Source of the DNA: a phage | Strand: one strand, 5' to 3' | DNA length: 64,000 nt | Sequence record: NC_101837.1 | Part shown: in pieces, positions 1 through 64,000 of the stretch | Numbering within the stretch: position 1 is the stretch's first letter | Layout of the letters: every line of letters begins with the position of its first letter | Made by a program: the position numbers and the translations under genes | Notes under the pieces: generated by a model | The model's input: the letters and a program-made list of their open reading frames with translations, nothing else | What the model was told of the DNA's origin: nothing | Database searches by the model: none

Positions 1-302
1 GTATAACTATACCCATGACTGATTGCCATGTCAACATATTCCTGCACATGTTTTTCTTTTGTAAACGTATTACTTACCACGATACGGTCGTATCCCATAC
101 GCATCATATCTTCTACGTTATCTTTGCACCATTTTGCTGCGAGTGTTACTTTACTTGCATCCCAGTTGTAATTGCCGTCATCGTCATACCAGAACATGTC
201 GTTCTCAAAATGTGGATACAGACCCTCTAAAGATAGCGCATTTGCCAGTGTTGATTTGCCAGACCCTGGTAGACCACGCACGATATATAGCATTTTAGAC
301 AT
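1..302 (-). CDS. P-loop kinase, polynucleotide kinase-like N-terminal part (gene runs off window start)
   Basis: Reverse frame from ATG at 300-302 is open to position 1: MSKMLYIVRGLPGSGKSTLANAL...; Walker A GLPGSGKST resembles T4 Pnk kinase P-loop; GGAGGG upstream. Confidence 0.5.
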   Translation of the reverse strand, partial: MSKMLYIVRGLPGSGKSTLANALSLEGLYPHFENDMFWYDDDGNYNWDASKVTLAAKWCKDNVEDMMRMGYDRIVVSNTFTKEKHVQEYVDMAISHGYSY

Positions 303-402
303 AGTGACCCTCCGTTTTAATTTCAACGGTAGTATACCTAACTGTTTTGTTAATTTCAAGTGTTGACACTAGGTTATTTGTGTGGCAGGATAGACTGACA
401 AA

Positions 403-1338
403 ATGACAAATGAGGAACATATAATGAAGTATTTTAATGCAGACGACCTAGTTGACAAAGGTCTTGTAACCAGTAGGTATTACCCAGATCTCGGGTTAAA
501 GATCTATAAATATGCTAGAAAAGTATTTTACAACAATTTATGGCATTTGTCCCCTCGTTTACTGGAGTGCCGAGGCATTGTTGTAGGTAATGAAGGAAAT
601 GTTGTGGCATGGCCCTTCACAAAAGTGTTTAACTTGGGAGAAAACTCCACCAACCTGCCTGACAATAAGCTTGTGACTGCGGTAGAGAAAAAGAACGGAT
701 TCCTTGGTGTGGTATCATCTCATAAAGGTGACCTATTGTTCTCAACAACCGGGTCTCTTGATTCTCCATATTGTAACCTTGCAAAGGAAACCATCCAAGA
801 GCAATGTGGTAATTTAGATCTTATCAAGAAGGTTATGGGCAATGAAAACATGACATTCATGTTTGAAATTTGTCACCCTTCAGATCCGCATATTGTTCAA
901 GAAGACCATGGCGCATATTTGATAGGTTGCAGATATAATGATTCTGGAATAATGCTACCAGAAGCAGCTTTAGATGGGATTGCCAAATACCTTGGTGCAA
1001 AACGTCCTCACACTGTGCGTGAAATCCCGTTCAGCTATGCAAAAGAATTAGCCGCAGAAACAAGGGGCGAAGGGTATATGATCCGTAAGCCTTACTACCC
1101 TTATGACCTGCAGCTGAAGATCAAGTCTCCATACTACCTGGCACGGAAGGCCGTAATGAGGGGTAAAGCTTGGAAGATTTGGGATGATGATATCTTTAAA
1201 CGTGTTGACGAAGAGTTTTACGGCATGGTAAACTTCATTCGTAACAATTACACAGAAGATGTGTGGAACTGCCTCCTGGAGCAGGAACGCCGTGAGATAC
1301 TTGACTGCTATTTCCACAACGAGGACTATATGCAATGA
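403..1338 (+). CDS. RNA ligase-like nucleotidyltransferase (Rnl2-like)
   Basis: Ligase-family motifs in order: KKNG (I-like), EGYMIRKP (IV), LKIKSP (V); divergent from Pnk-like gene. Confidence 0.5.
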   Translation: MTNEEHIMKYFNADDLVDKGLVTSRYYPDLGLKIYKYARKVFYNNLWHLSPRLLECRGIVVGNEGNVVAWPFTKVFNLGENSTNLPDNKLVTAVEKKNGFLGVVSSHKGDLLFSTTGSLDSPYCNLAKETIQEQCGNLDLIKKVMGNENMTFMFEICHPSDPHIVQEDHGAYLIGCRYNDSGIMLPEAALDGIAKYLGAKRPHTVREIPFSYAKELAAETRGEGYMIRKPYYPYDLQLKIKSPYYLARKAVMRGKAWKIWDDDIFKRVDEEFYGMVNFIRNNYTEDVWNCLLEQERREILDCYFHNEDYMQ

Positions 1339-1685
1339 AGAAGTTGATTGTGTGGCTGGATGACTTGAGAGATCCGTCAAATTACGGGCTCCAAGACGCT
1401 GTTTGGCTAAAGAATTCCTCCGAGTTTATAGATTTTATTAACGATAATAGAAAGCTCTACAGACGCGTTTCTGAGTGGCATATGGACAACGACCTTGGAG
1501 AGGTATTCGAAGGGTACGATTGCCTATCTATGTTGGAGGAAAAGTTTGTATTTGGTAAGCCTCCTGTAGTTGACAACGTGAAGATTTTCGTGCATACTTC
1601 TAACCCATCAGCGGCTCGTAAATTCATGCTTGCGGCTGACTCGTTTAAAAAGTTTGGAATAGAGATTAAACAAAACATCTACTGA
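1335..1685 (+). CDS. hypothetical protein (116 aa)
   Basis: ATGA overlap with upstream stop; tiled ORF. Confidence 0.45.
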   Translation: MKKLIVWLDDLRDPSNYGLQDAVWLKNSSEFIDFINDNRKLYRRVSEWHMDNDLGEVFEGYDCLSMLEEKFVFGKPPVVDNVKIFVHTSNPSAARKFMLAADSFKKFGIEIKQNIY

Positions 1686-1693
1686 GGACACTT

Positions 1694-2455
1694 ATGCGAC
1701 GACTGATTGTTATCTCCGGTGCTGGTTTGAGTGCTGAATCTGGTATTCCCACTTTCCGATCTGGTAGCACTGCAATGTGGGAGAATTTCAGCATCGATGA
1801 GGTGTGCAACATCCACACCTTTGCCAAGAACTACTATAAGGTGCATGACTTTTACAATGCACGTCGTGTAGCTTTAGGCAGTGTTGAGCCTAACCTTGCA
1901 CATCTTCGGATCGCTGAGTGGTATTCCCGCTGGTCTGGTCGTGTGATCAACCTTACCACCAATGTAGATGATTTGCTGGAGCGTGCTGGTGTAAAACATG
2001 AAGATATTTTACATGTCCACGGGTATTTGCCAGAAATAGTCTATGAGGACGATGAAGGAAGTGACGTCATTAAGGACATTGGATACTCTGAGGTAGACGC
2101 AGGAAAGTATACCTGGGTTAAGCCTAATGTGGTGTTCTTCGGAGAAGTAGCTCCGAAGTATACAGACATGTATGACCTGTTGACTTCTCTTACGAGCAAT
2201 GATATGGTTATCCTTGTAGGGTGCTCCAACACAGTTATCAATTTTAACTGGGAGCTATTCCCTGCCTGCAATAAGGGAACAAAACTGCTGATCGTTAACA
2301 AATACGACTCACAGCAGCTAGGGGAGAATGGCATTTCACGTAGTGATATTTACCAATATGAGGATCGCGGCATCCCAGTTTGGTTTAACGGGGCGGTTGA
2401 TGCTTTCTCTGATAAAACATTCATTGAGACCGTAGAAAACTTTATGGAATTTTAA
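1694..2455 (+). CDS. Sir2-family NAD-dependent deacylase (CobB-like)
   Basis: GAGLSAESGIPTFR Rossmann motif, FYNARR, TTNVDDLLERAG, catalytic HVHG; zinc-ribbon cysteines not evident. Confidence 0.8.
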   Translation: MRRLIVISGAGLSAESGIPTFRSGSTAMWENFSIDEVCNIHTFAKNYYKVHDFYNARRVALGSVEPNLAHLRIAEWYSRWSGRVINLTTNVDDLLERAGVKHEDILHVHGYLPEIVYEDDEGSDVIKDIGYSEVDAGKYTWVKPNVVFFGEVAPKYTDMYDLLTSLTSNDMVILVGCSNTVINFNWELFPACNKGTKLLIVNKYDSQQLGENGISRSDIYQYEDRGIPVWFNGAVDAFSDKTFIETVENFMEF

Positions 2456-2468
2456 AAGGAGACCTTTA

Positions 2469-3182
2469 ATGCTGAATACCAAATTAATTGACAACCTGGA
2501 AAAACTGTCCCAACCTGAAAACTACCTTTGGTCTGCCAACTGGGTGGAGAACTGGAACCGTGTGGCAGCTAAAGTGAAAAAATCATACACACCGTTCGAA
2601 TTACAGCTTAGCTTCATTGAGGAAGAGTTCAATGAAGTTTTGGAAGAGCTGGAGAAAGGTGATGGTGGAGATCACCTGCTAAAAGAGGCCTGCGATCTTC
2701 ACGTTGTCACAAGTTATGCCACTTATCTTGTTAATGACAATCACGAAAAGTGGTCAAGCCTGTTTGATAATCCACAGGGTCTTAAGTTCAAGATCGGTGA
2801 GTTCTATGATACCCTGATCGCTGCGAAAAACACACCTAAGCAAAGAGCGTCAGCTTACCGCTTAGCGGAGTTGTCAACAGCTTTGCTGTTCCAGCTTCGC
2901 GGCGATGTGTGCGGGATGATGCGTAAGGTTCTCAAATCGAATGACAGTAAGTTTGCACGGGTCAACCATCTACGGTATTCACACGGTGCCGGTGCAGATA
3001 TGCCTGCTGAACAACTCATCGAGTTGGAGATTAAAGATCTTGAGCGACGCTTTGATGGTAGATATGAAGGTTTTGTTGCTAAGGAAGAGTTCTACAACGG
3101 TAATAAAGTTATCATATTCCTTGACAGTAAAGGTAAGATCATGAAGCCTTCGAGCTTCAAGGATGTAACAGAGTATATTTAA
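2469..3182 (+). CDS. hypothetical protein, possibly MazG-like NTP pyrophosphohydrolase
   Basis: Acidic EEEFNEVLEELEKGDGGDHLLKEA segment resembles MazG metal-binding helix; weak. Confidence 0.4.
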   Translation: MLNTKLIDNLEKLSQPENYLWSANWVENWNRVAAKVKKSYTPFELQLSFIEEEFNEVLEELEKGDGGDHLLKEACDLHVVTSYATYLVNDNHEKWSSLFDNPQGLKFKIGEFYDTLIAAKNTPKQRASAYRLAELSTALLFQLRGDVCGMMRKVLKSNDSKFARVNHLRYSHGAGADMPAEQLIELEIKDLERRFDGRYEGFVAKEEFYNGNKVIIFLDSKGKIMKPSSFKDVTEYI

Positions 3183-3188
3183 CAACAT

Positions 3189-3212
3189 AGCCGGGATTAC
3201 CCGGCTTTACTT
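3189..3212 (+). terminator. putative intrinsic terminator
   Basis: Stem AGCCGGG/CCCGGCT with ATTA loop followed by T-rich run, just after stop at 3182. Confidence 0.55.
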
Positions 3213-3224
3213 GTTGTGGAAAGT

Positions 3225-3554
3225 ATGCAAGTGAGGCAGATAGTTATGTACAAGCACTCTAGAGATCTTGAAAACGATGCTGTGTTTGGGGATCAGATGA
3301 AAGAGTTGGTTAAACTCATAGGCAGGATAGAGGATAAGTTTGACACTAAGATCTACATCGACAGCAAAGTCTTCAACCACAAAATATGGACAAATCTGTG
3401 TGTTGGACTACATGGAGATAAAGATGTGGTAAATTTAGTTGTAATTAAGTTCATAGTGTGGCAGAATAAAACTATAAATTATTACGATCCACACCTGCTT
3501 GTTTACCCGATAAAAGACCTATTAGATAAGGAGGACTGCAATGCCGTTATTTAA
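3225..3554 (+). CDS. hypothetical protein
   Basis: Track ORF 3216..3554; first ATG at 3225 after terminator. Confidence 0.4.
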   Translation: MQVRQIVMYKHSRDLENDAVFGDQMKELVKLIGRIEDKFDTKIYIDSKVFNHKIWTNLCVGLHGDKDVVNLVVIKFIVWQNKTINYYDPHLLVYPIKDLLDKEDCNAVI

Positions 3555-3810
3555 TCTTGCTAAACCTGTAGAAGCACACCAGTTTGACGGAAGCTCTTCA
3601 TCAGTATCTGATCTGCAACGGTGGATTGATACAGGTGTGTTTACATCGTCACCTGTTCGGACCAGAGATCTTCGTCGCATGTGTGAGCTTGTAGAGCCGT
3701 TTGGTAACCTAGTCTTGTACCAGGGAGATTGGTTAGTTGACTTTATGGGAGACTGGTTGGTAATGAGTAAAGAAGAGATGTTTAAAATTTTTAAGGAAGA
3801 GGCCGAGTAA
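3541..3810 (+). CDS. hypothetical protein (89 aa)
   Basis: Tiled ORF, start overlaps upstream end. Confidence 0.4.
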   Translation: MPLFNLAKPVEAHQFDGSSSSVSDLQRWIDTGVFTSSPVRTRDLRRMCELVEPFGNLVLYQGDWLVDFMGDWLVMSKEEMFKIFKEEAE

Positions 3811-5093
3811 TGCATCAAATCAAAACAACACTGTACGCACTGAATAAAGATGGCAGCTACCAACAGTGGAAAGTATTCACGGATGGTGATAAGGTTATCG
3901 TAGAGTTTGGCAAGCTTGATGGTAAACTGCAATACAAAGAGACGATCTGCACACCTAAGAACGTTGGTCGCGCCAATGAAACTACAGCTGAGCAACAGGC
4001 CGAGCTGGAAGCGATCAGTAAGTGGGAAAAACAGGTCCGACTTGGGTACGTGGAGAGTATGGAAGATTGTGAGCAAGGTGTTGATCTTCTACCCATGTTG
4101 GTGCATGACTACCTGAAGCGTGGCAAGGCACTTAAATTACCTTGCTGGATCTTGCGTAAGTTAGATGGCCTTCGTCTACTTGTTGTTTTCCAGAATGGTG
4201 AGCCTAAATTTATTTCCCGTGGTAATAAGTCCTACCCTATTCAAGGAAAGCTTCTGGAGCAACTTCGCTCTTTCCACCTAACCACCGGGATTAAACAGCT
4301 CGACGGAGAGCTCTATATTCATGGTCTTCCTCTGCAGAAAATAGTGTCTCTTGCTAAACGGTGGCGCACACAGGAAGAAATTCAGGCCGAGATCGATAAA
4401 GACTACAAGGCAGATAAAAAACGCCGTCAGGCTGCGATTAAGGCAGGTTTAGCAACATACAAAAACTTCAACAAGATGGACATTCCTGTTGATGTTGAGC
4501 CTGTTCGTGATGATTTGCGTTACGGAGGGTACTGCAGCTACGACTTGGAGTATCATATTTTCGATATTCCTAGCGATAAGGTGTGGTGGGATCCTGAAAC
4601 AGAGTCTGGACGCTGTAAGGATCTTATGGAGGCAAATGGTGCTATTGCTTCTTTGATGCTTGATCATATTAAGGTTGTTGATGCAGAGCTTGCATACACA
4701 GTTGATCGGTGCGAAGAGTCTGTTGGTATATTTATGTCTGAGGGATATGAAGGTACCATTATGCGTAACTTCTGTGGTAAATATGAGTATGGTCAGCGAA
4801 CATCTGAAGCATTGAAATGGAAAAAGTTCAACGACGCAGAGGTGAAAGTTATTGACGTTGAGAAAGATAAGAATGATGAAGGTGTTCTTATCTGTGTTGA
4901 CAAGGAAGGTGTTGTTGTTAAAATGAAGATGAAAGGCACGCACGAGGAGCGTAGCTATGACAGGATGCAGGAAATGATCGGCAAGTTTGTCACCTTCAAA
5001 TATCAAGCAAGGACAGAAGACAACAACTACCAATTCCCTGTCGGTATCTGCGTCCGAAATGTTAACCCAGACACTTGGGAGGTGCTGGAATGA
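3810..5093 (+). CDS. ATP-dependent DNA ligase
   Basis: Motif I RKLDGLRLL (KxDG), motif IV EGYEGTIMR, motif V KWKKF; 427 aa. Confidence 0.8.
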   Translation: MHQIKTTLYALNKDGSYQQWKVFTDGDKVIVEFGKLDGKLQYKETICTPKNVGRANETTAEQQAELEAISKWEKQVRLGYVESMEDCEQGVDLLPMLVHDYLKRGKALKLPCWILRKLDGLRLLVVFQNGEPKFISRGNKSYPIQGKLLEQLRSFHLTTGIKQLDGELYIHGLPLQKIVSLAKRWRTQEEIQAEIDKDYKADKKRRQAAIKAGLATYKNFNKMDIPVDVEPVRDDLRYGGYCSYDLEYHIFDIPSDKVWWDPETESGRCKDLMEANGAIASLMLDHIKVVDAELAYTVDRCEESVGIFMSEGYEGTIMRNFCGKYEYGQRTSEALKWKKFNDAEVKVIDVEKDKNDEGVLICVDKEGVVVKMKMKGTHEERSYDRMQEMIGKFVTFKYQARTEDNNYQFPVGICVRNVNPDTWEVLE

Positions 5094-5217
5094 TGTAGGG
5101 AGGTTCAGTAGGTAACGGTAGCCAATTGAATGATGGTTTTTCAATTGGCACCTACATAACCACACTATGCAGTGTTGTTGATCGGGTTAGTTATGAGTAA
5201 ACTGGAGAGTATGAAAA

Positions 5218-5706
5218 ATGAAACTTGATAAAAATGTTCAACGAAAAGCTTTCTTGGATATGATCGCATATTCGGAAGGCACAGATAATGGTAGACAACC
5301 TACCAAGGATCGGGGGTACGATGTCATAGTCGGAGGCAAGCTGTTCAGCGATTACAGCAAGCATCCCGGTGTTTACGTTAAGCTAAATGCTAAGCTTACC
5401 TCCTCCGCTGCTGGGCGTTACCAGGTTTTGGAGAAGTTTGCTAAACACTACATGAAACAGTTAGGATTACCAGATTTTGGCCCTGACAGTCAGGACAAGA
5501 TTGCGTTGCAACTGATCCGTGAGTGCAAGGCTCTCGCCGACATTGATGAAGGGCGTATTCATCAGGCCATTTATAAATGCCGCAGCCGCTGGGCAAGCTT
5601 CCCACCACCGCCAGGGGCTGGAAAGCTGTACAATCAGCGAGCAGAAAGTATAGACAAGATGCTGGAGATCTTTAAGAAGGCAGGTGGAGTTGTTACAGAT
5701 GAGTAA
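5218..5706 (+). CDS. endolysin, lambda R-like lytic transglycosylase
   Basis: Near-collinear similarity to lambda R: QRKAFLDMIAYSEGTDNGRQ...GYDVIVGG...AGRYQ...RWASFP. Confidence 0.85.
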   Translation: MKLDKNVQRKAFLDMIAYSEGTDNGRQPTKDRGYDVIVGGKLFSDYSKHPGVYVKLNAKLTSSAAGRYQVLEKFAKHYMKQLGLPDFGPDSQDKIALQLIRECKALADIDEGRIHQAIYKCRSRWASFPPPPGAGKLYNQRAESIDKMLEIFKKAGGVVTDE

Positions 5707-6382
5707 CGGGATTGACTGGTGGAGTGTCTTTAGATACGATACAGGCACTGGAAGGTTGTTTTGGAAGTCCCCACCAAAAAACAAACCTCAACTGATGGGA
5801 AAGGAGGCTGGATGTACTAACATGGACGGGTACAGGGATATAATCTATCGCGGCGTGCATTACTACAGGCATAGATTGGTGTGGGAGATGCATTATGGAC
5901 CAATTCCAGAAGGGTACGAAGTTGATCACATAAAGCCACTTTTCTATTCCGATGGTGTTGCTGATGACAGGATAGAAAACCTACAACTGTTAACACCAGA
6001 AGAAAACGCAAAAAAGGCGGCAGATGACGGATGCCTGGCACGCAAGATACCTAAATCTAACACTGGACACTTGGGTGTATATTTTCATGCTAGAACTGGA
6101 AGGTATGCTGCTTTTGGTAAGGTAGGTCATTACTATAAGAAAGACCTAGGAGAATACGATACCTTAGAAGAGGCCCTTGCTGCTCAAAAGTCTTTTGAAA
6201 GTGGCACGTTTGTCAGGGAATATCGTGGACAGCCTTTAGGGAGGGATAAATCTAGAGGTGTCAGATTTGAAGCAGATAGGGGCAAATGGAAAGTAACTTT
6301 CAGAGGAAAAACGCTAGGCAGGTTTGACACCAAAGAGTCTGCTGAAGCGTGTTACGCAAAGGCTCTTGCTGAAAGATTGTAA
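5699..6382 (+). CDS. HNH homing endonuclease with AP2 DNA-binding repeats
   Basis: GYEVDHIKPLF...NLQLLTPEENAKKA HNH core; two AP2-like repeats (GVYFHARTGRYAAFGKV; GVRFEADRGKWKVTFRG); track start GTG 5684, ATG at 5699. Confidence 0.75.
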   Translation: MSNGIDWWSVFRYDTGTGRLFWKSPPKNKPQLMGKEAGCTNMDGYRDIIYRGVHYYRHRLVWEMHYGPIPEGYEVDHIKPLFYSDGVADDRIENLQLLTPEENAKKAADDGCLARKIPKSNTGHLGVYFHARTGRYAAFGKVGHYYKKDLGEYDTLEEALAAQKSFESGTFVREYRGQPLGRDKSRGVRFEADRGKWKVTFRGKTLGRFDTKESAEACYAKALAERL

Positions 6383-6390
6383 CAGTATCA

Positions 6391-6419
6391 TTGACATGAC
6401 CACACGGACGTGGTATTGT
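6391..6419 (+). promoter_or_regulatory. sigma70-like promoter
   Basis: TTGACA, 17-bp spacer, TATTGT; AGGGAGGG RBS precedes ATG 6451. Confidence 0.5.
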
Positions 6420-6450
6420 TACCTCATACAATGTTAGGGAGGGTTTAACC

Positions 6451-6657
6451 ATGAAAGATTTTCTGTTGGCAATTTTGTTCATGGCAGCATGTCTGGCCTG
6501 TGGTGTCGTGTTTGCAGGTGAAACAGCGTATCTTGTCGATGTATATCGGGACAATGGTAAACGTATTTGCCTTTATGAGACAAGCCAAGGTGAGCTCTAC
6601 GAGCTTGTGAAACAAGGCGAGGCAGGTTCCTGCCCTCGCACCCATTTCTTTGAATAA
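6451..6657 (+). CDS. small putative lipoprotein (68 aa)
   Basis: N-terminal hydrophobic signal with lipobox-like MAAC/LAC; strong RBS. Confidence 0.45.
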   Translation: MKDFLLAILFMAACLACGVVFAGETAYLVDVYRDNGKRICLYETSQGELYELVKQGEAGSCPRTHFFE

Positions 6658-6666
6658 GGGGGATAC

Positions 6667-7131
6667 GTGGAAGACGGACGTTTAATGAAGTCTGAACGCA
6701 GGCTTATTGTGCAACTGATCCCAGAAACAGCTTGGTATAATAACCTCCGAAACGCTGTAAAGAAGAGTGAGTGGGATAAGATCCGCAAGAAGTGCTATAG
6801 AGAAGCCAACTACACCTGTGAGGTGTGCGGCGGTAAAGGCAGCAAACACCCAGTGGAGTGTCATGAACTTTACACTTTCGAAGAGGGAGTGATCCGGCTT
6901 GTCGGACTGATAGCGTTGTGCCCAGATTGTCACACATCTGTGCATCCTGGGTTAGCAAATATCCGTGGAAAGTATGCTCAGGCAGTTAGTCAGTTGGCTA
7001 AGGTGAATAAGATCACCAAGGGTATGGCAGAGGCGTATTACCGAGACTGCTTTGCAGAGTGGCGTGAGCTTAGTAAAGTTCCAGAATGGAAGACTGACTT
7101 TTCGTGGATAGAGGGTTACCTTGATGGCTAA
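6667..7131 (+). CDS. hypothetical zinc-binding protein
   Basis: CEVCGG...CPDCH cysteine/histidine pairs; GTG start per track. Confidence 0.45.
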   Translation: MEDGRLMKSERRLIVQLIPETAWYNNLRNAVKKSEWDKIRKKCYREANYTCEVCGGKGSKHPVECHELYTFEEGVIRLVGLIALCPDCHTSVHPGLANIRGKYAQAVSQLAKVNKITKGMAEAYYRDCFAEWRELSKVPEWKTDFSWIEGYLDG

Positions 7132-7414
7132 GAAACCTTTAAAAGAGAAATTTGATAAGACAGCTTTTGTATTCGATACACCTCTGGACGACATCATCAG
7201 AGGTATGCAATCCTTGTATCGGAAGGCTGAATCTGAGCAGTTGTCTGAATCAGAACTTTACTGGCTTGGTTGGTGGGAGTTAAACCTGCCTAAAGCTGAA
7301 AGTTCTTGTCTGAGAACTGTTAAAACGTGCGCCCAAGAAAACGCTGCACTTGGAATCTACCACAAAAGGAAAAGATCAACAAAAAGCTCTCCAAGAAAGA
7401 CCAAAAAGTCTTGA
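7124..7414 (+). CDS. hypothetical protein, basic C-terminus
   Basis: ATG 7124 overlaps upstream stop. Confidence 0.4.
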   Translation: MAKKPLKEKFDKTAFVFDTPLDDIIRGMQSLYRKAESEQLSESELYWLGWWELNLPKAESSCLRTVKTCAQENAALGIYHKRKRSTKSSPRKTKKS

Positions 7415-7440
7415 CAAAAGTGTTATTAATCTGATATTAT
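7411..7440 (+). promoter_or_regulatory. sigma70-like promoter
   Basis: TTGACA 7411-7416, then TATTAT about 18 bp downstream. Confidence 0.55.
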
Positions 7441-7473
7441 CGGTCAGATATCTATAAACTAGGAGAACTAGAT

Positions 7474-7782
7474 ATGCTTAAAATTTTTATTGTTGAAGAT
7501 AAAGATATTGTCCAGTTGTATGCAAACGAGAATCATAAAGGTATGATTCTGAAGAAGGCAAGCAACCTTCATGAAAACACAATTCAACCTGGCGATGTAA
7601 TTAAGATCTGTGGTTATATGATATCAGACTCCTTGATGAAAATAACCCACCACTGGGGGTCTAATCCGTTCCTTTTTGAAAAGTATTGGGATGTTGAGTC
7701 ACTTATTGCAGAGAGTGATGATGCATTCCATTACAGCATCCAACCATCTTGCAGAATAACTAACAGGAGGGTCTTTGAGTAG
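7474..7782 (+). CDS. hypothetical protein (102 aa)
   Basis: ORF after promoter with AGGAG RBS. Confidence 0.45.
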   Translation: MLKIFIVEDKDIVQLYANENHKGMILKKASNLHENTIQPGDVIKICGYMISDSLMKITHHWGSNPFLFEKYWDVESLIAESDDAFHYSIQPSCRITNRRVFE

Positions 7783-8914
7783 AGAATATCCACTTATTGA
7801 GTCCATAGATTGTCTGGCTGATCTTCTTGAACCTGACGCTATAGTTTATTATGACTTCGATCAGGTTGCATATCAAGCTGCAGCAAGTTGTGAAAAAAGG
7901 ACAATTGAGGTAACACACAAAGCCTCCGGACGTAAGAAGATGTTTAAAACACGAACAGAGTTCTGGGGGCGGCAGAAGAACACCGTTGGTGGTTGGTTAA
8001 AAGCTGAGAATACCAACCGTGAAGCTGCATGTAAAAAGGCTGGCAAGGAGTTTATTCCGTGGACACGAGAAGATTTCGATGTCTTGGATATCCAAACCCC
8101 TGATCCTGTAGAGAACTGCTTGCACACAATTAAGTGTAAAGCTAATGCAGTCCTTAATTATCTCGGTATTCCGGAAGATCGGTGCGTGGGGGTACTTGGA
8201 GGCACAGGTAATTTCAGACTAGATCTTCCCATGCCGGAAAGATATAAAGCCAACCGTAACAATACTCTTCGACCACTGCTGCTTGGAGATGCAAGACAGT
8301 ATCTCCAAAAGCAGTATAATGCTCAAGTGATCAACGGTATCGAGGCTGACGACTGGTTAGCTATCCAGCAATTTGAAGGTTGGAACCACTACCAAAAAAC
8401 AGGTAAGTTCAACAAGTTTATTATCTCTATTGATAAGGACCAAAGAACACTACCGGGGCTTGTGTTCGATCCCATGCGAAACGATAAGGGAGATTTTGTA
8501 AGAGAAACCCCTATGCTGATCGATAACGGTATGGGGAACATCTTCATGAAGCCTAATGGAGAGGTTGGTGGTTACGGAATGCTGTTCTTCGGATACCAAA
8601 TGCTGTGTGGTGACTCTGCTGACAACATTAAGCCGTATCAAGGACTTATCGGTAAGGGTAAGTTCGGAGATGCCTCAGCATTCTACCTACTGTCTCAGTG
8701 CAGCACTCCAAAGGAGATGTGGGTGGCTATTATTGATCAGTACAAGAAGTGGTTCCCAAAAGGTGTTGTTAAGTATACTGACTTCAATGGTATTGATCGT
8801 AGAATTTCCGTAGGTCAGTGGATGAGTATAATTTTTGACTGTTTGTATATGAAGCGAACATTCAATGATCAAACAAAACTTGTTAACGTTCTTAGAAATG
8901 TTGGAGCAATTTGA
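7775..8914 (+). CDS. 5'-3' exonuclease / flap endonuclease
   Basis: GIEADDWLA motif typical of FEN/5' nuclease family; TTG start after AGGAGGG. Confidence 0.7.
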   Translation: MSREYPLIESIDCLADLLEPDAIVYYDFDQVAYQAAASCEKRTIEVTHKASGRKKMFKTRTEFWGRQKNTVGGWLKAENTNREAACKKAGKEFIPWTREDFDVLDIQTPDPVENCLHTIKCKANAVLNYLGIPEDRCVGVLGGTGNFRLDLPMPERYKANRNNTLRPLLLGDARQYLQKQYNAQVINGIEADDWLAIQQFEGWNHYQKTGKFNKFIISIDKDQRTLPGLVFDPMRNDKGDFVRETPMLIDNGMGNIFMKPNGEVGGYGMLFFGYQMLCGDSADNIKPYQGLIGKGKFGDASAFYLLSQCSTPKEMWVAIIDQYKKWFPKGVVKYTDFNGIDRRISVGQWMSIIFDCLYMKRTFNDQTKLVNVLRNVGAI

Positions 8915-9246
8915 TGACTAAAAATTCTGTAGATAACGCAATTATGGAAGCTGTTTTTGAGGATGATCACACAACAGGGGCACTTAAAACAAAAAATACA
9001 TTCGTTGTTGCCACAGGTATGTGGCGGTTGTATGAAGATGACACCATTTCATACATCCTGTACACGGATGATTACGCAGATGACCGTGTATGGTCTGCTG
9101 TTTTAAAAGAGGATTGTGAGCTGATTGAGGGCGAGCGGTTATGCATGTTCACCAGTGTGGAAACAGATGTTAAGCTTTGCTCTCTCGTCTTGTTCAAAGA
9201 TAAGGCTTATGCTCCTGATGAAGGAGAGGAGGACGAGGAAGCATGA
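8911..9246 (+). CDS. hypothetical protein (111 aa, acidic C-terminus)
   Basis: Tiled ORF, ATGA overlap. Confidence 0.45.
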   Translation: MMTKNSVDNAIMEAVFEDDHTTGALKTKNTFVVATGMWRLYEDDTISYILYTDDYADDRVWSAVLKEDCELIEGERLCMFTSVETDVKLCSLVLFKDKAYAPDEGEEDEEA

Positions 9247-9872
9247 GAGAGCGTCTATTATCCATAGACCAGTCGTTGACACACACAGCTTGCGTTGTAT
9301 GGGACGATGGAAAGCCTGTTCATAAGGTTGTGTTACGAACTCAAAGCTCATCTGCAAAAGAGAAGAAACCAGGGACGGTTTCTTTTGCAACAGCTGCTGA
9401 GCGTATTGACTGGATCTGCAAACAGGTCAGGTATTATATCCACACGTACGGCGTTGACACCGTAGTTATGGAAGGGCTTTCCTTTGGATCACGCGGAGAT
9501 GCCACACGTGAACTGGCTGGGTTGTTTTACGGTCTTGAAGTTATGCTTTGGGATGCTTTAGCTGATTGTGAAAATGACGGCCTGTTTAAGGTCCACACAG
9601 TGACACCAACAACTGCCAAAAAGTTTGCTCGTAGTCATCTTCCTGAGGAACTTGCTTTCGAGGAGAAGAAAAAGCTTGACAAAAAGACAGGTAAAGAGCA
9701 TACTGTGAAGAAACCTGTTACGATGGATAAAAAGTTGATGGTTAAGGCCTGCGAAGTATCTGAACCTGGGTTCCTAGATGGGATCAATTTGGTACAAGGT
9801 AAGGCCGATCTCGCAGATGCTTATTGGATAGGCAGGGCGCATCTGGAGGGATTATCGCAAAGCGTAAAATAA
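9243..9872 (+). CDS. RuvC-like Holliday junction resolvase (putative)
   Basis: SIDQSLTHTACVV N-terminal strand, VVMEG, DLADAYWIG pattern of RuvC/YqgF fold; weak. Confidence 0.5.
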   Translation: MRERLLSIDQSLTHTACVVWDDGKPVHKVVLRTQSSSAKEKKPGTVSFATAAERIDWICKQVRYYIHTYGVDTVVMEGLSFGSRGDATRELAGLFYGLEVMLWDALADCENDGLFKVHTVTPTTAKKFARSHLPEELAFEEKKKLDKKTGKEHTVKKPVTMDKKLMVKACEVSEPGFLDGINLVQGKADLADAYWIGRAHLEGLSQSVK

Positions 9873-10429
9873 GAAAGAGAGCTGTCAAAGCCCCCGTTCA
9901 TAACGGGTGGTTAAAAGATTCTAAGGACATAGCCAACTTTCGAAAAGAATTGTCAGAGGAGCAGGATGGTCTTGATCCGATCTTGTGCGAGCCACTTCGT
10001 AAGCCTTGTTTGGATCATGACCATCTGACTGGTCGTTGCAGGGGTGTTTTGTCACAATGCACTAATACCTTTGAGGGGTATGTGCTTAAATACTGGATGA
10101 AATACTGTAACGAGTATACAGATTGCAGTTTATCAGAGGCGTTGCGCCGGATGGCTGACTATTTGGAGAAAGACTACAGCGACTTCCCGCTCCACAAAAA
10201 CTACAGAGATGATATGACAAAGTTCTTGAGGAGATGCTCTAAAGCTACGATCATTGCACGAGCAGAATCAGATCTCAATCTTGTCATTAATCCAGAGTGC
10301 ACCAAGCATGAGGCTATTGAGTTCTACATGCAAGAGTTTATAAAGAAAACTGAGGAGAGAGATTTCTATGGGGATGAAAAAGGTATTCAATCCTTGCGAC
10401 TCAGTCCTGATCAGGATGAAATACCGTAA
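9824..10429 (+). CDS. endonuclease VII-like recombination endonuclease
   Basis: CLDHDHLTGRCRGVLSQCTNTFEG matches T4 endo VII zinc/HNH motif; no in-frame ATG before motif, overlaps upstream gene by ~50 nt. Confidence 0.65.
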   Translation: MDRQGASGGIIAKRKIRKRAVKAPVHNGWLKDSKDIANFRKELSEEQDGLDPILCEPLRKPCLDHDHLTGRCRGVLSQCTNTFEGYVLKYWMKYCNEYTDCSLSEALRRMADYLEKDYSDFPLHKNYRDDMTKFLRRCSKATIIARAESDLNLVINPECTKHEAIEFYMQEFIKKTEERDFYGDEKGIQSLRLSPDQDEIP

Positions 10430-10589
10430 CTGGAAAGGTGTTGTTGCAGATCGCTGCGTTACTGAGCCTAATTTATGGTTTGGCTCTACAGAGTATCATA
10501 AAGAAGAGCAGTGGTTGATGCGTGCCTTCGATGTAGACAAGGGCGAATATCGTGACTTCGCTTTAAAAGACATTCTTCAGTTTTACTAA
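10368..10589 (+). CDS. hypothetical protein (73 aa)
   Basis: ORF overlapping 3' end of previous gene in another frame. Confidence 0.35.
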   Translation: MGMKKVFNPCDSVLIRMKYRNWKGVVADRCVTEPNLWFGSTEYHKEEQWLMRAFDVDKGEYRDFALKDILQFY

Positions 10590-10601
10590 GGAATCTTAAC
10601 G

Positions 10602-11585
10602 ATGATGACAAAGTTAACTCTTGAGCAAATTTTAACACTAAAGCAACAGGGATACACTAATAGACAAATTGCTCGTGAATTTTTAGGCCGTGAGTCACGT
10701 GAGAGCTGGATCCGACTACAGCTTAAACGTGCACAGGAGAATATGTCAGAGATTGTAGGAGAAGCAACGGAGCGCTTCCTTGAAGAGCACAAAGGTGCTA
10801 AAGTTTGGGTGTATGATACAGAGACATCTCCAACAAACGGCTGGTTCTTTGGGCACTATAAGACCAACATTCAAACCTGCGGTATTGAAATTATGCCCTA
10901 CATGCTAACTTTCGCAGGTAAGTGGTTAGACAGTCCTAGTGTGGTTGACTGCGCTCTTCCCGATTACAAAATGTGGGATGAGGATATTCACAATGATCTC
11001 GAATTGATTCAGGATTTGTGGTATTATCTAGATAAATGTGATGTCGCAGTAGCCCACAATTCAGGTTTTGACTGTGGGTGGGCCAACCAACGATTTGCAT
11101 TTCACGGGTTGCCTCCAACAAGCCCCTACAAAGAGGTTGACACCCTTAAAATGATCAAGAAGGCATTCCGTTTGAATGCAAACACTTTGGAGTATGCATG
11201 CAAATACTTCCAACTGGCCCGACAGAAACTGATTGATCACACATTTGAAATGTGGATCAAGTGTGTCCATGGTGATCTTGAGGCATTTAAACAGATGCGG
11301 GAGTATAATGTTGGTGATATCCTGTCTCTGGAAGGACTGTATTTGCTGGCTCGCCCGTTTGCTAAGCAGCACCCAAACATGTCATTGTACTATCAAGACG
11401 AGGAGCCAAAAGTTCGTTGTCCACGCTGTGGTGGAGAACACCTTCACGAGGAAGAAGCTTTGGCGTATACTCAACTGAGTGCATTTAAAACATACCGCTG
11501 CGAAGGTTGTGGATCTGTTGTTCGTGACCGTAACAACATCCGCACCAGAGAAGAAATGAAAAACACCCTGATTCAGATAATCTAA
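10602..11585 (+). CDS. DEDD-family 3'-5' exonuclease with C-terminal zinc ribbon
   Basis: VYDTETS (Exo I), VAHNSGFD (Exo II), CPRCGG...CEGCG ribbon. Confidence 0.6.
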   Translation: MMTKLTLEQILTLKQQGYTNRQIAREFLGRESRESWIRLQLKRAQENMSEIVGEATERFLEEHKGAKVWVYDTETSPTNGWFFGHYKTNIQTCGIEIMPYMLTFAGKWLDSPSVVDCALPDYKMWDEDIHNDLELIQDLWYYLDKCDVAVAHNSGFDCGWANQRFAFHGLPPTSPYKEVDTLKMIKKAFRLNANTLEYACKYFQLARQKLIDHTFEMWIKCVHGDLEAFKQMREYNVGDILSLEGLYLLARPFAKQHPNMSLYYQDEEPKVRCPRCGGEHLHEEEALAYTQLSAFKTYRCEGCGSVVRDRNNIRTREEMKNTLIQII

Positions 11586-11593
11586 CAATTATA

Positions 11594-11616
11594 GGGAGGC
11601 TTGCGCCTCCCTTTTC
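11594..11616 (+). terminator. intrinsic terminator
   Basis: GGGAGGC/GCCTCCC stem, TTGC loop, then TTTTCC. Confidence 0.65.
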
Positions 11617-11630
11617 CTCTTGGAGGCACT

Positions 11631-12449
11631 TTGAGCAAGAAAGAGTCCAACGACAAATACTACACAAACCCTGAGTATGCAGAATATCTTGTTGGTAAAG
11701 TAAAAGATAAGTATGGGAATTGTGCATACGTTGAGCCTTCTGCTGGAAGGGGTTCTTTTTCAAAACTATTTTCAGAGATACTGTCGTACGATTTAGTACC
11801 AGATCCTGAATTTGAAGGACCAACACCGTGCATTCAGGCAAACTTCTTGGAGGTGCATCCCAAGGCAGATGTCTTCATAGGTAACCCACCATTTGGCAAG
11901 AATTCATCCTTAGCTTGCAAATTCTTTAACCATTGTGCATCATTGCTAGAGCTTGGAGGGGCTATAGCCTTCATCTTGCCACGGACATTTGAAAAAATAT
12001 TTTTTGCAAACAAACTGGACATGTCGATGCACCTTGTCTACAGCGAAAGGTGCCCTAAGAATTCGTTTTTACTTAATGGCAAACCTTATGACGTGCCATG
12101 TGTTTTCCAAATTTGGGAGAAAAAGGCGTGCAATAGGGATCCTGTAGAGATTGGAGAGAATAAGTTATTTTCTTTTAGCACACCAGATGACTACGACTTC
12201 TGTGTAAGACGTGTTGGGTATAATGCTGGAAAAGTATTGGGGGATGATGACCCAAAATCTGAAGAATCAACATATTTCATAAAATCTTTAGTTGACGGTG
12301 TTGACAGAGTGTTTGCTGAATGCTATTCTTCTTTTCAAGAAGAAGCAGGTAAGACTGCTGGAATGAAGAGTATAGGTAAGAAAGAACTACAATACATTTT
12401 GGAGACCAGGTATGATCAAAAGCATAGACTTGACCAAAGAACTTACTGA
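11631..12449 (+). CDS. DNA N6-adenine methyltransferase (putative)
   Basis: VEPSAGRGSF (AdoMet motif I-like) and FIGNPPFG (motif IV); TTG at 11631 after GGAGG; track start 11601 lies inside terminator. Confidence 0.6.
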   Translation: MSKKESNDKYYTNPEYAEYLVGKVKDKYGNCAYVEPSAGRGSFSKLFSEILSYDLVPDPEFEGPTPCIQANFLEVHPKADVFIGNPPFGKNSSLACKFFNHCASLLELGGAIAFILPRTFEKIFFANKLDMSMHLVYSERCPKNSFLLNGKPYDVPCVFQIWEKKACNRDPVEIGENKLFSFSTPDDYDFCVRRVGYNAGKVLGDDDPKSEESTYFIKSLVDGVDRVFAECYSSFQEEAGKTAGMKSIGKKELQYILETRYDQKHRLDQRTY

Positions 12450-12870
12450 TGCAAAAGCTTTTGGTGAGACAGCGGTACAAAGAGGACAGGCGATGGGACT
12501 GGCACTACCTTTCGTCTTAAAAGAGCACTTTACAGATTTTCAACTTATCAAAGGTGATAAGGGAATGCTTATCCTGGAGCATAAGTTGAGTAAGAAACGC
12601 TATAAAGTCGTTTTTAATTCTAAAGCTCCAACAAAACTGGGATTCAGAACTTACAATCTTAACCCATCCTACACTAAGGGTGTTGGAAGGGTAGAACAAC
12701 AGCATTTCAGTGCCAGAGCTTCTTTAGCCCCTTTGATGCTAAATTTCTCAGGGGTGGCTTTAGGATACCTTGATAAGAAAAGGGTTCTTCATGTTCGTTT
12801 CACAGACTTTGTAACGCTTTTAGCTAACAACGAGGTTGATGAGAAGGGACGTGTAAAAACAAACTTCTAA
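12412..12870 (+). CDS. hypothetical protein (152 aa)
   Basis: Tiled ORF. Confidence 0.45.
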   Translation: MIKSIDLTKELTDAKAFGETAVQRGQAMGLALPFVLKEHFTDFQLIKGDKGMLILEHKLSKKRYKVVFNSKAPTKLGFRTYNLNPSYTKGVGRVEQQHFSARASLAPLMLNFSGVALGYLDKKRVLHVRFTDFVTLLANNEVDEKGRVKTNF

Positions 12871-12897
12871 TAACGCATAGTATGATTGGAGACCGAA

Positions 12898-13089
12898 ATG
12901 ACACTAGAGTTAACAATTCCAGACAGCTTTTCAGAAAACTTTATCCCAGAAATGATGAGTAAGATGCGATCATTGCTTGATCAGATTGAGGAGGCTGTTT
13001 GGGAAGACGATGCTGTAGTGGCTAACGAGCTGGTAGATAAGTGTAAAAGTATTATTGATGCAGTTGAAGAATACCACGGAGGTTTTTAA
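12898..13089 (+). CDS. hypothetical acidic protein
   Basis: ATG 12898 preceded by GGAG; track start TTG 12886. Confidence 0.4.
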   Translation: MTLELTIPDSFSENFIPEMMSKMRSLLDQIEEAVWEDDAVVANELVDKCKSIIDAVEEYHGGF

Positions 13090-13703
13090 TGGATATTATT
13101 GTTCTTAACGCCCCACCCAGCAGTGGTAAGGATCACATTGCAGATCTCTTGTTGGAAGCTATTCCTAACTCACACCACCGTGAGGTTAAGGAAATGCTCT
13201 TCAGTGTGGCAATTAAGGCAGCTGGTGTAACTCCTCAACTCTGGAATGCACTTTATGACCGCCACTACAAAGAAGAGCCTTGCCCTTTCTTAATGATAGA
13301 CGGCAAGCATGTTTCTCCGCGAGAATGGATGATCCATTGTAGTGAAGATCTGATTAAACCTATCTTTGGTGAAGATGCTTTCGGTAAAGCCGCAGTCGCA
13401 TCTTTGAAGAAAGATTTTCCTGAAAGTAAAGGGGTTATTGTTTACTCCGATGGTGGATTTAAAGAGGAGCTGGCATGCCTTAGCGAGTACGCATACAGCA
13501 CAGGTGGAGATCTGTTGTTGTTCCGTATTCACCGTGTAGGATATGACTGGGGAAATGATTCCAGAACCTATCTAAGTCTGGAAAAGAACGGAATAAAAGG
13601 GGTTGAGTTTGATGTTGTAAACCCTGAAGGTGCACCTTGGGAGTGTGCATCGGAGATTGTGTGCAAGTATATTGATGCTAAAGAGGCCCAAGAAGAATGT
13701 TAA
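13089..13703 (+). CDS. deoxynucleoside monophosphate kinase (T4 gp1-like)
   Basis: P-loop NAPPSSGKDHIADLL resembles T4 dNMP kinase SGKD motif. Confidence 0.6.
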   Translation: MDIIVLNAPPSSGKDHIADLLLEAIPNSHHREVKEMLFSVAIKAAGVTPQLWNALYDRHYKEEPCPFLMIDGKHVSPREWMIHCSEDLIKPIFGEDAFGKAAVASLKKDFPESKGVIVYSDGGFKEELACLSEYAYSTGGDLLLFRIHRVGYDWGNDSRTYLSLEKNGIKGVEFDVVNPEGAPWECASEIVCKYIDAKEAQEEC

Positions 13704-14290
13704 TCGGAATTGATGTAGATTTGACACTGGTAGATTCAGGAACAGCATGGTGGGAGTGGTTGGAGCGTTTGTATGGTCCAGCCAGTAAGACAGTCGCTAA
13801 ACCTTCTAACGGACTGATGTATTACGATCTGTCAAAGTATTGGCCTGATCGCCCCAAAGAAAACATCATAGGGCCTTTTGATTTCTGGAGTGACCCGTTC
13901 CTTTACGACTTTCTTAAGCCTGAAGAGGGGGCTATTGAGGTTATGAAAGATTTGGTGGCTCGTGGTCACAAGCTTGCGTTTATCTCGGTATGCAAGAAAG
14001 GTCACCTTGCATCTAAATCAAGGTTCTTAAAGCGTTGGACCAGTGATTTTATGGATCTGGACGATCACACCCAGGGCCACGGATTCTACGCCACACATTT
14101 CAAAGGGAATGTGGCTGTAGATGTTATAATTGACGACAGGCATGAATACCTGAACCAATTCGCTTCACGACCTGAAGTTATTAAAATCCTAAAAGATACG
14201 CCTTATGAGCAATTCGAGGAGTTAAAGGTCAGTATTGACTATGCCGCTAATAGCTGGTATAAAATAGGAAAGTTTTTAGAAGGTATTTGA
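13697..14290 (+). CDS. HAD-superfamily phosphatase / 5'-nucleotidase
   Basis: N-terminal DxDxT motif (GIDVDLTLVDSG), C-terminal IIDDR. Confidence 0.6.
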   Translation: MLIGIDVDLTLVDSGTAWWEWLERLYGPASKTVAKPSNGLMYYDLSKYWPDRPKENIIGPFDFWSDPFLYDFLKPEEGAIEVMKDLVARGHKLAFISVCKKGHLASKSRFLKRWTSDFMDLDDHTQGHGFYATHFKGNVAVDVIIDDRHEYLNQFASRPEVIKILKDTPYEQFEELKVSIDYAANSWYKIGKFLEGI

Positions 14291-14291
14291 A

Positions 14292-14492
14292 ATGGGCAGA
14301 TGTTCTAAAGGTGGCGATCCTGTAGTCAGATACGGAGACTGGCTAGAGGTATATAATCTGGAGGGAAAGCTAGTGTATGCTTCCAGGATCACCCAGGATA
14401 TGTGCTCTGATATGTTTAACAGGTACCTTGCATTTAAGGCCAACATAAACCCAGACGAAATTTCCAAAATTAAAACAAGGAGAGCTAAATAA
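14292..14492 (+). CDS. hypothetical protein (66 aa)
   Basis: Tiled small ORF. Confidence 0.4.
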   Translation: MGRCSKGGDPVVRYGDWLEVYNLEGKLVYASRITQDMCSDMFNRYLAFKANINPDEISKIKTRRAK

Positions 14493-15475
14493 TGCTAAAA
14501 CTGTGCACTGCAAAGATTATTGCTGACAGCATTTCCGAGAAAGGTAAGCGTATAACCACTTTTGAGCTAGAGTATCCTAGAATCATTCACTCTGAACTCA
14601 TGACACACCGAGTTTTCAGCAGAAACGCCATGTCCTCTCGTGCAGTACCTGTTAACAAAATGCTGCAGCAGGTTGTGGAAAATCCTGCAATGCCAGTTCG
14701 TTTTGGTGTAAACCAGCGAGGTATGGAGGATGGTGGCGATCACGATCAGAAGATCCGTGTAGAGTATACTGATCTTGAGTTCTCTCCTGAAGAGTTCTGG
14801 AAAGAAGCTGCCAAAAATGCAGCCTGGCATGCAGAGAAGTTCGCACTTGCTGGTTACCATAAGCAAGTATGTAACCGCTTAGTGGAGCCTTTTCAGCGCA
14901 TGAAAACAGTTGTAACAAGCACCGAGTGGAATAATTTTTTCCACCTCCGTTGCTGGCACGATGCGGATCCTACGATTCAGATGTTGGCTAATTGTATGTG
15001 GGAGGCTCTTGGGAATAGCACTCCTGAAATCCTTAAACCGGGTCAATGGCACACCCCATATGTAGAGCACGTTTATTTGGACGGAGAGTTTAACTACGCT
15101 GTGCGTGACACAGAAGGAAAGCTCTGCATTCTCGATACTAAAGAAGCTCTGTCTATCAGTGCTAGTTGCTGTGCACAAGTATCTTATCGAAATATTGACA
15201 GCACGTTTGAAAAGGCAGACAGCGTGGCTAAAAAATTGATTGGTGGGGATCGTATTCATGCAAGCCCTTACGAGCACCAGGCAACACCCATGGATCACGA
15301 TAACGCAATGGAACGTTTAAACTACTACCTGTCTTCATGTGAAATCACACAAGACATCAGTACTTGGCAGGAAGGTGTAACCCATCAAGACCGTGATGGT
15401 AAATTCTGGTCTGCCAACTTTTGTGGGTGGGTTCAGCACAGACAACTGCTTAATAACCACTTCGTGAAAGGTTAA
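14492..15475 (+). CDS. thyX: flavin-dependent thymidylate synthase ThyX
   Basis: ThyX signature (T/R)HR-x7-S: THRVFSRNAMSSR; size consistent. Confidence 0.6.
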   Translation: MLKLCTAKIIADSISEKGKRITTFELEYPRIIHSELMTHRVFSRNAMSSRAVPVNKMLQQVVENPAMPVRFGVNQRGMEDGGDHDQKIRVEYTDLEFSPEEFWKEAAKNAAWHAEKFALAGYHKQVCNRLVEPFQRMKTVVTSTEWNNFFHLRCWHDADPTIQMLANCMWEALGNSTPEILKPGQWHTPYVEHVYLDGEFNYAVRDTEGKLCILDTKEALSISASCCAQVSYRNIDSTFEKADSVAKKLIGGDRIHASPYEHQATPMDHDNAMERLNYYLSSCEITQDISTWQEGVTHQDRDGKFWSANFCGWVQHRQLLNNHFVKG

Positions 15476-15504
15476 TCCTATCACAGCGATAGGTAACTTT
15501 TGTG

Positions 15505-15533
15505 TTGACTAATAGTATTAGATAATCTATAAT
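15505..15533 (+). promoter_or_regulatory. sigma70-like promoter
   Basis: TTGACT, 17-bp spacer, TATAAT. Confidence 0.65.
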
Positions 15534-15573
15534 AATGGCTCACTTTGTTAGTGAGCCAGAAATGGAGACAGAT

Positions 15574-16035
15574 ATGAGTAATGTTATGATTCCTAAAAAG
15601 ACATTTATTTCAGTTACTTTGGATTTCCTATCTACCGTTCCCGGGTTTAACGTTCGCACACGAAACGGTCTCCGAGCTGCACTCTTTGCCGTAGGGTTTG
15701 ATTTAAAAAGTATTGATGTTCTTCGTGGAAAAAACGTTCGATGCAAAAATAAGCCAACACATTATCGAAAGGCAGATGTATTTGCTGGTGTCATGCGTGC
15801 AGACTTTAGATACCCGCAAATGTATAACGGTGTAGATATTTTAGACGTAGATAAAGCACCCGGTGAGGCAATGCTTGTGCAAGATCTTCCGTATGATATC
15901 CCTGTAGAGGATCGTGTTAATGTAAGAAAGTATACAAAACAATCTGAAAAGGCTGAAGATATTCATATTGTTGATGAACCTTTCAATTTTGAAGATCTGC
16001 ATCGCCTGGAAAAATTATTCGGTATTGAAAGCTAA
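15574..16035 (+). CDS. hypothetical protein
   Basis: Track ORF 15535..16035; ATG 15574 has GGAG RBS and clears the -10 element. Confidence 0.45.
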   Translation: MSNVMIPKKTFISVTLDFLSTVPGFNVRTRNGLRAALFAVGFDLKSIDVLRGKNVRCKNKPTHYRKADVFAGVMRADFRYPQMYNGVDILDVDKAPGEAMLVQDLPYDIPVEDRVNVRKYTKQSEKAEDIHIVDEPFNFEDLHRLEKLFGIES

Positions 16036-16045
16036 GGTGGTGAAG

Positions 16046-16276
16046 ATGAGTCATAACTCCAAGTGGAAGGATCTTGGTTTTGCAAGTCGGGCAGAGTATG
16101 TTGGTTGGCTTTGGTTCAATGGCCTGACAAACGATATTAAAATGTATGATGATGTCTATTATGACGAGTATACAGGTAAAATTATAAATATCTCTGTAGA
16201 AGAGGATACTTTTATCCAGCAAGATACTGATACCTGCCTTGATAAATACGTTAGTGAAGTGGAGGAAGCAAATTGA
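16046..16276 (+). CDS. hypothetical protein (76 aa)
   Basis: ATG after GGTGGTGAAG; internal start in track ORF 15968..16276. Confidence 0.4.
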   Translation: MSHNSKWKDLGFASRAEYVGWLWFNGLTNDIKMYDDVYYDEYTGKIINISVEEDTFIQQDTDTCLDKYVSEVEEAN

Positions 16277-18588
16277 TCACCAAGGTAATTAAAAGCAACG
16301 GATGTGAAGTGGCATTCGATCCAGAACGTTTAAATAAGGCAGCTATTTTCGGTGACGACGGTAACGGCAATTGGTCACATATTGCACTGGATGCCTACAA
16401 GCGGTTGTATGATGGATGTACAACCAAAGAAGTTAACCAAGCTATTATAGACTCTTGTGTTAGCCGTAAAGACGAAGCACATTCCCGTATGGCTGGTCGT
16501 GTTCTTATTGGTCAGATTTATAAAGAGGCTTTTGGAGGGTTTACAAAGATCCCTTCCTTACCATCATTTTACAATACCATGGTTGAGAAAGGGTATTGGG
16601 AGGATATGGGCTATAGCTTTACCGAGCTAAACACTTTAGACGCTGTTATTGACCACAGTAAAGATCTCGGTTATGGCTATGCAGTCCTTAAACAGTTTCG
16701 CGACAAATACGGGATCAAGGATACTCTTAAAGACACCCTGTTTGAATCTCCCCAGATGATGTTTATGGGGATAGCAATGGCTGTCATGAAGAATATGCCG
16801 AAAGAACGTCGTATCAACGATGTTGTAAAATTATACACTTATCTGTCCGACTTAAAGATCAATGCCCCGACACCGTACTTAAACGGGCTGCGCACAGGTA
16901 AGACAGGGTATGCATCTTGTTGTGTAATAAAAGCTGACGATACAGCAAAATCTATTGGTGTGGCACGTGAAGTTGCGTACACAATGACGGTTAACCAAGC
17001 AGGTATCGGCTACTACTTATCCTCAAGATCTGCAGGCGATGGTGTTCGTGGTAACACTATTAAACATATGGGTAAGATTCCATATTATCGAGGTATTGAT
17101 GCTGGTGTTAAGGAGAACAGACAACAATCACGTGGCGGTTCTGCAACAGTATCATTCCTTGCACTGGACCCGCAGATTGATGAGCTAATCCGTTTGAGAA
17201 ACCCTATGACTGTTGCTTCAAAAAGAATCAACACCATGGACTACTCCATCGGTATTAATAGGTCGTTTATCAACCGTGTGGCTAAGAATTTAGATTGGAT
17301 GCTTGTTTCTTATAAGCACGCTCCTCAACTGCATGAGGGTATCTTCACCATGTCTATGGAGGAGTTCGATGCAGAGGTTGAGCGTATTGCTAAAGATGAC
17401 AGTATTCCTAAAACATGGATCCGAGCCAGAGATCTTGCTGTTGAACTGATCACGCAGCGTACTGAGGTGGGAAGGCTGTATGTATACTGGACAGATGAGA
17501 TGAATAGACATACACCTTTTAAAGATGTGATCTATTCAAGTAACCTGTGTGCAGAAATAGCCCTCCCGACAAAAGGCTATTCAGATATGCGTAATATCTT
17601 CAAGTACGATGCTGATGATGGAGAGGTTGCATTGTGCTTCCTGTCATCTCTTGTAGCTGGAAGGGTTACTCCAGAGGAGTATGAGGATGTTGCATACTAC
17701 ACGGTGCTTATGATTGACAATGTTATGGAAATCATGACATATCCGTATGAAAATATGGAAAGCACAGTTAAAAAACGCAGATCCATCGGGGTTGGCCTTA
17801 CCAATGTTGCACATTTTATTGCCAGCCACAAGGTTACTTACGGGTCTCCTGAAAGTAAACAGCTCGTTCACGATCTTGCAGAACTTCACAGCTACAGCTT
17901 GCATAAGGCAAGTTTACGGTTGGCAAAAGAGCGTGGTGTCTGCGAGTGGATGCATAAAACAAAATATCCAGAAGGTTGGTTACCAATCGACACCTATAAC
18001 AAAGAGGTCGATAGCGTGGTGAAAGATCCTTCTCTTAAACAGGATTGGGAAGGGTTACGTAAAGAAATCATTGAGAATGGTGGGCTACGTAATAGCGTTC
18101 TTGAAGCATATATGCCTAATGAAAGCTCTTCGCTGGCAACAAACACCACTAACGGGGTTTATCCTGTCCGTGAGCACATTATCTTTAAAAAGTCGCCACA
18201 AGGGCAGGTGCTGTTTATCGTTCCTGACTATGATGAGTTGAAAGAGTATTACACCTCGGCTTGGGACGTTGATACTAACGACATGATCGATATGTATGCC
18301 GTGATTCAAAAATTCACAGGTCAGGCAATCAGCGCGGATTTATACATAGACTACACCAAGTTGAAAGATGGTAAAATTTCAATGAAGGAGCAGTTAGGGT
18401 ACCTTATCCGTGCCACTAAATTCGGGATGAAGACATGGTATTATTTAAACTCTAGGGTTGGTGCTGGTGACTCCTTGGCAGAGGAACTTCATGCCAAGAA
18501 ACAGGCTGAAGATGAAACCAGAAAGAACTATCCTTTGATTGCAGATAGTTCAGTTGAAGATCCGTATTGCGAAAGCTGTGCACTATAA
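16273..18588 (+). CDS. nrdA: ribonucleotide reductase class Ia large subunit
   Basis: 771 aa, N-terminal ATP cone, NLCAEIALP active-site region, C-terminal CESCAL. Confidence 0.9.
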   Translation: MITKVIKSNGCEVAFDPERLNKAAIFGDDGNGNWSHIALDAYKRLYDGCTTKEVNQAIIDSCVSRKDEAHSRMAGRVLIGQIYKEAFGGFTKIPSLPSFYNTMVEKGYWEDMGYSFTELNTLDAVIDHSKDLGYGYAVLKQFRDKYGIKDTLKDTLFESPQMMFMGIAMAVMKNMPKERRINDVVKLYTYLSDLKINAPTPYLNGLRTGKTGYASCCVIKADDTAKSIGVAREVAYTMTVNQAGIGYYLSSRSAGDGVRGNTIKHMGKIPYYRGIDAGVKENRQQSRGGSATVSFLALDPQIDELIRLRNPMTVASKRINTMDYSIGINRSFINRVAKNLDWMLVSYKHAPQLHEGIFTMSMEEFDAEVERIAKDDSIPKTWIRARDLAVELITQRTEVGRLYVYWTDEMNRHTPFKDVIYSSNLCAEIALPTKGYSDMRNIFKYDADDGEVALCFLSSLVAGRVTPEEYEDVAYYTVLMIDNVMEIMTYPYENMESTVKKRRSIGVGLTNVAHFIASHKVTYGSPESKQLVHDLAELHSYSLHKASLRLAKERGVCEWMHKTKYPEGWLPIDTYNKEVDSVVKDPSLKQDWEGLRKEIIENGGLRNSVLEAYMPNESSSLATNTTNGVYPVREHIIFKKSPQGQVLFIVPDYDELKEYYTSAWDVDTNDMIDMYAVIQKFTGQAISADLYIDYTKLKDGKISMKEQLGYLIRATKFGMKTWYYLNSRVGAGDSLAEELHAKKQAEDETRKNYPLIADSSVEDPYCESCAL

Positions 18589-18593
18589 TTTTA

Positions 18594-18614
18594 AAGGGGC
18601 TTCGGCCCCATTTT
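18594..18614 (+). terminator. putative intrinsic terminator
   Basis: GGGGC-TTCG-GCCCC hairpin followed by ATTTT. Confidence 0.6.
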
Positions 18615-18626
18615 AGAGGTAGAATA

Positions 18627-19715
18627 ATGGCTGTATTTAATGCTGAGAACACCGCTCATAAAACTGGTGACTATCCGCTGTTTCTGGGACAGCAAATGGG
18701 TATGTACGACTCTATCAACAAAAAATATCCACAACTGTTTGAACTATACAAAAAACAAAAAGAGCAAGATTGGGCAGAGGATGAAGTGGATTTGTCGCAA
18801 TCTATTTCAGATTTTGTAACATGCTCAAAGTCAACTTATGACGTGATGGTGCAGACCTTGATGTGGCAATGGGAGGCTGATAGCGTTGCGGCAAGATCGA
18901 TCATCTGCCTCTTTTCACCATTCATCACTAATAGTGAGCTTTTCACTCTATTGATGAAACAGTCAGAGATTGAAGTTCTTCACGCACTAACTTACTCAGA
19001 GATTGTTAGACAATGCCTCCCTAATGCCCGTGAGATTATAGAAGAGATTCAGGAAAACCAAAACGTTCTGAGCAGATCCGGAGTTATTGTCAAATACATG
19101 CAAGAGCTTGAGGTTATTGGTGCAAAATACCGACTGGATCCTTCTAGTGTTGAAGAAGATGTTGTGCGGAAATGCATTCTTAGAGCGCTTTTTGCACTTT
19201 TAGCTCTGGAAAGTATTGAGTTTATTGCAAGTTTTGCATGCACTTTCGCAGTAGCTGAACAGGGTATCTTTGTTCAGGTGGCGCAGCTTGTTCAAAAAAT
19301 CATGCTTGACGAAATGCTACATTCGAAAGGTGATTTTGCCATCATTGATATCTTGCTTAATGATCCCGCATGGGAGAAAAGCTTCCTTGAGATAAAGGGG
19401 GAGTTAAAAGAGATTCTTGATGAAGTACGAACCAAAGAGTACGGTTGGAGTGACTATATTTTCAGCGAAGGAAGAGCGATTATAGGTCTTAACTCACCGT
19501 TGCTTAAAGAGTGGGTTGACTATAACTGCTCACCGATTTATGATTACTACGACATCGACAAAGACTTTGTGCCGCCAACAAAGGACCCGCTACCGTTTAT
19601 GCAGGTGTGGATGAAACCTTCATTGCAACAGACGGCGAACCAAGAAATGTCGAACACTGACTACCGCGTCAACACAACTGTTAACGACGCTGAAGAAGAA
19701 ATTTGGGAGTTTTAA
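18627..19715 (+). CDS. nrdB: ribonucleotide reductase class Ia small subunit
   Basis: MAVFNAENTAHKTGDYPLFLGQ... NrdB-like; ATG 18627 after terminator (track start 18567 is inside hairpin). Confidence 0.9.
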   Translation: MAVFNAENTAHKTGDYPLFLGQQMGMYDSINKKYPQLFELYKKQKEQDWAEDEVDLSQSISDFVTCSKSTYDVMVQTLMWQWEADSVAARSIICLFSPFITNSELFTLLMKQSEIEVLHALTYSEIVRQCLPNAREIIEEIQENQNVLSRSGVIVKYMQELEVIGAKYRLDPSSVEEDVVRKCILRALFALLALESIEFIASFACTFAVAEQGIFVQVAQLVQKIMLDEMLHSKGDFAIIDILLNDPAWEKSFLEIKGELKEILDEVRTKEYGWSDYIFSEGRAIIGLNSPLLKEWVDYNCSPIYDYYDIDKDFVPPTKDPLPFMQVWMKPSLQQTANQEMSNTDYRVNTTVNDAEEEIWEF

Positions 19716-19718
19716 TAT

Positions 19719-19997
19719 ATGAGCTGCGAAAAATCTTTTTTCATCATCATTTACGGTAAGGATAACTGCCCACATTGTGTCAGAGCAAAAGAATTTGCAA
19801 TCAGCAAAGGTCTGCCTTTTGTATATAAGACACTTGGCGAGGGCTACACAAAAGAAGAGCTTATTGAGAAGTGTAGTCCAATCGTCCCCAGAACGTTGCC
19901 GCAGATCTTCTTAGAAAGCGATCTTGACAGTGTCCATATAGGCGGTGCAGACGATTTCATCTCTTTTGTTAAGAATGGTTTTGGAGAGAAAAAGTGA
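19719..19997 (+). CDS. glutaredoxin / NrdH-like redoxin
   Basis: CPHC active site near N-terminus, 92 aa, between nrdB and nrdD. Confidence 0.7.
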   Translation: MSCEKSFFIIIYGKDNCPHCVRAKEFAISKGLPFVYKTLGEGYTKEELIEKCSPIVPRTLPQIFLESDLDSVHIGGADDFISFVKNGFGEKK

Positions 19998-20854
19998 AAG
20001 TTGTAAAACGGGACGGTAGAGAAGAGTTTTATAACGGAATTAAGGTGATCAAGGCGGCAGAGTCCGCCTTACTTGAGTCTGGACATACTGAAGAAGAAGC
20101 TTACCGGATAGCTTGTGCAGTTAATGAAGTTGTTGCTAACAATCTACCAACCGACCAGTGCACGATCTCTGTAAAAAATATCCATATCCTTGTTGAAGAT
20201 GCTCTTATGGATATGGGTTTAAAATGTGCAGCCAGAGAATACATCCAGTATAGACAGACAAGAGATAATAACAGAGAGGCAGGTGGAAAACTGCTTGCAG
20301 ATATTAGTGGCTTCTTGGATCGAACTTGTGATGAATTTACAAAAGAAAACGCAAATAAGCCTACTAATCATGTACACACTCATCGCGACCTGCTTGCAGG
20401 CATCCTTAGCAAACACCTTGCATCAACACAGATCCTGCCAGACCGTGTTTCAGAAGAGCACAATAAAGGCTTCATCCATGTGCATGATCTTGACTACTTG
20501 ATCAGTCCGTTAACAAACTGTTGTTTGGTAAATTATCCAGATATGTTGGAAAACGGATTCAACATTGGCAACGCCCATGTCAGTAAGCCGAAGTCAATAG
20601 GGGTTGCAACAACAATCCTTAGTCAAATCTCTAGCGCGGTAGCTAGTGCTCAATATGGTGGTCAGACTATGAGCCATATTGATCATTATCTGGCACAGTA
20701 TGCTGAAGCAACCTATGAGAAGAACCTTAAATTTTGCCAGGAACATTGGTTGCCGGATGCTGAAACTGTTGCAATGCAAATGACAGATAAAGACGTGTTT
20801 GACAGCATGCAGACGTTGCTTTATCAGATCAACACACTAACCTCGGTAAACGGT
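19994..20854 (+). CDS. nrdD: anaerobic ribonucleotide reductase NrdD, exon 1
   Basis: N-terminal ATP cone (VVKRDGREEFYNGIKV); frame ends at TAA 20855-20857 inside putative intron. Confidence 0.75.
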
Positions 20855-21105
20855 TAACAAACTGGCCGTTTTAAAACTCTGCTAACCTCAGTATGAGGGG
20901 TCAGCTGATCGCTGGCTAACGGGGAACGCTAAGGCGAAAGCTATGCCAATCCCGTGACTAGCTTCACAAGGAGTGAGGCGGTTGTAACGACTAACCTTTT
21001 GGTGTAGGGATTATGGAAGATTCCGAAACGCAGGGGTCTGATTAAGAATCACACGGTGTGATTTCAGGCAAGAGATAGTCTGGCCTTGTGGAAACATAAG
21101 GGTGG
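20855..21105 (+). ncRNA. putative ORF-less group I intron interrupting nrdD
   Basis: About 250 nt between nrdD frames; GTGACTAGC (P7 5' strand-like) and AAGAGATAGTCTGG (P7 3' strand-like); boundaries inferred from U before 5' splice site and G before exon 2, +/- a few nt. Confidence 0.55.
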
Positions 21106-22374
21106 GGACCGCAAACCCCTTTTATCACATTAAGTTTAGGTTTGGACACTTCGGTCTTTGGTAGAATGATTACCAAAAATTACTTGAAAGTCCACAAAAT
21201 GGGTCTTGGTGAAGAACGTATCACACCTGTGTTCCCTAAAGTGCTGTTCTTCCTGGAAGAGGGTGTCAACATGAACCCTGGGGATCCTAACTATGATTTG
21301 AAACGATTAGCTCTGGAATGCTGTGCAGAACGTATCTATCCTGACTTCGTATCTGTACCACTAAATAGAAAAGTGACAGGCTCGACAGATGGCAAAGTAA
21401 CTAGCATGGGTTGCAGGAGTTTTCTTAGCAAATACAATGACTTGGAAACAGGCGAGGAGAAATACCTTGGCAGATTTAACTTAGGCGTTGTTAGCCTTAA
21501 CCTGCCAATGATTGCGGCAAAAGCTAAGACGGAAGGTGTTGATTTCTTTGCAGTTCTTGACGAATACTTGGATCTTGCATATGAGGCTCACCTTGTAAGG
21601 GTTAACCGTCTAAAAGGAACAAAGGCAGGGCAGAACCCCATCATGTGGTGTGAAGGCGCTCTTGCTCGCCTGGATCCTGAAGAGAGTATTGATAAACTCT
21701 TCTATGACGGGTACGCTTCCATCAGTATTGGGTATATTGGTGTGTATGAAACCTGTCAGATTTTGGGCAGAGAGGGTGACAAGGCTTTAGCTCTTGGAAT
21801 CCTTCAGCACATGAGAGATGCTTGTGAGCGATACAAGAAGGAAAGTAGACTAGCATTTAGCTTGTACGGCACTCCTTCTGAGAGTCTATGCTATAAAGCT
21901 GCAACCTGTCTGGATCGTGAATATCCGGAAGTGTTGAAGCACGAGCATGAATATCTCACCAACAGTTTCCATCAGCCAGTGTGGATAAATAGCTCTCCTT
22001 TTGATAAGTGGGAGTATGAGGAAGGTTTTGCTATGATCTCCTCTGGTGGCAACATTGGATACGTAGAGACACCTAACCTGAAAAACAACCTGGATGCTTT
22101 AGAGGCTCTTGTTGACTTCGGGTATAAACATATTATGTATTTTGGTATTAACCAACCTGTGGATAAATGTCTCAAGTGTGGTTTCTCTGGTGAGTTCAGT
22201 GCAACAGCTAAAGGGTTCTGCTGCCCTGCGTGCGGATGCCACGATGAACAATATATCTCAGTGATCCGAAGAGTGTCTGGATATCTTTCCAGTCCTAACT
22301 CCCGTCCTTACAATAAAGGTAAGCAAGCGGAAGTTATCGAGCGAGTTAAGCACTACGGAAGTTGTGGTTGCTGA
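21106..22374 (+). CDS. nrdD: anaerobic ribonucleotide reductase NrdD, exon 2
   Basis: Exon-2 frame opens at 21100 (GWGPQTPF...) upstream of track start 21142; C-terminal glycyl-radical motif RVSGYL. Confidence 0.7.
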   Translation, partial: GPQTPFITLSLGLDTSVFGRMITKNYLKVHKMGLGEERITPVFPKVLFFLEEGVNMNPGDPNYDLKRLALECCAERIYPDFVSVPLNRKVTGSTDGKVTSMGCRSFLSKYNDLETGEEKYLGRFNLGVVSLNLPMIAAKAKTEGVDFFAVLDEYLDLAYEAHLVRVNRLKGTKAGQNPIMWCEGALARLDPEESIDKLFYDGYASISIGYIGVYETCQILGREGDKALALGILQHMRDACERYKKESRLAFSLYGTPSESLCYKAATCLDREYPEVLKHEHEYLTNSFHQPVWINSSPFDKWEYEEGFAMISSGGNIGYVETPNLKNNLDALEALVDFGYKHIMYFGINQPVDKCLKCGFSGEFSATAKGFCCPACGCHDEQYISVIRRVSGYLSSPNSRPYNKGKQAEVIERVKHYGSCGC

Positions 22375-22411
22375 TACTTGACAAAAGCCACAAGGATGTG
22401 GCACTATACAG

Positions 22412-23404
22412 ATGTTTAGGGAAGTTAGGAAACAAGAAATGGCTAAATTATCAACAGAAGAGTTTATAGAGAAGGCGAAAATCATTCACGGTTATAAATA
22501 CGATTACACGAAAACAGTGTACGTGGATTGCTATGCGAAGGTTTGCATTACCTGCCAAATCCATGGGGATTTTATGCAAGCACCTTGTAAACACTTGCAA
22601 GGTCGTGGTTGTCCTTTTTGTGCAAAACTTTCTCGTGCTGCAAAGTGTAATAAAGGTCTTAAATTTGTAGAAAGGGCCAAAGAAATCCATGGAGATAAAT
22701 ATGACTACTCTCTCGTATACTACAAGACTTGCAAAGACAGGGTAGAAATAATCTGCAACACTTGTGGAAATCACTTTACACAGACACCTGATAACCATAT
22801 AAATTTGAAAAGAGGTTGTCCAGTTTGCAAGGGGTCAAGAATCTCACAAAGTAAAACATCACCACACGAAAAGTGGGTTGAGTCCATAAGAAGTAGAAAT
22901 CCTTATGTTGAGATATTGGAAGAAATTATTGGGTGGGATAAGAAAGTCCTGTGCTGCTGTAAAGGTTGTAGCCACACATGGTTAACCGTACCAAGCAGTC
23001 TTAAGCAGGGACATGCTTGCCCTAGATGCGCTAAAACAGGATTTTTATCACACGATAACGGAAAACTCTACATTATGGTTGATGATCCAGAAGTACCTAC
23101 ATTTATGAAAATAGGGGTCAGTCATAATGAAAGTAAGCGAAGAGACCAGATACTTAAAAGTGCACAAAGATCTAGAGCTGGTATCCGCGATCTTCACATA
23201 GTGAAAACGTTGGAAGGATCAACTGAAAACATGCTGGCTGTAGAAAAATCTATGCACAAAGCCTTCAGTAAATATAAAATAAACTTCCCTGTAAAATTTG
23301 ATGGTAGTACCGAATTCTTTAACTACAGACCTGAAGTGTTCAGTATGGTAGAATCAGCGCACAGAGAGATTTGTTGTAAACATAGGACAGGTAATAACCT
23401 GTAG
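22412..23404 (+). CDS. homing-endonuclease-like protein: three zinc fingers plus T5orf172 (GIY-YIG-like) domain
   Basis: Three CxxC...H...C..C repeats, then KLYIMVDDPEVPTFMKIGVS ... GSTEFF typical of T5orf172. Confidence 0.6.
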   Translation: MFREVRKQEMAKLSTEEFIEKAKIIHGYKYDYTKTVYVDCYAKVCITCQIHGDFMQAPCKHLQGRGCPFCAKLSRAAKCNKGLKFVERAKEIHGDKYDYSLVYYKTCKDRVEIICNTCGNHFTQTPDNHINLKRGCPVCKGSRISQSKTSPHEKWVESIRSRNPYVEILEEIIGWDKKVLCCCKGCSHTWLTVPSSLKQGHACPRCAKTGFLSHDNGKLYIMVDDPEVPTFMKIGVSHNESKRRDQILKSAQRSRAGIRDLHIVKTLEGSTENMLAVEKSMHKAFSKYKINFPVKFDGSTEFFNYRPEVFSMVESAHREICCKHRTGNNL

Positions 23405-23452
23405 AGCCATATATCAACCTTTAAACATGTTATAAACTAAAGGAGGTGCAGC

Positions 23453-23569
23453 ATGTCATCAGGCATTTATAAAATTTGCAAGTGTGGTTGTCGTTGCAAT
23501 CTTCGTTGGTGCAAGGCACTGGACGATTTTATTTGGCATTGCCCTGAATGTGATACGGAGTATCTATGA
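23453..23569 (+). CDS. small Cys-rich zinc-ribbon protein (38 aa)
   Basis: AAGGAGG RBS then MSSGIYKICKCGCRCN...CPECDTEYL; ATGA overlap with nrdG start. Confidence 0.45.
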   Translation: MSSGIYKICKCGCRCNLRWCKALDDFIWHCPECDTEYL

Positions 23570-24039
23570 ACATTGTCGGATACACAGAAGTATCTTACAC
23601 AGAAGGGCCAGGTATTAGAACTGCCTTGTGGGTATCTGGGTGCCCACACGCTTGCCCTGGTTGCTTTAATCAGGCATTTTGGTCAAAAGATAAGGGGAGG
23701 GAGTTCACTGAAGAAGATTTGCAAAAAATCTTGTCAGATCTGGATAACCCGTCTGTGTGCGGTATCTCTCTGCTGGGTGGAGAACCCTTAGCATACTATA
23801 ATGAGCCAGGTATTATTAGCCTGATGGAGAAAATTAAGGAAAAATTTGGTGACAAGAAAACTATTCTTGTATATACTGGGTTCACATTTGACCATATCTC
23901 TAGTGATGTTCTTAAACTGGCTGATATCATCATTGACGGTAAGTATGTAAAAGATTTACCAACCAAGAAACCGTTCCGAGGCAGTGATAACCAAAGAATG
24001 TTTAAAAAAGTATCAGGCGGTTGGGTTCAGGTAGACTAG
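23566..24039 (+). CDS. nrdG: anaerobic RNR activating protein (radical SAM)
   Basis: CPHACPGCFN cysteine cluster and GISLLGGEPL motif. Confidence 0.8.
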   Translation: MNIVGYTEVSYTEGPGIRTALWVSGCPHACPGCFNQAFWSKDKGREFTEEDLQKILSDLDNPSVCGISLLGGEPLAYYNEPGIISLMEKIKEKFGDKKTILVYTGFTFDHISSDVLKLADIIIDGKYVKDLPTKKPFRGSDNQRMFKKVSGGWVQVD

Positions 24040-24042
24040 TTG

Positions 24043-24072
24043 TTGACAAAGCTTTGTTTAGATAGGTATAAT
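24043..24072 (+). promoter_or_regulatory. sigma70-like promoter with palindrome at -35
   Basis: TTGACA, 18-bp spacer, TATAAT; 12-bp palindrome ACAAAGCTTTGT overlaps -35. Confidence 0.65.
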
Positions 24073-24103
24073 TATCGTAAAATGAAAGCAGAGGAGGTGC
24101 CAA

Positions 24104-24217
24104 ATGGCTAAAAAAGCCTTGAAGAAGGCGTACAAGAAAGAGATTGCGCTTGAGCTTAAGAAAAAACACAAGCGTGAAAAGAAACATCATGAAGATGAAG
24201 AGGGGGTGCAACAGTGA
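24104..24217 (+). CDS. small lysine-rich peptide (37 aa)
   Basis: GAGGAGG RBS, MAKKALKKAYKKEIALELKKKHKREKKHHEDEEGVQQ. Confidence 0.4.
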   Translation: MAKKALKKAYKKEIALELKKKHKREKKHHEDEEGVQQ

Positions 24218-24564
24218 CACAAGAACGTATCGATTTGGCTAATAAGTTTGTAGACCTCATTTTGCCACGGTTAGTTACTCAACATGCAGATGCTATTTCT
24301 ACTAATCTTGATGGCTTACGCCTAATGCTGAATCGCACAGATGACCCTCGTATTCGGGCTGATTTAGAAGCCTCTGCCAACAAACTGGAAAAGTTCTTGC
24401 AAGTAGACACGCAAGAAGCCTTGCACAAGATTATGGTGGAAGGTTTCTCTAAAGAATTTACCATTAAAGAGCTTAAGGAGCTGATCCACCAAGAAGAGAT
24501 GAATATCCGAGTTCAGGCTGTTGCAAGCAGCATGGAAGCGGCTATTGAAAAACTGTTGCAGTAA
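24214..24564 (+). CDS. hypothetical protein (116 aa)
   Basis: GTG start overlapping upstream stop. Confidence 0.45.
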   Translation: MTQERIDLANKFVDLILPRLVTQHADAISTNLDGLRLMLNRTDDPRIRADLEASANKLEKFLQVDTQEALHKIMVEGFSKEFTIKELKELIHQEEMNIRVQAVASSMEAAIEKLLQ

Positions 24565-24602
24565 AAGTACTTGGCACATCTCAATCTGAAAGGAGTCCCA
24601 AC

Positions 24603-25391
24603 ATGGGTCGAGCTAAAGAAACAAAACGCATGCGTGATGAAGCTAGAGAGGCTCGCAAATCTGATCGCCTGCGTAAGGCTGCTGAGAAATTTGCTGACGA
24701 AAGAGAGCACACCGCTCCAGCTCTCCGACCAATGAATAAGAAGCAGCAAAAGTATCTTGATTATCTAGGGTCACGTAAGATTATTATTGTAAACGGCGTG
24801 TTTGGATCCGGTAAGACATTTATGGCATCTGCATATGCAGGTGATCTTCTGCGTAAGAACGAGATTGATAAGATCATTGTTGCACGTCCTTACGTCCAGA
24901 CAGGAAAGACTTCAGGATTTAAACCCGGAAATGCAATGCAGAAACTGTGGCCCTATCTTCGAAGCATGATGGACACGATTTGTCGTCGTGTTGGCAAAGG
25001 TGCTTTTGCCGCAATGCTGGGAGACGGTCAGAACAGTCGTATCGAGATTTGTGAAGTTGAAAGCATTCGTGGTCGTAGTTTCGATGAGCGATGCTTTGTC
25101 CTGATTGACGAGGCACAGCAAACTAACCCTGAAGAAATGTTGTCAATTATCACAAGGATCTCTGATCAAGCCACCCTTGTAATTATGGGTGATAATAGCC
25201 AACGTGACATCCCTGGTAAATCTGGCCTTGCATGGGTGACGGATTTCTTTACTCGTCATCCAGATCCTGAGGTTGGAATGATCAGCTTTGATAGTCCAGA
25301 CGATGTCGTTCGTTCCGGGTTGGGTCGTCAAATCGCACTCAATCTTATTGAGGATCGTGCAAATCATATTTGGACCCCTGTTTCCGAGTAA
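24603..25391 (+). CDS. phoH: PhoH-like ATPase
   Basis: Walker A VNGVFGSGKTFMA, Walker B FVLIDEAQ. Confidence 0.8.
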   Translation: MGRAKETKRMRDEAREARKSDRLRKAAEKFADEREHTAPALRPMNKKQQKYLDYLGSRKIIIVNGVFGSGKTFMASAYAGDLLRKNEIDKIIVARPYVQTGKTSGFKPGNAMQKLWPYLRSMMDTICRRVGKGAFAAMLGDGQNSRIEICEVESIRGRSFDERCFVLIDEAQQTNPEEMLSIITRISDQATLVIMGDNSQRDIPGKSGLAWVTDFFTRHPDPEVGMISFDSPDDVVRSGLGRQIALNLIEDRANHIWTPVSE

Positions 25392-25396
25392 TACAG

Positions 25397-25420
25397 AAGG
25401 GTGGTTATTCCACCCTTAAA
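25397..25420 (+). terminator. putative terminator hairpin
   Basis: GGGTGG/CCACCC stem with TTATT loop after phoH stop. Confidence 0.5.
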
Positions 25421-25435
25421 TATCTAAAACAGTTG

Positions 25436-25464
25436 TTGACAAACAGGTAAGCTTTAGATATTAT
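25436..25464 (+). promoter_or_regulatory. sigma70-like promoter
   Basis: TTGACA, 17 bp, TATTAT. Confidence 0.6.
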
Positions 25465-25494
25465 TATCGGACAAGACAAGGAGAAGGAGATAGT

Positions 25495-25806
25495 ATGGCT
25501 ACAATACAAGAGAGACTGAATAAAATATACTGCCTGTTTGTCTATAACGGCGAGACAATTTTGGCAAATAAAGGATCCAAGAATGTGTGGATCAAGGACA
25601 GCGGTGGTAATATAATCAACTTAGCGTTGCTACGTGAGCGCCGACACAGATTCTTTATCGAGTCTCGAATTATTGAAAGCAGCACTTGCTACAGAACAGG
25701 CGATAAAGTAATTGTTGACAATGATACGTGGTATGTGGTAGATTGGCAATCATTGAGTTGTGATGCTTCTGACAATCGTAAGTACTCCATAGTGATTGCT
25801 AAATAA
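25495..25806 (+). CDS. hypothetical protein (103 aa)
   Basis: ORF after promoter with GGAGAAGGAGA RBS. Confidence 0.45.
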   Translation: MATIQERLNKIYCLFVYNGETILANKGSKNVWIKDSGGNIINLALLRERRHRFFIESRIIESSTCYRTGDKVIVDNDTWYVVDWQSLSCDASDNRKYSIVIAK

Positions 25807-25866
25807 AGGTAAATGTGAATCAGGTTTAAATAAATAGCTTTCAACTTCCAATATTAAGGATTTCTC

Positions 25867-26916
25867 ATGAATTTAACACCTCGCAGCACCATGGTACACG
25901 GCATGAAAGAAAAACAGAACGGTTTCGAACCTATGAGTAATAAAATGTTTGGTATGCCGGGCGGTATCATGGAAACATACAGCTACCCAACACCTGTTGT
26001 TGACCACGTTCTTTATATCGACGATTTGGAGGACCTGCAGGATCATATGTCTCGTCTGCAGACGATCCGTATGGCTCAGCCGGAAGAAAGCATTCGTGTG
26101 ATCATCAATAGCCCTGGTGGTTGCGTGCACATTGCAATGGCCTATCTGCAGGCATTCCGCGAGTCTCAGGCAAGCGTTGTTGCACATGCTGAAGGGATGT
26201 GCTGCTCTGCTGGAACAATCTTATGGCTTGGTTGCAAAGAACGTACTGTGGCTCCGGACACAGAATTTATGTTCCACTACTATCAAGGTGGCACTTATGG
26301 TAACGGTGTTAACATGAATACTCAGGTCAGCTACTGGAAAAAACGTTTTGAACACCTGATCGAAAAATACTACGGTGGGGTGCTGACAGAAGATGAGATC
26401 GCATCCATCACAGCTGGTGGCGAAGTGTGGTTGGACGGAGAAGAGTTGGCAGCACGCACTGGAGCTATTATTCTGGATGAAGGCAACATACAACGCATCC
26501 AGAACGGACAAAAACCGAAAAAGCTTCTGGCAAAAGGTGATGAAGAAGGCGTGTTAGGTGAAGCAGGTCTTCCGGAGATTCATCAGTGCACATCTTTAGA
26601 TGAGTTAGTTCATGCTGTTGAATCTGCAAAAGCGGGTGGTTCGAAAGGTGATGTTCACACTGTGTTCCTGAATCTGCAGATGGAAAGTGGCGAGACCGTC
26701 CGAATTGCCCTGGGTGAGATTACTTCAGAAGATCTGCAGAGATTCTCTGTCGTTGAACTTCAGGATATTCTGTCTCAATTGAAGACTACTCTGAACGGCG
26801 GTGAAGAGGTTAAGGTGAAAGATAAGACTCGCAAGCGTCTTGTGGACAATATTATTAAAACAGCAAAAGAGCTCAATGAAAAAATCCTTGGTGCAGGAAT
26901 TGTCGAAGAAGCTTAA
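25867..26916 (+). CDS. ClpP-family serine peptidase with C-terminal extension
   Basis: INSPGG, catalytic-Ser region AEGMCCSAGTILWLG, His region MFHYYQGGTYG; about 150-aa acidic extension. Confidence 0.65.
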   Translation: MNLTPRSTMVHGMKEKQNGFEPMSNKMFGMPGGIMETYSYPTPVVDHVLYIDDLEDLQDHMSRLQTIRMAQPEESIRVIINSPGGCVHIAMAYLQAFRESQASVVAHAEGMCCSAGTILWLGCKERTVAPDTEFMFHYYQGGTYGNGVNMNTQVSYWKKRFEHLIEKYYGGVLTEDEIASITAGGEVWLDGEELAARTGAIILDEGNIQRIQNGQKPKKLLAKGDEEGVLGEAGLPEIHQCTSLDELVHAVESAKAGGSKGDVHTVFLNLQMESGETVRIALGEITSEDLQRFSVVELQDILSQLKTTLNGGEEVKVKDKTRKRLVDNIIKTAKELNEKILGAGIVEEA

Positions 26917-26927
26917 ACATTAATTCT

Positions 26928-26952
26928 AAAGCCCTCTTCGGAGGGCTTTTAT
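26928..26952 (+). terminator. intrinsic terminator
   Basis: AAAGCCCTC-TTCG-GAGGGCTTT then T run. Confidence 0.6.
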
Positions 26953-26967
26953 GATCTGGAGATTTGC

Positions 26968-27501
26968 ATGACTTGTGCTAGAAAACCTGATGAACAACGT
27001 AACGCCTACGATGAGTATGTGACACCGGAATGGTGTGCAGAAGGGCTGTATGACCTTATTCCGTTCCCAGAAGACTGGACCTACTTAGAGCCTTGCAGGA
27101 ATAGTGCCTCAGGTGTGTTCTACTCCCGTATGCCGTTAGGATCTGCATGGGGAGAAATCCAAGAAGGTGTTGACTATCTGAATACAGAATACAACCATGT
27201 TGACTGTATTATCACCAACCCGCCGTACAGCCTGGCTCGTGAGTTTGTGAACAAGGCGTTGAAAGATGCCGACGTAGTTATTATGCTTTTGCGTCTTAAT
27301 TTTCTGGAAAGCAAAGCCAGATTTGAATGGTGGCTTGATAATGCACCTACTACTGTGATCACAATATCTAAGCGTCCATCATTTCAATCAAACGGCAGAA
27401 CTGACGGGCAAGCATATGCATATTTTGTGTGGGATAAGAAAAACCGTTTAGACTTGCCGCCGTTTATGTGGTTGGCACCCCCAGAGGTAGACCTGAAATG
27501 A
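26968..27501 (+). CDS. small DNA N6-adenine methyltransferase (phage Dam-like)
   Basis: IITNPPYS motif; 177 aa. Confidence 0.5.
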   Translation: MTCARKPDEQRNAYDEYVTPEWCAEGLYDLIPFPEDWTYLEPCRNSASGVFYSRMPLGSAWGEIQEGVDYLNTEYNHVDCIITNPPYSLAREFVNKALKDADVVIMLLRLNFLESKARFEWWLDNAPTTVITISKRPSFQSNGRTDGQAYAYFVWDKKNRLDLPPFMWLAPPEVDLK

Positions 27502-27782
27502 AAATGAGTGCTAAGGACAAATTACACCAGCTAGCGCTAAAACGCCCTGTAACGCTCCCTGACGAGCTTAACTCCATTTATGATGCGATTGTAGGGGAGA
27601 TACAAAATAAAGCGTTAGCAGGCTTTCTGGGGTGCGGATTTTCGATAAATCTACCCTCGCATCTCTCAGATTACTTCCCGCACATTGTTGGAGATTTAAG
27701 GGCAGGAGGTCTGCAGGTAGATGTTGTTGGCATCTCCCCAGAGAAAAATAATACGGTTGCCTACTTGACAGTAACCTGGTAG
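27498..27782 (+). CDS. hypothetical protein
   Basis: Internal ATG of track ORF 27468..27782. Confidence 0.4.
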   Translation: MKMSAKDKLHQLALKRPVTLPDELNSIYDAIVGEIQNKALAGFLGCGFSINLPSHLSDYFPHIVGDLRAGGLQVDVVGISPEKNNTVAYLTVTW

Positions 27783-27818
27783 TTGTGTATTGTTGTTTTC
27801 AACAAGAGGGGGTCATTT

Positions 27819-28058
27819 ATGTACAAGTCATTTTCAATCTACTCAAGACAGGCGAAACACTACACAGAGATCCTGATCACTCAGAAAAAATCTGTGGAAG
27901 GTGAGTGGGAATATCACCATAAAATGTTGCGTCCAGACTGGGTTTTTGATAGACTTATTGCTATGATCCCTCTCGGAGAAGTATACCCTCTGACAGCCCA
28001 TCGCGATGCTTGGGATTTAATTGATTACATAGATTCATTTAAGGAGCCTAGATTATGA
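27819..28058 (+). CDS. hypothetical protein
   Basis: ATG after GAGGGGG RBS. Confidence 0.4.
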   Translation: MYKSFSIYSRQAKHYTEILITQKKSVEGEWEYHHKMLRPDWVFDRLIAMIPLGEVYPLTAHRDAWDLIDYIDSFKEPRL

Positions 28059-28453
28059 AGATTGAGATTACTAAAGAAGGTAAGAAAGTGTCCGGCAACT
28101 ATGCAACAGTAATTCGGGATTTAATGTTTGAAGCCACCAAGATCGGTACATCTAAAGTTGGTCAAACTGTTAGTGTGAAAAGTAATATCTCCACAGGAGA
28201 GAAGGTATTCATTGTGGTCAAAGGGCAGGATCCCGTGGAAGGAACAGTGGGCCGAGGTGGCTACCTGTGCATTTCTGAAGAGCCGCGTATGTTAGTGGCT
28301 GACGCTACTATGGGTGGGAAACGTGTGTGCGAGGCGGATGAGGTAATGATTATCCAACCTGTTGATCCAGATGACCCAGCAACTTGGGTGGTAGGAAATG
28401 AAATCTTCTCTTTAGAAGAGTTATCCTTCCCAGCACCGCGCTCTGTTCAGTAA
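28055..28453 (+). CDS. hypothetical protein (132 aa)
   Basis: Tiled ORF. Confidence 0.45.
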   Translation: MKIEITKEGKKVSGNYATVIRDLMFEATKIGTSKVGQTVSVKSNISTGEKVFIVVKGQDPVEGTVGRGGYLCISEEPRMLVADATMGGKRVCEADEVMIIQPVDPDDPATWVVGNEIFSLEELSFPAPRSVQ

Positions 28454-28490
28454 TAATTTATCTTACCAGGGACGGTAGGTAGGAGGTAGC

Positions 28491-28724
28491 ATGAAAGTTA
28501 AATTTCTTACAGATTTAGGGTACCCTTCCTTGGTTGACTGTGTTGGTAAAATTGTGGAAGCAAAACGGCTATCTGCAAACGAGAATGTTGTCCTGGTTAA
28601 AGGGAAGGATTTACTAGCTGCAGGTGCAGAGTCTGGCAGGATCTCTCCTGATTATATGTATTACCTATCTTTAAGTAATCTGCCAGAGCGAGGCGGTAAA
28701 GGCCTTGAAGTTGTGGAGGAGTGA
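28491..28724 (+). CDS. small acidic protein, MKVK...VVEE family
   Basis: MKVKFL start, VKGKDLLAAGAESG motif, ends EVVEE; paralogous to 32053, 32267, 34139. Confidence 0.5.
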   Translation: MKVKFLTDLGYPSLVDCVGKIVEAKRLSANENVVLVKGKDLLAAGAESGRISPDYMYYLSLSNLPERGGKGLEVVEE

Positions 28725-28729
28725 CAGGT

Positions 28730-29254
28730 ATGCTTCTGATTAACTGGGAAGACCTCTATGGGGACAAAGACCCTGTTGCGTTTGTTGATCGTAGGTGGAG
28801 ATACACTGAAGAACAACTGGCGGCAAAAAATCTAACTGCAAAACGCAGAAAGATCATCCAGTGCAAGTACAAATACGCACAGTTTGCTGCAAAAGTGTCT
28901 CCACAAATCGAGAGCTTTGTGCTTAAATTGTATGACGAGTACCTCAAATCCAAATTGGATTTTGTGCAGGTGTACCGTGCACAGGTACGACCAGATACCA
29001 ACATGTGTAGATGGAAGGTTGTTTGTGAAGGTAAAGATTTGCCGCTCAGCTTGACAATTGAGTGGCGTTATGGGTATCATGAGTGTGGTCTGTATGATAT
29101 TTGGGATGTCATTGTAGATCCTGCTAAGCATCTGAACACAGAGGAGCTGGAATATATCAATAAGGTTATTCTCGATATGTTTTTCAGCTACACACATGAA
29201 AACTCTGAGAAAGAACGGGATAATTTTCTTGACACCCTCAGCGACCATTTGTAG
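28730..29254 (+). CDS. hypothetical protein
   Basis: ATG 28730 downstream of GGAGG; track start GTG 28721. Confidence 0.45.
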   Translation: MLLINWEDLYGDKDPVAFVDRRWRYTEEQLAAKNLTAKRRKIIQCKYKYAQFAAKVSPQIESFVLKLYDEYLKSKLDFVQVYRAQVRPDTNMCRWKVVCEGKDLPLSLTIEWRYGYHECGLYDIWDVIVDPAKHLNTEELEYINKVILDMFFSYTHENSEKERDNFLDTLSDHL

Positions 29255-29284
29255 TATACAATTTAACCTACAAAGGGAGGACCA

Positions 29285-29512
29285 ATGAGTATAAATGTTG
29301 TGCTAATAGGTTACCTGGTAATGTCCGTTATAACAGCGGTATTCTTGACAGGTGTATGCATCGTGTCCAGACGAAGGGTGAAGTTTGATGATTTTATCAC
29401 CATCATCACTGCTGCACCTTTTTGGCCTGTTGTTATCTTCATCGTAATAATGTGCCTAGTTGATTACTACAAGAATATCAGGAAGGAGAGTAGGGATGGA
29501 GACCGCACCTAA
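29285..29512 (+). CDS. small membrane protein (2 predicted TM helices)
   Basis: Two hydrophobic segments, basic loop. Confidence 0.45.
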   Translation: MSINVVLIGYLVMSVITAVFLTGVCIVSRRRVKFDDFITIITAAPFWPVVIFIVIMCLVDYYKNIRKESRDGDRT

Positions 29513-29648
29513 AACTATCTATACTGTTCTTAAAGAGATTGCGTTCTACGCAGATCTTAGCCAGGCACCTTTATGGGAAAAGAGCATGTATTTAAAATGG
29601 TGCGTTAATTTAGGGAGACCTTCCAGTGTTTCAAGCCATGTTTATTGA
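29496..29648 (+). CDS. hypothetical protein
   Basis: ATG after AGGAAGGAG. Confidence 0.35.
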   Translation: METAPKTIYTVLKEIAFYADLSQAPLWEKSMYLKWCVNLGRPSSVSSHVY

Positions 29649-29731
29649 GATGCTATCTGGGATATTGTTACTGGTAGCCATCTTAGGTGGTGCAGTTCTG
29701 ATGTATAACTATCTTGAAAAAGGAGACAGCA

Positions 29732-29917
29732 ATGGTAAAAAATAAATCTTTAGAGCAGGCTGAAAACCTTCTCCACGAGCTGGTAAAGGAGTGGAAAGTT
29801 GAATACTCAGATTTTAATGCACGAGAGGGTGAAGATTATTGGCCTACGGAGCGCTCAGAGGGCGAATGGTATCAAGATTTTATAGAGTGGTTATATCAGA
29901 CGTGCGATGAGGGGTGA
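29732..29917 (+). CDS. hypothetical protein
   Basis: Internal ATG of track ORF 29714..29917. Confidence 0.4.
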   Translation: MVKNKSLEQAENLLHELVKEWKVEYSDFNAREGEDYWPTERSEGEWYQDFIEWLYQTCDEG

Positions 29918-30384
29918 CGATGTTTGTTAAATATGTAAAAACGTGCCTCAACAGTCTTGGCAGAGAGCATTGGTACACCTTGCTTGAAAAAGGGGAAATT
30001 TTAACAAAATCTGGAAAGATAACTTTGATACCTCTTGATAGTAAAGGTAAAGACCCGTCACGACTTGTTATAGATGATTACGTTACAGGTGTGACGTTCG
30101 AGGTCTCTGTGGAGAGGTTAATACGCAGAGCTGGCGGCCCTTATGACCGAAGAGAGTATGTTTTCGATTCCGTTACAGAGATGGGGGAGCATCCGTCTTT
30201 AATGTTCAGGATGGTAATCAGAGATATGAGGTCATCTATAGATAGGATCGTAAAGGACATTAAGGAACCTTTTAGAGTAAAAGTTAAGAAGTTTTTCGAT
30301 TCTAAGATTAACATACTCGCCGTTGCACTAGGTGTAGTTCAACTTCTGTTAATTTTGCACTATTTTGAACTACTATTTAAGTAG
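29914..30384 (+). CDS. hypothetical protein (C-terminal hydrophobic helix)
   Basis: ATGA coupling. Confidence 0.45.
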   Translation: MTMFVKYVKTCLNSLGREHWYTLLEKGEILTKSGKITLIPLDSKGKDPSRLVIDDYVTGVTFEVSVERLIRRAGGPYDRREYVFDSVTEMGEHPSLMFRMVIRDMRSSIDRIVKDIKEPFRVKVKKFFDSKINILAVALGVVQLLLILHYFELLFK

Positions 30385-30446
30385 TAGTTGAGATATGGCA
30401 CAAAGGATGTGCCATAGTGAAATAAACTAAGAAAGAGGTAGAGAGA

Positions 30447-30794
30447 ATGCCAAAGATTAAAACGTTATTACTGTGGGTAGCTGTTTTAGCTTTTATAGGG
30501 TACTGGACTTGGGAAACTGAATTAAAAGATATCGGATATACCAGTCTTGAGAGCAAGGCGTGCATTGGCATAACCGATGCGTTCAGGCAAAATGCTATGG
30601 ATCATGAATGTGTTGATGCAGATATAGATGAGAAACTGTCTAAGGACAAAGATTTTTACCATGGGCATGCTTTACTTGATAGTGGTGACACTGTAGAGTT
30701 CTGGTCGTGGTTTCGTGAAGATGGAACAATAAAAACAGCAGTAAAGATCTCTAACAAAGAGTTAATGCTGTTGCAGCAAAAGGAGGCTCAATGA
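30447..30794 (+). CDS. hypothetical protein with N-terminal TM/signal
   Basis: LLWVAVLAFIGYW hydrophobic N-terminus. Confidence 0.45.
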   Translation: MPKIKTLLLWVAVLAFIGYWTWETELKDIGYTSLESKACIGITDAFRQNAMDHECVDADIDEKLSKDKDFYHGHALLDSGDTVEFWSWFREDGTIKTAVKISNKELMLLQQKEAQ

Positions 30795-31078
30795 TCTGGA
30801 TATCCTATGCTGATGGTACCATGCTGTATACTGCAGGTACCAGATATGAAGTTCAGGAGAACGATAAAAAATTTATCGTAAAAACATTTGACAAGGACGA
30901 CAACCTTTTGCTAGAATTGACTTACAAAGTTGGAGAGGTATCCAATATCCAGTTGGATTGTGGTCATAAAGATAATCCACTCAAAAAACCTGGAGTAGGT
31001 AAGGCTTCAGAAGAACGTCTGTCTCGTATTGCAGAAAGCGTTTCTCCCCAAAAATCTAAGAAGAGGACTAGAAAATGA
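30791..31078 (+). CDS. hypothetical protein
   Basis: Tiled ORF, ATGA overlap. Confidence 0.4.
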   Translation: MIWISYADGTMLYTAGTRYEVQENDKKFIVKTFDKDDNLLLELTYKVGEVSNIQLDCGHKDNPLKKPGVGKASEERLSRIAESVSPQKSKKRTRK

Positions 31079-31269
31079 AAAACTTACGTTTTAACACTTA
31101 TTACTACAACACATTGAATGATTTGTATTATATTGTTCGAAGTAAAAGTCCTGAAACAGTCCTATTCTGCCGCGAACCTTTCAAAGGGGAGGAAGTAGAG
31201 TCTGAGATGAATGTTAGCCAGATCACCTCTTTGTTGCTCTCAGGCGCAATGGAAGAAGCAATATTCTAA
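31075..31269 (+). CDS. hypothetical protein
   Basis: Tiled ORF. Confidence 0.4.
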   Translation: MKNLRFNTYYYNTLNDLYYIVRSKSPETVLFCREPFKGEEVESEMNVSQITSLLLSGAMEEAIF

Positions 31270-31287
31270 ACCAGGCAGGAGGGTTTT

Positions 31288-31476
31288 ATGAAGCACTATT
31301 GCCTGTCTGGTAGAATGGGTGCAGATTGTGATTGGGTTTTCTTAAAACTTGTCAGCATTCGAGAGTTCATCCCAGAGGAAGAGCAAGAAAGCGAGCTGAT
31401 GTCATGGATCAACCATTACGGTAACACTTTTCGGCATGTTAAGGTAGAAGAGTTGCCAAGCGAGGCTGAATTATGA
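31288..31476 (+). CDS. hypothetical protein
   Basis: RBS GGAGGG upstream. Confidence 0.4.
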   Translation: MKHYCLSGRMGADCDWVFLKLVSIREFIPEEEQESELMSWINHYGNTFRHVKVEELPSEAEL

Positions 31477-31769
31477 AACTTTTTGAGTGGTTTAAAAAGT
31501 TTAAATATAAAGCTGTAGCCATCGTGCCGTGGTCCATTCAGTGGGTTGATGAAGGTGGTCTACCGATACCTGGTGACAAAGATACTGGGTACTGGATTAT
31601 GATGGAGAACGGGTTTGGAAAGCGAAAGTATACGTGCACAAACTCTACTCGATCTGCACTTAATAGAGTGCCTGGTTACAAACTTATGGTTGTGTGGAAA
31701 ATGTCAGGCGTGCCTCCAGCCAATGCTCAATTTCTTACTGACAATCCGACCACGGTAGAGGGAGATTGA
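31473..31769 (+). CDS. hypothetical protein
   Basis: Tiled ORF. Confidence 0.4.
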   Translation: MKLFEWFKKFKYKAVAIVPWSIQWVDEGGLPIPGDKDTGYWIMMENGFGKRKYTCTNSTRSALNRVPGYKLMVVWKMSGVPPANAQFLTDNPTTVEGD

Positions 31770-31771
31770 TA

Positions 31772-32053
31772 ATGAAAAAGATTAACAGTAGTGAAGTAGA
31801 GTTTAAACTTGTCGGAAAAGGCACTTACTGGGAAGTTCGTCAAAAGGTATATTTGTTCGGTCTTATTCCCTACTGGTCTAAATTCTACTGGGGAGCTAAC
31901 GAGTTGGGAAGATACGCCACCAAATCAATGGCACTTATTGGTATAGCAGAGTACATTGCAGCCCGAGACAGGGTTGGAACCACTTATTACTACACTGCTG
32001 ACGATATTCGTAACAGTGTTTACGTCCCACAACCACCTGATGGAGACCGTTGA
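31772..32053 (+). CDS. hypothetical protein
   Basis: Tiled ORF. Confidence 0.4.
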   Translation: MKKINSSEVEFKLVGKGTYWEVRQKVYLFGLIPYWSKFYWGANELGRYATKSMALIGIAEYIAARDRVGTTYYYTADDIRNSVYVPQPPDGDR

Positions 32054-32277
32054 TGAAAGTTAAAGTTTTAGATTCAAGCTTCTATATTGGTCAGGAGCCT
32101 TTAGTAGGAAAAGTGTTTACTGCTGTCCCTAACGAAGATTACCCTGACCTTTTAAAAATAAAAGGAGCAGATCTTATTGCCGCTGGTGCATCTCAGGAAT
32201 GCTTTGACAGTCAGTGGACCTATAACTTTGCCCTAGGTGAGGATGTAGAGGTAGTGGAGGACGATCATGAAGGTTAA
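32053..32277 (+). CDS. small acidic protein, MKVK...VVEE family
   Basis: MKVKVLDSSFYIGQ, IKGADLIAAGASQE, ends VEVVEDD. Confidence 0.5.
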   Translation: MKVKVLDSSFYIGQEPLVGKVFTAVPNEDYPDLLKIKGADLIAAGASQECFDSQWTYNFALGEDVEVVEDDHEG

Positions 32278-32521
32278 AATTCTTGATTCTAACGTCTACT
32301 TGGGACAATCCTTCCTGAATGGAAAGGTCGTTCCTGCGGTATACTTTGAAGGGTTGCCGTGGGATGATCCTGTGCGGCAACATCACAGTTATGTAGGCCA
32401 CAACGTGGTGTTTATCTTGGGATCAGACCTGATCACCGCTGGTGCACCTGAATATTATTTCGGGGAAGAGTCCTACTATGCCTTTGGGGTAGGGTCAGAT
32501 GCAGATATTGTAGAGCTGTGA
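32267..32521 (+). CDS. small acidic protein, MKVK...VVEE family
   Basis: MKVKILDSNVYLGQ, GSDLITAGAPE, ends DIVEL; tandem with 32053. Confidence 0.5.
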   Translation: MKVKILDSNVYLGQSFLNGKVVPAVYFEGLPWDDPVRQHHSYVGHNVVFILGSDLITAGAPEYYFGEESYYAFGVGSDADIVEL

Positions 32522-32533
32522 TGGGTAACCGTT

Positions 32534-32932
32534 GTGAAAAATAAACTGTTTAAAGTTACAATGAAAATTCGCGGGGCTTGGAGCGTAAAGCAAGGGCGTA
32601 TCCCAGAATTTGAGAAAGACTTCTACGTAGTCTCCACCTCGGAGGAGGCTGCATGCTGGCAGGCTGGCTATGCATATGCAAGAACCTGGTACGAAGGATA
32701 CCAGACTGGTGGCTATGACGGAGAAATTATCAGCAAGGGTGTAGAAGAAATTAATGTGTTGACAAGTGAAAAAGTTTTTGTTATAGTGCATCCAGATTCC
32801 AGAGTGAAGCATTACTGGAATGCCAGAACAAAAACTTGGACACCGTTTGCAGATTCTGCTACACCACTTTTAAACCAGAAAGCTCTTGACTCTGTCCCGA
32901 GCTATGGGGTTGTTGAAGAAAAGCTAAACTGA
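32534..32932 (+). CDS. hypothetical protein, paralog of 34739..35134
   Basis: Shares HP(D/H)S..K.YYWN...K.WTP motif with 34739 gene. Confidence 0.45.
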   Translation: MKNKLFKVTMKIRGAWSVKQGRIPEFEKDFYVVSTSEEAACWQAGYAYARTWYEGYQTGGYDGEIISKGVEEINVLTSEKVFVIVHPDSRVKHYWNARTKTWTPFADSATPLLNQKALDSVPSYGVVEEKLN

Positions 32933-32949
32933 AACGGTGAGGTACTAAC

Positions 32950-33240
32950 ATGATGGATTTAGTTCTAGACACTGATAACACCGGAGCGTTTAAAAAGGAT
33001 GGTGTAACAAGCGTTGACCAATCATTCCCTGCCAAGATTGACTCAAAATGGACCTACAAGTTTGATGGAGAGATCTTCGCAAATGATGAGAAGGTTGTAG
33101 ATGCTGCAGCCATTTTGAACGCTCTAGGGTACGACCCTGTGAATTCTTTGATCAAGGATCCTGTTGAGTTTGCAGAGTATGTTCGAAAAATGGCAGATCT
33201 TGCTGTGGATATTTTAAAAACTATCGACAACAATCTGTAA
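32950..33240 (+). CDS. hypothetical protein
   Basis: Tiled ORF. Confidence 0.45.
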   Translation: MMDLVLDTDNTGAFKKDGVTSVDQSFPAKIDSKWTYKFDGEIFANDEKVVDAAAILNALGYDPVNSLIKDPVEFAEYVRKMADLAVDILKTIDNNL

Positions 33241-33246
33241 AAACTG

Positions 33247-33275
33247 TTGACACAACGCTTCAGATTTAGTATCAT
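33247..33275 (+). promoter_or_regulatory. sigma70-like promoter followed by leader hairpin
   Basis: TTGACA, 17 bp, TATCAT; hairpin AGAGGG/CCCTCT at about 33285-33303. Confidence 0.55.
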
Positions 33276-33322
33276 TGTTTTCAAAGAGGGTTTGGTTCCC
33301 TCTTCTTTAAAAGGAACACGTT

Positions 33323-33640
33323 ATGCAAATTGAAATCACTGGCAACGTAGAAATCACTGAAGGTATGGTGTCTTTCATTTCCCACAAAATGTCTAAGCTG
33401 GAGCGTTTGCATCCCTCTGCCAACTATGCACGTGTGAGTGTAAAAGTTGAAAATGATCACCAGGAAGTTATGGCGTTCATTTTTGACAATTCTGGAAAAG
33501 AAGTTATTGCCAAAGCTAAAGGCAGTGATGCTTACGAGGCAACTGACCGTATGGTAGATGTTGCAGCACGTCAACTGGCTAAATGCGGTGGAAAGAGAGG
33601 TAAGGGGAAAGGCAAAGTAAAGATTGACTTTAGAGAATGA
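33323..33640 (+). CDS. ribosome hibernation promoting factor / RaiA (YfiA) homolog
   Basis: MQIEITGNVEITEGM...KLERL...VSVKVEN...AKAKGSDAYEATDRMVDVAARQL is collinear with bacterial HPF/RaiA. Confidence 0.7.
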   Translation: MQIEITGNVEITEGMVSFISHKMSKLERLHPSANYARVSVKVENDHQEVMAFIFDNSGKEVIAKAKGSDAYEATDRMVDVAARQLAKCGGKRGKGKGKVKIDFRE

Positions 33641-33649
33641 GGTGCTACA

Positions 33650-33751
33650 ATGGGTGTGATCAAGAAATTAGTCCCAAATGTAGAGATTGCATGCTTTGAA
33701 ATTATGTTTGCAATCGCAGTTGTAGTTAATGTGTTAGGTTACGGCTATTAA
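33650..33751 (+). CDS. small hydrophobic peptide (33 aa)
   Basis: GAGGTG RBS, MGVIKKLVPNVEIACFEIMFAIAVVVNVLGYGY. Confidence 0.3.
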   Translation: MGVIKKLVPNVEIACFEIMFAIAVVVNVLGYGY

Positions 33752-33777
33752 TATCAAATAATTGAGGAGACCTCTAA

Positions 33778-34047
33778 ATGAAAATTAAATTATTCAAAAC
33801 TGAGCTGGCAGACAAAAACTGTGGACTGGTTGAAGGTATGATTGTCGAAGCACAACCAGTTGACTATATGAAGGTGGTTCGTGATGCCCTGGGTGAAGGT
33901 TTTGATCTGATGGAGCCAGCTCTGCGAGAAGATGTTATCGAGATGGCTAAAAAGCACACACCTGAAGGCATGGTGGTGTTTGTTGCACCGGGTAACGGAG
34001 AAGAGTTGATTGTAACTCCGGATGTGTATGAGATTGTAGAGGAATAA
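33778..34047 (+). CDS. small acidic protein, MK(I/V)K family
   Basis: MKIKLFK start, ends YEIVEE. Confidence 0.45.
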   Translation: MKIKLFKTELADKNCGLVEGMIVEAQPVDYMKVVRDALGEGFDLMEPALREDVIEMAKKHTPEGMVVFVAPGNGEELIVTPDVYEIVEE

Positions 34048-34138
34048 TCCTGCTTGGATTAGCATACTTCCTCGATAAGGAAGGTTTGTAATTATTTGTG
34101 GGAAAGGAATCCCAATCTCTTACCAGAGGTGATACTAT

Positions 34139-34402
34139 ATGATTGTTTATTTTAAAACTTCAGGTGGATACCCTGATTCTCAAAGCTTGATCGGAAAAAC
34201 GTGCACAGCATACTCACCTCTTGATGAGGAGGTAGGCGATATTCTACGAAATATGTATCGGATTGATCCTCAAGAAGCTTTTGATCAAAACCTTGTATTT
34301 GTCAAGGGCTCAGACATGAAGTCTTTGGGAGCATTCCCTGAAGCAGATGATGATGCCGTTTATTCGTTCATGACCCCTTTTGAAGCTATGGTTGTTGGGT
34401 GA
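34139..34402 (+). CDS. small acidic protein (family-related)
   Basis: VKGSDMKSLGAFPE resembles KG.DL..AGA motif. Confidence 0.45.
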   Translation: MIVYFKTSGGYPDSQSLIGKTCTAYSPLDEEVGDILRNMYRIDPQEAFDQNLVFVKGSDMKSLGAFPEADDDAVYSFMTPFEAMVVG

Positions 34403-34406
34403 TAAT

Positions 34407-34739
34407 ATGAAAGTACGCTTTATTGGTGAAACAATTCCTGTGCATCTCCGGTCGCCTGAGGATTCTGCAGATCTTGCATCTCAAAAGGCGAGAGGTTATG
34501 ATAAGAAAGTAACCTCAACTGATGTAGTGCTTGAGGCTACTAGTCTACCTGACCCTGCTGCATTCTTTAATCATTATGGGTACTATTTCAGCAATCTGAT
34601 GAATATCGGTGAGCTTGTGTTTATTAGTGGTGGAGAAATTGTTAGCAAGCTTGGCGGCGATCCGGATATCTTTCATGAAACCTGTCCTTTTGCATTTGTA
34701 GTAGGTTCAGATGTGGAAGTTATTGAGGAGGTGCGGTAA
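34407..34739 (+). CDS. small acidic protein
   Basis: MKVRFIG start, ends VEVIEE. Confidence 0.45.
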   Translation: MKVRFIGETIPVHLRSPEDSADLASQKARGYDKKVTSTDVVLEATSLPDPAAFFNHYGYYFSNLMNIGELVFISGGEIVSKLGGDPDIFHETCPFAFVVGSDVEVIEEVR

Positions 34740-35134
34740 TGGTAAGCCTATACCGTGTTGAGTATAGCTCAGATACTGTATACAACGTAAGAAGCAAAGA
34801 TCGCAGCGACAGAGTGCAAGAAATGTATGTTCTTGCCGACAGTCCGTTATCTGCAGCGTTCAAGGCAGGGGCTCTTGCATCTCGTTGGAAATTTGAAGGT
34901 GGATCTTTCTATGAAGAAACCCTTGAAGATTCTGTTGTTATTTCTTCTGTAGAGGTTTCAGATGACTACGAAGGGAAAAAGTTCGTAATGCGGCACCCAC
35001 ACAGCAACATTGCGTACTACTGGGATGTTCTGAACAACGAGTGGACCCCAGATCTTCAGAAGGCTACTGTGCTAACACCGTTTTTGGCAGATAAGTTCCC
35101 ACCAGAAGGTAATTTATCCGCACTGTTTCAGTAA
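34739..35134 (+). CDS. hypothetical protein, paralog of 32534..32932
   Basis: RHPHSNIAYYWDVLNNEWTP motif shared with 32534 gene. Confidence 0.45.
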   Translation: MVSLYRVEYSSDTVYNVRSKDRSDRVQEMYVLADSPLSAAFKAGALASRWKFEGGSFYEETLEDSVVISSVEVSDDYEGKKFVMRHPHSNIAYYWDVLNNEWTPDLQKATVLTPFLADKFPPEGNLSALFQ

Positions 35135-35152
35135 TTTTCTTGCACACAGGTG

Positions 35153-35181
35153 TTGACAACGCCAACCCTGTGTGAAATAAT
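35153..35181 (+). promoter_or_regulatory. sigma70-like promoter with -35 inside inverted repeat
   Basis: TTGACA, 17 bp, AATAAT; 8-bp inverted repeat CACACAGG/CCTGTGTG flanks the -35. Confidence 0.5.
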
Positions 35182-35213
35182 ACCTTCATCTTAACAAGAC
35201 AGGGGACCGATTG

Positions 35214-35471
35214 ATGAAGATTAAATTGAAAAACCTTGAAACGGCAGAGATTCAGGACGGTGTTGATTTCCGTTCTAAAGATGGTGACATCTTAGAGGTA
35301 AATATTCCAACCTACGAGCTGATTAAAGGTTTTGGCAACGTTCCGGAAGAGGATATTACAGAAATTCTTATGATGTTGATTCTTGACGGAACTGTGTTTG
35401 TAGGTGAAGGTGAGAACGCTATTGCAATCCCAGGCCATTTTTATGAAGTAGTTGACGAAGAGGTGCTGTAA
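35214..35471 (+). CDS. small acidic protein
   Basis: MKIKLKNL start, ends VVDEEVL. Confidence 0.45.
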   Translation: MKIKLKNLETAEIQDGVDFRSKDGDILEVNIPTYELIKGFGNVPEEDITEILMMLILDGTVFVGEGENAIAIPGHFYEVVDEEVL

Positions 35472-35822
35472 ATGAAAGTAGAAATTACCGGTTTTGATGT
35501 GAATGTGGTTCCGGAAGATATTTTAGCTAAACTTCCAGAAGGTTTTGGTAACGGCGTTGTGGTGGATGCTGTTCCTCCTACTAAAGACATTCTGCTGCAG
35601 TATGGTGTAGCAGAGGAAGATGTCGATAAAGTTCTTACAATGATGGCAATCGATCGTGTTGTCGTTGTTAAAGGTCTCGATAATTTTGAGAGTGATCCAC
35701 TGATTATTCGTGGAGATGACTACAAAATCATCGATAATGAAGGCCAAGAGTTCTATGAGCCTTGTGCAGAAGATATTCTTAACTTATTACTGGAAGCAGG
35801 CACCGAAGAGGAGGACGAATAA
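35472..35822 (+). CDS. small acidic protein
   Basis: MKVEITG start, acidic C-terminus. Confidence 0.45.
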   Translation: MKVEITGFDVNVVPEDILAKLPEGFGNGVVVDAVPPTKDILLQYGVAEEDVDKVLTMMAIDRVVVVKGLDNFESDPLIIRGDDYKIIDNEGQEFYEPCAEDILNLLLEAGTEEEDE

Positions 35823-36151
35823 TGAAGATTGACCCGTTACTGAAGGCTCGTGCAGAAAAAGCGTACACCATTAAGTTGACCAACTTGGTTCCTACTTGTC
35901 ATCCGGATGTAGGTTGGCCCGAAGGTTTGGTGGAGGGAACTGTAACAGCTGCATACCTTCCTAACATCAAATACCTCATGGAAATCTTGGAGCTGGATGA
36001 GGAAACGGCAGAAGAGTTCCAGTTGGACATGAAACAAAGTGGGACTCTGGTTATTCACGGGTGGTACAATACTAAAGATGCAGAAGACCCTCTGGTAACT
36101 TCTAATCTGGCATATGAAATCTTAGGGCCTTTGAACCTGGAGGAAGACTAA
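35822..36151 (+). CDS. small acidic protein
   Basis: ATGA coupling, acidic. Confidence 0.45.
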   Translation: MKIDPLLKARAEKAYTIKLTNLVPTCHPDVGWPEGLVEGTVTAAYLPNIKYLMEILELDEETAEEFQLDMKQSGTLVIHGWYNTKDAEDPLVTSNLAYEILGPLNLEED

Positions 36152-36438
36152 TGAAAGATCTGGTTAAGATTAAGATTAAAGATACCAATGGAGAACTCAG
36201 CCATTTTGGAATTAATGATGGTGACGAGCTGATCGCACACCTGCCTACCAAGGAAGTTGTAAGCAAAGCAGTTGCCGGAGAAGAAGATGCAATGCAGGCT
36301 GCAGGTGTGGATGAAAACTATGTAGCTATGTGCATGTGCCGAGATCAGGTTGTTCTGTATAAAGCGTATCGACCAAACGGAGCCACGGAGTGGCTTGTAT
36401 TCCGACCAGAAGGATATGAAATCTTAGAGGCACTATGA
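36151..36438 (+). CDS. small acidic protein
   Basis: ATGA coupling. Confidence 0.45.
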   Translation: MKDLVKIKIKDTNGELSHFGINDGDELIAHLPTKEVVSKAVAGEEDAMQAAGVDENYVAMCMCRDQVVLYKAYRPNGATEWLVFRPEGYEILEAL

Positions 36439-36527
36439 TAAATCTTGCCAAGGTTGCAACGGCACTATTAATTATTTGCTGGTCAGTAACCTTAACACTG
36501 TGTCTTGTATTTCAGTAAGGTGCTTAT

Positions 36528-36791
36528 ATGAACATCCTGATGTGGGTTGTAGCAGTGGCGTTTGTTGCATGTTTTTGCTGCTGGGTTGCGGTGAGGATTT
36601 CTGTAGCTACCCTTCGGAAGTTGGGGTTCTCAGAGTGGGATATTAATATCCTTTCTTTTCGCAATGAAACAATCTCAGCCGCCCTACTCTGTAAGAAATT
36701 CAAGTGGGAACCTTGTGAGGTCATGAACTATCTAAGAACGGGTGATATACCTGAAAGATTTAAAAAAGTTCTTGACGGCAATGATAAATGA
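36528..36791 (+). CDS. small membrane-anchored protein
   Basis: N-terminal hydrophobic helix WVVAVAFVACFCCWVAV. Confidence 0.45.
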   Translation: MNILMWVVAVAFVACFCCWVAVRISVATLRKLGFSEWDINILSFRNETISAALLCKKFKWEPCEVMNYLRTGDIPERFKKVLDGNDK

Positions 36792-36946
36792 TAGTATAGT
36801 GACTAACAAGAGGTGAGGAATGACTGATTTTACTGAAGCTTTAATGATGGCCTTGTCTGTTTTAGCGCTATCGGTGTGTTTTGGGGCGTTATTCACATCT
36901 CTGGTTAAAGTTTTACATACAGTATTATTACCCAAGGAGCGCAGTA

Positions 36947-37198
36947 ATGACGAAGATTGACTTAAATGCTGGAGACCATGTTGTTGTCAAATGCATCGGA
37001 GATTATCTTGGATTCACAATCGGCAATACTTACGAGGCGGTAGTGGCGAAGGTTTACCATGATAAAGTCCTCAGTCTTGTATTTGACTGCGATGATGATG
37101 GGGATGACCGATACGTCTGTGAGGTGCTGGCACGAGACGATAGTGAAGACCAGAAATTCCTGGTTATTGAACTGAACGGTATTTTTGTAGAACGTTAA
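36947..37198 (+). CDS. hypothetical protein
   Basis: Internal ATG of track ORF 36881..37198 after AAGGAG. Confidence 0.4.
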   Translation: MTKIDLNAGDHVVVKCIGDYLGFTIGNTYEAVVAKVYHDKVLSLVFDCDDDGDDRYVCEVLARDDSEDQKFLVIELNGIFVER

Positions 37199-37226
37199 TT
37201 TAAAACAACATAAGGAGACTCTTACT

Positions 37227-37532
37227 ATGGCTAAATCTAAAGTTGAACTGTTCACCTCTCTTCCTTCTGACACTGCAGAGCGTGATCGCCTTCGCAAAAC
37301 AATCGAAGAACTGGTAGAACTCCAACTTCAGATTAAAGATCTGAAAGATGCCATTAAGGATATCATTCTCGTTGAGAAGCAGGATCACCTGTATTCTCCT
37401 AAATTCATCAAATCTCTGGTGGCTACCGAGTTCGATATTCGCTATGAGGCTGAAAAACGTCGCGCTAAAATCGAAGAAGAGGTTGAGCACATGTCTGAGG
37501 CAGACATTCTGTTCAAACGCTCTGTAGAATAA
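37227..37532 (+). CDS. hypothetical charged protein (101 aa)
   Basis: AAGGAG RBS. Confidence 0.45.
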   Translation: MAKSKVELFTSLPSDTAERDRLRKTIEELVELQLQIKDLKDAIKDIILVEKQDHLYSPKFIKSLVATEFDIRYEAEKRRAKIEEEVEHMSEADILFKRSVE

Positions 37533-37537
37533 TGACA

Positions 37538-37564
37538 AAGAGGGGGGCTTGGGCCCCTCTTTTT
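37538..37564 (+). terminator. intrinsic terminator
   Basis: GC-rich hairpin AGAGGGG...CCCCTCT then TTTTT. Confidence 0.65.
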
Positions 37565-37587
37565 ACTATCTATGAAGGAGATTTGAG

Positions 37588-37914
37588 ATGGGTATGCCGA
37601 TTACTGTAAAAGAGCTAAATGAACGTGATGCAGGTGGTCTATGGCCTGCACGAAAAATCCGCTGCGTCTATATGAAAGAGAATCTTGAACATCTTGATCA
37701 ACAGGTAAAGGTCGGCGATATTTTCGAGGTCTTCTATTCCAATCGGCGCAACTGGGAAACCATTCAGCCTTCTGGTTTTGTTCTTGCCAAACTTGACACT
37801 GGAGAAGTGATTATCCCTGGGTTGGATATTGTCTTCGAAATTATCCAAGAGTGGGATCCGGATAAGATTAGATACGAAGAATTATTCGGTAAAGGTATTA
37901 TCAAACCTGTGTGA
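37588..37914 (+). CDS. hypothetical protein (108 aa)
   Basis: AAGGAG RBS. Confidence 0.45.
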   Translation: MGMPITVKELNERDAGGLWPARKIRCVYMKENLEHLDQQVKVGDIFEVFYSNRRNWETIQPSGFVLAKLDTGEVIIPGLDIVFEIIQEWDPDKIRYEELFGKGIIKPV

Positions 37915-38222
37915 GGTGGATTATGTCTACAAAGGCGGCTAAATACTCCTATATGCCATCAACCTCTGCAGAGGTAGACTTTAGTTTCGATGTGTTTCCA
38001 CTGTTTGAGGTGATTCTGGCATACCCAACAATACTATCTACTCCTGAATCACTTGTACCTGTTAAGTTGCAGAACGCTATGCATTCTATGCACTACAACA
38101 ATAAATGTAGGCACAGATGGTGTCAGGACGAGGAAAAAGATTTGGATAGTTTGAGGGATTTTGACAGTCACCTTTTGACACCTTTCAGCTACTCCAACCT
38201 TGATAAGCCCTCATGGGTATAG
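37911..38222 (+). CDS. hypothetical protein (103 aa)
   Basis: ATGA coupling. Confidence 0.4.
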   Translation: MRWIMSTKAAKYSYMPSTSAEVDFSFDVFPLFEVILAYPTILSTPESLVPVKLQNAMHSMHYNNKCRHRWCQDEEKDLDSLRDFDSHLLTPFSYSNLDKPSWV

Positions 38223-38246
38223 CAAAATATCAAATTTAAGACACCT

Positions 38247-38276
38247 AGGACGCTCTGTGGCGTCCTTTTCTTTATC
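38247..38276 (+). terminator. intrinsic terminator
   Basis: AGGACGC-TCTGTG-GCGTCCT then TTTTCTTT. Confidence 0.65.
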
Positions 38277-38435
38277 TGGTGCACGATTGCATACCTTGGA
38301 CAGATAATCTCGTTACAGAGCGTTTAAGAGCTTTCTACAAACAAGTCTCTCTTTCGAGCGTAGCGAGAACGCACGTCCGTTTTGACCCAAATCACCATAC
38401 GCTCGGATTTTAACCAAACCCTCGCGGCGTTTCTG

Positions 38436-38464
38436 TTGACACATTACCGCTCTCGTGATAGTAT
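38436..38464 (+). promoter_or_regulatory. sigma70-like promoter
   Basis: TTGACA, 17 bp, TAGTAT. Confidence 0.55.
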
Positions 38465-38484
38465 CCACACATCGTTTGGAGAAT

Positions 38485-38586
38485 ATGGGATACACAATGA
38501 GAACATTGTCTGAAGTTTTAGTGGTGATCCTGATGATTATTACGTCCATAGCGGCTGTTGCCGGAATACTCACAGGTGGAACATGA
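38485..38586 (+). CDS. small hydrophobic peptide (33 aa)
   Basis: MGYTMRTLSEVLVVILMIITSIAAVAGILTGGT; stop overlaps next ATG (ATGA). Confidence 0.4.
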   Translation: MGYTMRTLSEVLVVILMIITSIAAVAGILTGGT

Positions 38587-38795
38587 TCAACACACATGCA
38601 TCTGAAGAGACATCCAAAGGAGTGACCATATGTCCATTGGCTGAGCCAGTGAAAGGGGAAAACTTCGATTCTGAAGATTCTCCATCTTCGCTCCAGGTAG
38701 ATCCTGAGGCTGATGACTTGACGTGGGGAGACATCGTAGATATCTGGTTCTCTATTATGCCTGAGCACGAAGAGTTCAGAGGTGGTAGACTATGA
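38583..38795 (+). CDS. hypothetical acidic protein (70 aa)
   Basis: Coupled to upstream peptide. Confidence 0.4.
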   Translation: MINTHASEETSKGVTICPLAEPVKGENFDSEDSPSSLQVDPEADDLTWGDIVDIWFSIMPEHEEFRGGRL

Positions 38796-38917
38796 AGCAC
38801 CGAGCCCACACAGGTTCCTCATGCTAAAGCATGGCCTGAAGAGGCAAACGTGCATAATTCCAGCGTATTGGAACGCATAAAACCCTGTTCACACTCTCAT
38901 TTTCCAGAGGAGATTTC

Positions 38918-39133
38918 ATGAAGATAGAAATATTTGGTGGGGCTGACAACACTCGTGGCCTGATTTACCTTGAATTCGATGAATCATACCTGCCAGAGGT
39001 GTTAAATATAGACTCTGTTGCTGAGGCTTTGGGAGTAAACCCTAAAGAACTCCACTCTTGTGCTGAGATCGATGGTTGGGAAGAGACCATGAACATTGAT
39101 TTCAGTGAAGTAGAGGATGAACCGCTGGACTGA
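38918..39133 (+). CDS. hypothetical acidic protein (71 aa)
   Basis: AGAGGAG RBS. Confidence 0.4.
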   Translation: MKIEIFGGADNTRGLIYLEFDESYLPEVLNIDSVAEALGVNPKELHSCAEIDGWEETMNIDFSEVEDEPLD

Positions 39134-39260
39134 CACACAATTAGCTGCCCGGCTAAAGTGCTGGAAGCACCTATAACACATCTTTCAACTAAATTTCCTA
39201 CCACCACAATCACTTACCTCCCACACATGACTGTTTGCTTGTTTAGTGAGCAGTCATGCC

Positions 39261-39288
39261 TTGACATTCTTGCCTATCTTGATAAAAT
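39261..39288 (+). promoter_or_regulatory. sigma70-like promoter with no ORF downstream
   Basis: TTGACA, 16 bp, TAAAAT; downstream 250 nt is purine-rich and non-coding. Confidence 0.45.
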
Positions 39289-40663
39289 TAAGTTCTTCTC
39301 TTTTCTTTTACCGAGTAATTCGGGTTTTCTGTTCTCTTCGGTTTGAAGGGGTATGGAGATACACCTGAGTGAACAGGGTGAACAACCGAACCTTTGGCTA
39401 TGGCATTAGCATGGCGAAGCGGACGGGTGACGAAAGAGGGGCCGGAGGACACCAGTCACTGCCATATGATATATGGGTGATAACCTGAAGAGTCTGAATA
39501 AGTGTTTAAGTACCAGTCAGAGGAAAAGGTGAATGGTAGCCGAAGGGGGATGGGGGGTTTCTTGTATCTTTAATTTGTATATTATGTATACACTTGTAAA
39601 CCAATCTCATCTGAATCTGTTTACCACACAAAGCGGATAGAGACAAATATCACCTATTAAACTTGAATTATTTATAGAAAATACCACAACACCAATTAAG
39701 TCTTTGATTTTAAACACAAATCCTACAGATATTCAACCTCCATATTTAACATACTCGTAACATATTCCATACTCTACCTGTCTGATCAATTTACCCAACT
39801 ACATCCCCATATTTTCCCTGTCTGTACTACCCCATCCCCGCCGGGAGTCCCGTCATATCTGGCTTTCCAGCAAATATCACACCCACAAATATCATTGCCT
39901 GAAGAGGGTTTCATCCCATAATACATGCCTTACATGAAGAGCGCTTCATACACCACGTAAATTTTTTAATTGACCTCCCCGCCGCCGGAGAGGTTGGCTT
40001 TTCCCCACACAGACCTGAAGAGTCAGCCAGAAATATCTGAACAGGTCCAGTTCTGCCTTGTCATGAGCCGTAGCGACTGGAGTGCTGCCAGGCGGACGGA
40101 ATGGGAATACTTCTCATTCTTATAATAATTCTCAAATATCGAGGCAGTGAGGCAAATTAATAGGTGAGGCCGTTCACACAGTGGCACAACATTTGCAATC
40201 TATTTTGTGGGGGTGAATGAGAATACCTATCATTGTGAGAACTGTTATCATTACGGGCAATTTAACATAATACCCATTATGCGCACCACTGGCGATCCAT
40301 ACAGGGATTGATAACATGAGTTACAGTTTACGCATATAACAATCATATTTCTTACTATTTGTGTGGGATATAGTTAGCAGCCGATAGATTAGATATTGAC
40401 CTGTGGACTTCCAACCGTCTAGACGTCTAAACGCCCACACAACAAGGATTATACATACATTACTGAATGTAAACAGGGCCGCAAAAATGCTACCATACCA
40501 GTTTGTAAATTTTTCATGCAGCACTTGACAAAGAGAGGAAAAACTTGTCTGACATGCTGGGCATACTTCACACCTTAAACATACTCAACACTGGATACAA
40601 TAACAATTGTTACTATTGCATGCCTCACTGTTCACGTATAGACTATTTGCTCAAAAATGATAA

Positions 40664-40955
40664 GCCATGCCATTCGTTTGCATGATAACAATAACGATCA
40701 ACAACAATAAAGACTGAAATGATAACGTTGTTGATTTGACTGACTAACAATTAACAGGCTAATAATCTATGACATAATATAAAAGCAGGGCAACTATTAG
40801 CAGATCTATAGTTGCCTTGCTTGTTATGTCATGATTAACTAAATACAAGGCAACTATGATCTGATTAATAGTTTGCAGACAAACTATCACGGGGGTGATG
40901 GTTACTGCTTTTATATTATGTCGCGACTCCGTCGCGCCATGCCATTCGTTTGCAT
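40664..40955. repeat. composite repeat: 20-bp direct repeats flanking 18-bp inverted repeats and iteron-like motifs
   Basis: GCCATGCCATTCGTTTGCAT at about 40664 and 40936; GACATAATATAAAAGCAG (40771) and its reverse complement (40905); AAGGCAACTAT-like motif in both orientations between them. Confidence 0.5.
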
Positions 40956-41616
40956 AGTTGCCTTATTGTTACAGATAAAATAATTGTATTGTTAATTATT
41001 TCTTATCTTTCTATTAGTCATCTAATGATTCCAGTTAGTATAGTAACGTACAGTAAACATTAGACGACTAAAGATTTCTCTGATTATGATAACTTGCCGT
41101 GACAATTTCAGACTGTTTACGAAAAATGTTGACACCTGAGCTGATTTATGTTATGCAATTTAAACGAATAATTATTTTATGCAGGTATTGACTATTCTGT
41201 TATCCTATGGTCGGAATAAATACTTAGCAGGCTATAGAATGGTGAGCGTACGTAAATTCTGAGATCTGTCGGCTATAGTTATACTCGATTTTTCACGTAG
41301 AACACGCTTTTTGGTTTGTGTAAGTGTATGACTTATAAAGATTTTTAGTTGTTGACAAGATATTGAAGATGTGCATCAGGTTAAATTTTGTGCAATAGCT
41401 GCATTACGTGCAATTTTGGAAGGAAAACGGGTAAAAATAGCACCGCTACCACACAATGAAAGGTTATGCAATAGTTATTTTACATGTATATTTGTACAGT
41501 GTGTGGGATTGATGGCTCGTCAATTATTCCACTTGCCAGGTAGGGCCGTTTATGGTAGGGAGGAAGAGCAGACAAAAAGAAAGGGACCTAAGCCCCTTGA
41601 TAATTCAGTTAAAAAA

Positions 41617-42036
41617 TTATAATGATTCGTATATTTCAAAAATCCGATTTGCCAGGTCGTTACGGTACCGGAATTTTTCATCACGTTTGATCATAAGATC
41701 TTTATAGCCGTACTCTTTAAGCACTTCATTAACTTTATGGCGGCACACCTTCATATTATCCTGAGCGTCACCAATAAACCTGTTGCTATGGTGCATGGCT
41801 TTAATTTCTTCTTCCAGGACCAGGGCAACTATGCGGACCGGATCAAGCTGATAGGCGGTAACATCCATGCGGCATTGTAAACGGCTTTTTACGTCTGCCA
41901 CCGGATATACTGCAACCTCTTCCCCGTCAACATTGACAATAATTAGTTTACCATCGATTTCGAATCCTTTCGCCGCCGGACCGTGACAAAAAGCGTTATC
42001 AAAGCTATATGCCGGATTATTAGATTTAATGTTCAT
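41617..42036 (-). CDS. hypothetical protein (139 aa)
   Basis: Last gene of leftward block. Confidence 0.45.
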   Translation of the reverse strand: MNIKSNNPAYSFDNAFCHGPAAKGFEIDGKLIIVNVDGEEVAVYPVADVKSRLQCRMDVTAYQLDPVRIVALVLEEEIKAMHHSNRFIGDAQDNMKVCRHKVNEVLKEYGYKDLMIKRDEKFRYRNDLANRIFEIYESL

Positions 42037-42179
42037 GGTGTTTTTACCTCTTAGTTAATTTTCTTACAACTTCCCTTCAAAAAAGAATATAGCAAAACTG
42101 CCGATCCCTGTCAACCAGGGATAGCATAATTTTTATGTGATCAAGGGGCTTTAAGCCCCTGACCGTGCACCTTGTTGTA

Positions 42180-42443
42180 TTATTTGTTGCTCATCCAGTT
42201 TTCCCAAGCTGCCTGATAATCTGCCTCACTACGGCGGATCTCTTCTTGCTCTTCAAGTCGGATCTCTTCTTCCAGGTACCCCAAGATGTCAGCCTTTTTG
42301 GTCTGGCGTAGCATCCAGTCATCTTTTTTGCGAGTGAAGATCTTATAAGCTTTCTCGCAAACCTCTTTTTTGCTACCTTTCTGGACTTCAAGAACACGAT
42401 AAGCCATATATTGAACTAATTTGAGCTGATCAAGGCGTTTCAT
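42180..42443 (-). CDS. hypothetical charged protein
   Basis: Tiled ORF. Confidence 0.45.
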   Translation of the reverse strand: MKRLDQLKLVQYMAYRVLEVQKGSKKEVCEKAYKIFTRKKDDWMLRQTKKADILGYLEEEIRLEEQEEIRRSEADYQAAWENWMSNK

Positions 42444-42505
42444 GATGTTTTTCCTCTTTATGTGGTTTTTGTTTAGTGGGCCTTTTGGCCCGTGTCATTA
42501 TCTTA

Positions 42506-42778
42506 TTACTTACGGCGGCAGAATTCAAGCGTTTTTAATTGATAATCTTCCTCAGCCTGGAGTACAACCGCCTCGATCATTTCGTTGGCATTGTTGAAGC
42601 CATATCCTTTAGCGAATTCATCCGCACCACCTTCGTGATCATGTTCTGCGTTCATCGCTTCCACGAAATGGAATTCAAGATTATTGAGATAAGGGCTTGA
42701 TGTTCCGTCCTCTTTTTCGATGAGATCCCAAATAGCATTGAAACGTGATTCAACTTCTTGGTTAATCCAGCTTAACAT
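42506..42778 (-). CDS. hypothetical acidic protein
   Basis: Internal ATG with GGAAGAGAGG RBS in track ORF 42506..42862. Confidence 0.45.
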   Translation of the reverse strand: MLSWINQEVESRFNAIWDLIEKEDGTSSPYLNNLEFHFVEAMNAEHDHEGGADEFAKGYGFNNANEMIEAVVLQAEEDYQLKTLEFCRRK

Positions 42779-42991
42779 GGCGTTTTCCTCTCTTCCGGTT
42801 GTTGTGTGGGCGCTTTTGCCCCCTTCGAGATAAATGCTACCCCACCACCTGGCAGATGTCAACGGTTTTTATAGTTTTTATATAGCAGGCACACCCGGTG
42901 ATTGTCTCCCCCCCGTCGCCAGGTGCCTGCCGTGAAACAAGTATAACAAAAAACAGGACCATTGCAAGCCCTGTTTTGTAGTTTATAAGGA

Positions 42992-43183
42992 TTATATTTT
43001 TTCGCCTATGTAGTCCGGTCGGTTTTTCTCTGTCATGCGCTTTAGCAATTCTTGCATGTTACTTATGGCTTGTAGTGTATCCCCTTCCAGGCTTGAATCG
43101 ACATAATCAGGATCGTCTATGACCTTTCTATGATTATGATAACGCAGTACCGCCAATACCTTTCTAACTTGTTCGATATTCAT
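42992..43183 (-). CDS. hypothetical protein (63 aa)
   Basis: Tiled ORF. Confidence 0.4.
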   Translation of the reverse strand: MNIEQVRKVLAVLRYHNHRKVIDDPDYVDSSLEGDTLQAISNMQELLKRMTEKNRPDYIGEKI

Positions 43184-43195
43184 TTTTACCGCTCT

Positions 43196-43330
43196 TTAAA
43201 ACAAGGTGCCAACCGTTTCCAATAGATCACTGACTACCAGGACAATACCGATCAGCACATACCTAACCATAAGGAGAAAGAGCGCCAGCGATCCCGCCAC
43301 AATCCCCAAGGTGATGATTATCTTTCTCAT
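43196..43330 (-). CDS. small hydrophobic peptide (44 aa)
   Basis: ATG 2 nt after upstream stop; MRKIIITLGIVAGSLALFLLMV... Confidence 0.3.
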   Translation of the reverse strand: MRKIIITLGIVAGSLALFLLMVRYVLIGIVLVVSDLLETVGTLF

Positions 43331-43332
43331 GG

Positions 43333-43617
43333 TTAACGGTTTACGTAAGTTTTCCCGTTTACGGTGATGGGCAGATCCTCCAGGTCTGGATCTTCCTTAA
43401 GGTCGCGAGCAAGTTCACCGCACCGGACACCCTCGAATCCGTAGTACTCTGTCGTGCCGTCCTTAAAAGTTTTAGCGGCAAGGCATAAGCGATAAGTAAC
43501 CCCGATTCGATTGACGGCATGAATATCCGTTAGATTAACCTCTTTTGCCAGCTCTTTAGCCATTACAGGCGCATTAAGTCCAACAACCAGGGCAACCACT
43601 GCGATCATCTTTTTCAT
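43333..43617 (-). CDS. secreted/periplasmic small protein
   Basis: Signal peptide MKKMIAVVALVVGLNAPVMA. Confidence 0.5.
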   Translation of the reverse strand: MKKMIAVVALVVGLNAPVMAKELAKEVNLTDIHAVNRIGVTYRLCLAAKTFKDGTTEYYGFEGVRCGELARDLKEDPDLEDLPITVNGKTYVNR

Positions 43618-43708
43618 TGTGTCTATCCTCTTTCTGCTACGTTTAAGGCGGCGGTAACCGCCTGTTTATGCTTTGTTGGTTAATTTTCGGGTATCGGTAT
43701 AAATTAAA

Positions 43709-43924
43709 CTATGCTGTACGCTCAACTATAACAACGGTTTGAGGGATCTCACCTTCCACCACTATCAAGGCCTTTTTCTGCGTGATGGATATCTTTACCC
43801 GTTGCAGCGTGGCGGTGAAGTCTTTCATTTCGTCACGTGGTGTTTTAGTGCAATACCAGATCTCAGGCTTGCCGATCTGTAAGTTGCGTAAAAATTCCGT
43901 TTTGCCTGTTTTGTTAGTGATCAT
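43709..43924 (-). CDS. hypothetical protein
   Basis: Tiled ORF. Confidence 0.4.
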   Translation of the reverse strand: MITNKTGKTEFLRNLQIGKPEIWYCTKTPRDEMKDFTATLQRVKISITQKKALIVVEGEIPQTVVIVERTA

Positions 43925-44379
43925 TTGCCAACCTCACCCGATACCGTTGGAAGACAAGATCACATTAGCCATGGTTGCAATCAGGCCAATACCCAGGGCA
44001 ATAACCAGGATCACCGCATCAATTAATTTCTGTTTCATTTTGTTTTCCTCTTCTTGTTCCAGGTGGCGGACCATTCCACCGCCTTATGTATTATGCTTTG
44101 TAAGATGGTTGTTTGTTTTCAAACTATTTTAACGATAATCATCGTACGCTTTATTAACCTGGCGAATATAACATTCAAAAGCCAGATCAATAGATTTATA
44201 TTCACGGATATACTCACCATAGGAAACCACATACATTTCTATAGCTTCCTCATATGCGAGGAGAATAGAATCCAAGCCTACGATCTCAGTCTTTGCAATA
44301 ATAGCCATGATTTTTATCCTCTTTGTGGTTGGTGGGGCTTGCCCCTTTGATTTATATACTACAGTCTTATATGGTCATG

Positions 44380-44613
44380 TCAACTATTTTCAAAAAATTT
44401 TTCTGCTGTGATATTTTTCCCGGTAGGGTTCGCTACTTTCAAAATTTTATCATGCACTGGACGCCCAAAAGAATAAGCGCCGTACACAGTACACCAATAA
44501 TCGCCGTCAGGCTGTACTATTACCGCCGCATAGGGTACGCCTTTTTCGTTTTTGCTGACAAAATAGATCACGTTGCCATTAATAGCCTCGGCGCGTTTAA
44601 TTTGTTCCATCAT
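44380..44613 (-). CDS. hypothetical protein (77 aa)
   Basis: Promoter/hairpin/RBS context. Confidence 0.45.
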   Translation of the reverse strand: MMEQIKRAEAINGNVIYFVSKNEKGVPYAAVIVQPDGDYWCTVYGAYSFGRPVHDKILKVANPTGKNITAEKFFENS

Positions 44614-44668
44614 GATGATTTGCCTCTCTTTATTTTCATAATTGGGGGCCTTTTCGGCCCCGCCAGGT

Positions 44669-44953
44669 TTATTTGTTGATAGCGTGCAGCGGGAAAGGTA
44701 CGCCAGGTTGATAGATAACTTTTACAACCTCATCAGGGCAAAAGAAATTACAAAATTCACCCTGATAAGCCTCATCCTCTTTTAATTCTTCATCAACATA
44801 CTGGAAAAAGTAGTCAATGCTTGGATAATCCTGACCGGGATTATATTCAACCATGGTTAATAACAATTCTTGATCATTCCGTATGATATGCATACCAGCT
44901 TTTAAGTATTTGGCTTCCATTTCTACTACATCGCCAACGGTAACAATAGCCAT
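44669..44953 (-). CDS. hypothetical acidic protein
   Basis: Tiled ORF. Confidence 0.45.
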   Translation of the reverse strand: MAIVTVGDVVEMEAKYLKAGMHIIRNDQELLLTMVEYNPGQDYPSIDYFFQYVDEELKEDEAYQGEFCNFFCPDEVVKVIYQPGVPFPLHAINK

Positions 44954-45160
44954 GGTTTTAACTCCTATCTATCCGGTTAATGATTGGAGGCCTCACCGCC
45001 CCCCCGACACCCTTTATTATCCATATTGTAGGACTTGATGCAAGTACTTCTTTAAAAATTTTTTAAGCGCCTTGGGGGCCGCTGTAACGCCAAAATAATA
45101 AAGGCTATGCAACCGCATAGCCTTTATGTGATTATATCGCTGCAGGCCCTGCCAGGGGCC

Positions 45161-45511
45161 TTATTTTGCATTCTTTCCTATATTGCCGCTACGGTACCAG
45201 CGTTTACGGTGAAAATGGTAATAATCACCATCGGCATTAAACATTAGATGATTTTCAATAACCAGCTTACGAAGGTGGGCCGGATCTTGTTCCATTCTTG
45301 CCAGATTCTGGCGGCTGTTACGTAAGCGGATAAATTCCATATTCAGGCCGTTGATTGCAGCATGGATGTCAAAGTAACCACCTTTGAGACGTTCACGCAT
45401 GGAGTTAAGCTCAACACAATATACAGATTTCTCACAAATCAAGGTATTAGCCAGGGCGCGGACCTGGGCAAGGGGGTTAAGCTCATTAAGGTAATATAGT
45501 TTTACTTTCAT
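45161..45511 (-). CDS. hypothetical protein (116 aa)
   Basis: Tiled ORF. Confidence 0.45.
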   Translation of the reverse strand: MKVKLYYLNELNPLAQVRALANTLICEKSVYCVELNSMRERLKGGYFDIHAAINGLNMEFIRLRNSRQNLARMEQDPAHLRKLVIENHLMFNADGDYYHFHRKRWYRSGNIGKNAK

Positions 45512-45528
45512 AAAATCACCTGCTGAAA

Positions 45529-45849
45529 TTAGTTTGAGAAAACATCGTTCACAATAGCGATCACAATGCCGCCCACCTTGTCACGGTCAACAATGCACAA
45601 ATCACCATAGATCATGTGGTAGTCTGGATGATCTTTCACGGAATAATCAATGAGTGTTTTCTTGTCATCCAGCTTACTAACTTCCATTCTCATAACGATA
45701 TGAGAATCATCAAAGGCATTATTCCGAAAAGTCATAACCTGACCGCCAGGGCACCCGGTGATTTCCACCTCCACGCCGTCTACGATCTGACCATCAAAGA
45801 AATAAAGATTATTAGCCTGGATAAACATGATCATTACTCCTTTTTGCAC
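45529..45849 (-). CDS. hypothetical protein
   Basis: GTG start, AGGAG RBS. Confidence 0.45.
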   Translation of the reverse strand: MQKGVMIMFIQANNLYFFDGQIVDGVEVEITGCPGGQVMTFRNNAFDDSHIVMRMEVSKLDDKKTLIDYSVKDHPDYHMIYGDLCIVDRDKVGGIVIAIVNDVFSN

Positions 45850-45872
45850 TGATTATTTTAACAGGGTTTAAA

Positions 45873-45916
45873 TTTACTTTATTGATGGCCCTGGAGTCAA
45901 GGCCATCTAAAAATAA
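45873..45916 (-). repeat. 44-bp repeated intergenic hairpin element, copy A
   Basis: TTTACTTTATTGATGGCCCTGGAGTCAAGGCCATCTAAAAATAA; GATGGCC/GGCCATC stem; 1 mismatch vs copies B and C. Confidence 0.6.
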
Positions 45917-45919
45917 ATT

Positions 45920-46120
45920 TTACAGGCCTACAATCTCTTTAATTCGTTTTACTGCTGCCTCAGCGCCTTGAGGGTAAAAATTATGGTAACCAATCACGCG
46001 AGTGATACTAATCGCCGTTTGATGATCTTCATAATCACCTTTAAAGATTTCTTGACCGTCAATCAGCACGGCAATTTTTTCTTCTTTTTTGAAGTTAATA
46101 ACGCGGATATTGTTGCTCAT
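45920..46120 (-). CDS. hypothetical protein (66 aa)
   Basis: Tiled ORF ending 4 nt before repeat element. Confidence 0.45.
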   Translation of the reverse strand: MSNNIRVINFKKEEKIAVLIDGQEIFKGDYEDHQTAISITRVIGYHNFYPQGAEAAVKRIKEIVGL

Positions 46121-46400
46121 TTTGTTTCTCCTTTTGGAACTTTGTCTATGCGGTGGGGAGTGTCTCCCCGTTGATTGTTATTATCCATATTCTGGATCGG
46201 ATTGCAACACTCAGGGAGAAAAAAATTTGAAAAGTTAGGCCCCAGGGATCGGGGCCGTTATCAATTACTTACAGCGATAAAATACATCCCTACGCCTAAC
46301 AATATTTCAAGGGCGATGATCTCAAGCCATACCATAACACGGCGCGCCTTATCGGTGCGGGGCTTATCCTTGGGTGTCATCGTCTCCCCCTTTCCTCCTG

Positions 46401-46622
46401 TTAGCAGTGACGTGGTTTGCAATGGCCCCCAGGAGTATTATCACCACGCACATTACAAGAAAAATTATCTCTGTCGTTGTTCGATCCATTGTTATAAAAT
46501 TCCTTAAGATCAGGCCTGAAAATAAAGCTTTCGTTATTGAATCCATCCCGCCAGGCGGCTGGCTTCAAATCTTCACTAAAGGGGTTAATTAACGTGGCAT
46601 TATTTAAACGGCTGGTCCACAT
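46401..46622 (-). CDS. hypothetical Cys-containing protein
   Basis: ATG 46622 with GAGAGGAA RBS; overlaps small hydrophobic ORFs in other frames. Confidence 0.35.
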   Translation of the reverse strand: MWTSRLNNATLINPFSEDLKPAAWRDGFNNESFIFRPDLKEFYNNGSNNDRDNFSCNVRGDNTPGGHCKPRHC

Positions 46623-46971
46623 ATTTTCTATTCCTCTCAAATAGGCGATCCGCCTCAGTTAAACAAATCTCATGGGCGTGATCTCTGGTTTTAGCTTCAT
46701 CGAAAACCTGTTGTGCAAGGCTGCAACGTAGGGAGACTGGAAGATCGCTGTAGTAGGCGTTGACAAATGTTTGAGCGTCGTACAGGTCTGAAAATACTTT
46801 ACCCTTTCTATTATTCCCCTTGTCAACAATTGCAAGGATAACAAGTACAATAGTTGCAACCACCCCCAGGAAAATAGATATAATAAACCATAAAAAAGCG
46901 GATCTACCCATCTTGCCAGCGATCCAGGCGTTGAACAAGGCAACTACTACAGCCAAAATAATAAATTCCAT
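46600..46971 (-). CDS. membrane protein (N-terminal TM helices)
   Basis: ATG 46971 with AAGAGG RBS inside track ORF 46600..47106. Confidence 0.45.
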   Translation of the reverse strand: MEFIILAVVVALFNAWIAGKMGRSAFLWFIISIFLGVVATIVLVILAIVDKGNNRKGKVFSDLYDAQTFVNAYYSDLPVSLRCSLAQQVFDEAKTRDHAHEICLTEADRLFERNRKYVDQPFK

Positions 46972-47035
46972 TCTATGTACCTCTTTTGCAGTTCTGTTTA
47001 ACAATAAGGCGGCAAATATGCCGCCTGTTACCTGA

Positions 47036-47416
47036 TTAAAAATTATCGCCGTAAATCTTTCCGCTTTCTGCCCACACCACCACGCGGGGCATGTTATCCC
47101 ATACATCTTGTTTCAGATTTAACGCGTGCAATTCTTCGGTGGTGCTCATACCGGGCACGGGCTGATTGTATACTGCAAAACGACCGCCTGCATAATCATA
47201 GGCCAGAGTTAAATCACACTGGATCATCTTTTTGATCATGGCGTTAAGCATAGCGTTAGCCGCGTACTGGTCACGTTTTAAAGGCAACTCTTTGATTAGT
47301 TTGCGATAGTTTTCGATATGGTCGCACACTGTTTCACGTGGAAGATCTTTCATATCTTCACGGAATGTAACCAGGTTAAACATAACGGTGTCAATAGCTT
47401 TAGTAGTGTTTTTCAT
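47036..47416 (-). CDS. hypothetical protein (126 aa)
   Basis: Tiled ORF. Confidence 0.45.
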   Translation of the reverse strand: MKNTTKAIDTVMFNLVTFREDMKDLPRETVCDHIENYRKLIKELPLKRDQYAANAMLNAMIKKMIQCDLTLAYDYAGGRFAVYNQPVPGMSTTEELHALNLKQDVWDNMPRVVVWAESGKIYGDNF

Positions 47417-47507
47417 GATGTTTTCCTCTTTGTTTTGTGGGGGGGCAAGTCATCTCGCCCCTTGAGTTTTTAATATAGCAGGTTTTTAGATTATTGCAAC
47501 ACTTTAT

Positions 47508-48131
47508 TTATGAAAAACTCATCTCCCCATATTCATCCACATCAAACCGCCAATCATTGGCTTCAATAAGGCCGATCAGGTTTTCGGTAGTAAACTGTTC
47601 AAGATAGGCCTCCTCCAGGTCTACGTAAACCTTGCGGGATAGCTCCCGTACCGTCTCGGTGATCAGCTCTTCCAGCTCTTCAACTTTGTCCTCTTGCTTG
47701 GTGGTCAGGTCTAGCCAATTAGTATCGATGCACCCTCCTATTGTGTTTTCGTGATGATAATGGCTAAACGGGATACGTTCAACACTGGCTGATAACTCGC
47801 CATCGTGCATTGTGCCGAACAAGTGACGAATTGATCGGAACTTGGTCAGGGCCTTTACTTTACGCAAGAATTTTTCTAAATCCACGTTTTCAGCACTGAT
47901 TGACGCGCCATCGCCTTGACACCAAAAGCCGGACCAACGTATTTCGGTATCTTCAAGGCCGTACTCTGGAAAGACATATTCTTTATAGTGTTCAATTACA
48001 CTTTCTGCAAAAAAATTATCCCCGCTGTGTTCTTCTCTTTCGCGGACCATTTCAATAGCTTTTTCTTTTTGTTCGTCGGTCAGCACGTCGAAAGATAAAT
48101 TGTAACCTGTGGTAATGTTAACGGTGGTCAT
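47508..48131 (-). CDS. hypothetical acidic protein (207 aa)
   Basis: AGGAG RBS; leader hairpin upstream. Confidence 0.5.
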   Translation of the reverse strand: MTTVNITTGYNLSFDVLTDEQKEKAIEMVREREEHSGDNFFAESVIEHYKEYVFPEYGLEDTEIRWSGFWCQGDGASISAENVDLEKFLRKVKALTKFRSIRHLFGTMHDGELSASVERIPFSHYHHENTIGGCIDTNWLDLTTKQEDKVEELEELITETVRELSRKVYVDLEEAYLEQFTTENLIGLIEANDWRFDVDEYGEMSFS

Positions 48132-48188
48132 GATATTTTCTCCTATTTTCTTTGTTAGTGGCGGGAAGTTTTCCCGCCTGTGTGTTTA

Positions 48189-48216
48189 AGTATACTTATC
48201 GAGATTTACTTGTCAA
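48189..48216 (-). promoter_or_regulatory. sigma70-like promoter (leftward)
   Basis: Reverse strand TTGACA, 16 bp, TATACT; followed by hairpin GGCGGGA/TCCCGCC (48160-48178), RBS and ATG 48131. Confidence 0.5.
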
Positions 48217-48466
48217 CACTATTTTTTAAATTATTGTGGCGTAAAATGTTCAAGATCTCTTCAACGTCATCAACACGGCGGCAATTTTTAAACGCTACCA
48301 GTTGCCCCAGTATTTTAATCACTGGACGGCCTTGCCAGTGCCCTTGGAGAAAGCGAGCTTTAACTTTATCGGTGGAACTATCACGCCACCAAATGGCCTT
48401 GTTGTTGCAGTAGTAAAAATTATTCAGGACAACATCAACTTTATCAAAATTTTTTAATTTACGCAT
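48206..48466 (-). CDS. hypothetical protein
   Basis: AAGGAG RBS. Confidence 0.45.
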   Translation of the reverse strand: MRKLKNFDKVDVVLNNFYYCNNKAIWWRDSSTDKVKARFLQGHWQGRPVIKILGQLVAFKNCRRVDDVEEILNILRHNNLKNSVDK

Positions 48467-48498
48467 GGCGTTTACTCCTTTCTCTCTTTGATGTGGTT

Positions 48499-48526
48499 AG
48501 TATAGCTAACCTGTTTAAGATGTCAA
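48499..48526 (-). promoter_or_regulatory. sigma70-like promoter (leftward)
   Basis: Reverse strand TTGACA, 16 bp, TATACT. Confidence 0.5.
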
Positions 48527-48707
48527 GCTTTAAATAAAATCACTGTCAATGATATTTTTAACGCCATAAAACGGCCCTAAGCGATGTTTTCAGGTTAAAG
48601 GGGGGCGATTGCATAGGTGGGGCCTTTTTGGCGCTTACAGGGCCAACCGGGGGCGCTATTCGTAGGATAGAAATAAAAAGCCCCGCACAATGGCGGGGCG
48701 TTGGTTG

Positions 48708-48905
48708 TTATTTGCCTTTGTGGCGGTATCGTTCCGCCTGTCGTTCACGTTCCAAAAGCAGGCCCGGTAATTTGCGATCATAATGATTCCGCCAGATCTT
48801 CCCAAATCTTTTTGGCTTATTCAGTTTATTGTTGCGCTGGCGGCGTTCCGGCAGCTCTTCGGAAGCATGAGATCGCTTTACAATTTTCTCGAAATTAATT
48901 TTCAT
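48708..48905 (-). CDS. small highly basic protein
   Basis: MKINFEKIVKRSHASEELPERRQRNNKLNKPKRFGKIWRNHYDRK...; ATGA overlap. Confidence 0.4.
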   Translation of the reverse strand: MKINFEKIVKRSHASEELPERRQRNNKLNKPKRFGKIWRNHYDRKLPGLLLERERQAERYRHKGK

Positions 48906-49248
48906 ATATTCCCCCCTTGCTAACTTCAATATTGGCCTGAATAGCCCGGATACGGCGCTTTATAACTTCCTGATCTGTGTGGTCGTATCCCCAAAAGTCT
49001 ACAATTTTTGCGCCCCCCGCCTCCAGGCGGTATAGTGTTTCCTGCATTTTGTAAGCCGGGATCGGTCGCGGTGTTACTTGGTCACCTTCTTTATTTTTAT
49101 ACTTTATAATATAATCTTCGTTATCGTTGAATGCCCAAAATGGATATTCTGCAAGGGCGGTACTTCCTCTTTCCTTTTTATCCTGGATCTTATTTACAAT
49201 TAAAGCCGTAGCAATAGCGCCAATAATAAAACTTGCCCCGCTGATCAT
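48895..49248 (-). CDS. membrane-anchored protein
   Basis: N-terminal TM MISGASFIIGAIATALIV. Confidence 0.45.
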   Translation of the reverse strand: MISGASFIIGAIATALIVNKIQDKKERGSTALAEYPFWAFNDNEDYIIKYKNKEGDQVTPRPIPAYKMQETLYRLEAGGAKIVDFWGYDHTDQEVIKRRIRAIQANIEVSKGGIYEN

Positions 49249-49322
49249 GTACTTTCTCCTTTCATGGTGTTAATAAATTATCTTTATAGATGGCCCTGCA
49301 ACCAGGACCACCGAAAAAATAA

Positions 49323-49568
49323 CTATTTCACAATGCCTACAAAACAGATCCCGCCTTCACCTATATAAGCAATATCGGTCACTTTATAACTTGTCAAGAT
49401 CTGCTTATTTAGTTCATTAATAAAATCGGTCATTGCGTTGGTGTAGTTGTCTTCCGTGTCTAAGGCATAATCCCAGGTGTACACCTTTTTACGTCCGAAG
49501 CCTTTTACCATGATACGGGCGCTTTTGGTGTTGGTAGGGGCATAATATTTGGTGATTAGTGCTGCCAT
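49323..49568 (-). CDS. hypothetical protein
   Basis: Tiled ORF. Confidence 0.45.
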   Translation of the reverse strand: MAALITKYYAPTNTKSARIMVKGFGRKKVYTWDYALDTEDNYTNAMTDFINELNKQILTSYKVTDIAYIGEGGICFVGIVK

Positions 49569-49611
49569 GGTTTTAACTCCTATGCATTAGTTCAGTGTTA
49601 ACAGTATAAAG

Positions 49612-49655
49612 TTTACTTTATTGATGGCCCTGGTGTCAAGGCCATCTAAAAATAA
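49612..49655 (-). repeat. 44-bp repeated intergenic hairpin element, copy B
   Basis: TTTACTTTATTGATGGCCCTGGTGTCAAGGCCATCTAAAAATAA, identical to copy C. Confidence 0.6.
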
Positions 49656-49657
49656 GC

Positions 49658-49999
49658 TTACTCGTTTTCTTCCAGCTCCGCAAGCTCTTCTTTTGCTTCT
49701 TCTAACTCTGTCTGTAATTCCTGGTATTCTTCATCGTCCTCAATATCCAGGCTGTCGATGTAGTCGCTAAATCCGCAGCGGTAAGCGATAGGATCTAGCT
49801 CCTTGAGGATACGCGACGGAAGAAAAGAAATGTTTCCGATCATAATTTCGCCGTAGATCTCGTCTAACCATTCATCATAGTTTTCGTCGTACTTGTCCTC
49901 GTCGATTTCAAAGTTATCGATCTTATTCTCAAGGTCTGCGATCTGTTTTTTCAGTTCAGCGATCTGCATAGCTTTTTCTGAGGCGGTCATAGTAGTCAT
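49658..49999 (-). CDS. hypothetical acidic coiled-coil protein
   Basis: AAGGAG RBS; leader hairpin. Confidence 0.45.
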   Translation of the reverse strand: MTTMTASEKAMQIAELKKQIADLENKIDNFEIDEDKYDENYDEWLDEIYGEIMIGNISFLPSRILKELDPIAYRCGFSDYIDSLDIEDDEEYQELQTELEEAKEELAELEENE

Positions 50000-50050
50000 G
50001 GTGTTTTTCTCCTTTTGTGTGTTCTGGGAAGTTTTCCCGTTTATGTGCTT

Positions 50051-50078
50051 ATTATATCGATTTAAGTTAGCTTGTCAA
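50051..50078 (-). promoter_or_regulatory. sigma70-like promoter (leftward)
   Basis: Reverse strand TTGACA, 16 bp, TATAAT; hairpin GGGAA-GTTT-TCCC downstream then RBS. Confidence 0.6.
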
Positions 50079-50198
50079 TTAAAAGTTTAAGAAAAATTTT
50101 GCGACACCGTTGGCGCTACCCATCAACATTTGCGCCAGGATGTACCCAATGATGCAAACGATGATGGTTACCTTTGTGTGCTGGCGTGTAGTGCTCAT
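50079..50198 (-). CDS. small hydrophobic peptide (39 aa)
   Basis: GGAGG RBS 7 nt before ATG; MSTTRQHTKVTIIVCIIGYILAQMLMGSANGVAKFFLNF. Confidence 0.4.
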   Translation of the reverse strand: MSTTRQHTKVTIIVCIIGYILAQMLMGSANGVAKFFLNF

Positions 50199-50232
50199 CT
50201 TTAAGCCTCCTTTTCCGCTCAACTGTGGTTAG

Positions 50233-50276
50233 TTTACTTTATTGATGGCCCTGGTGTCAAGGCCATCTAAAAATAA
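50233..50276 (-). repeat. 44-bp repeated intergenic hairpin element, copy C
   Basis: Identical 44-mer to copy B, 2 nt after stop of upstream gene. Confidence 0.6.
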
Positions 50277-50278
50277 AC

Positions 50279-50674
50279 TCAATAAGTTTTTAGTACTTTC
50301 CCGTCCAATCTGTCAAGCTGGATCTCGATAGCTGCAGAAAACCTATTGTAAACCACATCGCCCAGGGAGTCCAGCCAATCTATGACGTTATATACCTGCT
50401 CTTTATTCTTGCAAGTCCGGATCCGTTTCATTACGTAAGACGGATCAATATTAGCGCTCTCGTTGTTGTGGTCCTGCGCCTGGCCTGCTGCGCTAGTTAT
50501 AGATTTTACAACCACCTGAAAGGGCTTTAAGGTGCCTTTTGCGTTCATCTCACGCGCTTTTGCGGCGCGGTTGTTATATGTTACACAACGGCGGCAAATG
50601 TTGACCAAATGCATATCAATAATTTTTTCATCGTTTGCCAGTTCGTTCATGATGCGGCGTACGTTCTTATTCAT
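50279..50674 (-). CDS. hypothetical protein (131 aa)
   Basis: RBS AAGGAAA; leader hairpin GGCGGGAA/TTCCCGCC. Confidence 0.45.
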   Translation of the reverse strand: MNKNVRRIMNELANDEKIIDMHLVNICRRCVTYNNRAAKAREMNAKGTLKPFQVVVKSITSAAGQAQDHNNESANIDPSYVMKRIRTCKNKEQVYNVIDWLDSLGDVVYNRFSAAIEIQLDRLDGKVLKTY

Positions 50675-50722
50675 GATCTTTTTCCTTTGTGCTGGCGGGA
50701 AACATTCCCGCCTTTTGTGTCT

Positions 50723-50750
50723 AGTTTACTTAAATTTTGCAGCGTGTCAA
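50723..50750 (-). promoter_or_regulatory. sigma70-like promoter (leftward)
   Basis: Reverse strand TTGACA, 16 bp, TAAACT; then hairpin 50694-50712. Confidence 0.5.
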
Positions 50751-50756
50751 TGATTT

Positions 50757-51155
50757 TTATTCGTGGGCGCATGTTACAATGTGTTTTTTATAGCCCAGGT
50801 GGTCAGCAAGTGCCGACAAAAACTCTTCTTCGTAGATCCAGCCGTCGGCAGTGATCCCCATAGCATTTAATGCGCTCTCAAGTGCTGCGTTAGCTTTATC
50901 GTAACCGTGACCGCTCGCCTTGCCGCCAGTATAACCGTACTTATTGTTCTTGTTGTCGTGAATCCAAAACACGCAGTAGTGAGTGTTCCCGCTGGCGGCG
51001 GCATAATACCGGATCTCAGCTACTTCGTGCAAATTATTGTCATCGTCCAGGCCCACCAGATTATAAGCCTTGTAAAATCCACGATCACGGCGGCAGTTCT
51101 TGACATCAGAAAAAGAAAAGTCCGCATTATCAAAATTAAAGGTAGTGGTTTTCAT
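50757..51155 (-). CDS. hypothetical protein (132 aa)
   Basis: Tiled ORF. Confidence 0.45.
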   Translation of the reverse strand: MKTTTFNFDNADFSFSDVKNCRRDRGFYKAYNLVGLDDDNNLHEVAEIRYYAAASGNTHYCVFWIHDNKNNKYGYTGGKASGHGYDKANAALESALNAMGITADGWIYEEEFLSALADHLGYKKHIVTCAHE

Positions 51156-51219
51156 GATTTTATCCTCTTAGTGTCTTTTGTGCTTTTAGTGTATTTGGTG
51201 TCGGACTATATGTCAATAC

Positions 51220-51417
51220 TTATTTTTTATTAAACCAGTGGTTGATCTGTCCTTTTGTCAGGGCGCAACGATTAAGCTGTTGCCGGGTATAGCTCTGACC
51301 GCGACGGAATTTATAAAGGCCTTGCCCGTTGTTGATGGTTACGTCCACCTGGCAAACCATTTGATCGGTGACCACCTGGCGAGTGTTGCGACGTACTTTG
51401 ATCCCGTATGCGTTCAT
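51220..51417 (-). CDS. hypothetical basic protein
   Basis: Internal ATG with AAAGAGGA RBS in track ORF 51220..51495. Confidence 0.4.
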   Translation of the reverse strand: MNAYGIKVRRNTRQVVTDQMVCQVDVTINNGQGLYKFRRGQSYTRQQLNRCALTKGQINHWFNKK

Positions 51418-51498
51418 AAATTTATCCTCTTTACTGGTTAGTGCGGTGTTGTTCACCTTGTAGGGTAATAATACCATGATTAACCTTGTTGTCAACGA

Positions 51499-51639
51499 TT
51501 ATTTTAAATTATTTTTATGATAGAATCCACCTGCCGCCCCCGCCAGGTTAACCACCATTTTTTCGTACTCTTCTTTATGTTCCCGCGCTTCTGTATCATT
51601 AATCACTACATTTCCCAGGTGAGTAGCATTACCTTTCAT
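51499..51639 (-). CDS. small protein (46 aa)
   Basis: GAGGAGG RBS 7 nt before ATG; MKGNATHLGNVVINDTEAREHKEEYEKM... Confidence 0.35.
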   Translation of the reverse strand: MKGNATHLGNVVINDTEAREHKEEYEKMVVNLAGAAGGFYHKNNLK

Positions 51640-51895
51640 TTTTGTACCTCCTCTTCAATTGTTTACCCTACAGTATGGGCCTACCAGGTTTGCAAGATTT
51701 CACCCTCTCCCACCTGGTCAGTTAGGTCCTGCCAGGCTGGCCCCGCCAGGTTGCAGCGGTTAGCGCATCAGGTTAGAAAAATTTTTTGAAAAGTGTTGAC
51801 AGCGGCCCCGACAGGTGGCACAATATACCTATCGAAAGGACGGCAGGCACCGGTGACGGGGGAGACAACCACCAGGGATGGGCGCTGCATAAAAT

Positions 51896-51914
51896 GAGAA
51901 CGGTTATCATTATC
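51896..51914. promoter_or_regulatory. Fur-box-like sequence (site 1)
   Basis: GAGAACGGTTATCATTATC, about 16/19 to reverse complement of Fur consensus GATAATGATAATCATTATC. Confidence 0.3.
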
Positions 51915-52031
51915 ATTTAAAAATTTATGCAAAAAATCCTTGCTTTCTTTGTCCTGTGTGATACTATAATAACAAGCCGGGGCAACAGGGGCCGGGAGAC
52001 AATCACCGGGCCTGCCCGTTATTCTGCAAAC

Positions 52032-52050
52032 GAGAATGATTATCATTCAA
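52032..52050. promoter_or_regulatory. Fur-box-like palindrome (site 2)
   Basis: GAGAATGATTATCATTCAA; core AATGAT-T-ATCATT is a perfect 6-1-6 palindrome matching Fur-box core. Confidence 0.35.
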
Positions 52051-52161
52051 GATTCTAAATGAGAACTCCTCGCATTTAATAAATTTAATTAGCACGCTAA
52101 TTACCCTCCGTAACAATTTACTATAAAATAGTATCCACTAAAATATTCCCATATAGAAATT

Positions 52162-52340
52162 TTAAAAATCCATTTCTGAAAACGAAAAATCGATTTCGTC
52201 CCCAAAAATTTCAGGTTGAGAGCCGGAACGATTTCCAGAAAATCCGATTCAGAAAACGAAAAACAGGTCGAGTACTGAGAAATTTATCGAGAAAAATTTT
52301 CAGAAAATCCAAGCCCTGAAATGAAAAGTAGATCGAGTAC
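52162..52340. repeat. degenerate tandem repeats (about 65-bp period)
   Basis: CAGAAAATCC...AGAAAACGAAAAACAGGTCGAGTAC and CAGAAAATCC...TGAAATGAAAAGTAGATCGAGTAC plus a third degenerate unit; GAAAATCC motif recurs to about 52610. Confidence 0.45.
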
Positions 52341-52652
52341 CTGGAAAGCTGCACCGCAACTTCAAGATAGCGGTTAGATTGTTACCATAGAAGGTCAAGG
52401 GTAAGTGGAGGAAGTTCTAGTAGAGGGAGGTTAGCATGTGTGGGAAATCTATAATGGTGGCCTGGAATATGGTGCAAACGATAGGATGAGTTATTCAGCT
52501 TGTCGCGCCTACTCTGAAAAATCCATTTTAGTTTTCGATCCATTTTCTGATTTTCTAAGAATTTTAAAATATCCAGCCCGGTGAAATATCAAAAGGAGGA
52601 AATCCATTTTAGAAATCCCCCTTATACTTGATATGCCAGGAATTTTCAAGTA

Positions 52653-52982
52653 TCAGTTGTCTTTGTTTTTAGGTTTGTACATGCGCAGAGGTATGGTCTT
52701 TGTAACATTCCATTTCCTCAACCCTTCCCAGCTCCAGTTGTGGGCGTGGTATCCGGTTATGCATGCACTACTGGAGTGATCGTAAGCATAAGAGAACGCT
52801 AAGCGCACCAGGTGGGGCCAGTCCTTCCATGGTTGTGGACCGTAAGCTTTTCTCCAACACCGACACAAACTAAATGTCTCAAGAATAGGAAGGATAACAA
52901 ATCCATACACCGCCACCAGAATAGCCAGCGCAATGATTGTCAGGAATACATACCCTGCAGTTGAAATGATGATCTCTGTCAT
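52653..52982 (-). CDS. membrane protein
   Basis: N-terminal TM helices IISTAGYVFLTIIALAILVAVYGFVILPIL. Confidence 0.45.
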   Translation of the reverse strand: MTEIIISTAGYVFLTIIALAILVAVYGFVILPILETFSLCRCWRKAYGPQPWKDWPHLVRLAFSYAYDHSSSACITGYHAHNWSWEGLRKWNVTKTIPLRMYKPKNKDN

Positions 52983-53176
52983 TTGTCCTCCCCTTTCTTA
53001 CGAATATAGATGTGAGAGCCTGCCTGTATATAAATTTCTCGACCATCTTCTGCAAAGATATGAAATACACGATCACCTTCGTACTCGATACGAGATATTT
53101 TCATAATGGTCTTTCCACCTGGGATACGGATCTCGTCCCCCACAGCGATGTTCCATGCAGATTTAAGCTTAAACAT
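52979..53176 (-). CDS. hypothetical protein
   Basis: Internal ATG of track ORF 52979..53242; start uncertain. Confidence 0.35.
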   Translation of the reverse strand: MFKLKSAWNIAVGDEIRIPGGKTIMKISRIEYEGDRVFHIFAEDGREIYIQAGSHIYIRKKGEDK

Positions 53177-53414
53177 CTGCACCTTCCTTTGGGAGCTCGA
53201 ACTCTGGCATAGCCATATACGCCACAACAGGGTTGTAATCAAAGTAGAAATGACCGTTAATTATCCCAGTTTTGTGAGCATAGTCACCAGATCCTGCAAG
53301 AACAACCTCGCAAACTCCGAAATCAACCTTGCCATTCTCATCTGCCATGGCTACAATATACTTTCCTAGAGGCATGTTTTTAACGCCGTCTACAAATGTC
53401 CACCCTTTGTTCAT
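53169..53414 (-). CDS. hypothetical protein (81 aa)
   Basis: Tiled ORF. Confidence 0.4.
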   Translation of the reverse strand: MNKGWTFVDGVKNMPLGKYIVAMADENGKVDFGVCEVVLAGSGDYAHKTGIINGHFYFDYNPVVAYMAMPEFELPKEGADV

Positions 53415-53435
53415 AACTTTATCTCCTGGACTTTC

Positions 53436-53768
53436 TTAAGGTAACCAGTAAACAATTTCGCCTTTCAGTTCCATGTCGTTACCGACATAGATTTTCCAGC
53501 CATCCATTTTAGCCACTGCAGGAGTGAAGTCCGAAGAACCACTAACCTCTTTCCAAGTCCCGTAGTCAGGTTGCCAGATATAGAATCCACCTTCCTTGTC
53601 CCATGCTCCATATACCACATCGAGCAGGTTGCCCATTGCAACAATAGTAGGCCGTGGGAATAATACATCTACAGATGCACCACAATTTCGGGTAGATTTT
53701 AAATTACAATCCCAAAAGATGTCTGCCAGTGTGGCGGCAATAGCTTTACGTCTTTCCAATGTTACCAT
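53436..53768 (-). CDS. hypothetical protein (110 aa)
   Basis: Tiled ORF. Confidence 0.45.
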   Translation of the reverse strand: MVTLERRKAIAATLADIFWDCNLKSTRNCGASVDVLFPRPTIVAMGNLLDVVYGAWDKEGGFYIWQPDYGTWKEVSGSSDFTPAVAKMDGWKIYVGNDMELKGEIVYWLP

Positions 53769-53778
53769 GGCACGATAC

Positions 53779-53970
53779 TCACTTGTTGTTAAGAAGTTCT
53801 AAAACTTTCTGTTTTACTTTGTCAAGGTCTGTGGATTCAAAAACTGTACGATATCCCCAACTTTGCCCATAGGAGTGACTGCAATCCCCGTAGCACCATT
53901 GCTCAATTTGATAGTATTCAAGGAACGGGTGCTGTCTAACTATGATACCATCCCGGTTAAAAATTACCAT
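53779..53970 (-). CDS. hypothetical protein (63 aa)
   Basis: Tiled ORF. Confidence 0.4.
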   Translation of the reverse strand: MVIFNRDGIIVRQHPFLEYYQIEQWCYGDCSHSYGQSWGYRTVFESTDLDKVKQKVLELLNNK

Positions 53971-54033
53971 AATACATCACCCTCTGTTAGTTTATGCGTA
54001 TATTATACACTGCAGTTTTCAGATGTCAACCTC

Positions 54034-54285
54034 TTACAGATTGCTCCAGTACAATCGGCATTTACATTTTGGGCAATGAGGTTCTTTTATGTAGTAACCG
54101 TCAGTCTTTGGAACACTTTTTGGTGCAGTTTTAAGATTGTACCTGGTAAAACATCGGAAGCAGGTTACCTCTCCCACCTGTTGATCGTTGATCCACTCAC
54201 CGGAGTAAAGTTCTTTCTTGTTTCTCATAATTCTCTCCCAAATCCTCTGCAATCTTATACCAAAATCTCCAGCCAGAAAGCACAC
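54034..54285 (-). CDS. small zinc-ribbon protein
   Basis: CFRCFTRY...CPKCKC cysteine pairs. Confidence 0.4.
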   Translation of the reverse strand: MCFLAGDFGIRLQRIWERIMRNKKELYSGEWINDQQVGEVTCFRCFTRYNLKTAPKSVPKTDGYYIKEPHCPKCKCRLYWSNL

Positions 54286-54479
54286 GGGAACACTTTGAGG
54301 ATTGAATCTTTACTTGGCTAGGAAGTTCTTTTTCCGTATGGTAGGTAGAAATACCCTCCTGCAGATTCGAATATAGCTCCTTCGGTTGTATCTACCACAG
54401 CAAGAATTAAGATTTTAGTCTCCACAGTGCTCTCCTCTCTTAGTTGTCGTGGAAACTATATCACCTCAGAAGATGGTCG

Positions 54480-54938
54480 TCAACACTTTTTGTACTCCAC
54501 CACGACAATATCTATGTCGAAAGTGGCAAGGTTAATAACGTCCTCTACGTGTTCCCACTTCAAACCGCCTATGCCGCACCCGATCTTAGGGATGTAGAAT
54601 GGTAAAGTCGATCCGCTGAATACTTCATTGACTAGCTCAAAGCCTTTCAGGATTGAGAAATACTCAGCATTAGGTCCTGGGTAGAACTGGGTATATAGAT
54701 TGATTCCGTAGACAATACCTATCGGAGATAAGTGCTCCCATCGGGAGAACGCACCCAGTTTACTTAGGCAACCGTATCTAGTCTCTTTGTCGGCTGACAG
54801 TGCTTGAGGAAACTCACGGGCAATCTGTTTTGCTATACCCTTGCCCATTGTGTGGAAGCAGTTACAACCGTGGATCAGGTGACCAGCACCGCTCTTAAAA
54901 AGGGAGATTAAATCTCCCTCTACAGTATCAATAATCAC
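54480..54938 (-). CDS. macrodomain protein, TARG1/OARD1/DarG-like ADP-ribose hydrolase
   Basis: GDLISLF...HLIHGCNCFHTMGKGIAKQIAREFP and IPKIGCGIGGLKWEHVEDVI are collinear with TARG1 motifs (HCIS.DCRMGAGIA; PRIGCGLDRLQWENV); GTG 54938 with GAGGAG RBS. Confidence 0.6.
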   Translation of the reverse strand: MIIDTVEGDLISLFKSGAGHLIHGCNCFHTMGKGIAKQIAREFPQALSADKETRYGCLSKLGAFSRWEHLSPIGIVYGINLYTQFYPGPNAEYFSILKGFELVNEVFSGSTLPFYIPKIGCGIGGLKWEHVEDVINLATFDIDIVVVEYKKC

Positions 54939-55353
54939 GGTAAGCCAGCTCCTCTTCCGCAATTTCAAAAAACTCAGTCCAGCACTGTGGCATATTGGAG
55001 TTACCGAAGTGGCTTTCATAGTAAAGGTTCTTACCGCTAGGAAGGTAGAAATCTGTTACCTCATAAAATCCACAATCGTCGCACTCACCTTCTTCAAACT
55101 TGGCCTTAACCTTAATACCGAGGAAGGTGAAAAGTTTATGGACATCTTCAGTTTCGAACTCCCAGGGAATGTTGTTTTCCGCATCGGTGTAGAACTGGAT
55201 CAGCAGACCATTGTCCAGTTTACCAAAATACTCTGTGAAGTAACTTCCTTCCCAGAAATCTTTATGACAAATAATATCCATGCGTTTGCCCATAATAATG
55301 GTGTGAGCGTTTTGGGCATCGTCACGAATCAGTTTTGGCATTTCATAGATCAT
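54928..55353 (-). CDS. hypothetical protein (141 aa)
   Basis: Tiled ORF. Confidence 0.45.
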   Translation of the reverse strand: MIYEMPKLIRDDAQNAHTIIMGKRMDIICHKDFWEGSYFTEYFGKLDNGLLIQFYTDAENNIPWEFETEDVHKLFTFLGIKVKAKFEEGECDDCGFYEVTDFYLPSGKNLYYESHFGNSNMPQCWTEFFEIAEEELAYRDY

Positions 55354-55421
55354 CTTAGTTCTCCTGGTTCAACAGGTGGTGGCGCTACAGGAAGATCATA
55401 AAACATAGCTATCACAGTCTC

Positions 55422-55619
55422 TTACACAGGAATTGCTTCAAACAGGCCGTTATCTATACCGTCCTTCAGATAGAGATTATATTCTATGTCGGTATCTGTA
55501 TAAAGGGCAGCATCCAGCATTCTATCTGTGAGTCCATCCATTGGGTGGAGAAACCACCACCCACGCCAGTCAAAGTAACAGCCTGGTGCATCTTCTCTTA
55601 CACGGATTCGATAAATCAT
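55422..55619 (-). CDS. hypothetical protein (65 aa)
   Basis: Tiled ORF. Confidence 0.4.
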   Translation of the reverse strand: MIYRIRVREDAPGCYFDWRGWWFLHPMDGLTDRMLDAALYTDTDIEYNLYLKDGIDNGLFEAIPV

Positions 55620-55715
55620 GGGCAGTGGCCTCCTGTTAGTTATACATCCCAGTTTTCTTCGTTCATCGCGTCCTCCCGTTATATGAAGTTATAATTGCAC
55701 ACCTTTCAACCTGTG

Positions 55716-56132
55716 TCAACAGAAAACTTCAACAAATTCTTCCACAGTTTTAATGTCGTGGGAAAAAGGTTTACGGCTATAACGGGCAATAGCACTATCA
55801 ACCACCGCCCGGTACTCTAAATCTTCAGAATATTTCATGAAGCATTGTAGCGTCTCTGGACAGATAGCTAAATAGCTCCACCACCCCTCTTCAGATTGGT
55901 AGTCAAATCCCATACTCTCCAACCATGAAGCATATACGCCTGCACCCTCAAGCCAGTGAGTATTTTCATCCAGAAACTTGTTAATAGACATGTGAGCTTC
56001 TAAGCATTTATCCAGCTCTTTTCCGTTAACCAGCCACGCACTGACCGTGGCGCATCCAAGGTCTACAGATTGAGTTGACAGGTTGTATTGGTCATAGTTC
56101 TCAGGTTTAACAATGATATCTTCTAATGTCAT
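55716..56132 (-). CDS. hypothetical protein (138 aa)
   Basis: Tiled ORF. Confidence 0.45.
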   Translation of the reverse strand: MTLEDIIVKPENYDQYNLSTQSVDLGCATVSAWLVNGKELDKCLEAHMSINKFLDENTHWLEGAGVYASWLESMGFDYQSEEGWWSYLAICPETLQCFMKYSEDLEYRAVVDSAIARYSRKPFSHDIKTVEEFVEVFC

Positions 56133-56194
56133 TTTTCAGATCTCCTTATACAAAAATGCCCCACCCTTTCGGGCAGGGCTATGTTAGTTATGTG

Positions 56195-56773
56195 TTAAAA
56201 GTATTCGTATAAGTATCCATCTGGAGCTGGAATTTTTTCATGAATGTAGTAACCAATATATATTCCGGTTTCTCTGCTACAAGAGTTGTGAGATACCCAT
56301 TCTTTAAGAACGTTACCATTCATGTCCAACCTCCTTACATTTTTGCACCGTCTACCGCTGGTGCTTCTATGTAACAGAATATCCTCTGTCTGCTTGTCTT
56401 TATTTTCTCCCCAAGTCGTTAAACGGATATTATCAAAAGAGTACCCTTTGAAATCATCTATCCTGTCACAAGAAGGCTTTTTCCTTTTGTCGTATCCGCT
56501 GGCTACCCACTGATCATACAACTCTTTGTAACCGTTAAGGTATAGCCACTCCTTAAACTCTTTTTTGGTGTAAGTCGGAGGAGGGTGACCTCTTTGCTTG
56601 CTGTTGCACTTTTGAGCCTTGTACAACACACGTATTACACCTTTTTCTGAAGAGTCTTTAGCAAATTGGTCAGCCTCCCTGCTGGCCTTCTTGCAACACT
56701 CTTTGCACGTTGATTTGTTACTGGTGTAGAAGTCGGAGGCCTCCTTGTCCTCTCCACAACGTTTGCATTTCAT
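56195..56773 (-). CDS. HNH-like homing endonuclease (putative)
   Basis: N-terminal CKRCG...CKEC zinc finger; SCDRIDDFKGYSFDNIRLTTWGEN resembles HNH_3 core. Confidence 0.5.
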   Translation of the reverse strand: MKCKRCGEDKEASDFYTSNKSTCKECCKKASREADQFAKDSSEKGVIRVLYKAQKCNSKQRGHPPPTYTKKEFKEWLYLNGYKELYDQWVASGYDKRKKPSCDRIDDFKGYSFDNIRLTTWGENKDKQTEDILLHRSTSGRRCKNVRRLDMNGNVLKEWVSHNSCSRETGIYIGYYIHEKIPAPDGYLYEYF

Positions 56774-56781
56774 AACTGACC

Positions 56782-58008
56782 TCAGAAAGGGATCGAGTCA
56801 TCGAACTCATACTGCGCCGGATTCTGATCCATCGGGTCATCTTCCTCGTCATTTACAGGAGGAGCGTCTACAGTGTTTTGCTGTGGAGCTGCTTCCTGTT
56901 TGGCAGCTTGAGGTTCTTGATGGTCAGTGGACCCAGCACCGTTCTTGATCCAATCGTACAACGGCTCAGCCAGATTAGTCAAGACATCTTTCGCTTCTGC
57001 AGTAATTGCCACTGCAAAATCATCAACTTTCGTTTTCTTGTCAATACGGCGACAAGCGTTCAACACCGCATTACCGACACTGGCACCTACTTCATCTTCA
57101 GTTCGGTTGGTGGCTTGAGCATACTCTTTCTTAAGCTCAATGGTGACTACGTGCAGTGTTTTAGCCACGCCCAGTGGGTCGTCTACCTTAAACCCGCGAT
57201 CCAGGATGATCTGCAACGCATTGATGCTATGCCCCGTTTCCACACCGATAGGGTCGTAAGAGGATTTACGCTTGCCACCGGAGCCTTGAGTGCCGTTCTC
57301 TGCCTTAGGGGGATAGGCTTTGAAACCACTGATAATGTTTCCGGTGTCTTTGTCAACAATGGCTGCAACACGACCACCTACCACCAGGTCTTTAAGCTGC
57401 TCATCAGTTACAACCATAGCACCTTCGCCAATCTTGTGGTCATTAACAGTAACCACGTTGCCAACAATCTGAGTCACATCGCCATAGATGCGTAAAACGT
57501 CCTGATTGGCATTCTGCTGAGGTTTCTGCTTCTGGCCTTGTGATTGTGCACCTTGTTGCTGTTTTTGCTGCTGAGTCGCTGCTGGAGCCTCTCCTGCACC
57601 CAGCTTGACCATCTTAGCCAGTGAGCCTTTGTAATAGGTCTTACCGTTATGCTCGTTTGCCTTCAAAGGGATATTTACGATCCATCCCGGCGTTACGGTT
57701 TCCCACTTGTCATCAATTTTAACAGAGACAGAGTCTTGATGACCAGGTTTAAGCAGCTTATCACCCATGCTGATCCAGACTTCTTCACCACCTTGAAGCA
57801 GGTTATCAGAGGAATCCAGTTCAGAAATCAGTAAAGAGATGGTGTGGCTGGACTCAATTTTCTTACCTTGCCACACAGTGGTTTTAATACCTGTTGTAGG
57901 ATCAGCACCTTTGATAGGCTTGATGCTGACGCGTTTAATCATGCCGTGAGCCAGTAAAACAGTTTCACGCGGATTCATCGGGTTAGCGAATTGTTGAATA
58001 ACGCTCAT
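56782..58008 (-). CDS. putative ssDNA-binding protein with SSB-type acidic C-terminal tip
   Basis: Gln-rich linker and terminal EFDDSIPF resembling bacterial SSB DDDIPF tail; next to DNA polymerase block. Confidence 0.45.
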   Translation of the reverse strand: MSVIQQFANPMNPRETVLLAHGMIKRVSIKPIKGADPTTGIKTTVWQGKKIESSHTISLLISELDSSDNLLQGGEEVWISMGDKLLKPGHQDSVSVKIDDKWETVTPGWIVNIPLKANEHNGKTYYKGSLAKMVKLGAGEAPAATQQQKQQQGAQSQGQKQKPQQNANQDVLRIYGDVTQIVGNVVTVNDHKIGEGAMVVTDEQLKDLVVGGRVAAIVDKDTGNIISGFKAYPPKAENGTQGSGGKRKSSYDPIGVETGHSINALQIILDRGFKVDDPLGVAKTLHVVTIELKKEYAQATNRTEDEVGASVGNAVLNACRRIDKKTKVDDFAVAITAEAKDVLTNLAEPLYDWIKNGAGSTDHQEPQAAKQEAAPQQNTVDAPPVNDEEDDPMDQNPAQYEFDDSIPF

Positions 58009-58373
58009 TATTTGTCTCCTTGTTCTTCGTTAGTGTTTGCCGTGTGTGCAAACCCTGCTTGAATTAATTTGTCCTGAACTTGAGCCAACAGGCCCATTGC
58101 AAAACTTGTGGTCCCAGAGAGGGCCATCAGCATATCTCGTTGTTGAGCTACCCAACCTAAGGCATAGTCCAAACGACGATATTTTTCTTCTTCACGCAGA
58201 GCCTGAAATAATTGTTCAGCCTCCGGTTGTTGTGTGAGCTCCTGAAGTCTTCCCATGAAAGAAGAAAGCACTAGCAAAAGAGACACTTGATCTTTACTTA
58301 ACCCTAAGAAAAATTCTTGAGGTTGTTCTTGCTCGTTCATCGCAACCGACGCTTGATCGTTCATTTGTTCCAT
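58008..58373 (-). CDS. hypothetical protein (121 aa)
   Basis: ATGA coupling. Confidence 0.45.
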   Translation of the reverse strand: MEQMNDQASVAMNEQEQPQEFFLGLSKDQVSLLLVLSSFMGRLQELTQQPEAEQLFQALREEEKYRRLDYALGWVAQQRDMLMALSGTTSFAMGLLAQVQDKLIQAGFAHTANTNEEQGDK

Positions 58374-58456
58374 TATGGAATCTCCGATTTTATTTGAACA
58401 ACATAGAAGGAGACACTATTTTAGCATCCCCTTCTGCAAATTACAATAGGTATTTG

Positions 58457-58702
58457 TTAGCCAATCACTTCAAAAGTTCCCCAATTCCCGTCCAGCAGGC
58501 AGGTGATCGGATCCCCATCGTCGTCAAAGATTTCAAAGTTTTCAGCATCCAGGATGTGACCCTCGAACACGATACTTTCGTCGCCACCACCAGAAATAAC
58601 AGCGTATTCCTTACCTTGAGTCAAGTTTTGACACCCTTTGCCACCAAAACCTACTTCAACACAACGTACTTTCTGTCCTGCGCGAGCAACTGCTTCAGTC
58701 AT
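58457..58702 (-). CDS. hypothetical protein
   Basis: Tiled ORF. Confidence 0.4.
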   Translation of the reverse strand: MTEAVARAGQKVRCVEVGFGGKGCQNLTQGKEYAVISGGGDESIVFEGHILDAENFEIFDDDGDPITCLLDGNWGTFEVIG

Positions 58703-58719
58703 CTTAAGGTCTCCTGATA

Positions 58720-59040
58720 TTAATCGTCAAGTTCAAAATAGATTTTAACAGCTTCATCAAAGATTGGAATCCCGATGTTGTTGATAAGCTGCCAAACTAC
58801 CATATCTTTACCCGGATCTGGGAGAATGTCAACCTTTCTCCATGCGCTGTATATCCAGTTCGGACCACCTTCTGCACTAACTGGCAGATTTTCACCAGCC
58901 TCCTGCAGATACTTATACAGCAAAAGATATTCTGGATACTCTAGAACACTGTCCTCTGTAGTATATAGCAGTTCACGGTATACTTTTAAGAACCCTGCTG
59001 GGGTAATGTTTTCAGTCTTCATTTGCCGCTTCTCCTGCAT
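58720..59040 (-). CDS. hypothetical protein
   Basis: Tiled ORF. Confidence 0.4.
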   Translation of the reverse strand: MQEKRQMKTENITPAGFLKVYRELLYTTEDSVLEYPEYLLLYKYLQEAGENLPVSAEGGPNWIYSAWRKVDILPDPGKDMVVWQLINNIGIPIFDEAVKIYFELDD

Positions 59041-59404
59041 TCATCAGGTCTGCCATAGCGTCACCTACGAAGAGAACAACCACATCGTTGACAGCGTCAG
59101 CATCATCTTTGTTGACGTTGCTGAATTTAGGACACACAGCAATGATCATATAGACACCGTTACCAACCTGGACTGTCCGTGTGGTGCACATCATGGCGGT
59201 ATTTGTGCCTTCTTTGAAGGCGAAGCCTTGAAGACGCTCCTCTAAAGTGTTACCGGTAGATTTCAGAAGCGCCAGCTCGTCCAAGGCATAGATGATATCT
59301 CCGGAAGTTAGTGTTGCCTTGCCATCAGACACCATAATAACTCCATCAGCACCGTCAAGCTTAGAGGCTTCAAAGATATCAATATCCCAAATATTTTTCA
59401 TCAC
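59012..59404 (-). CDS. hypothetical protein
   Basis: Tiled ORF. Confidence 0.4.
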   Translation of the reverse strand: MMKNIWDIDIFEASKLDGADGVIMVSDGKATLTSGDIIYALDELALLKSTGNTLEERLQGFAFKEGTNTAMMCTTRTVQVGNGVYMIIAVCPKFSNVNKDDADAVNDVVVLFVGDAMADLMNAGEAANED

Positions 59405-59721
59405 GCTTCCTCTTCGTCTAAGGAGTTGAAGATTTCACCGAAGTATTCTAAGACTTCTAGCTCCCGTGTGGTGCAGAAAACACAGTCACCGTTGTCATCC
59501 TCGATAACTGCCTCTTTACCCAGCACATCTACTTCAAGTTTATCGTTCAACAGGACAGCTCCTGTGTAAACTTTGTCGGCTGTGCAGTCCCGAAAAGCAG
59601 AGTCCTTCTCCAGATAGTCTGGCTTAACCTTGGCTTTAATTCGTTGATATTGTTTGGTCATTGCTGTGGTCCCCTTTCGTTTTGATAGGGCCATTATATT
59701 AGGCCCCATCGCTATTGTCAA
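59401..59721 (-). CDS. hypothetical protein, paralog of 59725..59979
   Basis: Shares KP(D/E)..E.D.AF(R/K)DCT and D.V.CT motifs with neighbour. Confidence 0.45.
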   Translation of the reverse strand: MTIAMGPNIMALSKRKGTTAMTKQYQRIKAKVKPDYLEKDSAFRDCTADKVYTGAVLLNDKLEVDVLGKEAVIEDDNGDCVFCTTRELEVLEYFGEIFNSLDEEEA

Positions 59722-59724
59722 GTA

Positions 59725-59979
59725 TTAATGCTCAGGTTTTACAAAAACCACTTCATTAACAGTGCACCAGACAGAGTCTCCTTCATCATCTTTAAAGGTA
59801 AGGCACTGTGCTGAGTTTTCCAGCTCATCAATCTCTTCTTGTGATAAAGGAGCCCCTTCTTCCAGAAGGGCTTTTACCAGAGGGTTCTCACAAAACTCCG
59901 CTTCATAAATTGCACCGATTGTGCAATCTTTAAAAGCTCGGTCATTTTCAACGCATTCTGGCTTCAAAGTAATTTTCAT
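59725..59979 (-). CDS. hypothetical protein, paralog of 59401..59721
   Basis: Tandem duplicate. Confidence 0.45.
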   Translation of the reverse strand: MKITLKPECVENDRAFKDCTIGAIYEAEFCENPLVKALLEEGAPLSQEEIDELENSAQCLTFKDDEGDSVWCTVNEVVFVKPEH

Positions 59980-60055
59980 CTTAGCGGTTTCCTTAGTTAT
60001 TTAAAAATCAACGCTCTGTTTGTGTGAAGCATCTTATATCTAATCTTACTTCTTG

Positions 60056-60454
60056 TCAATGACTATTTTCAATCAGCCACACAGGGTCGAGGTAAATTTG
60101 TTGGCGTGTTGCCCAATGACAAACTTCATTGTACATCTGAACCTCTTTGTCTGTCAATTCACGAATAGGCTCATCTATACCCTCATTTTTGTGGTAATCC
60201 CAGTCGGCATCGATTTCCCACAGCCATGACTTGTTGTCACCACGCTTACGCACACAGAAGTCACCAGGACGGCCTGCCAGTGCATTTAAGAACTCGTTCT
60301 CTGCTCGCTCCTGAAGAATGCTAAGGAGCAAAACGTTGGAGCATGACCGTAAAATATGCTTCAGCTCGCAGTCATCAATCTCAACTTCAATACGTTGTTT
60401 GACTGTGTGGGTACCTTTTACTAACATTCTATCTCCTCTATACAAACTCTGCAA
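60056..60454 (-). CDS. hypothetical protein (132 aa)
   Basis: Tiled ORF. Confidence 0.45.
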   Translation of the reverse strand: MQSLYRGDRMLVKGTHTVKQRIEVEIDDCELKHILRSCSNVLLLSILQERAENEFLNALAGRPGDFCVRKRGDNKSWLWEIDADWDYHKNEGIDEPIRELTDKEVQMYNEVCHWATRQQIYLDPVWLIENSH

Positions 60455-60632
60455 GTGTTGTGTTGTTCACTGCACCGCAGTAAATGGAGTATCCCAGCCC
60501 ATTAGGGTGCAGAAACCACGGCGTGCCGAAATTATCTTTCACGTAGACATCGCCGTTGCTTGTAAAGGGCCAATATTCTTCACCAAGGGTGAAATACCTG
60601 CTCATACCCTCAGCCAGATACTTTACTTTCAT
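60438..60632 (-). CDS. hypothetical protein
   Basis: Tiled ORF. Confidence 0.4.
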   Translation of the reverse strand: MKVKYLAEGMSRYFTLGEEYWPFTSNGDVYVKDNFGTPWFLHPNGLGYSIYCGAVNNTTLAEFV

Positions 60633-60856
60633 AGGTCCTCTTCAACAGCTACAAACTTGGCAAGCAGGGTGGTTCCGTAGATATGATACTCACCGTTTGC
60701 CAGATGGGAGATAAACCAGGCAATCCCTTCCTCGTCTTTAATCATCTTGTTTGCACGAGCTTTATCGTAATAAACCTCGTAGGTCTTTCCTTCTTTAAAG
60801 AATGACAGGTCTGTCATCTTTTCTTCTACAAAAGTAGCTTTAACCAAAGTTGTCAT
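60629..60856 (-). CDS. hypothetical protein
   Basis: ATGA coupling. Confidence 0.4.
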   Translation of the reverse strand: MTTLVKATFVEEKMTDLSFFKEGKTYEVYYDKARANKMIKDEEGIAWFISHLANGEYHIYGTTLLAKFVAVEEDL

Positions 60857-61227
60857 TGATCGGTCTCCTTCTTGTTAAGTCTGAATACTGCAATAATAGC
60901 ATTCCCAAGGTGCAGTGTCAAATCATTTCCAAGATACCACAGCATTCCACGGTCATCTTTGATGAAAGGGTAGCAATCTGGTGCCTTCCAGACATTGTAC
61001 ACTTTCCCAACCTGAAAGAAATCAGGCCCTGTTGGGATTTTAGTGCCTGGCCACACTTGAGATACCTGAACACACTCCACCTGCATAATAACAGGGATAG
61101 TCATGGATGTAAATGTTTTTGTTGGTTCTACTACCATAAAAGTCTCCTCTTTGCTCAACAACACTTCCATGTGTTGATAGTTTACATTAGTGACAATCAC
61201 CCCAATTACGACCACACAGGTATTCAC
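60853..61227 (-). CDS. hypothetical protein
   Basis: Tiled ORF immediately downstream of polymerase. Confidence 0.4.
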   Translation of the reverse strand: MNTCVVVIGVIVTNVNYQHMEVLLSKEETFMVVEPTKTFTSMTIPVIMQVECVQVSQVWPGTKIPTGPDFFQVGKVYNVWKAPDCYPFIKDDRGMLWYLGNDLTLHLGNAIIAVFRLNKKETDQ

Positions 61228-63964
61228 CTGTGATCTGGAACGGGACGCCCATCATTTTAGAAGCTTGCCAGAAGCAATGCACCACCATTTCACCCACAGG
61301 GCTCCAGATAAGTTCAAGCTTTCCGTCATCGTTCAGGATAGGATCGTACACCGTGTTTCCGTCTCTGTCAACCACTTCGTTTCCGTCCTCATCCTTGCGT
61401 GCCTTTTTGTACTTATGACCGTCGAACACATGAAGTTTGGCCTCCTGCTCTGCCTTAAATGCTTCCAGTTCTTCGATTGTGTCGAAGGTGTACACAGTCT
61501 TATACTTCGGTGTGTCAGGGACTTGAAGCTGATATTCGTCATGGTAATAGATAATACGACGAACACCTTCATCGTACCACCCACGCTTCACCATTTGATG
61601 GTGCATGAGTATCCCAACTAAGTCACACAACGATGCGCCGCCATTTTGTTGGTATGCATTAAGTAAAGAGTGTTTAGATCGGGTCCAGATAGCATGACCA
61701 TCAAAAGAGTAGATAAACTTCTTACCCGTTGCTTCCCAGAATTTCTCCAGATCTTCTTTACGCCCCTTAAGACCAGGGTTGGCATCCCAGAGTGCATCGA
61801 TTACCCTTTGTCCCAACTCTGGAGAGATGTCCAGCATATCTGCAACTTTATCTTTTTGTGCCCCATACATAACCCCATACGTGATAGGTTTACCGTCGTT
61901 ACGAGACACCTCTCTACCTGCTACTTTTGTATATGCCTCAGCATTGTTTTGGTGTGCGTCCCCGTTACTTACAACATCGTAATACAGGCCGTTGTCGAAC
62001 TCAAAGGCACCCCAAGCCCCGATAAGCTGCTCTAAGTTGGACCCGTCAATACCGATCTCAAAGTATCCTGGAGGAACACCCCACAGACTACGCATCTCTT
62101 TACCCATAACCACTTTAGGAGATGGTTTAGGCATGTTTGCACAAATACTGTGTTTCTGTCGGGAAGTGTTTGTTAATCCAGAACTTTTAGCAGGAAGCTT
62201 ATGGTCAATCTTCAAACGTGGGTGATTAAGAAGACCAGTATCAACCTTATCCTCCTTGATTGGATCAAGGACCGATCTGCGGTTTCGCAATGATAACCAC
62301 AAGACGATATCTTTAGCCATCTCTCCGTTCAATTTTTCAAGATTCGGGCATAGGTGTCCAAACGTATCTTTCAGTTGCGGAGAAGTAATAAGTGCCCTAG
62401 CTTTTCTACGTATTTTCCCGAATACTTCCTTTTTAATCCTTTCGGAGTTAGGAAAGCTTCGGAACTTGTGCACGGTTGTCTGGAACTTAGCATCAGTTTT
62501 GTTCCAGAAGTTGATAATTAGGTCACAATACTCTGACTCTAAAAGCTCGTCCATATATGCATACACTCGTGCATCAACATCTGCATCAGGTAGAGCTTTC
62601 TTCTTGCTGTCTTTAGTTACATCCTTAGTTCTCCACATTGTCGGAAGCCAACCAGCACTGATCAGGTATCGCTTAATATCGTCCTGATTGCTGATTTTCA
62701 TAGGTATCTTGCAGTCAGGCATTCGCTTCTGCTGTAGATCACTTATTGCCTGATCCATTAGCTCTTTAGGTAAAGGTTGTGGTGTGGAGGTGCCCTTGAT
62801 ATAGCCCCTCAAGAAATCCGCCATCTTGTCAGGGTCTTTACAGCCCATCTCTTCACACCATTTTATCCCCATCTTACTGACATCTCCTGTGGAGGTAAAT
62901 GCTCGCTTAGGAGGAGCTTTGAATTCTAAAGCACTCATGTCCACAGGGTAGCCAAGCTTGTCTTTTAACCATTTCCAACCATTATTGGAGATTGTCCCAT
63001 CCTGGTTAAACGGCTTTTCAGGGAACTTAGGCCGCTGAGACATTGATAACTCTTTTAAAGGAAGTTGTGGTTCAACACGATCAGCGATCTCTTTCATCCA
63101 CGCATCGCAGCGGTCACGTAAAGCAATAGCCCCATCTATGTCGAAATACACACCCTGTCGAGCCTGCAGCTCCATCAGGAAATGCTGCAGCATGCCTCGG
63201 CGTAATGCATTCTTCCAGGTAATCTTCTTGAATCCTTTAGGCTTCTCTTTGGCAGGGTCATACATAAAGTTCTGCATGTCAGATTTGCCGTAGAATACAC
63301 CTTTTGATTCCGCTACCAACTCTTTCCAGAGCAACTCCTGGATGATAACGTCCTCGAACACACGATCCACATATTTCCACAGCGGAAGATCGCGCCAGTC
63401 ATCAATTTGAACTTTCTGGTTACCAAGGGCGTAGCCCCATGCCATAAGGCCGTGAGGACCAACAGGTTGCATTTTCTTAGTAACCGGGTTGAATACAGCG
63501 TCCGGACAACCTTTTGGTAAAGGGCGATCAGGCCACAAGATTCGGCTCATAGCCAACGTATCAAACAGGTTAACCTGGTGGTCGTTGATAGTCCCCATGC
63601 ATTTAGGATCACGGAACATATCAAAATGAATACCGGATAATCTTTCCATTAGCATAAAGTCATAACTGTAGCAGTTATGGCAGTTCAAAGCTGTTGGTGA
63701 CCAGTCAGAATTGCCTGTAAGCCAACCTTCCAACTCCGAAAAATCTGCTATGCGAACTTCAAAATCTTTATAAAGAGTTTTCTTTGCCAGAATGAAGTTC
63801 TTAGCCTTTTCTATATCCTCCTCGGAGTAGTGTGTGCGGTCATTTAGAGGAAGGAACAGCATAAAACGGTTCTTATTCAGCTCTTTAAACAGACCGCAGT
63901 GATAATAAAGATCTGGGTCTTCCAGCAAACCGGATGACTCAAAATCGAAAGACCACATACTCAT
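61187..63964 (-). CDS. family A DNA polymerase with N-terminal 3'-5' exonuclease domain
   Basis: Exo I FDFESSG; motif B KPITYGVMYGAQKDK; motif C YYHDEYQLQV; 925 aa. Confidence 0.85.
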   Translation of the reverse strand: MSMWSFDFESSGLLEDPDLYYHCGLFKELNKNRFMLFLPLNDRTHYSEEDIEKAKNFILAKKTLYKDFEVRIADFSELEGWLTGNSDWSPTALNCHNCYSYDFMLMERLSGIHFDMFRDPKCMGTINDHQVNLFDTLAMSRILWPDRPLPKGCPDAVFNPVTKKMQPVGPHGLMAWGYALGNQKVQIDDWRDLPLWKYVDRVFEDVIIQELLWKELVAESKGVFYGKSDMQNFMYDPAKEKPKGFKKITWKNALRRGMLQHFLMELQARQGVYFDIDGAIALRDRCDAWMKEIADRVEPQLPLKELSMSQRPKFPEKPFNQDGTISNNGWKWLKDKLGYPVDMSALEFKAPPKRAFTSTGDVSKMGIKWCEEMGCKDPDKMADFLRGYIKGTSTPQPLPKELMDQAISDLQQKRMPDCKIPMKISNQDDIKRYLISAGWLPTMWRTKDVTKDSKKKALPDADVDARVYAYMDELLESEYCDLIINFWNKTDAKFQTTVHKFRSFPNSERIKKEVFGKIRRKARALITSPQLKDTFGHLCPNLEKLNGEMAKDIVLWLSLRNRRSVLDPIKEDKVDTGLLNHPRLKIDHKLPAKSSGLTNTSRQKHSICANMPKPSPKVVMGKEMRSLWGVPPGYFEIGIDGSNLEQLIGAWGAFEFDNGLYYDVVSNGDAHQNNAEAYTKVAGREVSRNDGKPITYGVMYGAQKDKVADMLDISPELGQRVIDALWDANPGLKGRKEDLEKFWEATGKKFIYSFDGHAIWTRSKHSLLNAYQQNGGASLCDLVGILMHHQMVKRGWYDEGVRRIIYYHDEYQLQVPDTPKYKTVYTFDTIEELEAFKAEQEAKLHVFDGHKYKKARKDEDGNEVVDRDGNTVYDPILNDDGKLELIWSPVGEMVVHCFWQASKMMGVPFQITGEYLCGRNWGDCH

Positions 63965-64000
63965 ATACAGTTCTCCTTAAAGGGGAGGCGGTTGTACTAC

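What the first reader, a model, noticed from the sequence alone, without database searches (positions are those of the whole stretch)
52162..52620. Degenerate tandem repeats and recurring GAAAATCC motif
Three units of about 65 bp (CAGAAAATCC...GAAAA...CGAGTAC) lie at 52162-52340, and the GAAAATCC(A/G)TTT motif recurs at least three more times up to about 52610, inside a region with no ORF of 60 codons or more on either strand. This resembles iterons or arrayed binding sites and is a second candidate replication or regulatory locus.
Basis: seen in the sequence. Interest (0 to 1): 0.5.

Follow-up and report, generated by a model that had tools for sequence, protein, structure and literature searches.

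The report
Conserved repeat array in phage island
The three ~65-75-bp repeats and the recurring GAAAATCC boxes are real and strictly conserved. They belong to a 1-kb gene-free control region of rV5-like coliphages that parallels the 'injection-stop' repeat region of phage T5, so they are most likely protein-binding DNA sites acting early in infection, not chance AT-rich repetition.

Summary
Three degenerate units (52152-52208, 52226-52282, 52291-52347) and six same-strand AAATCC boxes are far beyond chance. All 115 complete Vequintavirus genomes carry them with no copy-number change. No ORF is conserved here. Seuna-, Mydo-, Certre- and Henunavirus and one metagenomic lineage each have exactly three orthologous units at 63-78 bp spacing; Phapecoctavirus has three shorter, unrelated repeats at that place.

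The array is the distal half of a ~0.9-kb untranslated island (51730-52625). The island also holds rightward sigma70-type promoters antisense to all neighbouring genes, a structured RNA element with covariation support, and Fur-operator-like palindromes.

The island lies ~11.6-12.5 kb (8.4-9.0%) from the virion left end, mapped here to window ~40091 through the 459-bp terminal repeat of phage HdK5. Phage T5's untranslated Repeat Region 3, which holds the injection stop signal at 7.9%, has the same palindromic boxes, then AAATCC-core direct repeats, then paired TTGAGATA, in the same order.

Best reading (0.4): a DNA-level binding-site array of a T5-iss-like early-region boundary island. Rivals: replication origin (0.22) and part of a non-coding RNA (0.2).

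The parts
51468..51495 (-). Strong leftward sigma70-type promoter (TTGACA-16-TATTAT, TG-extended). It starts the early-gene block that runs toward the genome left end and marks the left border of the gene-free gap.
   Evidence: 11 of 12 matches
51796..51824 (+). P1: rightward promoter TTGACA-17-CACAAT, preceded by an A5T6 UP-like tract (51777-51787). It is antisense to all neighbouring genes.
   Evidence: invariant in 8 Vequintavirus genomes
51834..51902 (+). Weak paralogue of the GGGAGACAAYCACC structured element (unit 1).
   Evidence: cmsearch with model R1: 16.5 bits, E = 0.09; exact 14-mer at 51860-51873
51893..51914 (.). Fur-operator-like box 1 (AATGAGAACGGTTATCATTATC). It matches 16/19 of the Fur consensus on the minus strand.
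51940..51970 (+). P2: TTGCTT-16-TACTAT with a TGn extended -10 (or TATAAT at 51965-51970). It is the orthologue of the TTGCAA-17-TATATT promoters of other genera.
   Evidence: read from the sequence; orthologous promoters found by scan; invariant
51971..52038 (+). Conserved structured RNA element ('RNA2'). A closing helix encloses the loop GAGACAAUCACC.
   Evidence: R1: 57 bits, E = 3e-12. Helix 1 is 88.6% paired, 5 of 6 pairs show changes on both sides, covariation 0.212 against 0.137 shuffled (0/500). The only part alignable across genera by blastn.
52029..52047 (.). Fur-operator-like box 2 (AACGAGAATGATTATCATT). 52028-52043 is 16/16 identical to the reverse complement of a stretch of the E. 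coli K-12 fhuA upstream region.
52057..52076 (.). Fur-like box 3 (AAATGAGAACTCCTCGCATT), 29 bp after box 2.
   Evidence: family D2. The 29-bp phasing is also seen in CR3, Mydo and Phapecoctavirus.
52117..52144 (+). P3-like site TTTACT-16-TAAAAT just upstream of unit 1. It is weak here and clear in Seuna- and Mydovirus.
   Evidence: -35 variable
52152..52208 (+). Repeat unit 1: A/T tract, AAAAATCCATTT box, GAAAACGAAAAA, AAATCGATTT palindrome.
52226..52282 (+). Repeat unit 2: GAAAATCCGATT box, GAAAACGAAAAA, GGTCGAGTAC box.
52291..52347 (+). Repeat unit 3: AAAAATTTT tract, GAAAATCCAAG box, GAAATGAAAAG, GATCGAGTAC box.
   Evidence: In 5 of 8 relatives its A-rich/TCGAG part (GAAA(C/T)GAAAAACAGATCGAGTAC) is nearly identical to that of unit 2.
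52348..52505 (.). Variable spacer (0.72 identity) with no conserved ORF. In Mydo-, Henuna- and Phapecoctavirus the equivalent segment carries two or three TTGAGATA repeats.
52506..52625 (+). Right conserved block. It holds AAATCCATTTTAG at 52519 and 52600, GATCCATTTTCTG at 52537, AAATCC at 52613, and AAATATC at 52567 and 52584.
   Evidence: The orthologous blocks of other genera hold GAAAACCATTT x2-3 followed by AAATATC x3-4.
40091..40549 (.). Context only, not part of the array: the equivalent of the 459-bp direct terminal repeat of phage HdK5, i.e. the inferred physical left end of the virion DNA. It carries Fur-like boxes at 40100-40118 and 40216-40250.
   Evidence: PMC6563267

Best explanation
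The repeats are the phage-specific binding-site arrays of a ~0.9-kb untranslated control island (window 51730-52625). The island marks the boundary between the first ~11.5 kb of the virion DNA and the rest of the genome. It is the rV5-family counterpart of the untranslated Repeat Region 3 of phage T5, which contains the injection stop signal.

Proposed mechanism.
- The array works as double-stranded DNA.
- Three units sit at 65-74 bp spacing. Each has an A/T-tract bend, a GAAAATCC box, an A-rich spacer and a TCGAG(T/A)AC or palindromic box. A second cluster of GAAAATCCATTT and AAATATC boxes follows.
- Together they offer at least six same-orientation sites for a sequence-specific protein. That protein is probably phage-encoded, because the boxes change in concert between genera.
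- Host Fur can bind the invariant operators immediately to the left.
- Together these proteins build a large nucleoprotein complex at the boundary.
- The complex gates what happens beyond the first-entered segment: a pause or resumption of DNA transfer, and/or a block to read-through between the two leftward early-gene blocks.
- Three rightward, non-coding sigma70 promoters fire across it.

Shown: the repeats, their conservation and fixed number, the absence of coding, the position relative to the terminal repeat, and the motif classes and order shared with T5.

Inferred: protein binding, the identity of the binder, and any effect on DNA entry, transcription or replication.
For: 1. Reality and constraint. 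Self-similarity has z ~ 7. AAATCC clustering has P = 3e-8, all on one strand. 115 of 116 Vequintavirus records carry the full array, with aligned lengths 483-492 and no copy-number change. Identity to 7 relatives is 0.935 for the units and 0.926 for the right block, against 0.72 for the spacer and 0.81-0.92 for flanking CDS. Candidate ORFs frame-shift between relatives.

2. Deep conservation of architecture. PVP-SE1, Mydo, CR3/KaOmega/phiTE, Hena1/L021 and UViG L025 each have exactly three units at 63-78 bp spacing, while the flanking genes belong to different PHROGs. Phapecoctavirus has three shorter repeats of a different sequence at the same place.

3. DNA-level signs.
- Unit 1 of four lineages carries a spacer-less palindrome CTCGATCGAG, which cannot be an RNA hairpin.
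- A5T6 tracts recur every ~70 bp.
- The window's own units do not fold better than shuffles (z -1.0, +1.25, -0.75).

4. Lineage co-variation. Box A is AAAATCC in all units of Vequinta- and Henunavirus, and AAATACG-type in most units of Seuna, Mydo, L025 and Certre. Identity within a genome (0.724) exceeds that of same-position units between genera (0.687). By contrast, the Fur-like 21-mer is identical across unrelated phages.

5. Position. The HdK5 record begins and ends with an exact 459-bp repeat that maps to window 40091-40549. A 458-bp terminal redundancy is reported in PMC6563267. The island is therefore 11.6-12.5 kb, or 8.4-9.0%, from the left end. In KPP-1 the island lies about 8.1-9.8 kb from the DTR start. 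The T5 iss region lies at 9.2-10.4 kb, or 7.9%.

6. Shared content and order with T5 Repeat Region 3.
- The box pattern derived from Vequintavirinae hits 5 times in T5 9473-9612, out of 7 hits in 50 kb (P ~ 2.5e-9).
- These are followed by same-strand AAATCC-core repeats; 7 of 9 AAATCCGA copies are there.
- Then come two TTGAGATA copies 20 bp apart. In KPP-1 and L018 all 3 copies in 11-14 kb lie in the island, with the first two 22 bp apart. Hena1 also has all 3 there, and Phapecoctavirus has two 23 bp apart.
- Then a second repeat cluster follows.

7. Gene layout. Genes between the end and the island are small and transcribed toward the end, starting from a strong promoter at the island's edge. 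The T5 pre-early genes are arranged the same way.
Against: - No experiment exists for any rV5-like phage, and two-step DNA transfer has never been reported for them.
- No A1, A2 or dmp homologue was found among the ORFs between the end and the island.
- The paired DnaA boxes that define the T5 iss inverted repeats are absent.
- The island is not inside a long terminal repeat.
- Similarity between the window motif and T5 repeat D is limited to the AAATCC core; AAAATCCRWTT has no hit in T5 Repeat Region 3.
- TTGAGATA is absent from the window's own genus.
- phiTE was described as circularly permuted (PMC3475682), and one Vequintavirus as a headful packager (PMC13211470). If true, that would rule out a role tied to a fixed end.
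- Which end enters first is unknown.
- In Seuna- and Mydovirus a good promoter reads straight into the units, so an RNA role is not excluded.
- The function of the T5 repeats themselves is unproven.
Confidence: 0.4

Rival explanations
1. Replication origin. The boxes act as iterons for a phage initiator, or as helicase-loading sites. The A/T-rich units act as the unwinding region. The tandem rightward host-type promoters supply activating or priming transcripts, as at the T7 primary origin, T4 oriF/oriG/oriE or lambda ori.
For: - The island is ORF-free, single-copy, conserved and AT-rich, with several classes of same-orientation direct repeats, palindromes at 29-bp phase and bent A/T tracts.
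- Two or three promoters point into it and transcribe no gene.
- The phage has a T7-type replisome and no defined origin (PMC3606486).
- In an unrelated contig the same palindromic box sits inside a cluster of about 7 DnaA boxes, 2 kb from a gp4-like primase-helicase.
- Lineage-specific co-variation of boxes is what iterons and their initiators show.
Against: - No initiator-like gene lies next to it, and all flanking proteins are of unknown function and differ between genera.
- There are no DnaA or IHF sites in the window.
- The units are 57-67 bp, not 17-22 bp.
- The copy number is rigidly fixed.
- There is no GC-skew inflection at 52 kb; the only turn is at ~38 kb, where gene orientation changes.
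- The best sequence-level parallel, T5 Repeat Region 3, is not a mapped origin. T5 origins are described only as multiple and internal (PMC3632103).
Confidence: 0.22
2. The units are functional as RNA. They form the body of a ~0.6-0.85-kb non-coding transcript started at P2/P3. Its three A-rich modules bind or sponge a host RNA-binding protein or RNA, under Fur control (and, in other genera, CpxR control).
For: - Rightward promoters are conserved in all genera, and P3 lies directly upstream of unit 1 in Seuna- and Mydovirus.
- The element just downstream of P2 has covariation support for an RNA helix and has paralogues with their own promoters.
- The units are strongly A-rich on the transcribed strand: 42% A against 23% T.
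- Most units of other genera fold slightly better than shuffles, with G-U pairs (mean z about -1).
Against: - The window's own units show no structure signal.
- Spacer-less palindromes and A5T6 tracts make sense in DNA, not RNA.
- There is no Rfam match.
- No convincing terminator exists on the + strand; the 52621-52656 hairpin has -7.6 kcal/mol and z = +0.99.
- P3 is weak and variable in Vequintavirus and unclear in Certrevirus.
Confidence: 0.2
3. Packaging (pac) site or genome terminus.
For: Repeated motifs in two clusters resemble P1 or SPP1 pac sites. AAATATC and Fur-like boxes occur both here and at the true terminal-repeat region.
Against: - The terminal repeat maps 11.6 kb away, at window 40091-40549.
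- The KPP-1 DTR starts about 8 kb from the left edge of its island.
- Only 2 of 121 records start inside the island, about what chance gives.
- The terminase genes are in another module.
Confidence: 0.03
4. Chance low-complexity repetition in AT-rich DNA, or decayed remains of a duplication with no function.
For: The units are only 61-72% identical. Tandem Repeats Finder does not call them.
Against: None of 200 shuffles reached the observed score. The array is invariant in 115 genomes. Three units are kept across five further lineages although the flanks are unalignable.
Confidence: 0.01
5. Small protein-coding genes, as annotated in some records (rV5 ORF198/199 and the 48-53 aa ORFs).
For: Several GenBank records annotate hypothetical proteins here.
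Against: The ORFs differ in frame and length between close relatives, and their sequences diverge by frame-shift after the first 9 residues. The most conserved stretches show no third-position pattern.
Confidence: 0.02

Closest known systems
Phage T5 left-terminal-repeat untranslated 'Repeat Region 3', containing the injection stop signal (iss) (AY587007 9194-10409; Davison, bioRxiv 10.1101/866236)
   Same: - It is a gene-free region of more than 1 kb, better conserved than its flanking ORFs.
- It lies 8-9% of the genome length from the left end.
- The genes between the end and the region are small and early, and many are read toward the end.
- The element order is the same: an array of AAATGAGAAT(C/G)ATT palindromic boxes, then many same-strand direct repeats with an AAATCC core and an A5T5 tract, then (in Mydo-, Henuna- and Phapecoctavirus) paired TTGAGATA 20-23 bp apart, then a second repeat cluster.
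   Different: - It has no paired DnaA-box inverted repeats.
- It is not inside a 10-kb terminal repeat; the DTR here is 459 bp.
- No A1, A2 or dmp homologues were found.
- The repeats are three composite 57-67-bp units rather than nine 15-bp DRD copies.
- It adds rightward promoters and a structured RNA element that T5 lacks.
- Two-step transfer is unknown for rV5-like phages.
Iteron-type origins (lambda ori, P1 oriR, T4 oriE with RepEB); recalled from established knowledge
   Same: Clusters of same-orientation direct repeats lie next to AT-rich DNA and palindromes. The boxes diverge between lineages while staying alike within a genome.
   Different: Unit length and spacing are about three times larger. 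The copy number is rigidly fixed at three. No adjacent initiator gene and no DnaA or IHF sites are present. No origin activity is known.
Transcription-activated origins (T7 primary origin with promoters 1.1A/1.1B plus an AT-rich region; T4 oriF/oriG); recalled from established knowledge
   Same: Tandem promoters fire into an A/T-rich non-coding stretch. The phage has a T7-type replisome (PolA plus gp4-like primase-helicase; PMC3606486).
   Different: The promoters are of host sigma70 type. The region downstream carries ordered repeats and operators rather than a simple unwinding element. It is untested.
E. coli Fur operators (19-bp iron box; 7-1-7 motif TGATAATnATTATCA). This concerns the boxes adjacent to the finding.
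   Same: Window 52031-52045 matches 12/14 of the 7-1-7 motif, and 51896-51914 matches 16/19 of the 19-mer. 52028-52043 is identical to 16 nt of the fhuA upstream region.
   Different: The boxes sit 60-80 nt downstream of P1 and P2 rather than over a promoter. The phage consensus has G at position 4 (TGAGAAT). Binding is untested.
phiTE pseudo-ToxI repeats (type III antitoxin mimic in a Certrevirus; PMC3475682)
   Same: It is a non-coding repeat in a phage of the same subfamily.
   Different: Those are 36-nt near-identical repeats that expand under selection, and they lie between a tRNA and structural genes. Locus, sequence and behaviour all differ. Rejected.

Membership tests
T5 Repeat Region 3 / iss-type untranslated island | Gene-free region of about 1 kb or more that is conserved better than the flanking ORFs | tested here: met
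   Identity 0.93-0.97 against 0.81-0.92 for flanking CDS. No conserved ORF. Flanking genes differ between genera.
T5 Repeat Region 3 / iss-type untranslated island | Located ~8% of the genome length from a fixed left end | tested here: met
   The HdK5 459-bp DTR maps to window 40091-40549, so the island lies at 11.6-12.5 kb, or 8.4-9.0%. In KPP-1 it lies about 8.1-9.8 kb from the DTR start. Whether this exact phage has the same ends is inferred from 94% identity.
T5 Repeat Region 3 / iss-type untranslated island | Lies within a ~10-kb terminal repeat | tested here: not met
   The DTR is only 459 bp and lies 11.6 kb away.
T5 Repeat Region 3 / iss-type untranslated island | Array of AAATGAGAATCATT-type palindromic boxes (T5 DRC/DRE, palindromes E-I) | tested here: met
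   Three boxes in the window island, 1-4 in other genera, and 5 in T5 9473-9612 found with the Vequintavirinae-derived pattern (P ~ 2.5e-9).
T5 Repeat Region 3 / iss-type untranslated island | Many copies of direct repeat D (GTGCAAATCCGACA) | tested here: inconclusive
   Only the AAATCC core is shared. AAATCCGA occurs once in the window island, and AAAAATCCRWTT-type copies are absent from T5 Repeat Region 3.
T5 Repeat Region 3 / iss-type untranslated island | Paired DnaA boxes in the 131-bp inverted repeats IRD'-spacer-IRC' | tested here: not met
   Read from the sequence: the best DnaA-box-like site is GTATCCACT near 52132, 7 of 9 matches, and it varies between relatives. No such inverted repeat was found.
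T5 Repeat Region 3 / iss-type untranslated island | Pre-early genes A1, A2 and dmp between the end and the island | tested here: not met
   Ten ORFs of 94-207 aa between 41.6 and 49.2 kb all fall in PHROGs of unknown function, and none is of A1 size. Remote homology was not examined.
T5 Repeat Region 3 / iss-type untranslated island | DNA transfer pauses at the site (two-step injection) | not testable with these tools
   Needs shear or entry-kinetics experiments.
Iteron-type replication origin | Three or more direct repeats of ~17-22 bp at regular, helically phased spacing | tested here: inconclusive
   Three 57-nt units at 74/65 bp, plus six ~12-bp AAATCC boxes at irregular spacing (74, 65, 214, 81, 13).
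Iteron-type replication origin | Cognate initiator gene adjacent to, or overlapping, the repeats | tested here: not met
   No Pfam hit, and only unknown-function PHROGs, for 8 flanking proteins.
Iteron-type replication origin | Adjacent AT-rich unwinding region and host-factor sites (DnaA, IHF) | tested here: inconclusive
   The units are 35% GC and the right block 33%, against 43% for the genome. No DnaA or IHF consensus is present; Fur-like sites occur instead.
Iteron-type replication origin | Replication initiates there | not testable with these tools
   GC skew shows no inflection at 52 kb, but skew in this phage follows transcription (PMC3606486).
Type III antitoxin-like repeat RNA (ToxI / pseudo-ToxI) | Tandem, near-identical 34-45-nt repeats downstream of a promoter | tested here: not met
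   The units are 57-67 nt and 61-78% identical. The phiTE pseudo-ToxI locus lies elsewhere.
Any Rfam RNA family | Covariance-model match at or near the gathering score | tested here: not met
   No match at gathering threshold in the window. Only chance-level hits at E <= 10 in 51500-52800. None in five other genera.
Fur operator (adjacent boxes, not the repeats themselves) | Match to the 19-bp iron box or the 7-1-7 motif | tested here: met
   16/19 at 51896-51914. 12/14 at 52031-52045. 16-nt identity to the fhuA upstream region.
Fur operator (adjacent boxes, not the repeats themselves) | Fur-Fe2+ binds the site | not testable with these tools
   Needs EMSA, footprinting or ChIP.

The most novel reading that the evidence does not exclude
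rV5-like phages (Vequintavirinae, Phapecoctavirus) and T5-like phages share an ancient 'entry-boundary' module placed ~8-9% from the first-entering DNA end. In it, arrays of host Fur operators, plus lineage-specific direct repeats bound by a phage early protein, stage genome entry and the early programme according to the host's iron state. Inward-facing non-coding promoters help to bring in or open the rest of the genome. Two-step, host-state-gated DNA delivery would then be widespread rather than peculiar to T5. The T5 iss would be, at least in part, a Fur-bound roadblock.
Probability: 0.15. Interest if true: 0.85.

Novelty: new variant of a known kind. Interest (0 to 1): 0.62.

Why it matters
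rV5-like phages are widely used for phage therapy and for biocontrol of E. coli O157, yet no cis-acting control site has been defined in them. The rV5 genome paper could not place an origin.

This work maps the repeats to a conserved island at a fixed distance from the virion end. It also links that island, motif class by motif class, to the T5 injection-stop region, whose mechanism has been open for about 50 years.

That gives concrete handles:
- specific boxes to mutate;
- Fur as a testable host partner in both families;
- a prediction that the first ~11.5 kb behaves as a separate 'pre-early' segment.

It also shows that several small hypothetical proteins annotated across this region in public records, such as rV5 ORF198/199, are probably not genes.

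Tried and rejected
- Rfam, at gathering and permissive thresholds, on the window and five other genera: nothing.
- tRNA/tmRNA scan: none.
- Tandem Repeats Finder: does not see the 65-bp array.
- Dam/SeqA idea (GATC enrichment). GATC is 2-4 times enriched in the Seuna, Mydo and Certre arrays, but there is 1 site in the window array and 0 in Hena1. Dropped.
- phiTE pseudo-ToxI link: a different locus and context.
- Terminator for + strand transcripts at 52621-52656: weak, z = +0.99.
- A conserved RNA hairpin inside each unit. Arm positions are inconsistent, unit 1 palindromes have no loop, and the window units have no signal.
- RNAalifold on MAFFT alignments of the GGGAGACAA element gave no consensus (the first was spoiled by two mis-oriented sequences). 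A hand-set structure and a covariance model were needed, and only the outer helix is supported.
- Box search in E. coli genomes: one prophage site next to a terminase gene, uninformative.
- Coding potential of 52330-52665: ORFs are not conserved.
- Flanking proteins as a candidate initiator or A1/A2: all of unknown function.
- Literature on Vequintavirinae origins, small RNAs or Fur boxes: nothing relevant.
- Resemblances recalled from memory and not pursued: box C to the SlmA site, the right block to the RcsAB box, and DnaA, IHF or OmpR sites. All are weak.
Full report
**1. What the window is**

The window is a Vequintavirus (rV5-like coliphage) genome. The 1.1 kb around the finding is 99.7% identical to phage nomine and 80% or more identical to 121 phage records.

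The finding lies in a ~1-kb gap (51640-52652) between small genes that all run on the minus strand. A 46-aa gene starts at 51639 and a 109-aa gene ends at 52653.

**2. The observation**

It is confirmed.
- The repeat finder reports three 57-nt units at 52152-52208, 52226-52282 and 52291-52347, 61-72% identical, with spacing 74 and 65.
- Their self-alignment score is 37, against 18.7 +/- 2.5 in 200 dinucleotide shuffles; none reached it.
- Six of the window's 28 plus-strand AAATCC copies, and all three AAATCCATTT copies, lie between 52166 and 52613. All are on one strand (Poisson P = 3e-8).
- AAATCCATTTTAG is exact at 52519 and 52600.
- Tandem Repeats Finder misses the array because it is too degenerate.
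- No ORF of 60 codons or more overlaps the interval.

**3. It is non-coding and under constraint**

I aligned eight Vequintavirus genomes and measured identity to the window.

| Segment | Identity |
|---|---|
| Left block 51730-52340 | 0.949 |
| Three units | 0.935 |
| Right block 52506-52625 | 0.926 |
| Spacer 52348-52505 | 0.72 |
| Flanking coding sequences | 0.81-0.92 |

The short ORFs that some records annotate here, such as rV5 ORF198/199, change frame and length between close relatives.

Of 116 phage records that match 52140-52630, 115 carry the whole array, with aligned lengths 483-492. The other record is a 3.5-kb fragment. The copy number therefore never varies.

In five of the eight genomes the A-rich/TCGAG part of unit 3 is nearly identical to that of unit 2. 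This suggests gene conversion between units.

**4. The array is much older than the genus**

blastn aligns only ~60-160 nt just left of the finding to other genera. Reading the equivalent gaps shows the same architecture in Phapecoctavirus, Seunavirus PVP-SE1, Certrevirus CR3/KaOmega/phiTE, Mydovirus and Henunavirus.

The repeat finder finds exactly three units of 63-67 nt in PVP-SE1 (spacing 67, 75), Mydo (67, 74) and Hena1 (69, 76), and three of 39 nt in CR3 (63, 78). Phapecoctavirus has three shorter repeats of a different sequence. The metagenomic lineage L025 also shows three units when its sequence is read.

A unit consists of four parts:
- an A5-6/T5-6 tract;
- box A, which is AAAATCC in Vequinta- and Henunavirus and AAATACG-type elsewhere;
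- an A-rich GAAAAnGAAAA stretch;
- box C, (C)GATCGAG(A/T)ACC.

Units within a genome are slightly more alike (0.724) than same-position units between genera (0.687). The box A variant is genome-wide. This is the co-variation expected if one lineage-specific factor reads all copies.

The flanking genes belong to different PHROGs of unknown function in different genera. The island is therefore conserved while its neighbours are not.

**5. DNA or RNA?**

Arguments for DNA:
- Unit 1 of four lineages holds a 10-12-bp palindrome, CTCGATCGAG, with no spacer. That cannot form an RNA hairpin.
- A5T6 tracts recur every ~70 bp.
- The window's own units fold no better than shuffles (z -1.0, +1.25, -0.75).

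Arguments for RNA:
- A good extended -10 promoter lies directly upstream of unit 1 in PVP-SE1 and Mydo, and a weak one in the window at 52117-52144.
- The units are 42% A on that strand.
- Units of other genera fold slightly better than shuffles (mean z about -1).
- No convincing terminator closes a + strand transcript.

I judge a DNA-level role more likely. An RNA role is not excluded.

**6.

*Promoters.* The left half holds two rightward sigma70-type promoters. P1 is at 51796-51824. P2 is at 51940-51970, read from the sequence, and its orthologues were found by the scan. Both are antisense to every neighbouring gene.

*Structured RNA element.* P2 is followed by a conserved element. A covariance model built from nine other-genus sequences finds it at 51971-52038 (57 bits). 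Weaker paralogues lie at 51834-51902 and 42884-42927 (minus strand). Second copies lie 7-8 kb from the island in other genera. Its closing helix is 88.6% paired, and five of six pairs change on both sides. The covariation score is 0.212, against 0.137 in shuffles (0/500) and 0.04-0.12 when the partners are slid. The inner helix is not supported. The alignment was fitted to the model, so this is moderate evidence.

*Fur-like boxes.* Palindromic boxes lie at 51893-51914, 52029-52047 and 52057-52076.
- They match the Fur 19-mer at 16/19 and the 7-1-7 motif at 12/14.
- 52028-52043 is identical to 16 nt of the E. coli K-12 fhuA upstream region. That fhuA is Fur-repressed through this region is recalled from established knowledge.
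- The exact 21-mer ATGAGAATGATTMTCATTCAA occurs in 21 IMG/VR contigs, several of them unrelated phages. This invariance points to a host factor and contrasts with the lineage-specific unit boxes.

**7. Where the island sits on the virion DNA**

Korf et al. report 458-bp terminal redundancies for the Vequintaviruses EdH4 and HdK5 (PMC6563267). The HdK5 record begins and ends with an exact 459-bp repeat that maps to window 40091-40549.

The inferred left end is therefore at ~40091, inside the window's large non-coding region. Fur-like boxes sit at nucleotides 10-28 and ~126-160 of the genome.

- The island lies 11.6-12.5 kb (8.4-9.0%) from that end, and the three units at 12.06-12.26 kb.
- In Mydovirus KPP-1 the DTR is at 116316-116829 (PMC9862379). 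Its island lies about 8.1-9.8 kb from the DTR start.
- The KPP-1 DTR region carries the same AAATATC and Fur-like motifs as window 39.87-40.25 kb.
- All ORFs between the end and the island are small (207 aa or less) and read toward the end. A strong promoter (51495-51468, 11 of 12 matches) sits at the island's edge.

This rules out a terminus or pac role for the finding itself.

**8. The T5 parallel**

The iss of T5 lies in a 1.2-1.66-kb untranslated region 9.2-10.4 kb (7.9%) from the left end. [quoted passage not shown]

Reading that region shows, in order from the end:
1. the DnaA-box inverted repeats;
2. five AAATGAGAATCATT-type palindromic boxes;
3. six same-strand GTGCAAATCCGACA repeats with an A5T5 tract among them;
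4. two TTGAGATA(A) copies 20 bp apart;
5. three more AAATCCGA repeats.

Statistical support:
- The box pattern derived only from Vequintavirinae hits T5's first 50 kb seven times, five of them at 9473-9612 (P ~ 2.5e-9).
- AAATCCGA occurs 9 times in that 50 kb, 7 of them in this region.
- In KPP-1 and L018 all three TTGAGATA copies in 11-14 kb lie in the island, with the first two 22 bp apart. Hena1 also has all three there, and Phapecoctavirus has two 23 bp apart.

Position, element classes, order and orientation relative to the end thus agree.

Differences:
- The window has no DnaA boxes.
- The island is not inside a long terminal repeat.
- No A1, A2 or dmp homologues were found.
- The window motif shares only the AAATCC core with the T5 repeat.
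- TTGAGATA is missing from the window's own genus.
- The structured RNA element is absent from T5.
- The cited preprint does not mention Fur.

**9. Explanation and weights**

Best reading, confidence 0.4. The repeats are double-stranded-DNA binding sites for a phage-encoded early protein. They lie within a T5-iss-like boundary island and, together with Fur bound next door, form a complex. That complex gates DNA entry and/or transcription and replication across the boundary between the first ~11.5 kb and the rest.

The general statement, that this is a functional, conserved, cis-acting non-coding element, I hold at about 0.85.

Rivals:
- A replication origin (0.22). Its support is generic: it fits the repeats, the AT-richness, the promoters and a T7-type replisome with no known origin (PMC3606486). 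It lacks an initiator, DnaA sites and a skew signal.
- A non-coding RNA body (0.20).
- A pac site or terminus (0.03).
- Small genes (0.02).
- Chance (0.01).

Reports that phiTE is circularly permuted and that one Vequintavirus packages by headful conflict with the DTR data. If correct, they would weaken any end-dependent role.

**10. Novelty**

I found no paper describing this island, its repeats, the RNA element or the Fur-like boxes in rV5-like phages. The rV5 paper only notes an unrelated 'non-coding' box and fails to define an origin.

The kind of object is known from T5: a conserved untranslated repeat region near the first-entering end. This one differs in several defining features. I therefore rate it a new variant of a known kind.

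Noticed in passing
window 51971-52038 (+), 51834-51902 (+), 42884-42927 (-); also L018 4316-4384, L033 4981-5049, L021 1181-1246: A family of small structured elements with the invariant loop GAGACAA(U/A)CACC. Each follows its own sigma70-type promoter, and there is no Rfam match. The closing helix has covariation support. Paralogues lie 7-9 kb from the island on the opposite strand in several genera.
   Followed up: partly
window 51893-51914, 52029-52047, 52057-52076; 40100-40118, 40216-40250: Fur-operator-like palindromes (consensus AATGAGAAT-G-ATTCTCATT). 52028-52043 is 16/16 identical to the fhuA upstream region of E. coli K-12. The boxes occur both in the island and at the very start of the inferred terminal repeat.
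   Followed up: partly
window 38800-41600, esp. 40091-40549: The window's large non-coding region contains the equivalent of the exact 459-bp direct terminal repeat of phage HdK5. The physical ends of the virion DNA therefore probably lie inside this window, at ~40091. AAATATCA repeats (39872, 39886) and Fur-like boxes flank it, as at the KPP-1 DTR.
   Followed up: partly
L040 (T5 AY587007) 365-545 = record 9464-9644: The 'direct repeat C / palindromes E-I' of the T5 injection-stop region are the same Fur-like boxes (AAATGAGAATCATTATCATT). The preprint on the T5 iss does not mention Fur. T5's receptor FhuA is itself Fur-regulated.
   Followed up: partly
L011 1425-1445, L010 1437-1457, L012 1415-1435, L009 1479-1500: In CR3, PVP-SE1, Mydo and Phapecoctavirus an exact GTAAA-N5-GTAAA lies just upstream of the -35 of P2. 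From memory this is the CpxR consensus. It is absent from the window's genus.
   Followed up: no
L011 1320-1420, L010 1340-1440, L012 1320-1420, L009 1385-1470: Other genera carry a different, highly conserved ~100-nt element after P1 (GCCACCCCACGGCGAAAAGGCGGGGCUAAC...GGAAGGUGGAUCGCCGGUAG). It has pseudoknot-like complementarity and no Rfam match. On the minus strand the scan calls it terminator-like. The window has a copy of the GGGAGACAA element at that place instead.
   Followed up: no
L017 1170-1400 (IMG/VR UViG_3300011253_000902): An unrelated phage contig has two of the same Fur-like boxes embedded among about seven DnaA boxes, some in pairs 2-3 nt apart as in the T5 iss. They lie 2 kb upstream of a T7 gp4-like primase-helicase.
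   Followed up: partly
KPP-1 L039 10185-10294; L018 12009-12118; L016 4476-4587; L009 1937-1960; T5 10040/10060: TTGAGATA occurs almost only in the island, as two or three same-strand copies. Two of them lie 20-23 bp apart in Mydo-, Henuna- and Phapecoctavirus and in T5. The motif is absent from Vequintavirus, PVP-SE1 and CR3.
   Followed up: partly
window 51768-52046 (-) and 52382-52543 (-); rV5 ORF198/ORF199 and similar CDS in many records: The hypothetical proteins annotated across the island in GenBank records overlap promoters, the RNA element and the repeats. They are not conserved as reading frames and are probably mis-annotations.
   Followed up: partly
search hits: Sixteen or seventeen records named 'Campylobacter phage' (UNVERIFIED, unannotated) are 92-96% identical to these coliphages. 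Plasmid record CP057073.1 (137.6 kb) is a Vequintavirus genome. Both are probably labelling or contamination issues.
   Followed up: no
window 42865-42882 (-) and 51777-51787, 52292-52300: A/T tracts (AAAAATTTTTT) or direct repeats (TATAAAAAC x2) lie immediately upstream of the -35 of the rightward promoters and of the promoter at 42.85 kb. They look like UP elements. The same A5T6 tract begins each repeat unit in most genera.
   Followed up: no

What the first reader, a model, noticed from the sequence alone, without database searches (positions are those of the whole stretch)
54480..54938. Phage-encoded TARG1/OARD1/DarG-type macrodomain
The N-terminal (HLIHGCNCFHTMGKGIAKQIAREFP) and C-terminal (PKIGCGIGGLKWEHV) motifs are collinear with the catalytic and ADP-ribose-binding motifs of TARG1/OARD1-type macrodomains, the clade that includes the DarG antitoxin which reverses DNA ADP-ribosylation. 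In a virulent phage this is a plausible counter-defense enzyme against ADP-ribosylating systems, or an O-acyl-ADP-ribose deacylase partnering the sirtuin at 1694-2455.
Basis: partly seen in the sequence, partly recalled or inferred. Interest (0 to 1): 0.7.

Follow-up and report, generated by a model that had tools for sequence, protein, structure and literature searches.

The report
Phage DarG-like macrodomain, AdfM homolog
This is a real, intact gene for a small ADP-ribose-removing enzyme (a macrodomain) in an rV5-like E. coli phage; it is a clear relative of a phage T4 gene recently shown to protect T4 from a bacterial defence that tags viral DNA with ADP-ribose, so it is a sound but largely expected find.

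Summary
Window 54938..54480 (minus strand, GTG start) encodes a 152-aa stand-alone macrodomain in an rV5-like Vequintavirus. Sequence, profile and structure searches all place it in the TARG1/DarG/SCO6735 ("ALC1-like") class. It is 39% identical over its full length (E 3e-41) to T4 Tk.4, named AdfM in a 2025 preprint because a tk.4 knockout makes T4 sensitive to DarTG2. Homologs occur in 2,771 of 50,697 phage records, and several relatives' records already call it a macro domain protein.

One refinement: the catalytic lysine of TARG1 and DarG (K84/K80) and TARG1's Asp125 are absent. The family instead has an invariant Asn26/Gln84 pair, as in Streptomyces SCO6735, which cleaves thymidine-linked ADP-ribose from DNA through Gln85.

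The most likely function is lysine-independent removal of DarT2-type ADP-ribose from phage DNA. This is inferred, not tested for this phage. Supporting points:
- Some family members are fused to NADAR, the guanine-ADP-ribose eraser.
- DarTG2-sensitive T5 lacks this macrodomain.

The sirtuin-partner idea is not supported. The sirtuin lies 52 kb away in an RNA-repair cluster. T5 has the sirtuin without this macrodomain; no sirtuin is annotated in T4 to my knowledge.

Verdict: new member of a known kind, modest interest.

The parts
54480..54938 (-). Macrodomain gene: 152 codons plus stop, GTG start. Ortholog of T4 tk.4 (adfM) and of bas50_0093 in phage DrSchubert.
   Evidence: ORF and translation. 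Pfam Macro. PHROG 335, E 2e-59. 39% identity, E 3e-41, to T4 Tk.4. AF2 model pLDDT 97.1. Foldseek top hits TARG1, Poa1p, DarG. DrSchubert annotation.
54949..54954 (-). Shine-Dalgarno-like GAGGAG, 10 nt upstream of the GTG start. It lies inside the 3' end of the upstream 141-aa ORF, so translational coupling is possible.
   Evidence: Read directly from the sequence. The upstream ORF 55353..54928 overlaps the GTG by 11 nt.
54861..54863 (-). Codon of Asn26 in the loop-1 motif H-G-C-N-C. Equivalent to DarG Asn22, PhiKZ AdfM Asn23 and SCO6735 Asn27.
   Evidence: Invariant in alignment A1 and present in every aligned family member. Aligned to the reference enzymes. Mutation of the equivalent Asn impairs SCO6735 and DarG (PMC9411070) and PhiKZ AdfM (PMC13309987).
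54687..54689 (-). Codon of Gln84 in the motif N-L-Y-T-Q. It occupies the position of the catalytic Lys of DarG (K80) and TARG1 (K84), and equals Gln85 of SCO6735.
   Evidence: Profile and MAFFT alignments. Gln in 232 of 232 aligned full-length family members. SCO6735 Q85A is inactive (PMC9411070).
54564..54590 (-). Glycine-rich phosphate-binding loop P117-K-I-G-C-G-I-G-G125. Gly124 sits where TARG1 has catalytic Asp125.
   Evidence: Near-invariant P117, I119, G120, G122 and G125. Alignment to TARG1 IGCGLDRL.
55691..55719 (-). Promoter-like site TTGACA-17-AATTAT with a TG extension. It could drive a small transcription unit of the 65-aa ORF (55619..55422), the 141-aa ORF (55353..54928) and the macrodomain gene. 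Consensus match only.
   Evidence: Promoter and terminator scan. A terminator-like hairpin at 56179..56158 lies just upstream.

Best explanation
The gene encodes a stand-alone, catalytically competent ADP-ribosyl hydrolase of the ALC1/TARG1-like macrodomain class. It is the Vequintavirus ortholog of T4 Tk.4 (AdfM).

Proposed function. During infection it most likely acts as an orphan 'antitoxin-like' enzyme. It would remove the ADP-ribose that DarT2-type toxins attach to thymidine N3 in single-stranded phage DNA. That restores replication and lets the phage grow on DarTG2-carrying E. coli.

Proposed chemistry. The enzyme would be lysine-independent, as proposed for SCO6735:
- Asn26 locks the invariant Gln84.
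- Gln84 positions the distal ribose and the transition state.
- The Gly-rich loop (residues 117-125) holds the diphosphate.
- A backbone-held water does the acid/base work.

What is shown here: the ORF, the fold, the class, orthology to Tk.4 and conservation of the Asn/Gln/Gly-loop signature.

What is inferred: the substrate (T-linked ADPr-DNA), the mechanism and the anti-DarTG2 phenotype in this phage.
For: 1. Fold and class.
- Pfam Macro is above its cutoff.
- The AF2 model has pLDDT 97.1.
- Foldseek top hits are TARG1 (TM 0.78-0.85), Poa1p, Taq and Mtb DarG, BT1257 and SCO6735.
- Profile against PDB: DarG 8e-17, BT1257 9e-17, SCO6735 4e-16, TARG1 2e-15.

2. The only defence-related model hit is DarG (PADLOC 2.9e-13; NCBIfam 2.4e-12).

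3. Orthology. It is 39% identical over its full length to T4 Tk.4, E 3e-41. In a transposon screen tk.4 was the single significant T4 gene hit on a DarTG2 host, and a clean knockout sensitised T4 to DarTG2 (preprint 10.1101/2025.11.20.689424).

4. Active site. Asn26 and Gln84 are invariant across 232 aligned family members and align with SCO6735 Asn27 and Gln85.
- SCO6735 cleaves T-linked ADPr-DNA and rescues cells from DarT.
- Its Q85A mutant is dead and its N27S mutant nearly so (PMC9411070).
- Every ALC1-class hydrolase tested for it (TARG1, DarG, SCO6735) removes T- or U-linked ADPr.

5. Domain fusions. Three family representatives carrying the same signature are fused to NADAR, the guanine-ADPr DNA eraser that counters DarT1 (P0119, P0170, P0200).

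6. A separate, Lys-type phage macrodomain, PhiKZ gp104, removes DarT2-made ADPr from DNA in vitro and counters DarTG2. This shows the strategy exists (PMC13309987).

7. T5, which DarTG2 restricts strongly (PMC11825919), has no detectable homolog (best E 0.17).
Against: - No experiment exists for this protein or for any Vequintavirus macrodomain. No paper was found that tests Vequintavirinae against DarTG2.
- The T4 evidence is genetic only and comes from a preprint. No biochemistry on Tk.4 was found.
- The catalytic Lys of DarG and TARG1 is missing. The SCO6735 features credited with DNA handling are also missing: the 5-6-residue longer mobile loop with Lys89 and Lys94, and Lys34, which is Ala in most family members.
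- The protein is acidic (pI 5.9) whereas SCO6735, DarG and TARG1 are basic. PhiKZ AdfM is also acidic yet active on DNA, so this point is weak.
- The gene's neighbours are lineage-specific unknowns that give no functional hint.
- The T4/T5 correlation rests on two phages.
- Macrodomains are often promiscuous, so other ADPr substrates are not excluded.
Confidence: 0.65

Rival explanations
1. The enzyme processes small ADP-ribose metabolites rather than DNA adducts. It would act as an ADP-ribose-1''-phosphate phosphatase like yeast Poa1p. Its job would be to clear the ADPr>p / ADPr-1''-P by-products expected from the phage's own NAD-dependent RNA-repair module (RNA ligase, cREC, SIR2 at 403-2455) or from host KptA.
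For: - Poa1p is among the best structural matches (TM 0.69-0.75, E about 1e-9; profile E 8e-14).
- PHROG 335 and the RefSeq T4 record call the family 'phosphatase / A1pp motif'.
- The window encodes RNA ligase, cREC and SIR2. Iyer et al. predict this cluster removes RNA 2'-phosphates with NAD+ and generates ADPr>P (PMC9503650).
- Some Vibrio phage homologs sit next to a ribose-phosphate pyrophosphokinase-like gene (H74, H78).
Against: - The macrodomain is 52 kb from that cluster, on the other strand. Iyer et al. note that these sirtuins are not coupled to a Macro gene.
- T5 has the sirtuin but lacks this macrodomain.
- The macrodomain family is found mainly in T4-like phages, the sirtuin mainly in T5-like phages.
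- The T4 ortholog has a specific DarTG2 phenotype.
- 'Phosphatase' is a name inherited from Poa1p, not a tested activity for any phage member.
Confidence: 0.12
2. The enzyme is a broader or different eraser of ADP-ribosylation. It could reverse RNA base ADP-ribosylation (uracil-linked, or CmdT-type adenine-linked on mRNA). It could also reverse protein ADP-ribosylation, whether made by host defences or by phage ADP-ribosyltransferases. Thymidine-ADPr on DNA would then be only one substrate, or not the main one.
For: - SCO6735 and TARG1 also act on protein-linked ADPr and on uracil-linked ADPr in RNA.
- Macrodomains are versatile, and 41% of myoviruses carry one (PMC9503650).
- The family is very large: 1,378 clusters at 50% identity with E<=1e-30. 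That is wider than one might expect for a counter to a single defence system.
Against: - CmdT-type adenine ADP-ribosylation is described as irreversible so far.
- SCO6735 was inactive on 2'-OH RNA ADPr and, in one assay, on 5'-phosphate-linked ADPr.
- No ADP-ribosyltransferase family appeared among the Pfam hits of 111 window ORFs (only 25 of 32 families were listed).
- The only phenotype known for an ortholog is DarTG2-specific.
Confidence: 0.15
3. One reading: an O-acetyl/O-acyl-ADP-ribose deacylase that works with the phage sirtuin at 1694-2455.
For: TARG1/OARD1 can deacylate O-acyl-ADP-ribose (established knowledge; the PDB entries are named 'O-acetyl-ADP-ribose deacetylase 1'). A SIR2 gene is present in the same genome.
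Against: - There is no linkage: the genes are 52 kb apart, on opposite strands, in different gene blocks.
- The sirtuin belongs to an RNA-repair neighbourhood and is predicted to act as an ADP-ribosyltransferase on RNA 2'-phosphate, not as a deacetylase.
- Phyletic patterns differ. The sirtuin is in 1,023 records, mostly T5-like; the macrodomain is in 2,771 records, mostly T4-like and others. T5 has the sirtuin but no macrodomain.
- The TARG1 catalytic dyad is absent.
Confidence: 0.04
4. A non-catalytic ADP-ribose binder that sequesters an ADPr-derived immune signal, or binds and blocks DarT, rather than hydrolysing anything.
For: - The canonical catalytic Lys is missing.
- Some macrodomains are readers only (PMC9503650).
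- Other anti-DarT factors (AdfA, AdfB) work by binding the toxin.
Against: - The residues that SCO6735 needs for catalysis (Asn, Gln, loop Gly) are invariant across the family, which argues for an enzyme.
- Gln-type SCO6735 is a more efficient hydrolase than DarG.
- The protein lacks DarG's C-terminal DarT-binding domain. It matches only positions 3-141 of the 338-position DarG model.
Confidence: 0.04

Closest known systems
T4 Tk.4 = AdfM (anti-DarT factor Macrodomain; preprint 10.1101/2025.11.20.689424)
   Same: - Same size: 152 vs 155 aa, both stand-alone macrodomains.
- 39% identity over the full length, E 3e-41.
- Same PHROG, 335.
- Identical signature: HGCNCFHTMG ... NLYTQ ... P-x-IG-x-GIG.
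- Both hit only DarG in PADLOC.
- Both are acidic, pI 5.9.
   Different: - Different phage family (Vequintavirus vs Tequatrovirus).
- Different neighbours: T4 tk.4 lies between vs and tk.3; here the neighbours are lineage-specific unknown ORFs.
- 61% of residues differ.
- The DarTG2 phenotype is known only for T4.
Streptomyces coelicolor SCO6735 (PDB 5E3B) and Bacteroides BT1257 (2FG1/2AFC): Gln-type ALC1-like macrodomains
   Same: - Same class and fold.
- Same Asn/Gln pair at the active site (N26/Q84 vs N27/Q85) and the same conserved loop glycines.
- SCO6735 is a proven T-linked ADPr-DNA hydrolase that neutralises DarT without a catalytic lysine.
   Different: - Only 24-26% identity.
- The phage family lacks the 5-6-residue longer mobile loop with Lys89 and Lys94.
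- It has Gly24 where SCO6735 has Val25.
- It usually has Ala where SCO6735 has Lys34.
- It is acidic rather than strongly basic.
- SCO6735 is a cellular, DNA-damage-induced gene.
DarG antitoxin macrodomain of DarTG2 (T. aquaticus 5M31/5M3E, M. tuberculosis 5M3I)
   Same: - Best PDB sequence match.
- Same fold.
- Conserved Asn (DarG N22).
- Similarly short loop after the catalytic position.
- Presumably the same substrate.
   Different: - Catalytic Lys80 is replaced by Gln84.
- No C-terminal DarT-binding domain (matches positions 3-141 of 338; 46.8 bits against a 250-bit cutoff).
- No adjacent darT gene.
PhiKZ gp104 = AdfM of chimalliviruses (PMC13309987)
   Same: Both are phage-encoded stand-alone ALC1-class macrodomains. 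PhiKZ gp104 is shown to remove DarT2-made ADPr from DNA and to counter DarTG2. Both are acidic.
   Different: - Only 20% identity.
- PhiKZ gp104 is Lys-type (N23/K78) like DarG, so it is a separate lineage that happens to carry the same name.
- It is imported into the phage nucleus.
Human TARG1/OARD1 (4J5R and related entries)
   Same: Best structural match (TM 0.78-0.85). Same length and topology. The C-terminal motif P-[KR]-IGCG-x-x-x-L-x-W is conserved.
   Different: - Lys84 is Gln and Asp125 is Gly, so the covalent Lys/Asp mechanism cannot operate.
- TARG1 has Ser where this protein has Asn26.
Yeast Poa1p (6LFQ and related entries), ADP-ribose-1''-phosphate phosphatase
   Same: High structural and profile similarity. 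It is the source of the 'phosphatase' and 'Poa1p-like' names given to this family in GenBank and PHROGs.
   Different: Poa1p is longer (about 180 aa, with insertions). Its substrate comes from tRNA splicing. No phosphatase activity has been shown for any phage member. I did not obtain a residue-level comparison of Poa1p's catalytic residues.

Membership tests
Macrodomain superfamily (Pfam PF01661) | Sequence match above Pfam's gathering score, and the three-layer alpha/beta/alpha macro fold | tested here: met
   28 bits against a cutoff of 22. AF2 model pLDDT 97.1. 166 PDB matches at E<=0.001; those listed are macrodomains or designed proteins.
ALC1-like / TARG1-like macrodomain class (TARG1, DarG, SCO6735, BT1257, Poa1p) | Closest sequence and structural relatives are members of this class rather than the MacroD, PARG or viral nsP3 types | tested here: met
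   All top sequence hits and the top 19 Foldseek hits are TARG1, Poa1p, DarG, DarTG or BT1257. MacroD-type and viral macrodomains rank lower.
TARG1/OARD1 | Catalytic dyad Lys84 and Asp125 | tested here: not met
   Gln84 aligns with Lys84 and Gly124 with Asp125. Gln is invariant in the family.
DarG antitoxin (DarTG2) | Catalytic Lys80 in the macrodomain | tested here: not met
   YTQ aligns with DarG PTK.
DarG antitoxin (DarTG2) | Conserved Asn (Taq DarG N22) in loop 1 | tested here: met
   Asn26 is invariant and aligns with the Asn of DarG and PhiKZ AdfM.
DarG antitoxin (DarTG2) | C-terminal DarT-binding domain and an adjacent darT toxin gene | tested here: not met
   The protein is 152 aa. It matches only positions 3-141 of the 338-position NCBIfam DarG model, at 46.8 bits against a 250-bit cutoff. 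The neighbours have no DarT or other ART hit.
SCO6735-type (Gln-type) ALC1-like hydrolases | Gln at the position of the TARG1/DarG lysine, held by the loop-1 Asn, plus conserved loop glycine(s) | tested here: met
   N26, Q84, G120 and G122 align with SCO6735 N27, Q85 and the IGCG glycines. They are conserved in more than 98% of 236 family members.
SCO6735-type (Gln-type) ALC1-like hydrolases | Extended mobile loop with Lys89 and Lys94, Lys34, and an electropositive DNA groove | tested here: not met
   The loop after Gln is 5-6 residues shorter. Position 33 is Ala, Ser or Gly in 222 of 236 members. pI is 5.9 against 9.7.
AdfM, T4 Tk.4 type | Full-length homology to T4 Tk.4 with the same signature motifs | tested here: met
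   39% identity, E 3e-41, 150 of 152 residues aligned. HGCNCFHTMG and NLYTQF are identical.
AdfM, T4 Tk.4 type | Needed for phage growth on DarTG2 hosts; removes T-linked ADP-ribose from DNA | not testable with these tools
   Needs phage genetics and enzymology. Only the T4 knockout phenotype is published, and no Vequintavirus data were found.
AdfM, PhiKZ gp104 type | DarG-like active site N23/K78 | tested here: not met
   20% identity. PhiKZ has PTK where this protein has YTQ.
Poa1p-like ADP-ribose-1''-phosphate phosphatase | Phosphatase activity on ADPr-1''-P, and Poa1p's own catalytic residues | not tested
   Only overall similarity was measured. No residue-level alignment to Poa1p over the central region was obtained.

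The most novel reading that the evidence does not exclude
The Tk.4/rV5-type 'AdfM' family is not a captured DarG antitoxin. It is an independent, very large, virus-centred lineage of Gln-type macrodomains that erases nucleic-acid base ADP-ribosylation by a lysine-independent, SCO6735-like mechanism. 'AdfM' as currently used would then cover two mechanistically different enzymes: the Lys-type of PhiKZ and the Gln-type of T4 and rV5. The natural fusions to NADAR would mark dual thymine-plus-guanine erasers. In rV5-like phages the same enzyme might also clear ADPr-phosphate by-products of the Sir2/cREC RNA-repair module.
Probability: 0.4. Interest if true: 0.45.

Novelty: new member of a known kind. 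Interest (0 to 1): 0.3.

Why it matters
The practical value is a ready hypothesis. rV5-like phages are broad-host-range candidates for therapy and for O157 biocontrol. If the hypothesis holds, they should be intrinsically resistant to DarTG2 because of this one gene, and a single knockout can test that.

The conceptual value is smaller but real. The T4/rV5 family carries an invariant Gln where DarG, TARG1 and the PhiKZ AdfM carry the catalytic Lys. The published description of Tk.4 simply as a "DarG homolog" therefore hides a different catalytic solution, the one described for SCO6735. The Macro-NADAR fusions independently tie this family to reversal of nucleic-acid ADP-ribosylation.

None of this changes the general picture. 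Macrodomains are among the commonest accessory domains of large phages, and their anti-DarT role is already in the literature.

Tried and rejected
- Sirtuin partnership: rejected, for the reasons given under the rival explanations.
- Membership of DarG or TARG1 proper: rejected because the defining catalytic residues and DarG's second domain are absent.
- Neighbourhood clues: Pfam and PHROG scans of nine to ten flanking ORFs found only lineage-specific unknowns, an endonuclease VII-like gene and a phage zinc-binding domain. These give no functional link.
- Other ADP-ribose genes in the window: a Pfam scan of 111 ORFs listed no NADAR, ART, Nudix or second macrodomain. Only 25 of 32 matched families were displayed. 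A profile search of the six-frame translation found only this one macrodomain.
I did not repeat it, so I cannot say whether Gln-type members occur next to darT in bacteria.
- Context of the Macro-NADAR fusions: two of the contigs examined were too short. The 13-17 kb contigs carrying P0119 are ORFan-rich and virus-like, with no DarT.
- Phylogenetic placement among DarG, SCO6735 and TARG1: pairwise identities are all 24-27% (20% for PhiKZ gp104) and profile E-values are nearly equal. Only signature residues, not a tree, separate the subtypes.
- Net charge as an argument against DNA binding: dropped, because the biochemically active PhiKZ AdfM is even more acidic.
- Literature: no biochemical study of Tk.4 and no test of Vequintavirinae on DarTG2 were found.
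- Rfam scan of the whole window: no hits. tRNA scan: none.
Full report
**What is there**

The ORF list and translation show a minus-strand gene from a GTG at 54938 to a stop at 54480, 152 aa. A GAGGAG box sits 10 nt upstream of the GTG. The GTG overlaps the end of the preceding 141-aa ORF by 11 nt. The long ATG-initiated reading (55019) is just read-through into that upstream gene. The internal ATG used in one GenBank record cuts off the first conserved strand. Homology to T4 Tk.4 starts at residue 1, which fixes the start.

The window itself is an rV5-like Vequintavirus. The 4 kb around the gene and the first 12 kb of the window are 95-99% identical to phages such as DrSchubert (Bas50), rV5_ev147 and FV3. 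In DrSchubert the gene is bas50_0093, annotated "hypothetical protein". It lies about 6 kb downstream of the DNA polymerase gene in a long co-directional block of small genes. Other records already label it "macro domain protein", "Poa1p-like family protein" or "phosphatase".

**Fold and class**

- Pfam Macro is matched above its gathering score.
- PHROG 335 is matched at 2e-59.
- Against solved structures the single sequence finds the M. tuberculosis DarG macrodomain first, then Poa1p, BT1257, SCO6735, Taq DarG and TARG1.
- A 62-sequence family profile finds the same set at E 1e-14 to 1e-17.
- An AlphaFold2 model built on that alignment is very confident: pLDDT 97.1, pTM 0.91.
- Foldseek against the PDB returns TARG1 (TM 0.78-0.85), Poa1p, DarG, BT1257 and SCO6735 ahead of MacroD-type and viral macrodomains.
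- In the defence-system library the only hit is DarG.
- NCBIfam's DarG model is matched only over its N-terminal 141 of 338 positions and far below its cutoff.

The protein is a macrodomain alone, not a DarG.

**Relation to known phage genes**

A tblastn search finds homologs in 2,771 of 50,697 phage records, including T4-like phages where the gene lies next to vs and is called tk.4. I fetched T4 tk.4. The two proteins are 39% identical over their full length, E 3e-41.

A 2025 preprint reports that tk.4 was the single significant T4 gene hit in a transposon screen on a DarTG2 host. A clean deletion sensitised T4 to DarTG2, and the authors named the gene adfM. An earlier paper had noted that T4 lacking adfA and adfN stays DarTG2-resistant and predicted a further factor.

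A 2026 paper independently gave the name AdfM to PhiKZ gp104. That paper showed gp104 removes DarT2-made ADP-ribose from DNA in vitro and counters DarTG2.

**The active site is not that of TARG1 or DarG**

In the profile alignments and in a MAFFT alignment of reference enzymes, three differences stand out:
- The catalytic lysine of DarG (K80), TARG1 (K84) and PhiKZ gp104 (K78) aligns with Gln84 of this protein and with the same Gln of T4 Tk.4 (motif N-L-Y-T-Q).
- TARG1's Asp125 aligns with Gly124.
- The loop-1 Asn (DarG N22, PhiKZ N23) is present as Asn26.

The same Asn/Gln pair occurs in SCO6735 (N27/Q85) and BT1257.

I aligned 236 family members to the family HMM: 94 from the word-indexed search and 142 further cluster representatives from the exhaustive search. 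Asn26 is present in all aligned sequences and Gln84 in 232 of 232 full-length ones. The apparent Lys and Arg exceptions were the PhiKZ reference and a truncated fragment. The family signature is H-G-[CA]-N-C ... N-x-Y-T-Q ... P-x-I-G-[CA]-G-[IL]-[GA]-G.

The SCO6735 paper shows several relevant things:
- This Gln-type enzyme cleaves thymidine-linked ADP-ribose from DNA more efficiently than DarG or TARG1.
- It rescues cells from DarT.
- It is killed by Q85A and nearly killed by N27S.
- It probably works through a backbone-held water rather than a lysine.

Later work shows TARG1, DarG and SCO6735 all also remove uracil-linked ADPr.

The phage family differs from SCO6735 in lacking its longer, lysine-bearing mobile loop, in usually lacking the equivalent of Lys34, and in being acidic. 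PhiKZ AdfM is acidic too and works on DNA, so charge is not informative.

**Independent support for a role in reversing nucleic-acid ADP-ribosylation**

- Among the longer family representatives, three are fusions of a Gln-type macrodomain to a NADAR domain, and one to DUF4326. NADAR is the guanine-specific ADPr-DNA eraser that phages use against DarTG1. One such fusion sits on ORFan-rich, virus-like contigs without a DarT gene.
- T5 is strongly restricted by DarTG2. It has no detectable homolog in a six-frame profile search of its whole genome (best E 0.17). The window and T4 controls score 8e-63 and 4e-50.

These points are supportive, not decisive.

**The sirtuin idea**

ORF 1694-2455 is a SIR2 protein (3e-27). 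It lies in a cluster with a T4-type RNA ligase (403-1338) and a cREC cyclic-phosphate-processing domain (1335-1685). Iyer et al. described exactly this phage V5 neighbourhood. They predicted an NAD-dependent RNA-repair system in which the sirtuin acts like KptA, and they noted that the sirtuin is not coupled to a Macro gene.

Several observations argue against an obligate sirtuin partner:
- The macrodomain is 52 kb away on the other strand.
- Sirtuin homologs occur in 1,023 records, mainly T5-like and Vequintavirinae.
- The macrodomain family is found mainly in T4-like and other myoviruses.
- T5 has the sirtuin but not the macrodomain.

I therefore reject that reading. A looser version remains a minor rival. 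In it, the macrodomain clears ADPr-1''-phosphate made by that pathway, in keeping with the Poa1p similarity and the inherited "phosphatase" label.

**Local context**

The flanking ORFs are small, lineage-specific families of unknown function, plus an endonuclease VII-like gene and a phage zinc-binding protein. Consensus scans place a terminator-like hairpin at 56179..56158 and a promoter-like site at 55719..55691. The 65-aa ORF, the 141-aa ORF and the macrodomain gene may therefore form one small unit. This is only a pattern match.

**Verdict**

- It is corrected on catalytic residues (Gln-type, SCO6735-like).
- It is corrected on the sirtuin alternative (unsupported).
- The function in this phage is inferred from an ortholog's genetics and from conserved active-site residues. 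It has not been tested.
- Macrodomains are present in about 40% of medium-sized phages, the family is huge and the anti-DarT role is published. This is a new member of a known kind, of modest interest.

Noticed in passing
window 54318-54425 (minus strand); nonsense codon at 54318-54320: The small ORF just downstream of the macrodomain gene is cut to 35 aa by a single GAG->TAG change. The 56-aa version is intact in phages DrSchubert (bas50_0094) and 241Ecol014PP, and the rest of the 200-nt stretch is identical. It matches PHROG 15268 over positions 1-35 of 56.
   Followed up: partly
window about 38800-41600, especially 40660-40970: A roughly 2.8-kb stretch has no ORF of 90 aa or more, and gene direction switches there from + to -. 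The part at 40500-41500 is AT-rich (33-35% GC). It holds a cluster of direct and inverted copies of GGCAACTAT/ATAGTTGCC and a perfect 20-nt direct repeat 272 nt apart. It probably corresponds to the ~2-kb intergenic region of Bas54 that tolerated no transposon insertions. It may be a replication origin or a divergent promoter hub. No tRNA or Rfam hits.
   Followed up: partly
window 403-3182: RNA ligase (403-1338), cREC cyclic-phosphate-processing domain (1335-1685), SIR2 (1694-2455) and a gene annotated as nucleotide pyrophosphohydrolase in phage FV3 (2469-3182) form a cluster. This is the predicted, experimentally untested NAD-dependent RNA-repair module of phage V5 described by Iyer et al. 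2022.
   Followed up: partly
window 19994-20857 and 21142-22374: The anaerobic ribonucleotide reductase NrdD is encoded in two separate ORFs with a gap of about 285 nt; both match Pfam NRDD. In phage FV3 the same gap holds an HNH homing endonuclease gene. No group I intron or other Rfam family was detected at gathering threshold.
   Followed up: partly
window 33323-33640 (+): A ribosome hibernation / RaiA-like protein gene. One window ORF matches Pfam Ribosomal_S30AE at 1.3e-12. The colinear FV3 gene is annotated as ribosome-associated translation inhibitor RaiA. The window coordinates are assigned by colinearity only.
   Followed up: no
related records: 16-20 GenBank records named 'Campylobacter phage' (for example MG065662, host C. 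jejuni) are about 94% identical to this E. coli rV5-like sequence over kilobases. This suggests mislabelled or contaminant genomes.
   Followed up: no
record HE978309.1, Enterobacteria phage GEC-3S (hit H24): A 163-kb phage carries a macrodomain 69.5% identical to the rV5-type protein. Typical T4-like phages are 38-46% identical. This suggests exchange of the gene between phage lineages.
   Followed up: no
loci L006 (6268-7686), L007 and L005; proteins P0119, P0170, P0200, P0195: Metagenomic, virus-like contigs encode natural fusions of this Gln-type macrodomain with NADAR and/or DUF4326. These are candidate dual erasers of thymine- and guanine-linked ADP-ribose. DUF4326 has no known function.
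   Followed up: partly
records NC_042094.1 (Vibrio phage Ceto) and MW398869.1 (Vibrio phage VPG01); hits H74, H78: In these Vibrio phages the macrodomain homolog lies next to a ribose-phosphate pyrophosphokinase-like gene. This could link some family members to ADP-ribose/NAD salvage pathways.
   Followed up: no

Follow-up and report, generated by a model that had tools for sequence, protein, structure and literature searches.

Two small adjacent open reading frames within a 64,000-nucleotide stretch of phage DNA (NC_101837.1; the whole stretch is referred to as the window) had been described, from the letters alone, as tandem paralogs upstream of the DNA polymerase gene, with shared motifs and conserved cysteines that suggested a duplicated small metal-binding domain. 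This description raises the question of whether both frames are genes, whether they are related to each other and which kind of domain they encode.

Two related genes and their neighbourhood

Both frames of the original prediction exist on the minus strand, at 59401-59721 and 59725-59979, but the start of the left one, a TTG at 59721, had been placed too far upstream. Gene B (59725..59979, minus strand) encodes an 84 aa protein, is the orthologue of rV5 gp215 and matches phrog_12544 at 2e-59. Gene A (59401..59661, minus strand) encodes an 86 aa protein from an ATG at 59661, is the orthologue of rV5 gp214 and matches phrog_11936 at 5.4e-55. Three observations together define gene A as 59401-59661, with 86 codons for amino acids. 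At 59721, the TTG belongs to the -35 hexamer of a sigma70 promoter and does not start the gene; the 60 nt between this TTG and the ATG at 59661, when read as codons, display about equal pN (0.054) and pS (0.041); and in divergent relatives (loci L010 and L011) the A-like gene starts with MKAQRIKAKVK right after the same promoter. Besides, a ribosome-binding site (AAAGGGGA) lies 8 nt ahead of the ATG at 59661, and the annotation of phage Murica uses the equivalent of this start. Several records, including that of rV5 itself, extend gp214 upstream into the promoter, with a length of 294-321 nt instead of 261.

More than 100 genomes of Vequintavirus (rV5-like) Escherichia myophages match the 2.9 kb that surround the gene pair at 97-99% identity, and the pair is found in 115 Vequintavirus-type records, at two places per record. 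In every record inspected gp214 and gp215 are annotated as "hypothetical protein". A clade at about 50% protein identity (L010, L011) keeps the B-then-A order together with the intergenic consensus promoter. Pooled over six Vequintavirus genomes, pN/pS is 0.19 for A and 0.13 for B; A and B are real genes under purifying selection.

Two peculiarities of the database records were observed at this locus. Several versions of gene B (P0021-P0027) are frameshifted or truncated at a GAAGAAGGGGC run at about 59850-59866 on the minus strand, within the gene, and phage Alma matches gene B in two pieces at the same run; the broken versions reflect either assembly errors at the G-run or an occasional loss of B. 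In addition, 16 GenBank records (MG0656xx) that are named 'Campylobacter phage', 15 of them with C. jejuni as host, match positions 58400-61300 of the window, and one of these phages, C12, is 97.4% identical to this E. coli Vequintavirus region. The host labels of these records look doubtful.

The two motifs quoted in the original prediction are present in both proteins. KP(D/E)..E.D.AF(R/K)DCT reads KPDYLEKDSAFRDCT in A and KPECVENDRAFKDCT in B, and GD.V.CT reads GDCVFCT in A and GDSVWCT in B. The pairwise alignment that had been proposed as a check, and on whose significance the claim of paralogy was made to depend, is significant: BLASTP aligns A with B at 31% identity over 77 columns (E=1e-9), and the Smith-Waterman score is 95, when compared to 26.9 +/- 5.1 (maximum 60) over 5000 shuffles, with a resulting z of 13.4. 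The matches are reciprocal at the level of protein families, with A recognising phrog_12544 at 4.5e-5 and B recognising phrog_11936 at 1.1e-6, and each of the two proteins also matches a third family, phrog_17459. A and B are thus homologous and are products of a tandem duplication, as had been supposed for a duplicated small domain.

Every gene from about 56.7 kb to 64 kb is carried on the minus strand, including an intact gene for a family-A DNA polymerase (61187-63964, 925 aa), so named in GenBank records, whose Pfam DNA_pol_A match is weak (9e-8). The order of transcription is the polymerase gene first, then four small genes, then gene B and gene A. Transcription of the minus strand proceeds towards lower coordinates, which puts the pair some 1.2 kb downstream of the polymerase gene and makes its earlier placement upstream wrong in terms of transcription. 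The rV5 annotation (NC_011041, 126431-129382, locus L004) splits the polymerase into gp223 and gp220, and gp221 and gp222 lie between these two pieces or overlap them, whereas the polymerase gene of the window is intact.

Directly after the polymerase gene lies a second tandem set of small paralogs, made of three minus-strand genes (60853-61137, 60629-60856 and 60438-60632; phrog_12922, 12623 and 12802), which share the motifs GKxY and IKDxxGxxW(F/Y) and have pairwise z-scores of 7.6 and 9.7. We considered these three genes as members of the A/B family and rejected them (pairwise z at most 2.7, hhalign probability 3.5%); the 81-aa gene at 58457-58702 likewise gave a z of at most 2.7 against A and B. 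Further along the same strand, the gene at 56782-58008 encodes a 408-aa protein (phrog_4477, "unknown function") with a long Q-rich linker and the C-terminus ...YEFDDSIPF. This end is similar to the C-terminal tip of E. coli SSB, DDDIPF, and from its sequence the 408-aa protein may be a phage single-stranded-DNA-binding protein or a mimic directed at the SSB interactome.

Promoters and an intergenic stem-loop

The promoter of gene A (59693..59721, minus strand) is TTGACA-N17-TATAAT, which matches the sigma70 consensus at 12/12 positions; its hexamers are kept in six Vequintavirus genomes and in the divergent loci L010 and L011, while the spacer differs. Gene B is preceded by TTGACA-N17-TAAGAT (60031..60059, minus strand, 10/12), and the rV5 annotation places a sigma70-type promoter, P220, at this site. 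On both strands of the whole window we counted 20 sigma70 sites at 11/12 or better. Four are perfect 12/12 sites (24043+, 50078-, 54029- and 59721-), when compared to about 0.02 expected by chance in a 64-kb window according to a rough estimate. Such a number of strong sites is in line with dependence of the phage on host RNA polymerase and with many strong early promoters. A and B would be made early by host RNA polymerase, a timing that we infer from promoter sequence.

At 59684..59710 on the minus strand, a stem-loop with a 9-bp GC-rich stem (GAUGGGGCC...GGCCCUAUC) encloses the -10 hexamer of the gene A promoter in its loop. The stem displays compensatory changes, being GGGCC/GGCCC in the window, GGACC/GGTCC in rV5 and CGGGG/CCCCG in L010 and L011. 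With these changes the stem is 9-12 bp long, and three lineages gave fold z-scores between -2.5 and -3.8. We observed no T-run after the stem-loop. The complete hairpin would be present only in read-through transcripts from gene B, and an all-GC stem is found at the A promoter only among the 20 strong promoters of the window, two others having AT-rich stems of 5-6 bp. Each gene has its own strong host-type (sigma70) promoter, and the stem-loop over the A promoter would part two transcription units.

Predicted fold and wider phage family

AlphaFold2 models built on family alignments reached a pLDDT of 82.6 and a pTM of 0.69 for A, and 86.6 and 0.64 for B. DSSP assigns strands 5-12, 31-37, 50-54, 60-64 and 68-78 to the A model, and strands 2-5, 25-30, 59-63, 69-73 and 77-80 to the B model. 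Both models display the five antiparallel strands and the RT-like, n-Src-like and distal loops of SH3-like small beta-barrels, and A and B are accordingly modelled as five-stranded barrels of this class. The core common to them runs from strand 1 through a short helix, the (R/K)DCT loop, strands 2 and 3 and the DDxGD hairpin to strands 4 and 5. The B model has a two-helix insertion at residues 33-56 (helices 33-40 and 47-56) between strands 2 and 3, where the A model has a short low-confidence loop; the C-terminus of A is an acidic/aromatic tail. A and B are strongly acidic, with net charges of -10.5 and -13.4, respectively, and a pI of 4.2-4.3.

In Foldseek searches of the PDB, SH3-type structures dominate the best 50 of 362-406 matches; the B. 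subtilis protein YorP (2heq) is the top neighbour of A and ranks third for B, and SH3, PWWP/Tudor and PetP structures are also found. All of these matches are statistically weak, with a best E of 0.095 and TM of about 0.43-0.47. The structural neighbours of A and B in BFVD are uncharacterised small phage proteins.

In order to define the wider family we ran profile searches against a collection of 5.8 billion proteins, which returned about 28 and 27 matches, and an exhaustive HMM search of 1.84 billion cluster representatives, which returned about 19. The relatives fall into four groups, namely the A lineage, the B lineage, a single-copy lineage made of Justusliebigvirus (phi92-like) phages and Salmonella phage UAB_1, and scattered metagenomic phage proteins of 67-81 aa. 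Every homologue found lies on a phage or phage-like contig; those whose surroundings could be seen stand within runs of short co-directional ORFs, with a gene for a DnaB-like helicase, a DNA polymerase A or a 5'-3' exonuclease, or a weak SAM-lyase-like gene, nearby. Three proteins (P0032, P0034 and P0041) hold two copies of the domain in one polypeptide. One candidate of 972 aa (P0035) was discarded as a repeat-protein false positive.

Two motifs are the signature of the family, [AL][FL](R/K)DC(T)xGxxY in the loop before strand 2 and FxDDxGDxV in the beta3-beta4 hairpin. Over 18 domains D25, Y32, D55 and G58 (A numbering) are invariant, D56 and D59 are nearly so, and R or K at position 24 is usual. 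Every relative can be assigned to PHROG 11936, 12544, 17459 or 23195, all four being labelled "unknown function". The relatives from the two large searches included no Pfam or NCBIfam match, no name and no informative fusion, and neither single proteins nor an 18-member profile gave anything above noise against Pfam, NCBIfam and PDB sequences; DUF7127 (E=0.066) and residues 482-555 of a cyclic-nucleotide-gated cation channel (E=0.43) were set aside as noise-level matches. On profile matches and modelled fold, the four PHROGs make up one phage-only family of a predicted SH3-like domain that has no Pfam entry.

The history of the pair can be proposed along these lines. An old tandem duplication of a small (about 65-75 residues), phage-restricted, acidic SH3-like beta-barrel domain would have given rise to A and B, which then diverged. 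The cysteine of the xCT motif in strand 4 is best taken as a derived residue common to A and B, which groups the two apart from the Justusliebigvirus proteins and the distant homologues; the duplication would hence postdate the split from the other lineages. B would afterwards have gained its two-helix insertion, bracketed by two further cysteines, while A would have retained the short loop and carries its C-terminal tail.

Function, cysteines and known systems

The overall reading that we lean towards, and hold to be somewhat probable, is that A and B are early-made acidic SH3-like protein-binding modules derived from the old tandem duplication. The functional part of this reading is drawn from genomic context and from the modelled fold class. 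The two proteins would act as small protein-binding modules through their conserved acidic hairpin and the R-D-C...Y surface, the partner would be a host or a phage protein, and the role could lie in host takeover, counter-defence or replication. A and B may act pairwise or as dimers, given that in other phages a single polypeptide contains two of these barrels; such independent fusions suggest that the domain functions in twos. Pfam, NCBIfam, PHROGs, PDB sequences and the large protein collections offered no functional annotation, domain fusion or characterised homologue, and literature searches on the rV5 gp214 and gp215 proteins, their PHROGs, YorP and the transcriptomics of Vequintavirus brought up nothing of relevance.

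A specific sub-case of this explanation is that A and B are acidic DNA mimics of the anti-restriction type that block a host DNA-binding defence or nucleoid protein, with Ocr, ArdA and the SH3-like CarS as analogues. Such mimicry is supported by the net charges of the two proteins (-10.5 and -13.4, at a length of some 85 residues), by conserved residues that are mostly Asp and by the strong sigma70 promoter of each gene, as well as by a distant homologue whose gene immediately follows a weak SAM-lyase-like gene in what resembles a podophage early region. However, neither fold searches of the PDB nor sequence searches gave any similarity to known DNA mimics, the charge of some family members is close to neutral (P0040, -0.3; P0038, -2.4), and the pair lies inside the replication module and not at the genome end that enters first. 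We therefore regard this sub-case as rather unlikely. We would give about the same low weight to the idea that A and B belong to a hitherto undescribed family, restricted to phages, of acidic SH3-like proteins that are made early and act in pairs in host takeover or counter-defence, with B further stabilised by a lineage-specific four-cysteine cluster; such proteins might be DNA or SSB-tail mimics, and the cluster of B would lie at the base of the helical insertion.

The conserved cysteines had originally been read as ligands of a duplicated small metal-binding (zinc) domain. Two cysteines are indeed common to A and B. The one of the DC motif (A26/B19) is present in 10/10 proteins of the A lineage, 21/21 of the B lineage, 2/2 of the Justusliebigvirus proteins and 9/13 distant domains, the remaining 4/13 having Thr. 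The one of the xCT motif (A63/B72) is again present in 10/10 and 21/21 proteins of the two lineages, but in 0/2 Justusliebigvirus proteins, which have Phe, and in 0/13 distant domains; outside A and B its place is taken by F, A, S, K or I. The B lineage keeps two more, B30 in 21/21 and B59 in 20/21 proteins, which bracket the helical insertion. Neither is Cys in A or in the Justusliebigvirus proteins, and among the distant domains B59 alone has a counterpart (Cys in 2/13). The third cysteine of A, A60, is C, W, Y or D among close A orthologues and is not Cys in B, the Justusliebigvirus proteins or the distant domains.

What favours a metal site, besides the two common cysteines, is mostly found in B, whose lineage keeps Cys 19, 30, 59 and 72 in 20-21 of 21 proteins, even where identity falls to about 50%. 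A purely structural role would not call for so many cysteines. Divergent A-like proteins also have four, at partly different positions. Against it, A has only two conserved cysteines (26 and 63) and no His, and neither A nor B has a CxxC or CxxH knuckle. The DC cysteine gives way to Thr in some distant domains and the xCT cysteine is confined to A and B, the modelled fold is an SH3-like barrel, and no zinc-ribbon or zinc-finger structure is found among the best 50 of 362-406 Foldseek matches in the PDB. Thus, neither of the two hallmarks of a small zinc domain, four family-wide Cys/His ligands and a zinc-ribbon or zinc-finger fold, is seen. In B the hairpin register of the model (strands 59-63 and 69-73) would pair C72 with L60 and so place it on the opposite sheet face from C59, which argues against a single four-cysteine site. 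The occupancy of the cysteines across lineages shows that the domain is not defined by a metal site, and exchanges of Cys for Thr, Ala or Phe are typical of small buried positions. A duplicated zinc domain is on these grounds quite unlikely, and the label of metal-binding domain is not supported for the domain as a whole, although the observation of two cysteines common to A and B stands. The cysteines probably serve mainly as core and packing residues rather than as a family-wide metal site, with a B-specific cysteine cluster or metal site as a minority possibility.

SH3-like barrels often bind RNA or DNA, and A and B could by this token be small nucleic-acid-binding barrels (Sm-, Tudor- or KOW-like) that act on replication or transcription intermediates beside the polymerase. 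The fold matches include PWWP, Tudor and the KOW region of ribosomal S4e, and the genes sit in the replication module; all fold matches are weak, however, and the conserved surface motifs are acidic, not basic or aromatic. This option is very unlikely because of the strong negative charge of both proteins. Finally, chance similarity or non-coding ORFs, for which nothing but the small ORF size speaks, can be dismissed as exceedingly improbable given the z of 13.4, with 0/5000 shuffles at the observed score, the reciprocal PHROG matches, the pN/pS of 0.13-0.19 and the confident fold predictions.

Since the shared cysteines are not a conserved metal site, A and B are an ordinary pair of phage accessory genes. 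The genes were already on record as hypothetical proteins in more than 100 sequenced phages, and a fold of this class is often seen in small phage proteins. What is new is the paralogy of A and B, the union of four PHROGs under defined motifs, the corrected start of A and the intergenic promoter with its stem-loop. Several GenBank records of the rV5 gp214 orthologue are over-extended into the gene's own promoter and can be corrected, and four families of "unknown function" can be joined as one predicted SH3-like domain family. As strongly promoted acidic proteins of rV5-like coliphages that are therapeutic candidates, A and B are reasonable targets in screens for anti-defence or host-takeover functions. 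The practical value is modest, and the pair by itself raises no new biological question.

Among known systems, the closest are the rV5 genes themselves, gp214 (ORF219) and gp215 (ORF220), which are orthologues of A and B (96.5% and 93-98% identical), agree with them in gene order and promoter, and show no substantive difference. The Justusliebigvirus protein inny_152 (phrog_17459), its metagenomic relatives and phrog_23195 share the A/B domain with its motifs RDCTxGKVY and FxDDVGDxV (profile matches of 1e-6 to 1e-40). In contrast to A and B, inny_152 is single-copy, lies in another neighbourhood, adjoining a gene for a TerC-like membrane protein, and is devoid of the xCT cysteine, and some of these relatives have two domains in one ORF. 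YorP, which like A and B is a small phage-borne protein (B. subtilis SPbeta prophage, 2heq), shares the predicted five-stranded barrel topology, as do SH3, PWWP/Tudor and PetP structures. A and B have no sequence relationship to these proteins, the YorP family (PF09629) being unmatched at the gathering threshold in Pfam scans of A, B and 18 family members. The structural matches have Foldseek E values of 0.095-0.7 and TM scores of 0.43-0.47, and they imply no residues for binding proline peptides or methyl-lysine.

As for the intergenic element, T4-type phages are described as having promoter-early stem-loop (PeSL) cassettes between their ORFans (Arbiol et al. 2010, PMC2839356), which recur as sequence-similar copies across hyperplastic regions and mediate recombination and termination. 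The element at 59684-59710 resembles a cassette of this type in that a consensus sigma70 promoter and an adjacent stable stem-loop, with a G-run and a C-run forming its stem, are found between small ORFan genes. It differs from the T4-type cassettes in its occurrence in Vequintavirus and in a stem that encloses the -10 hexamer.
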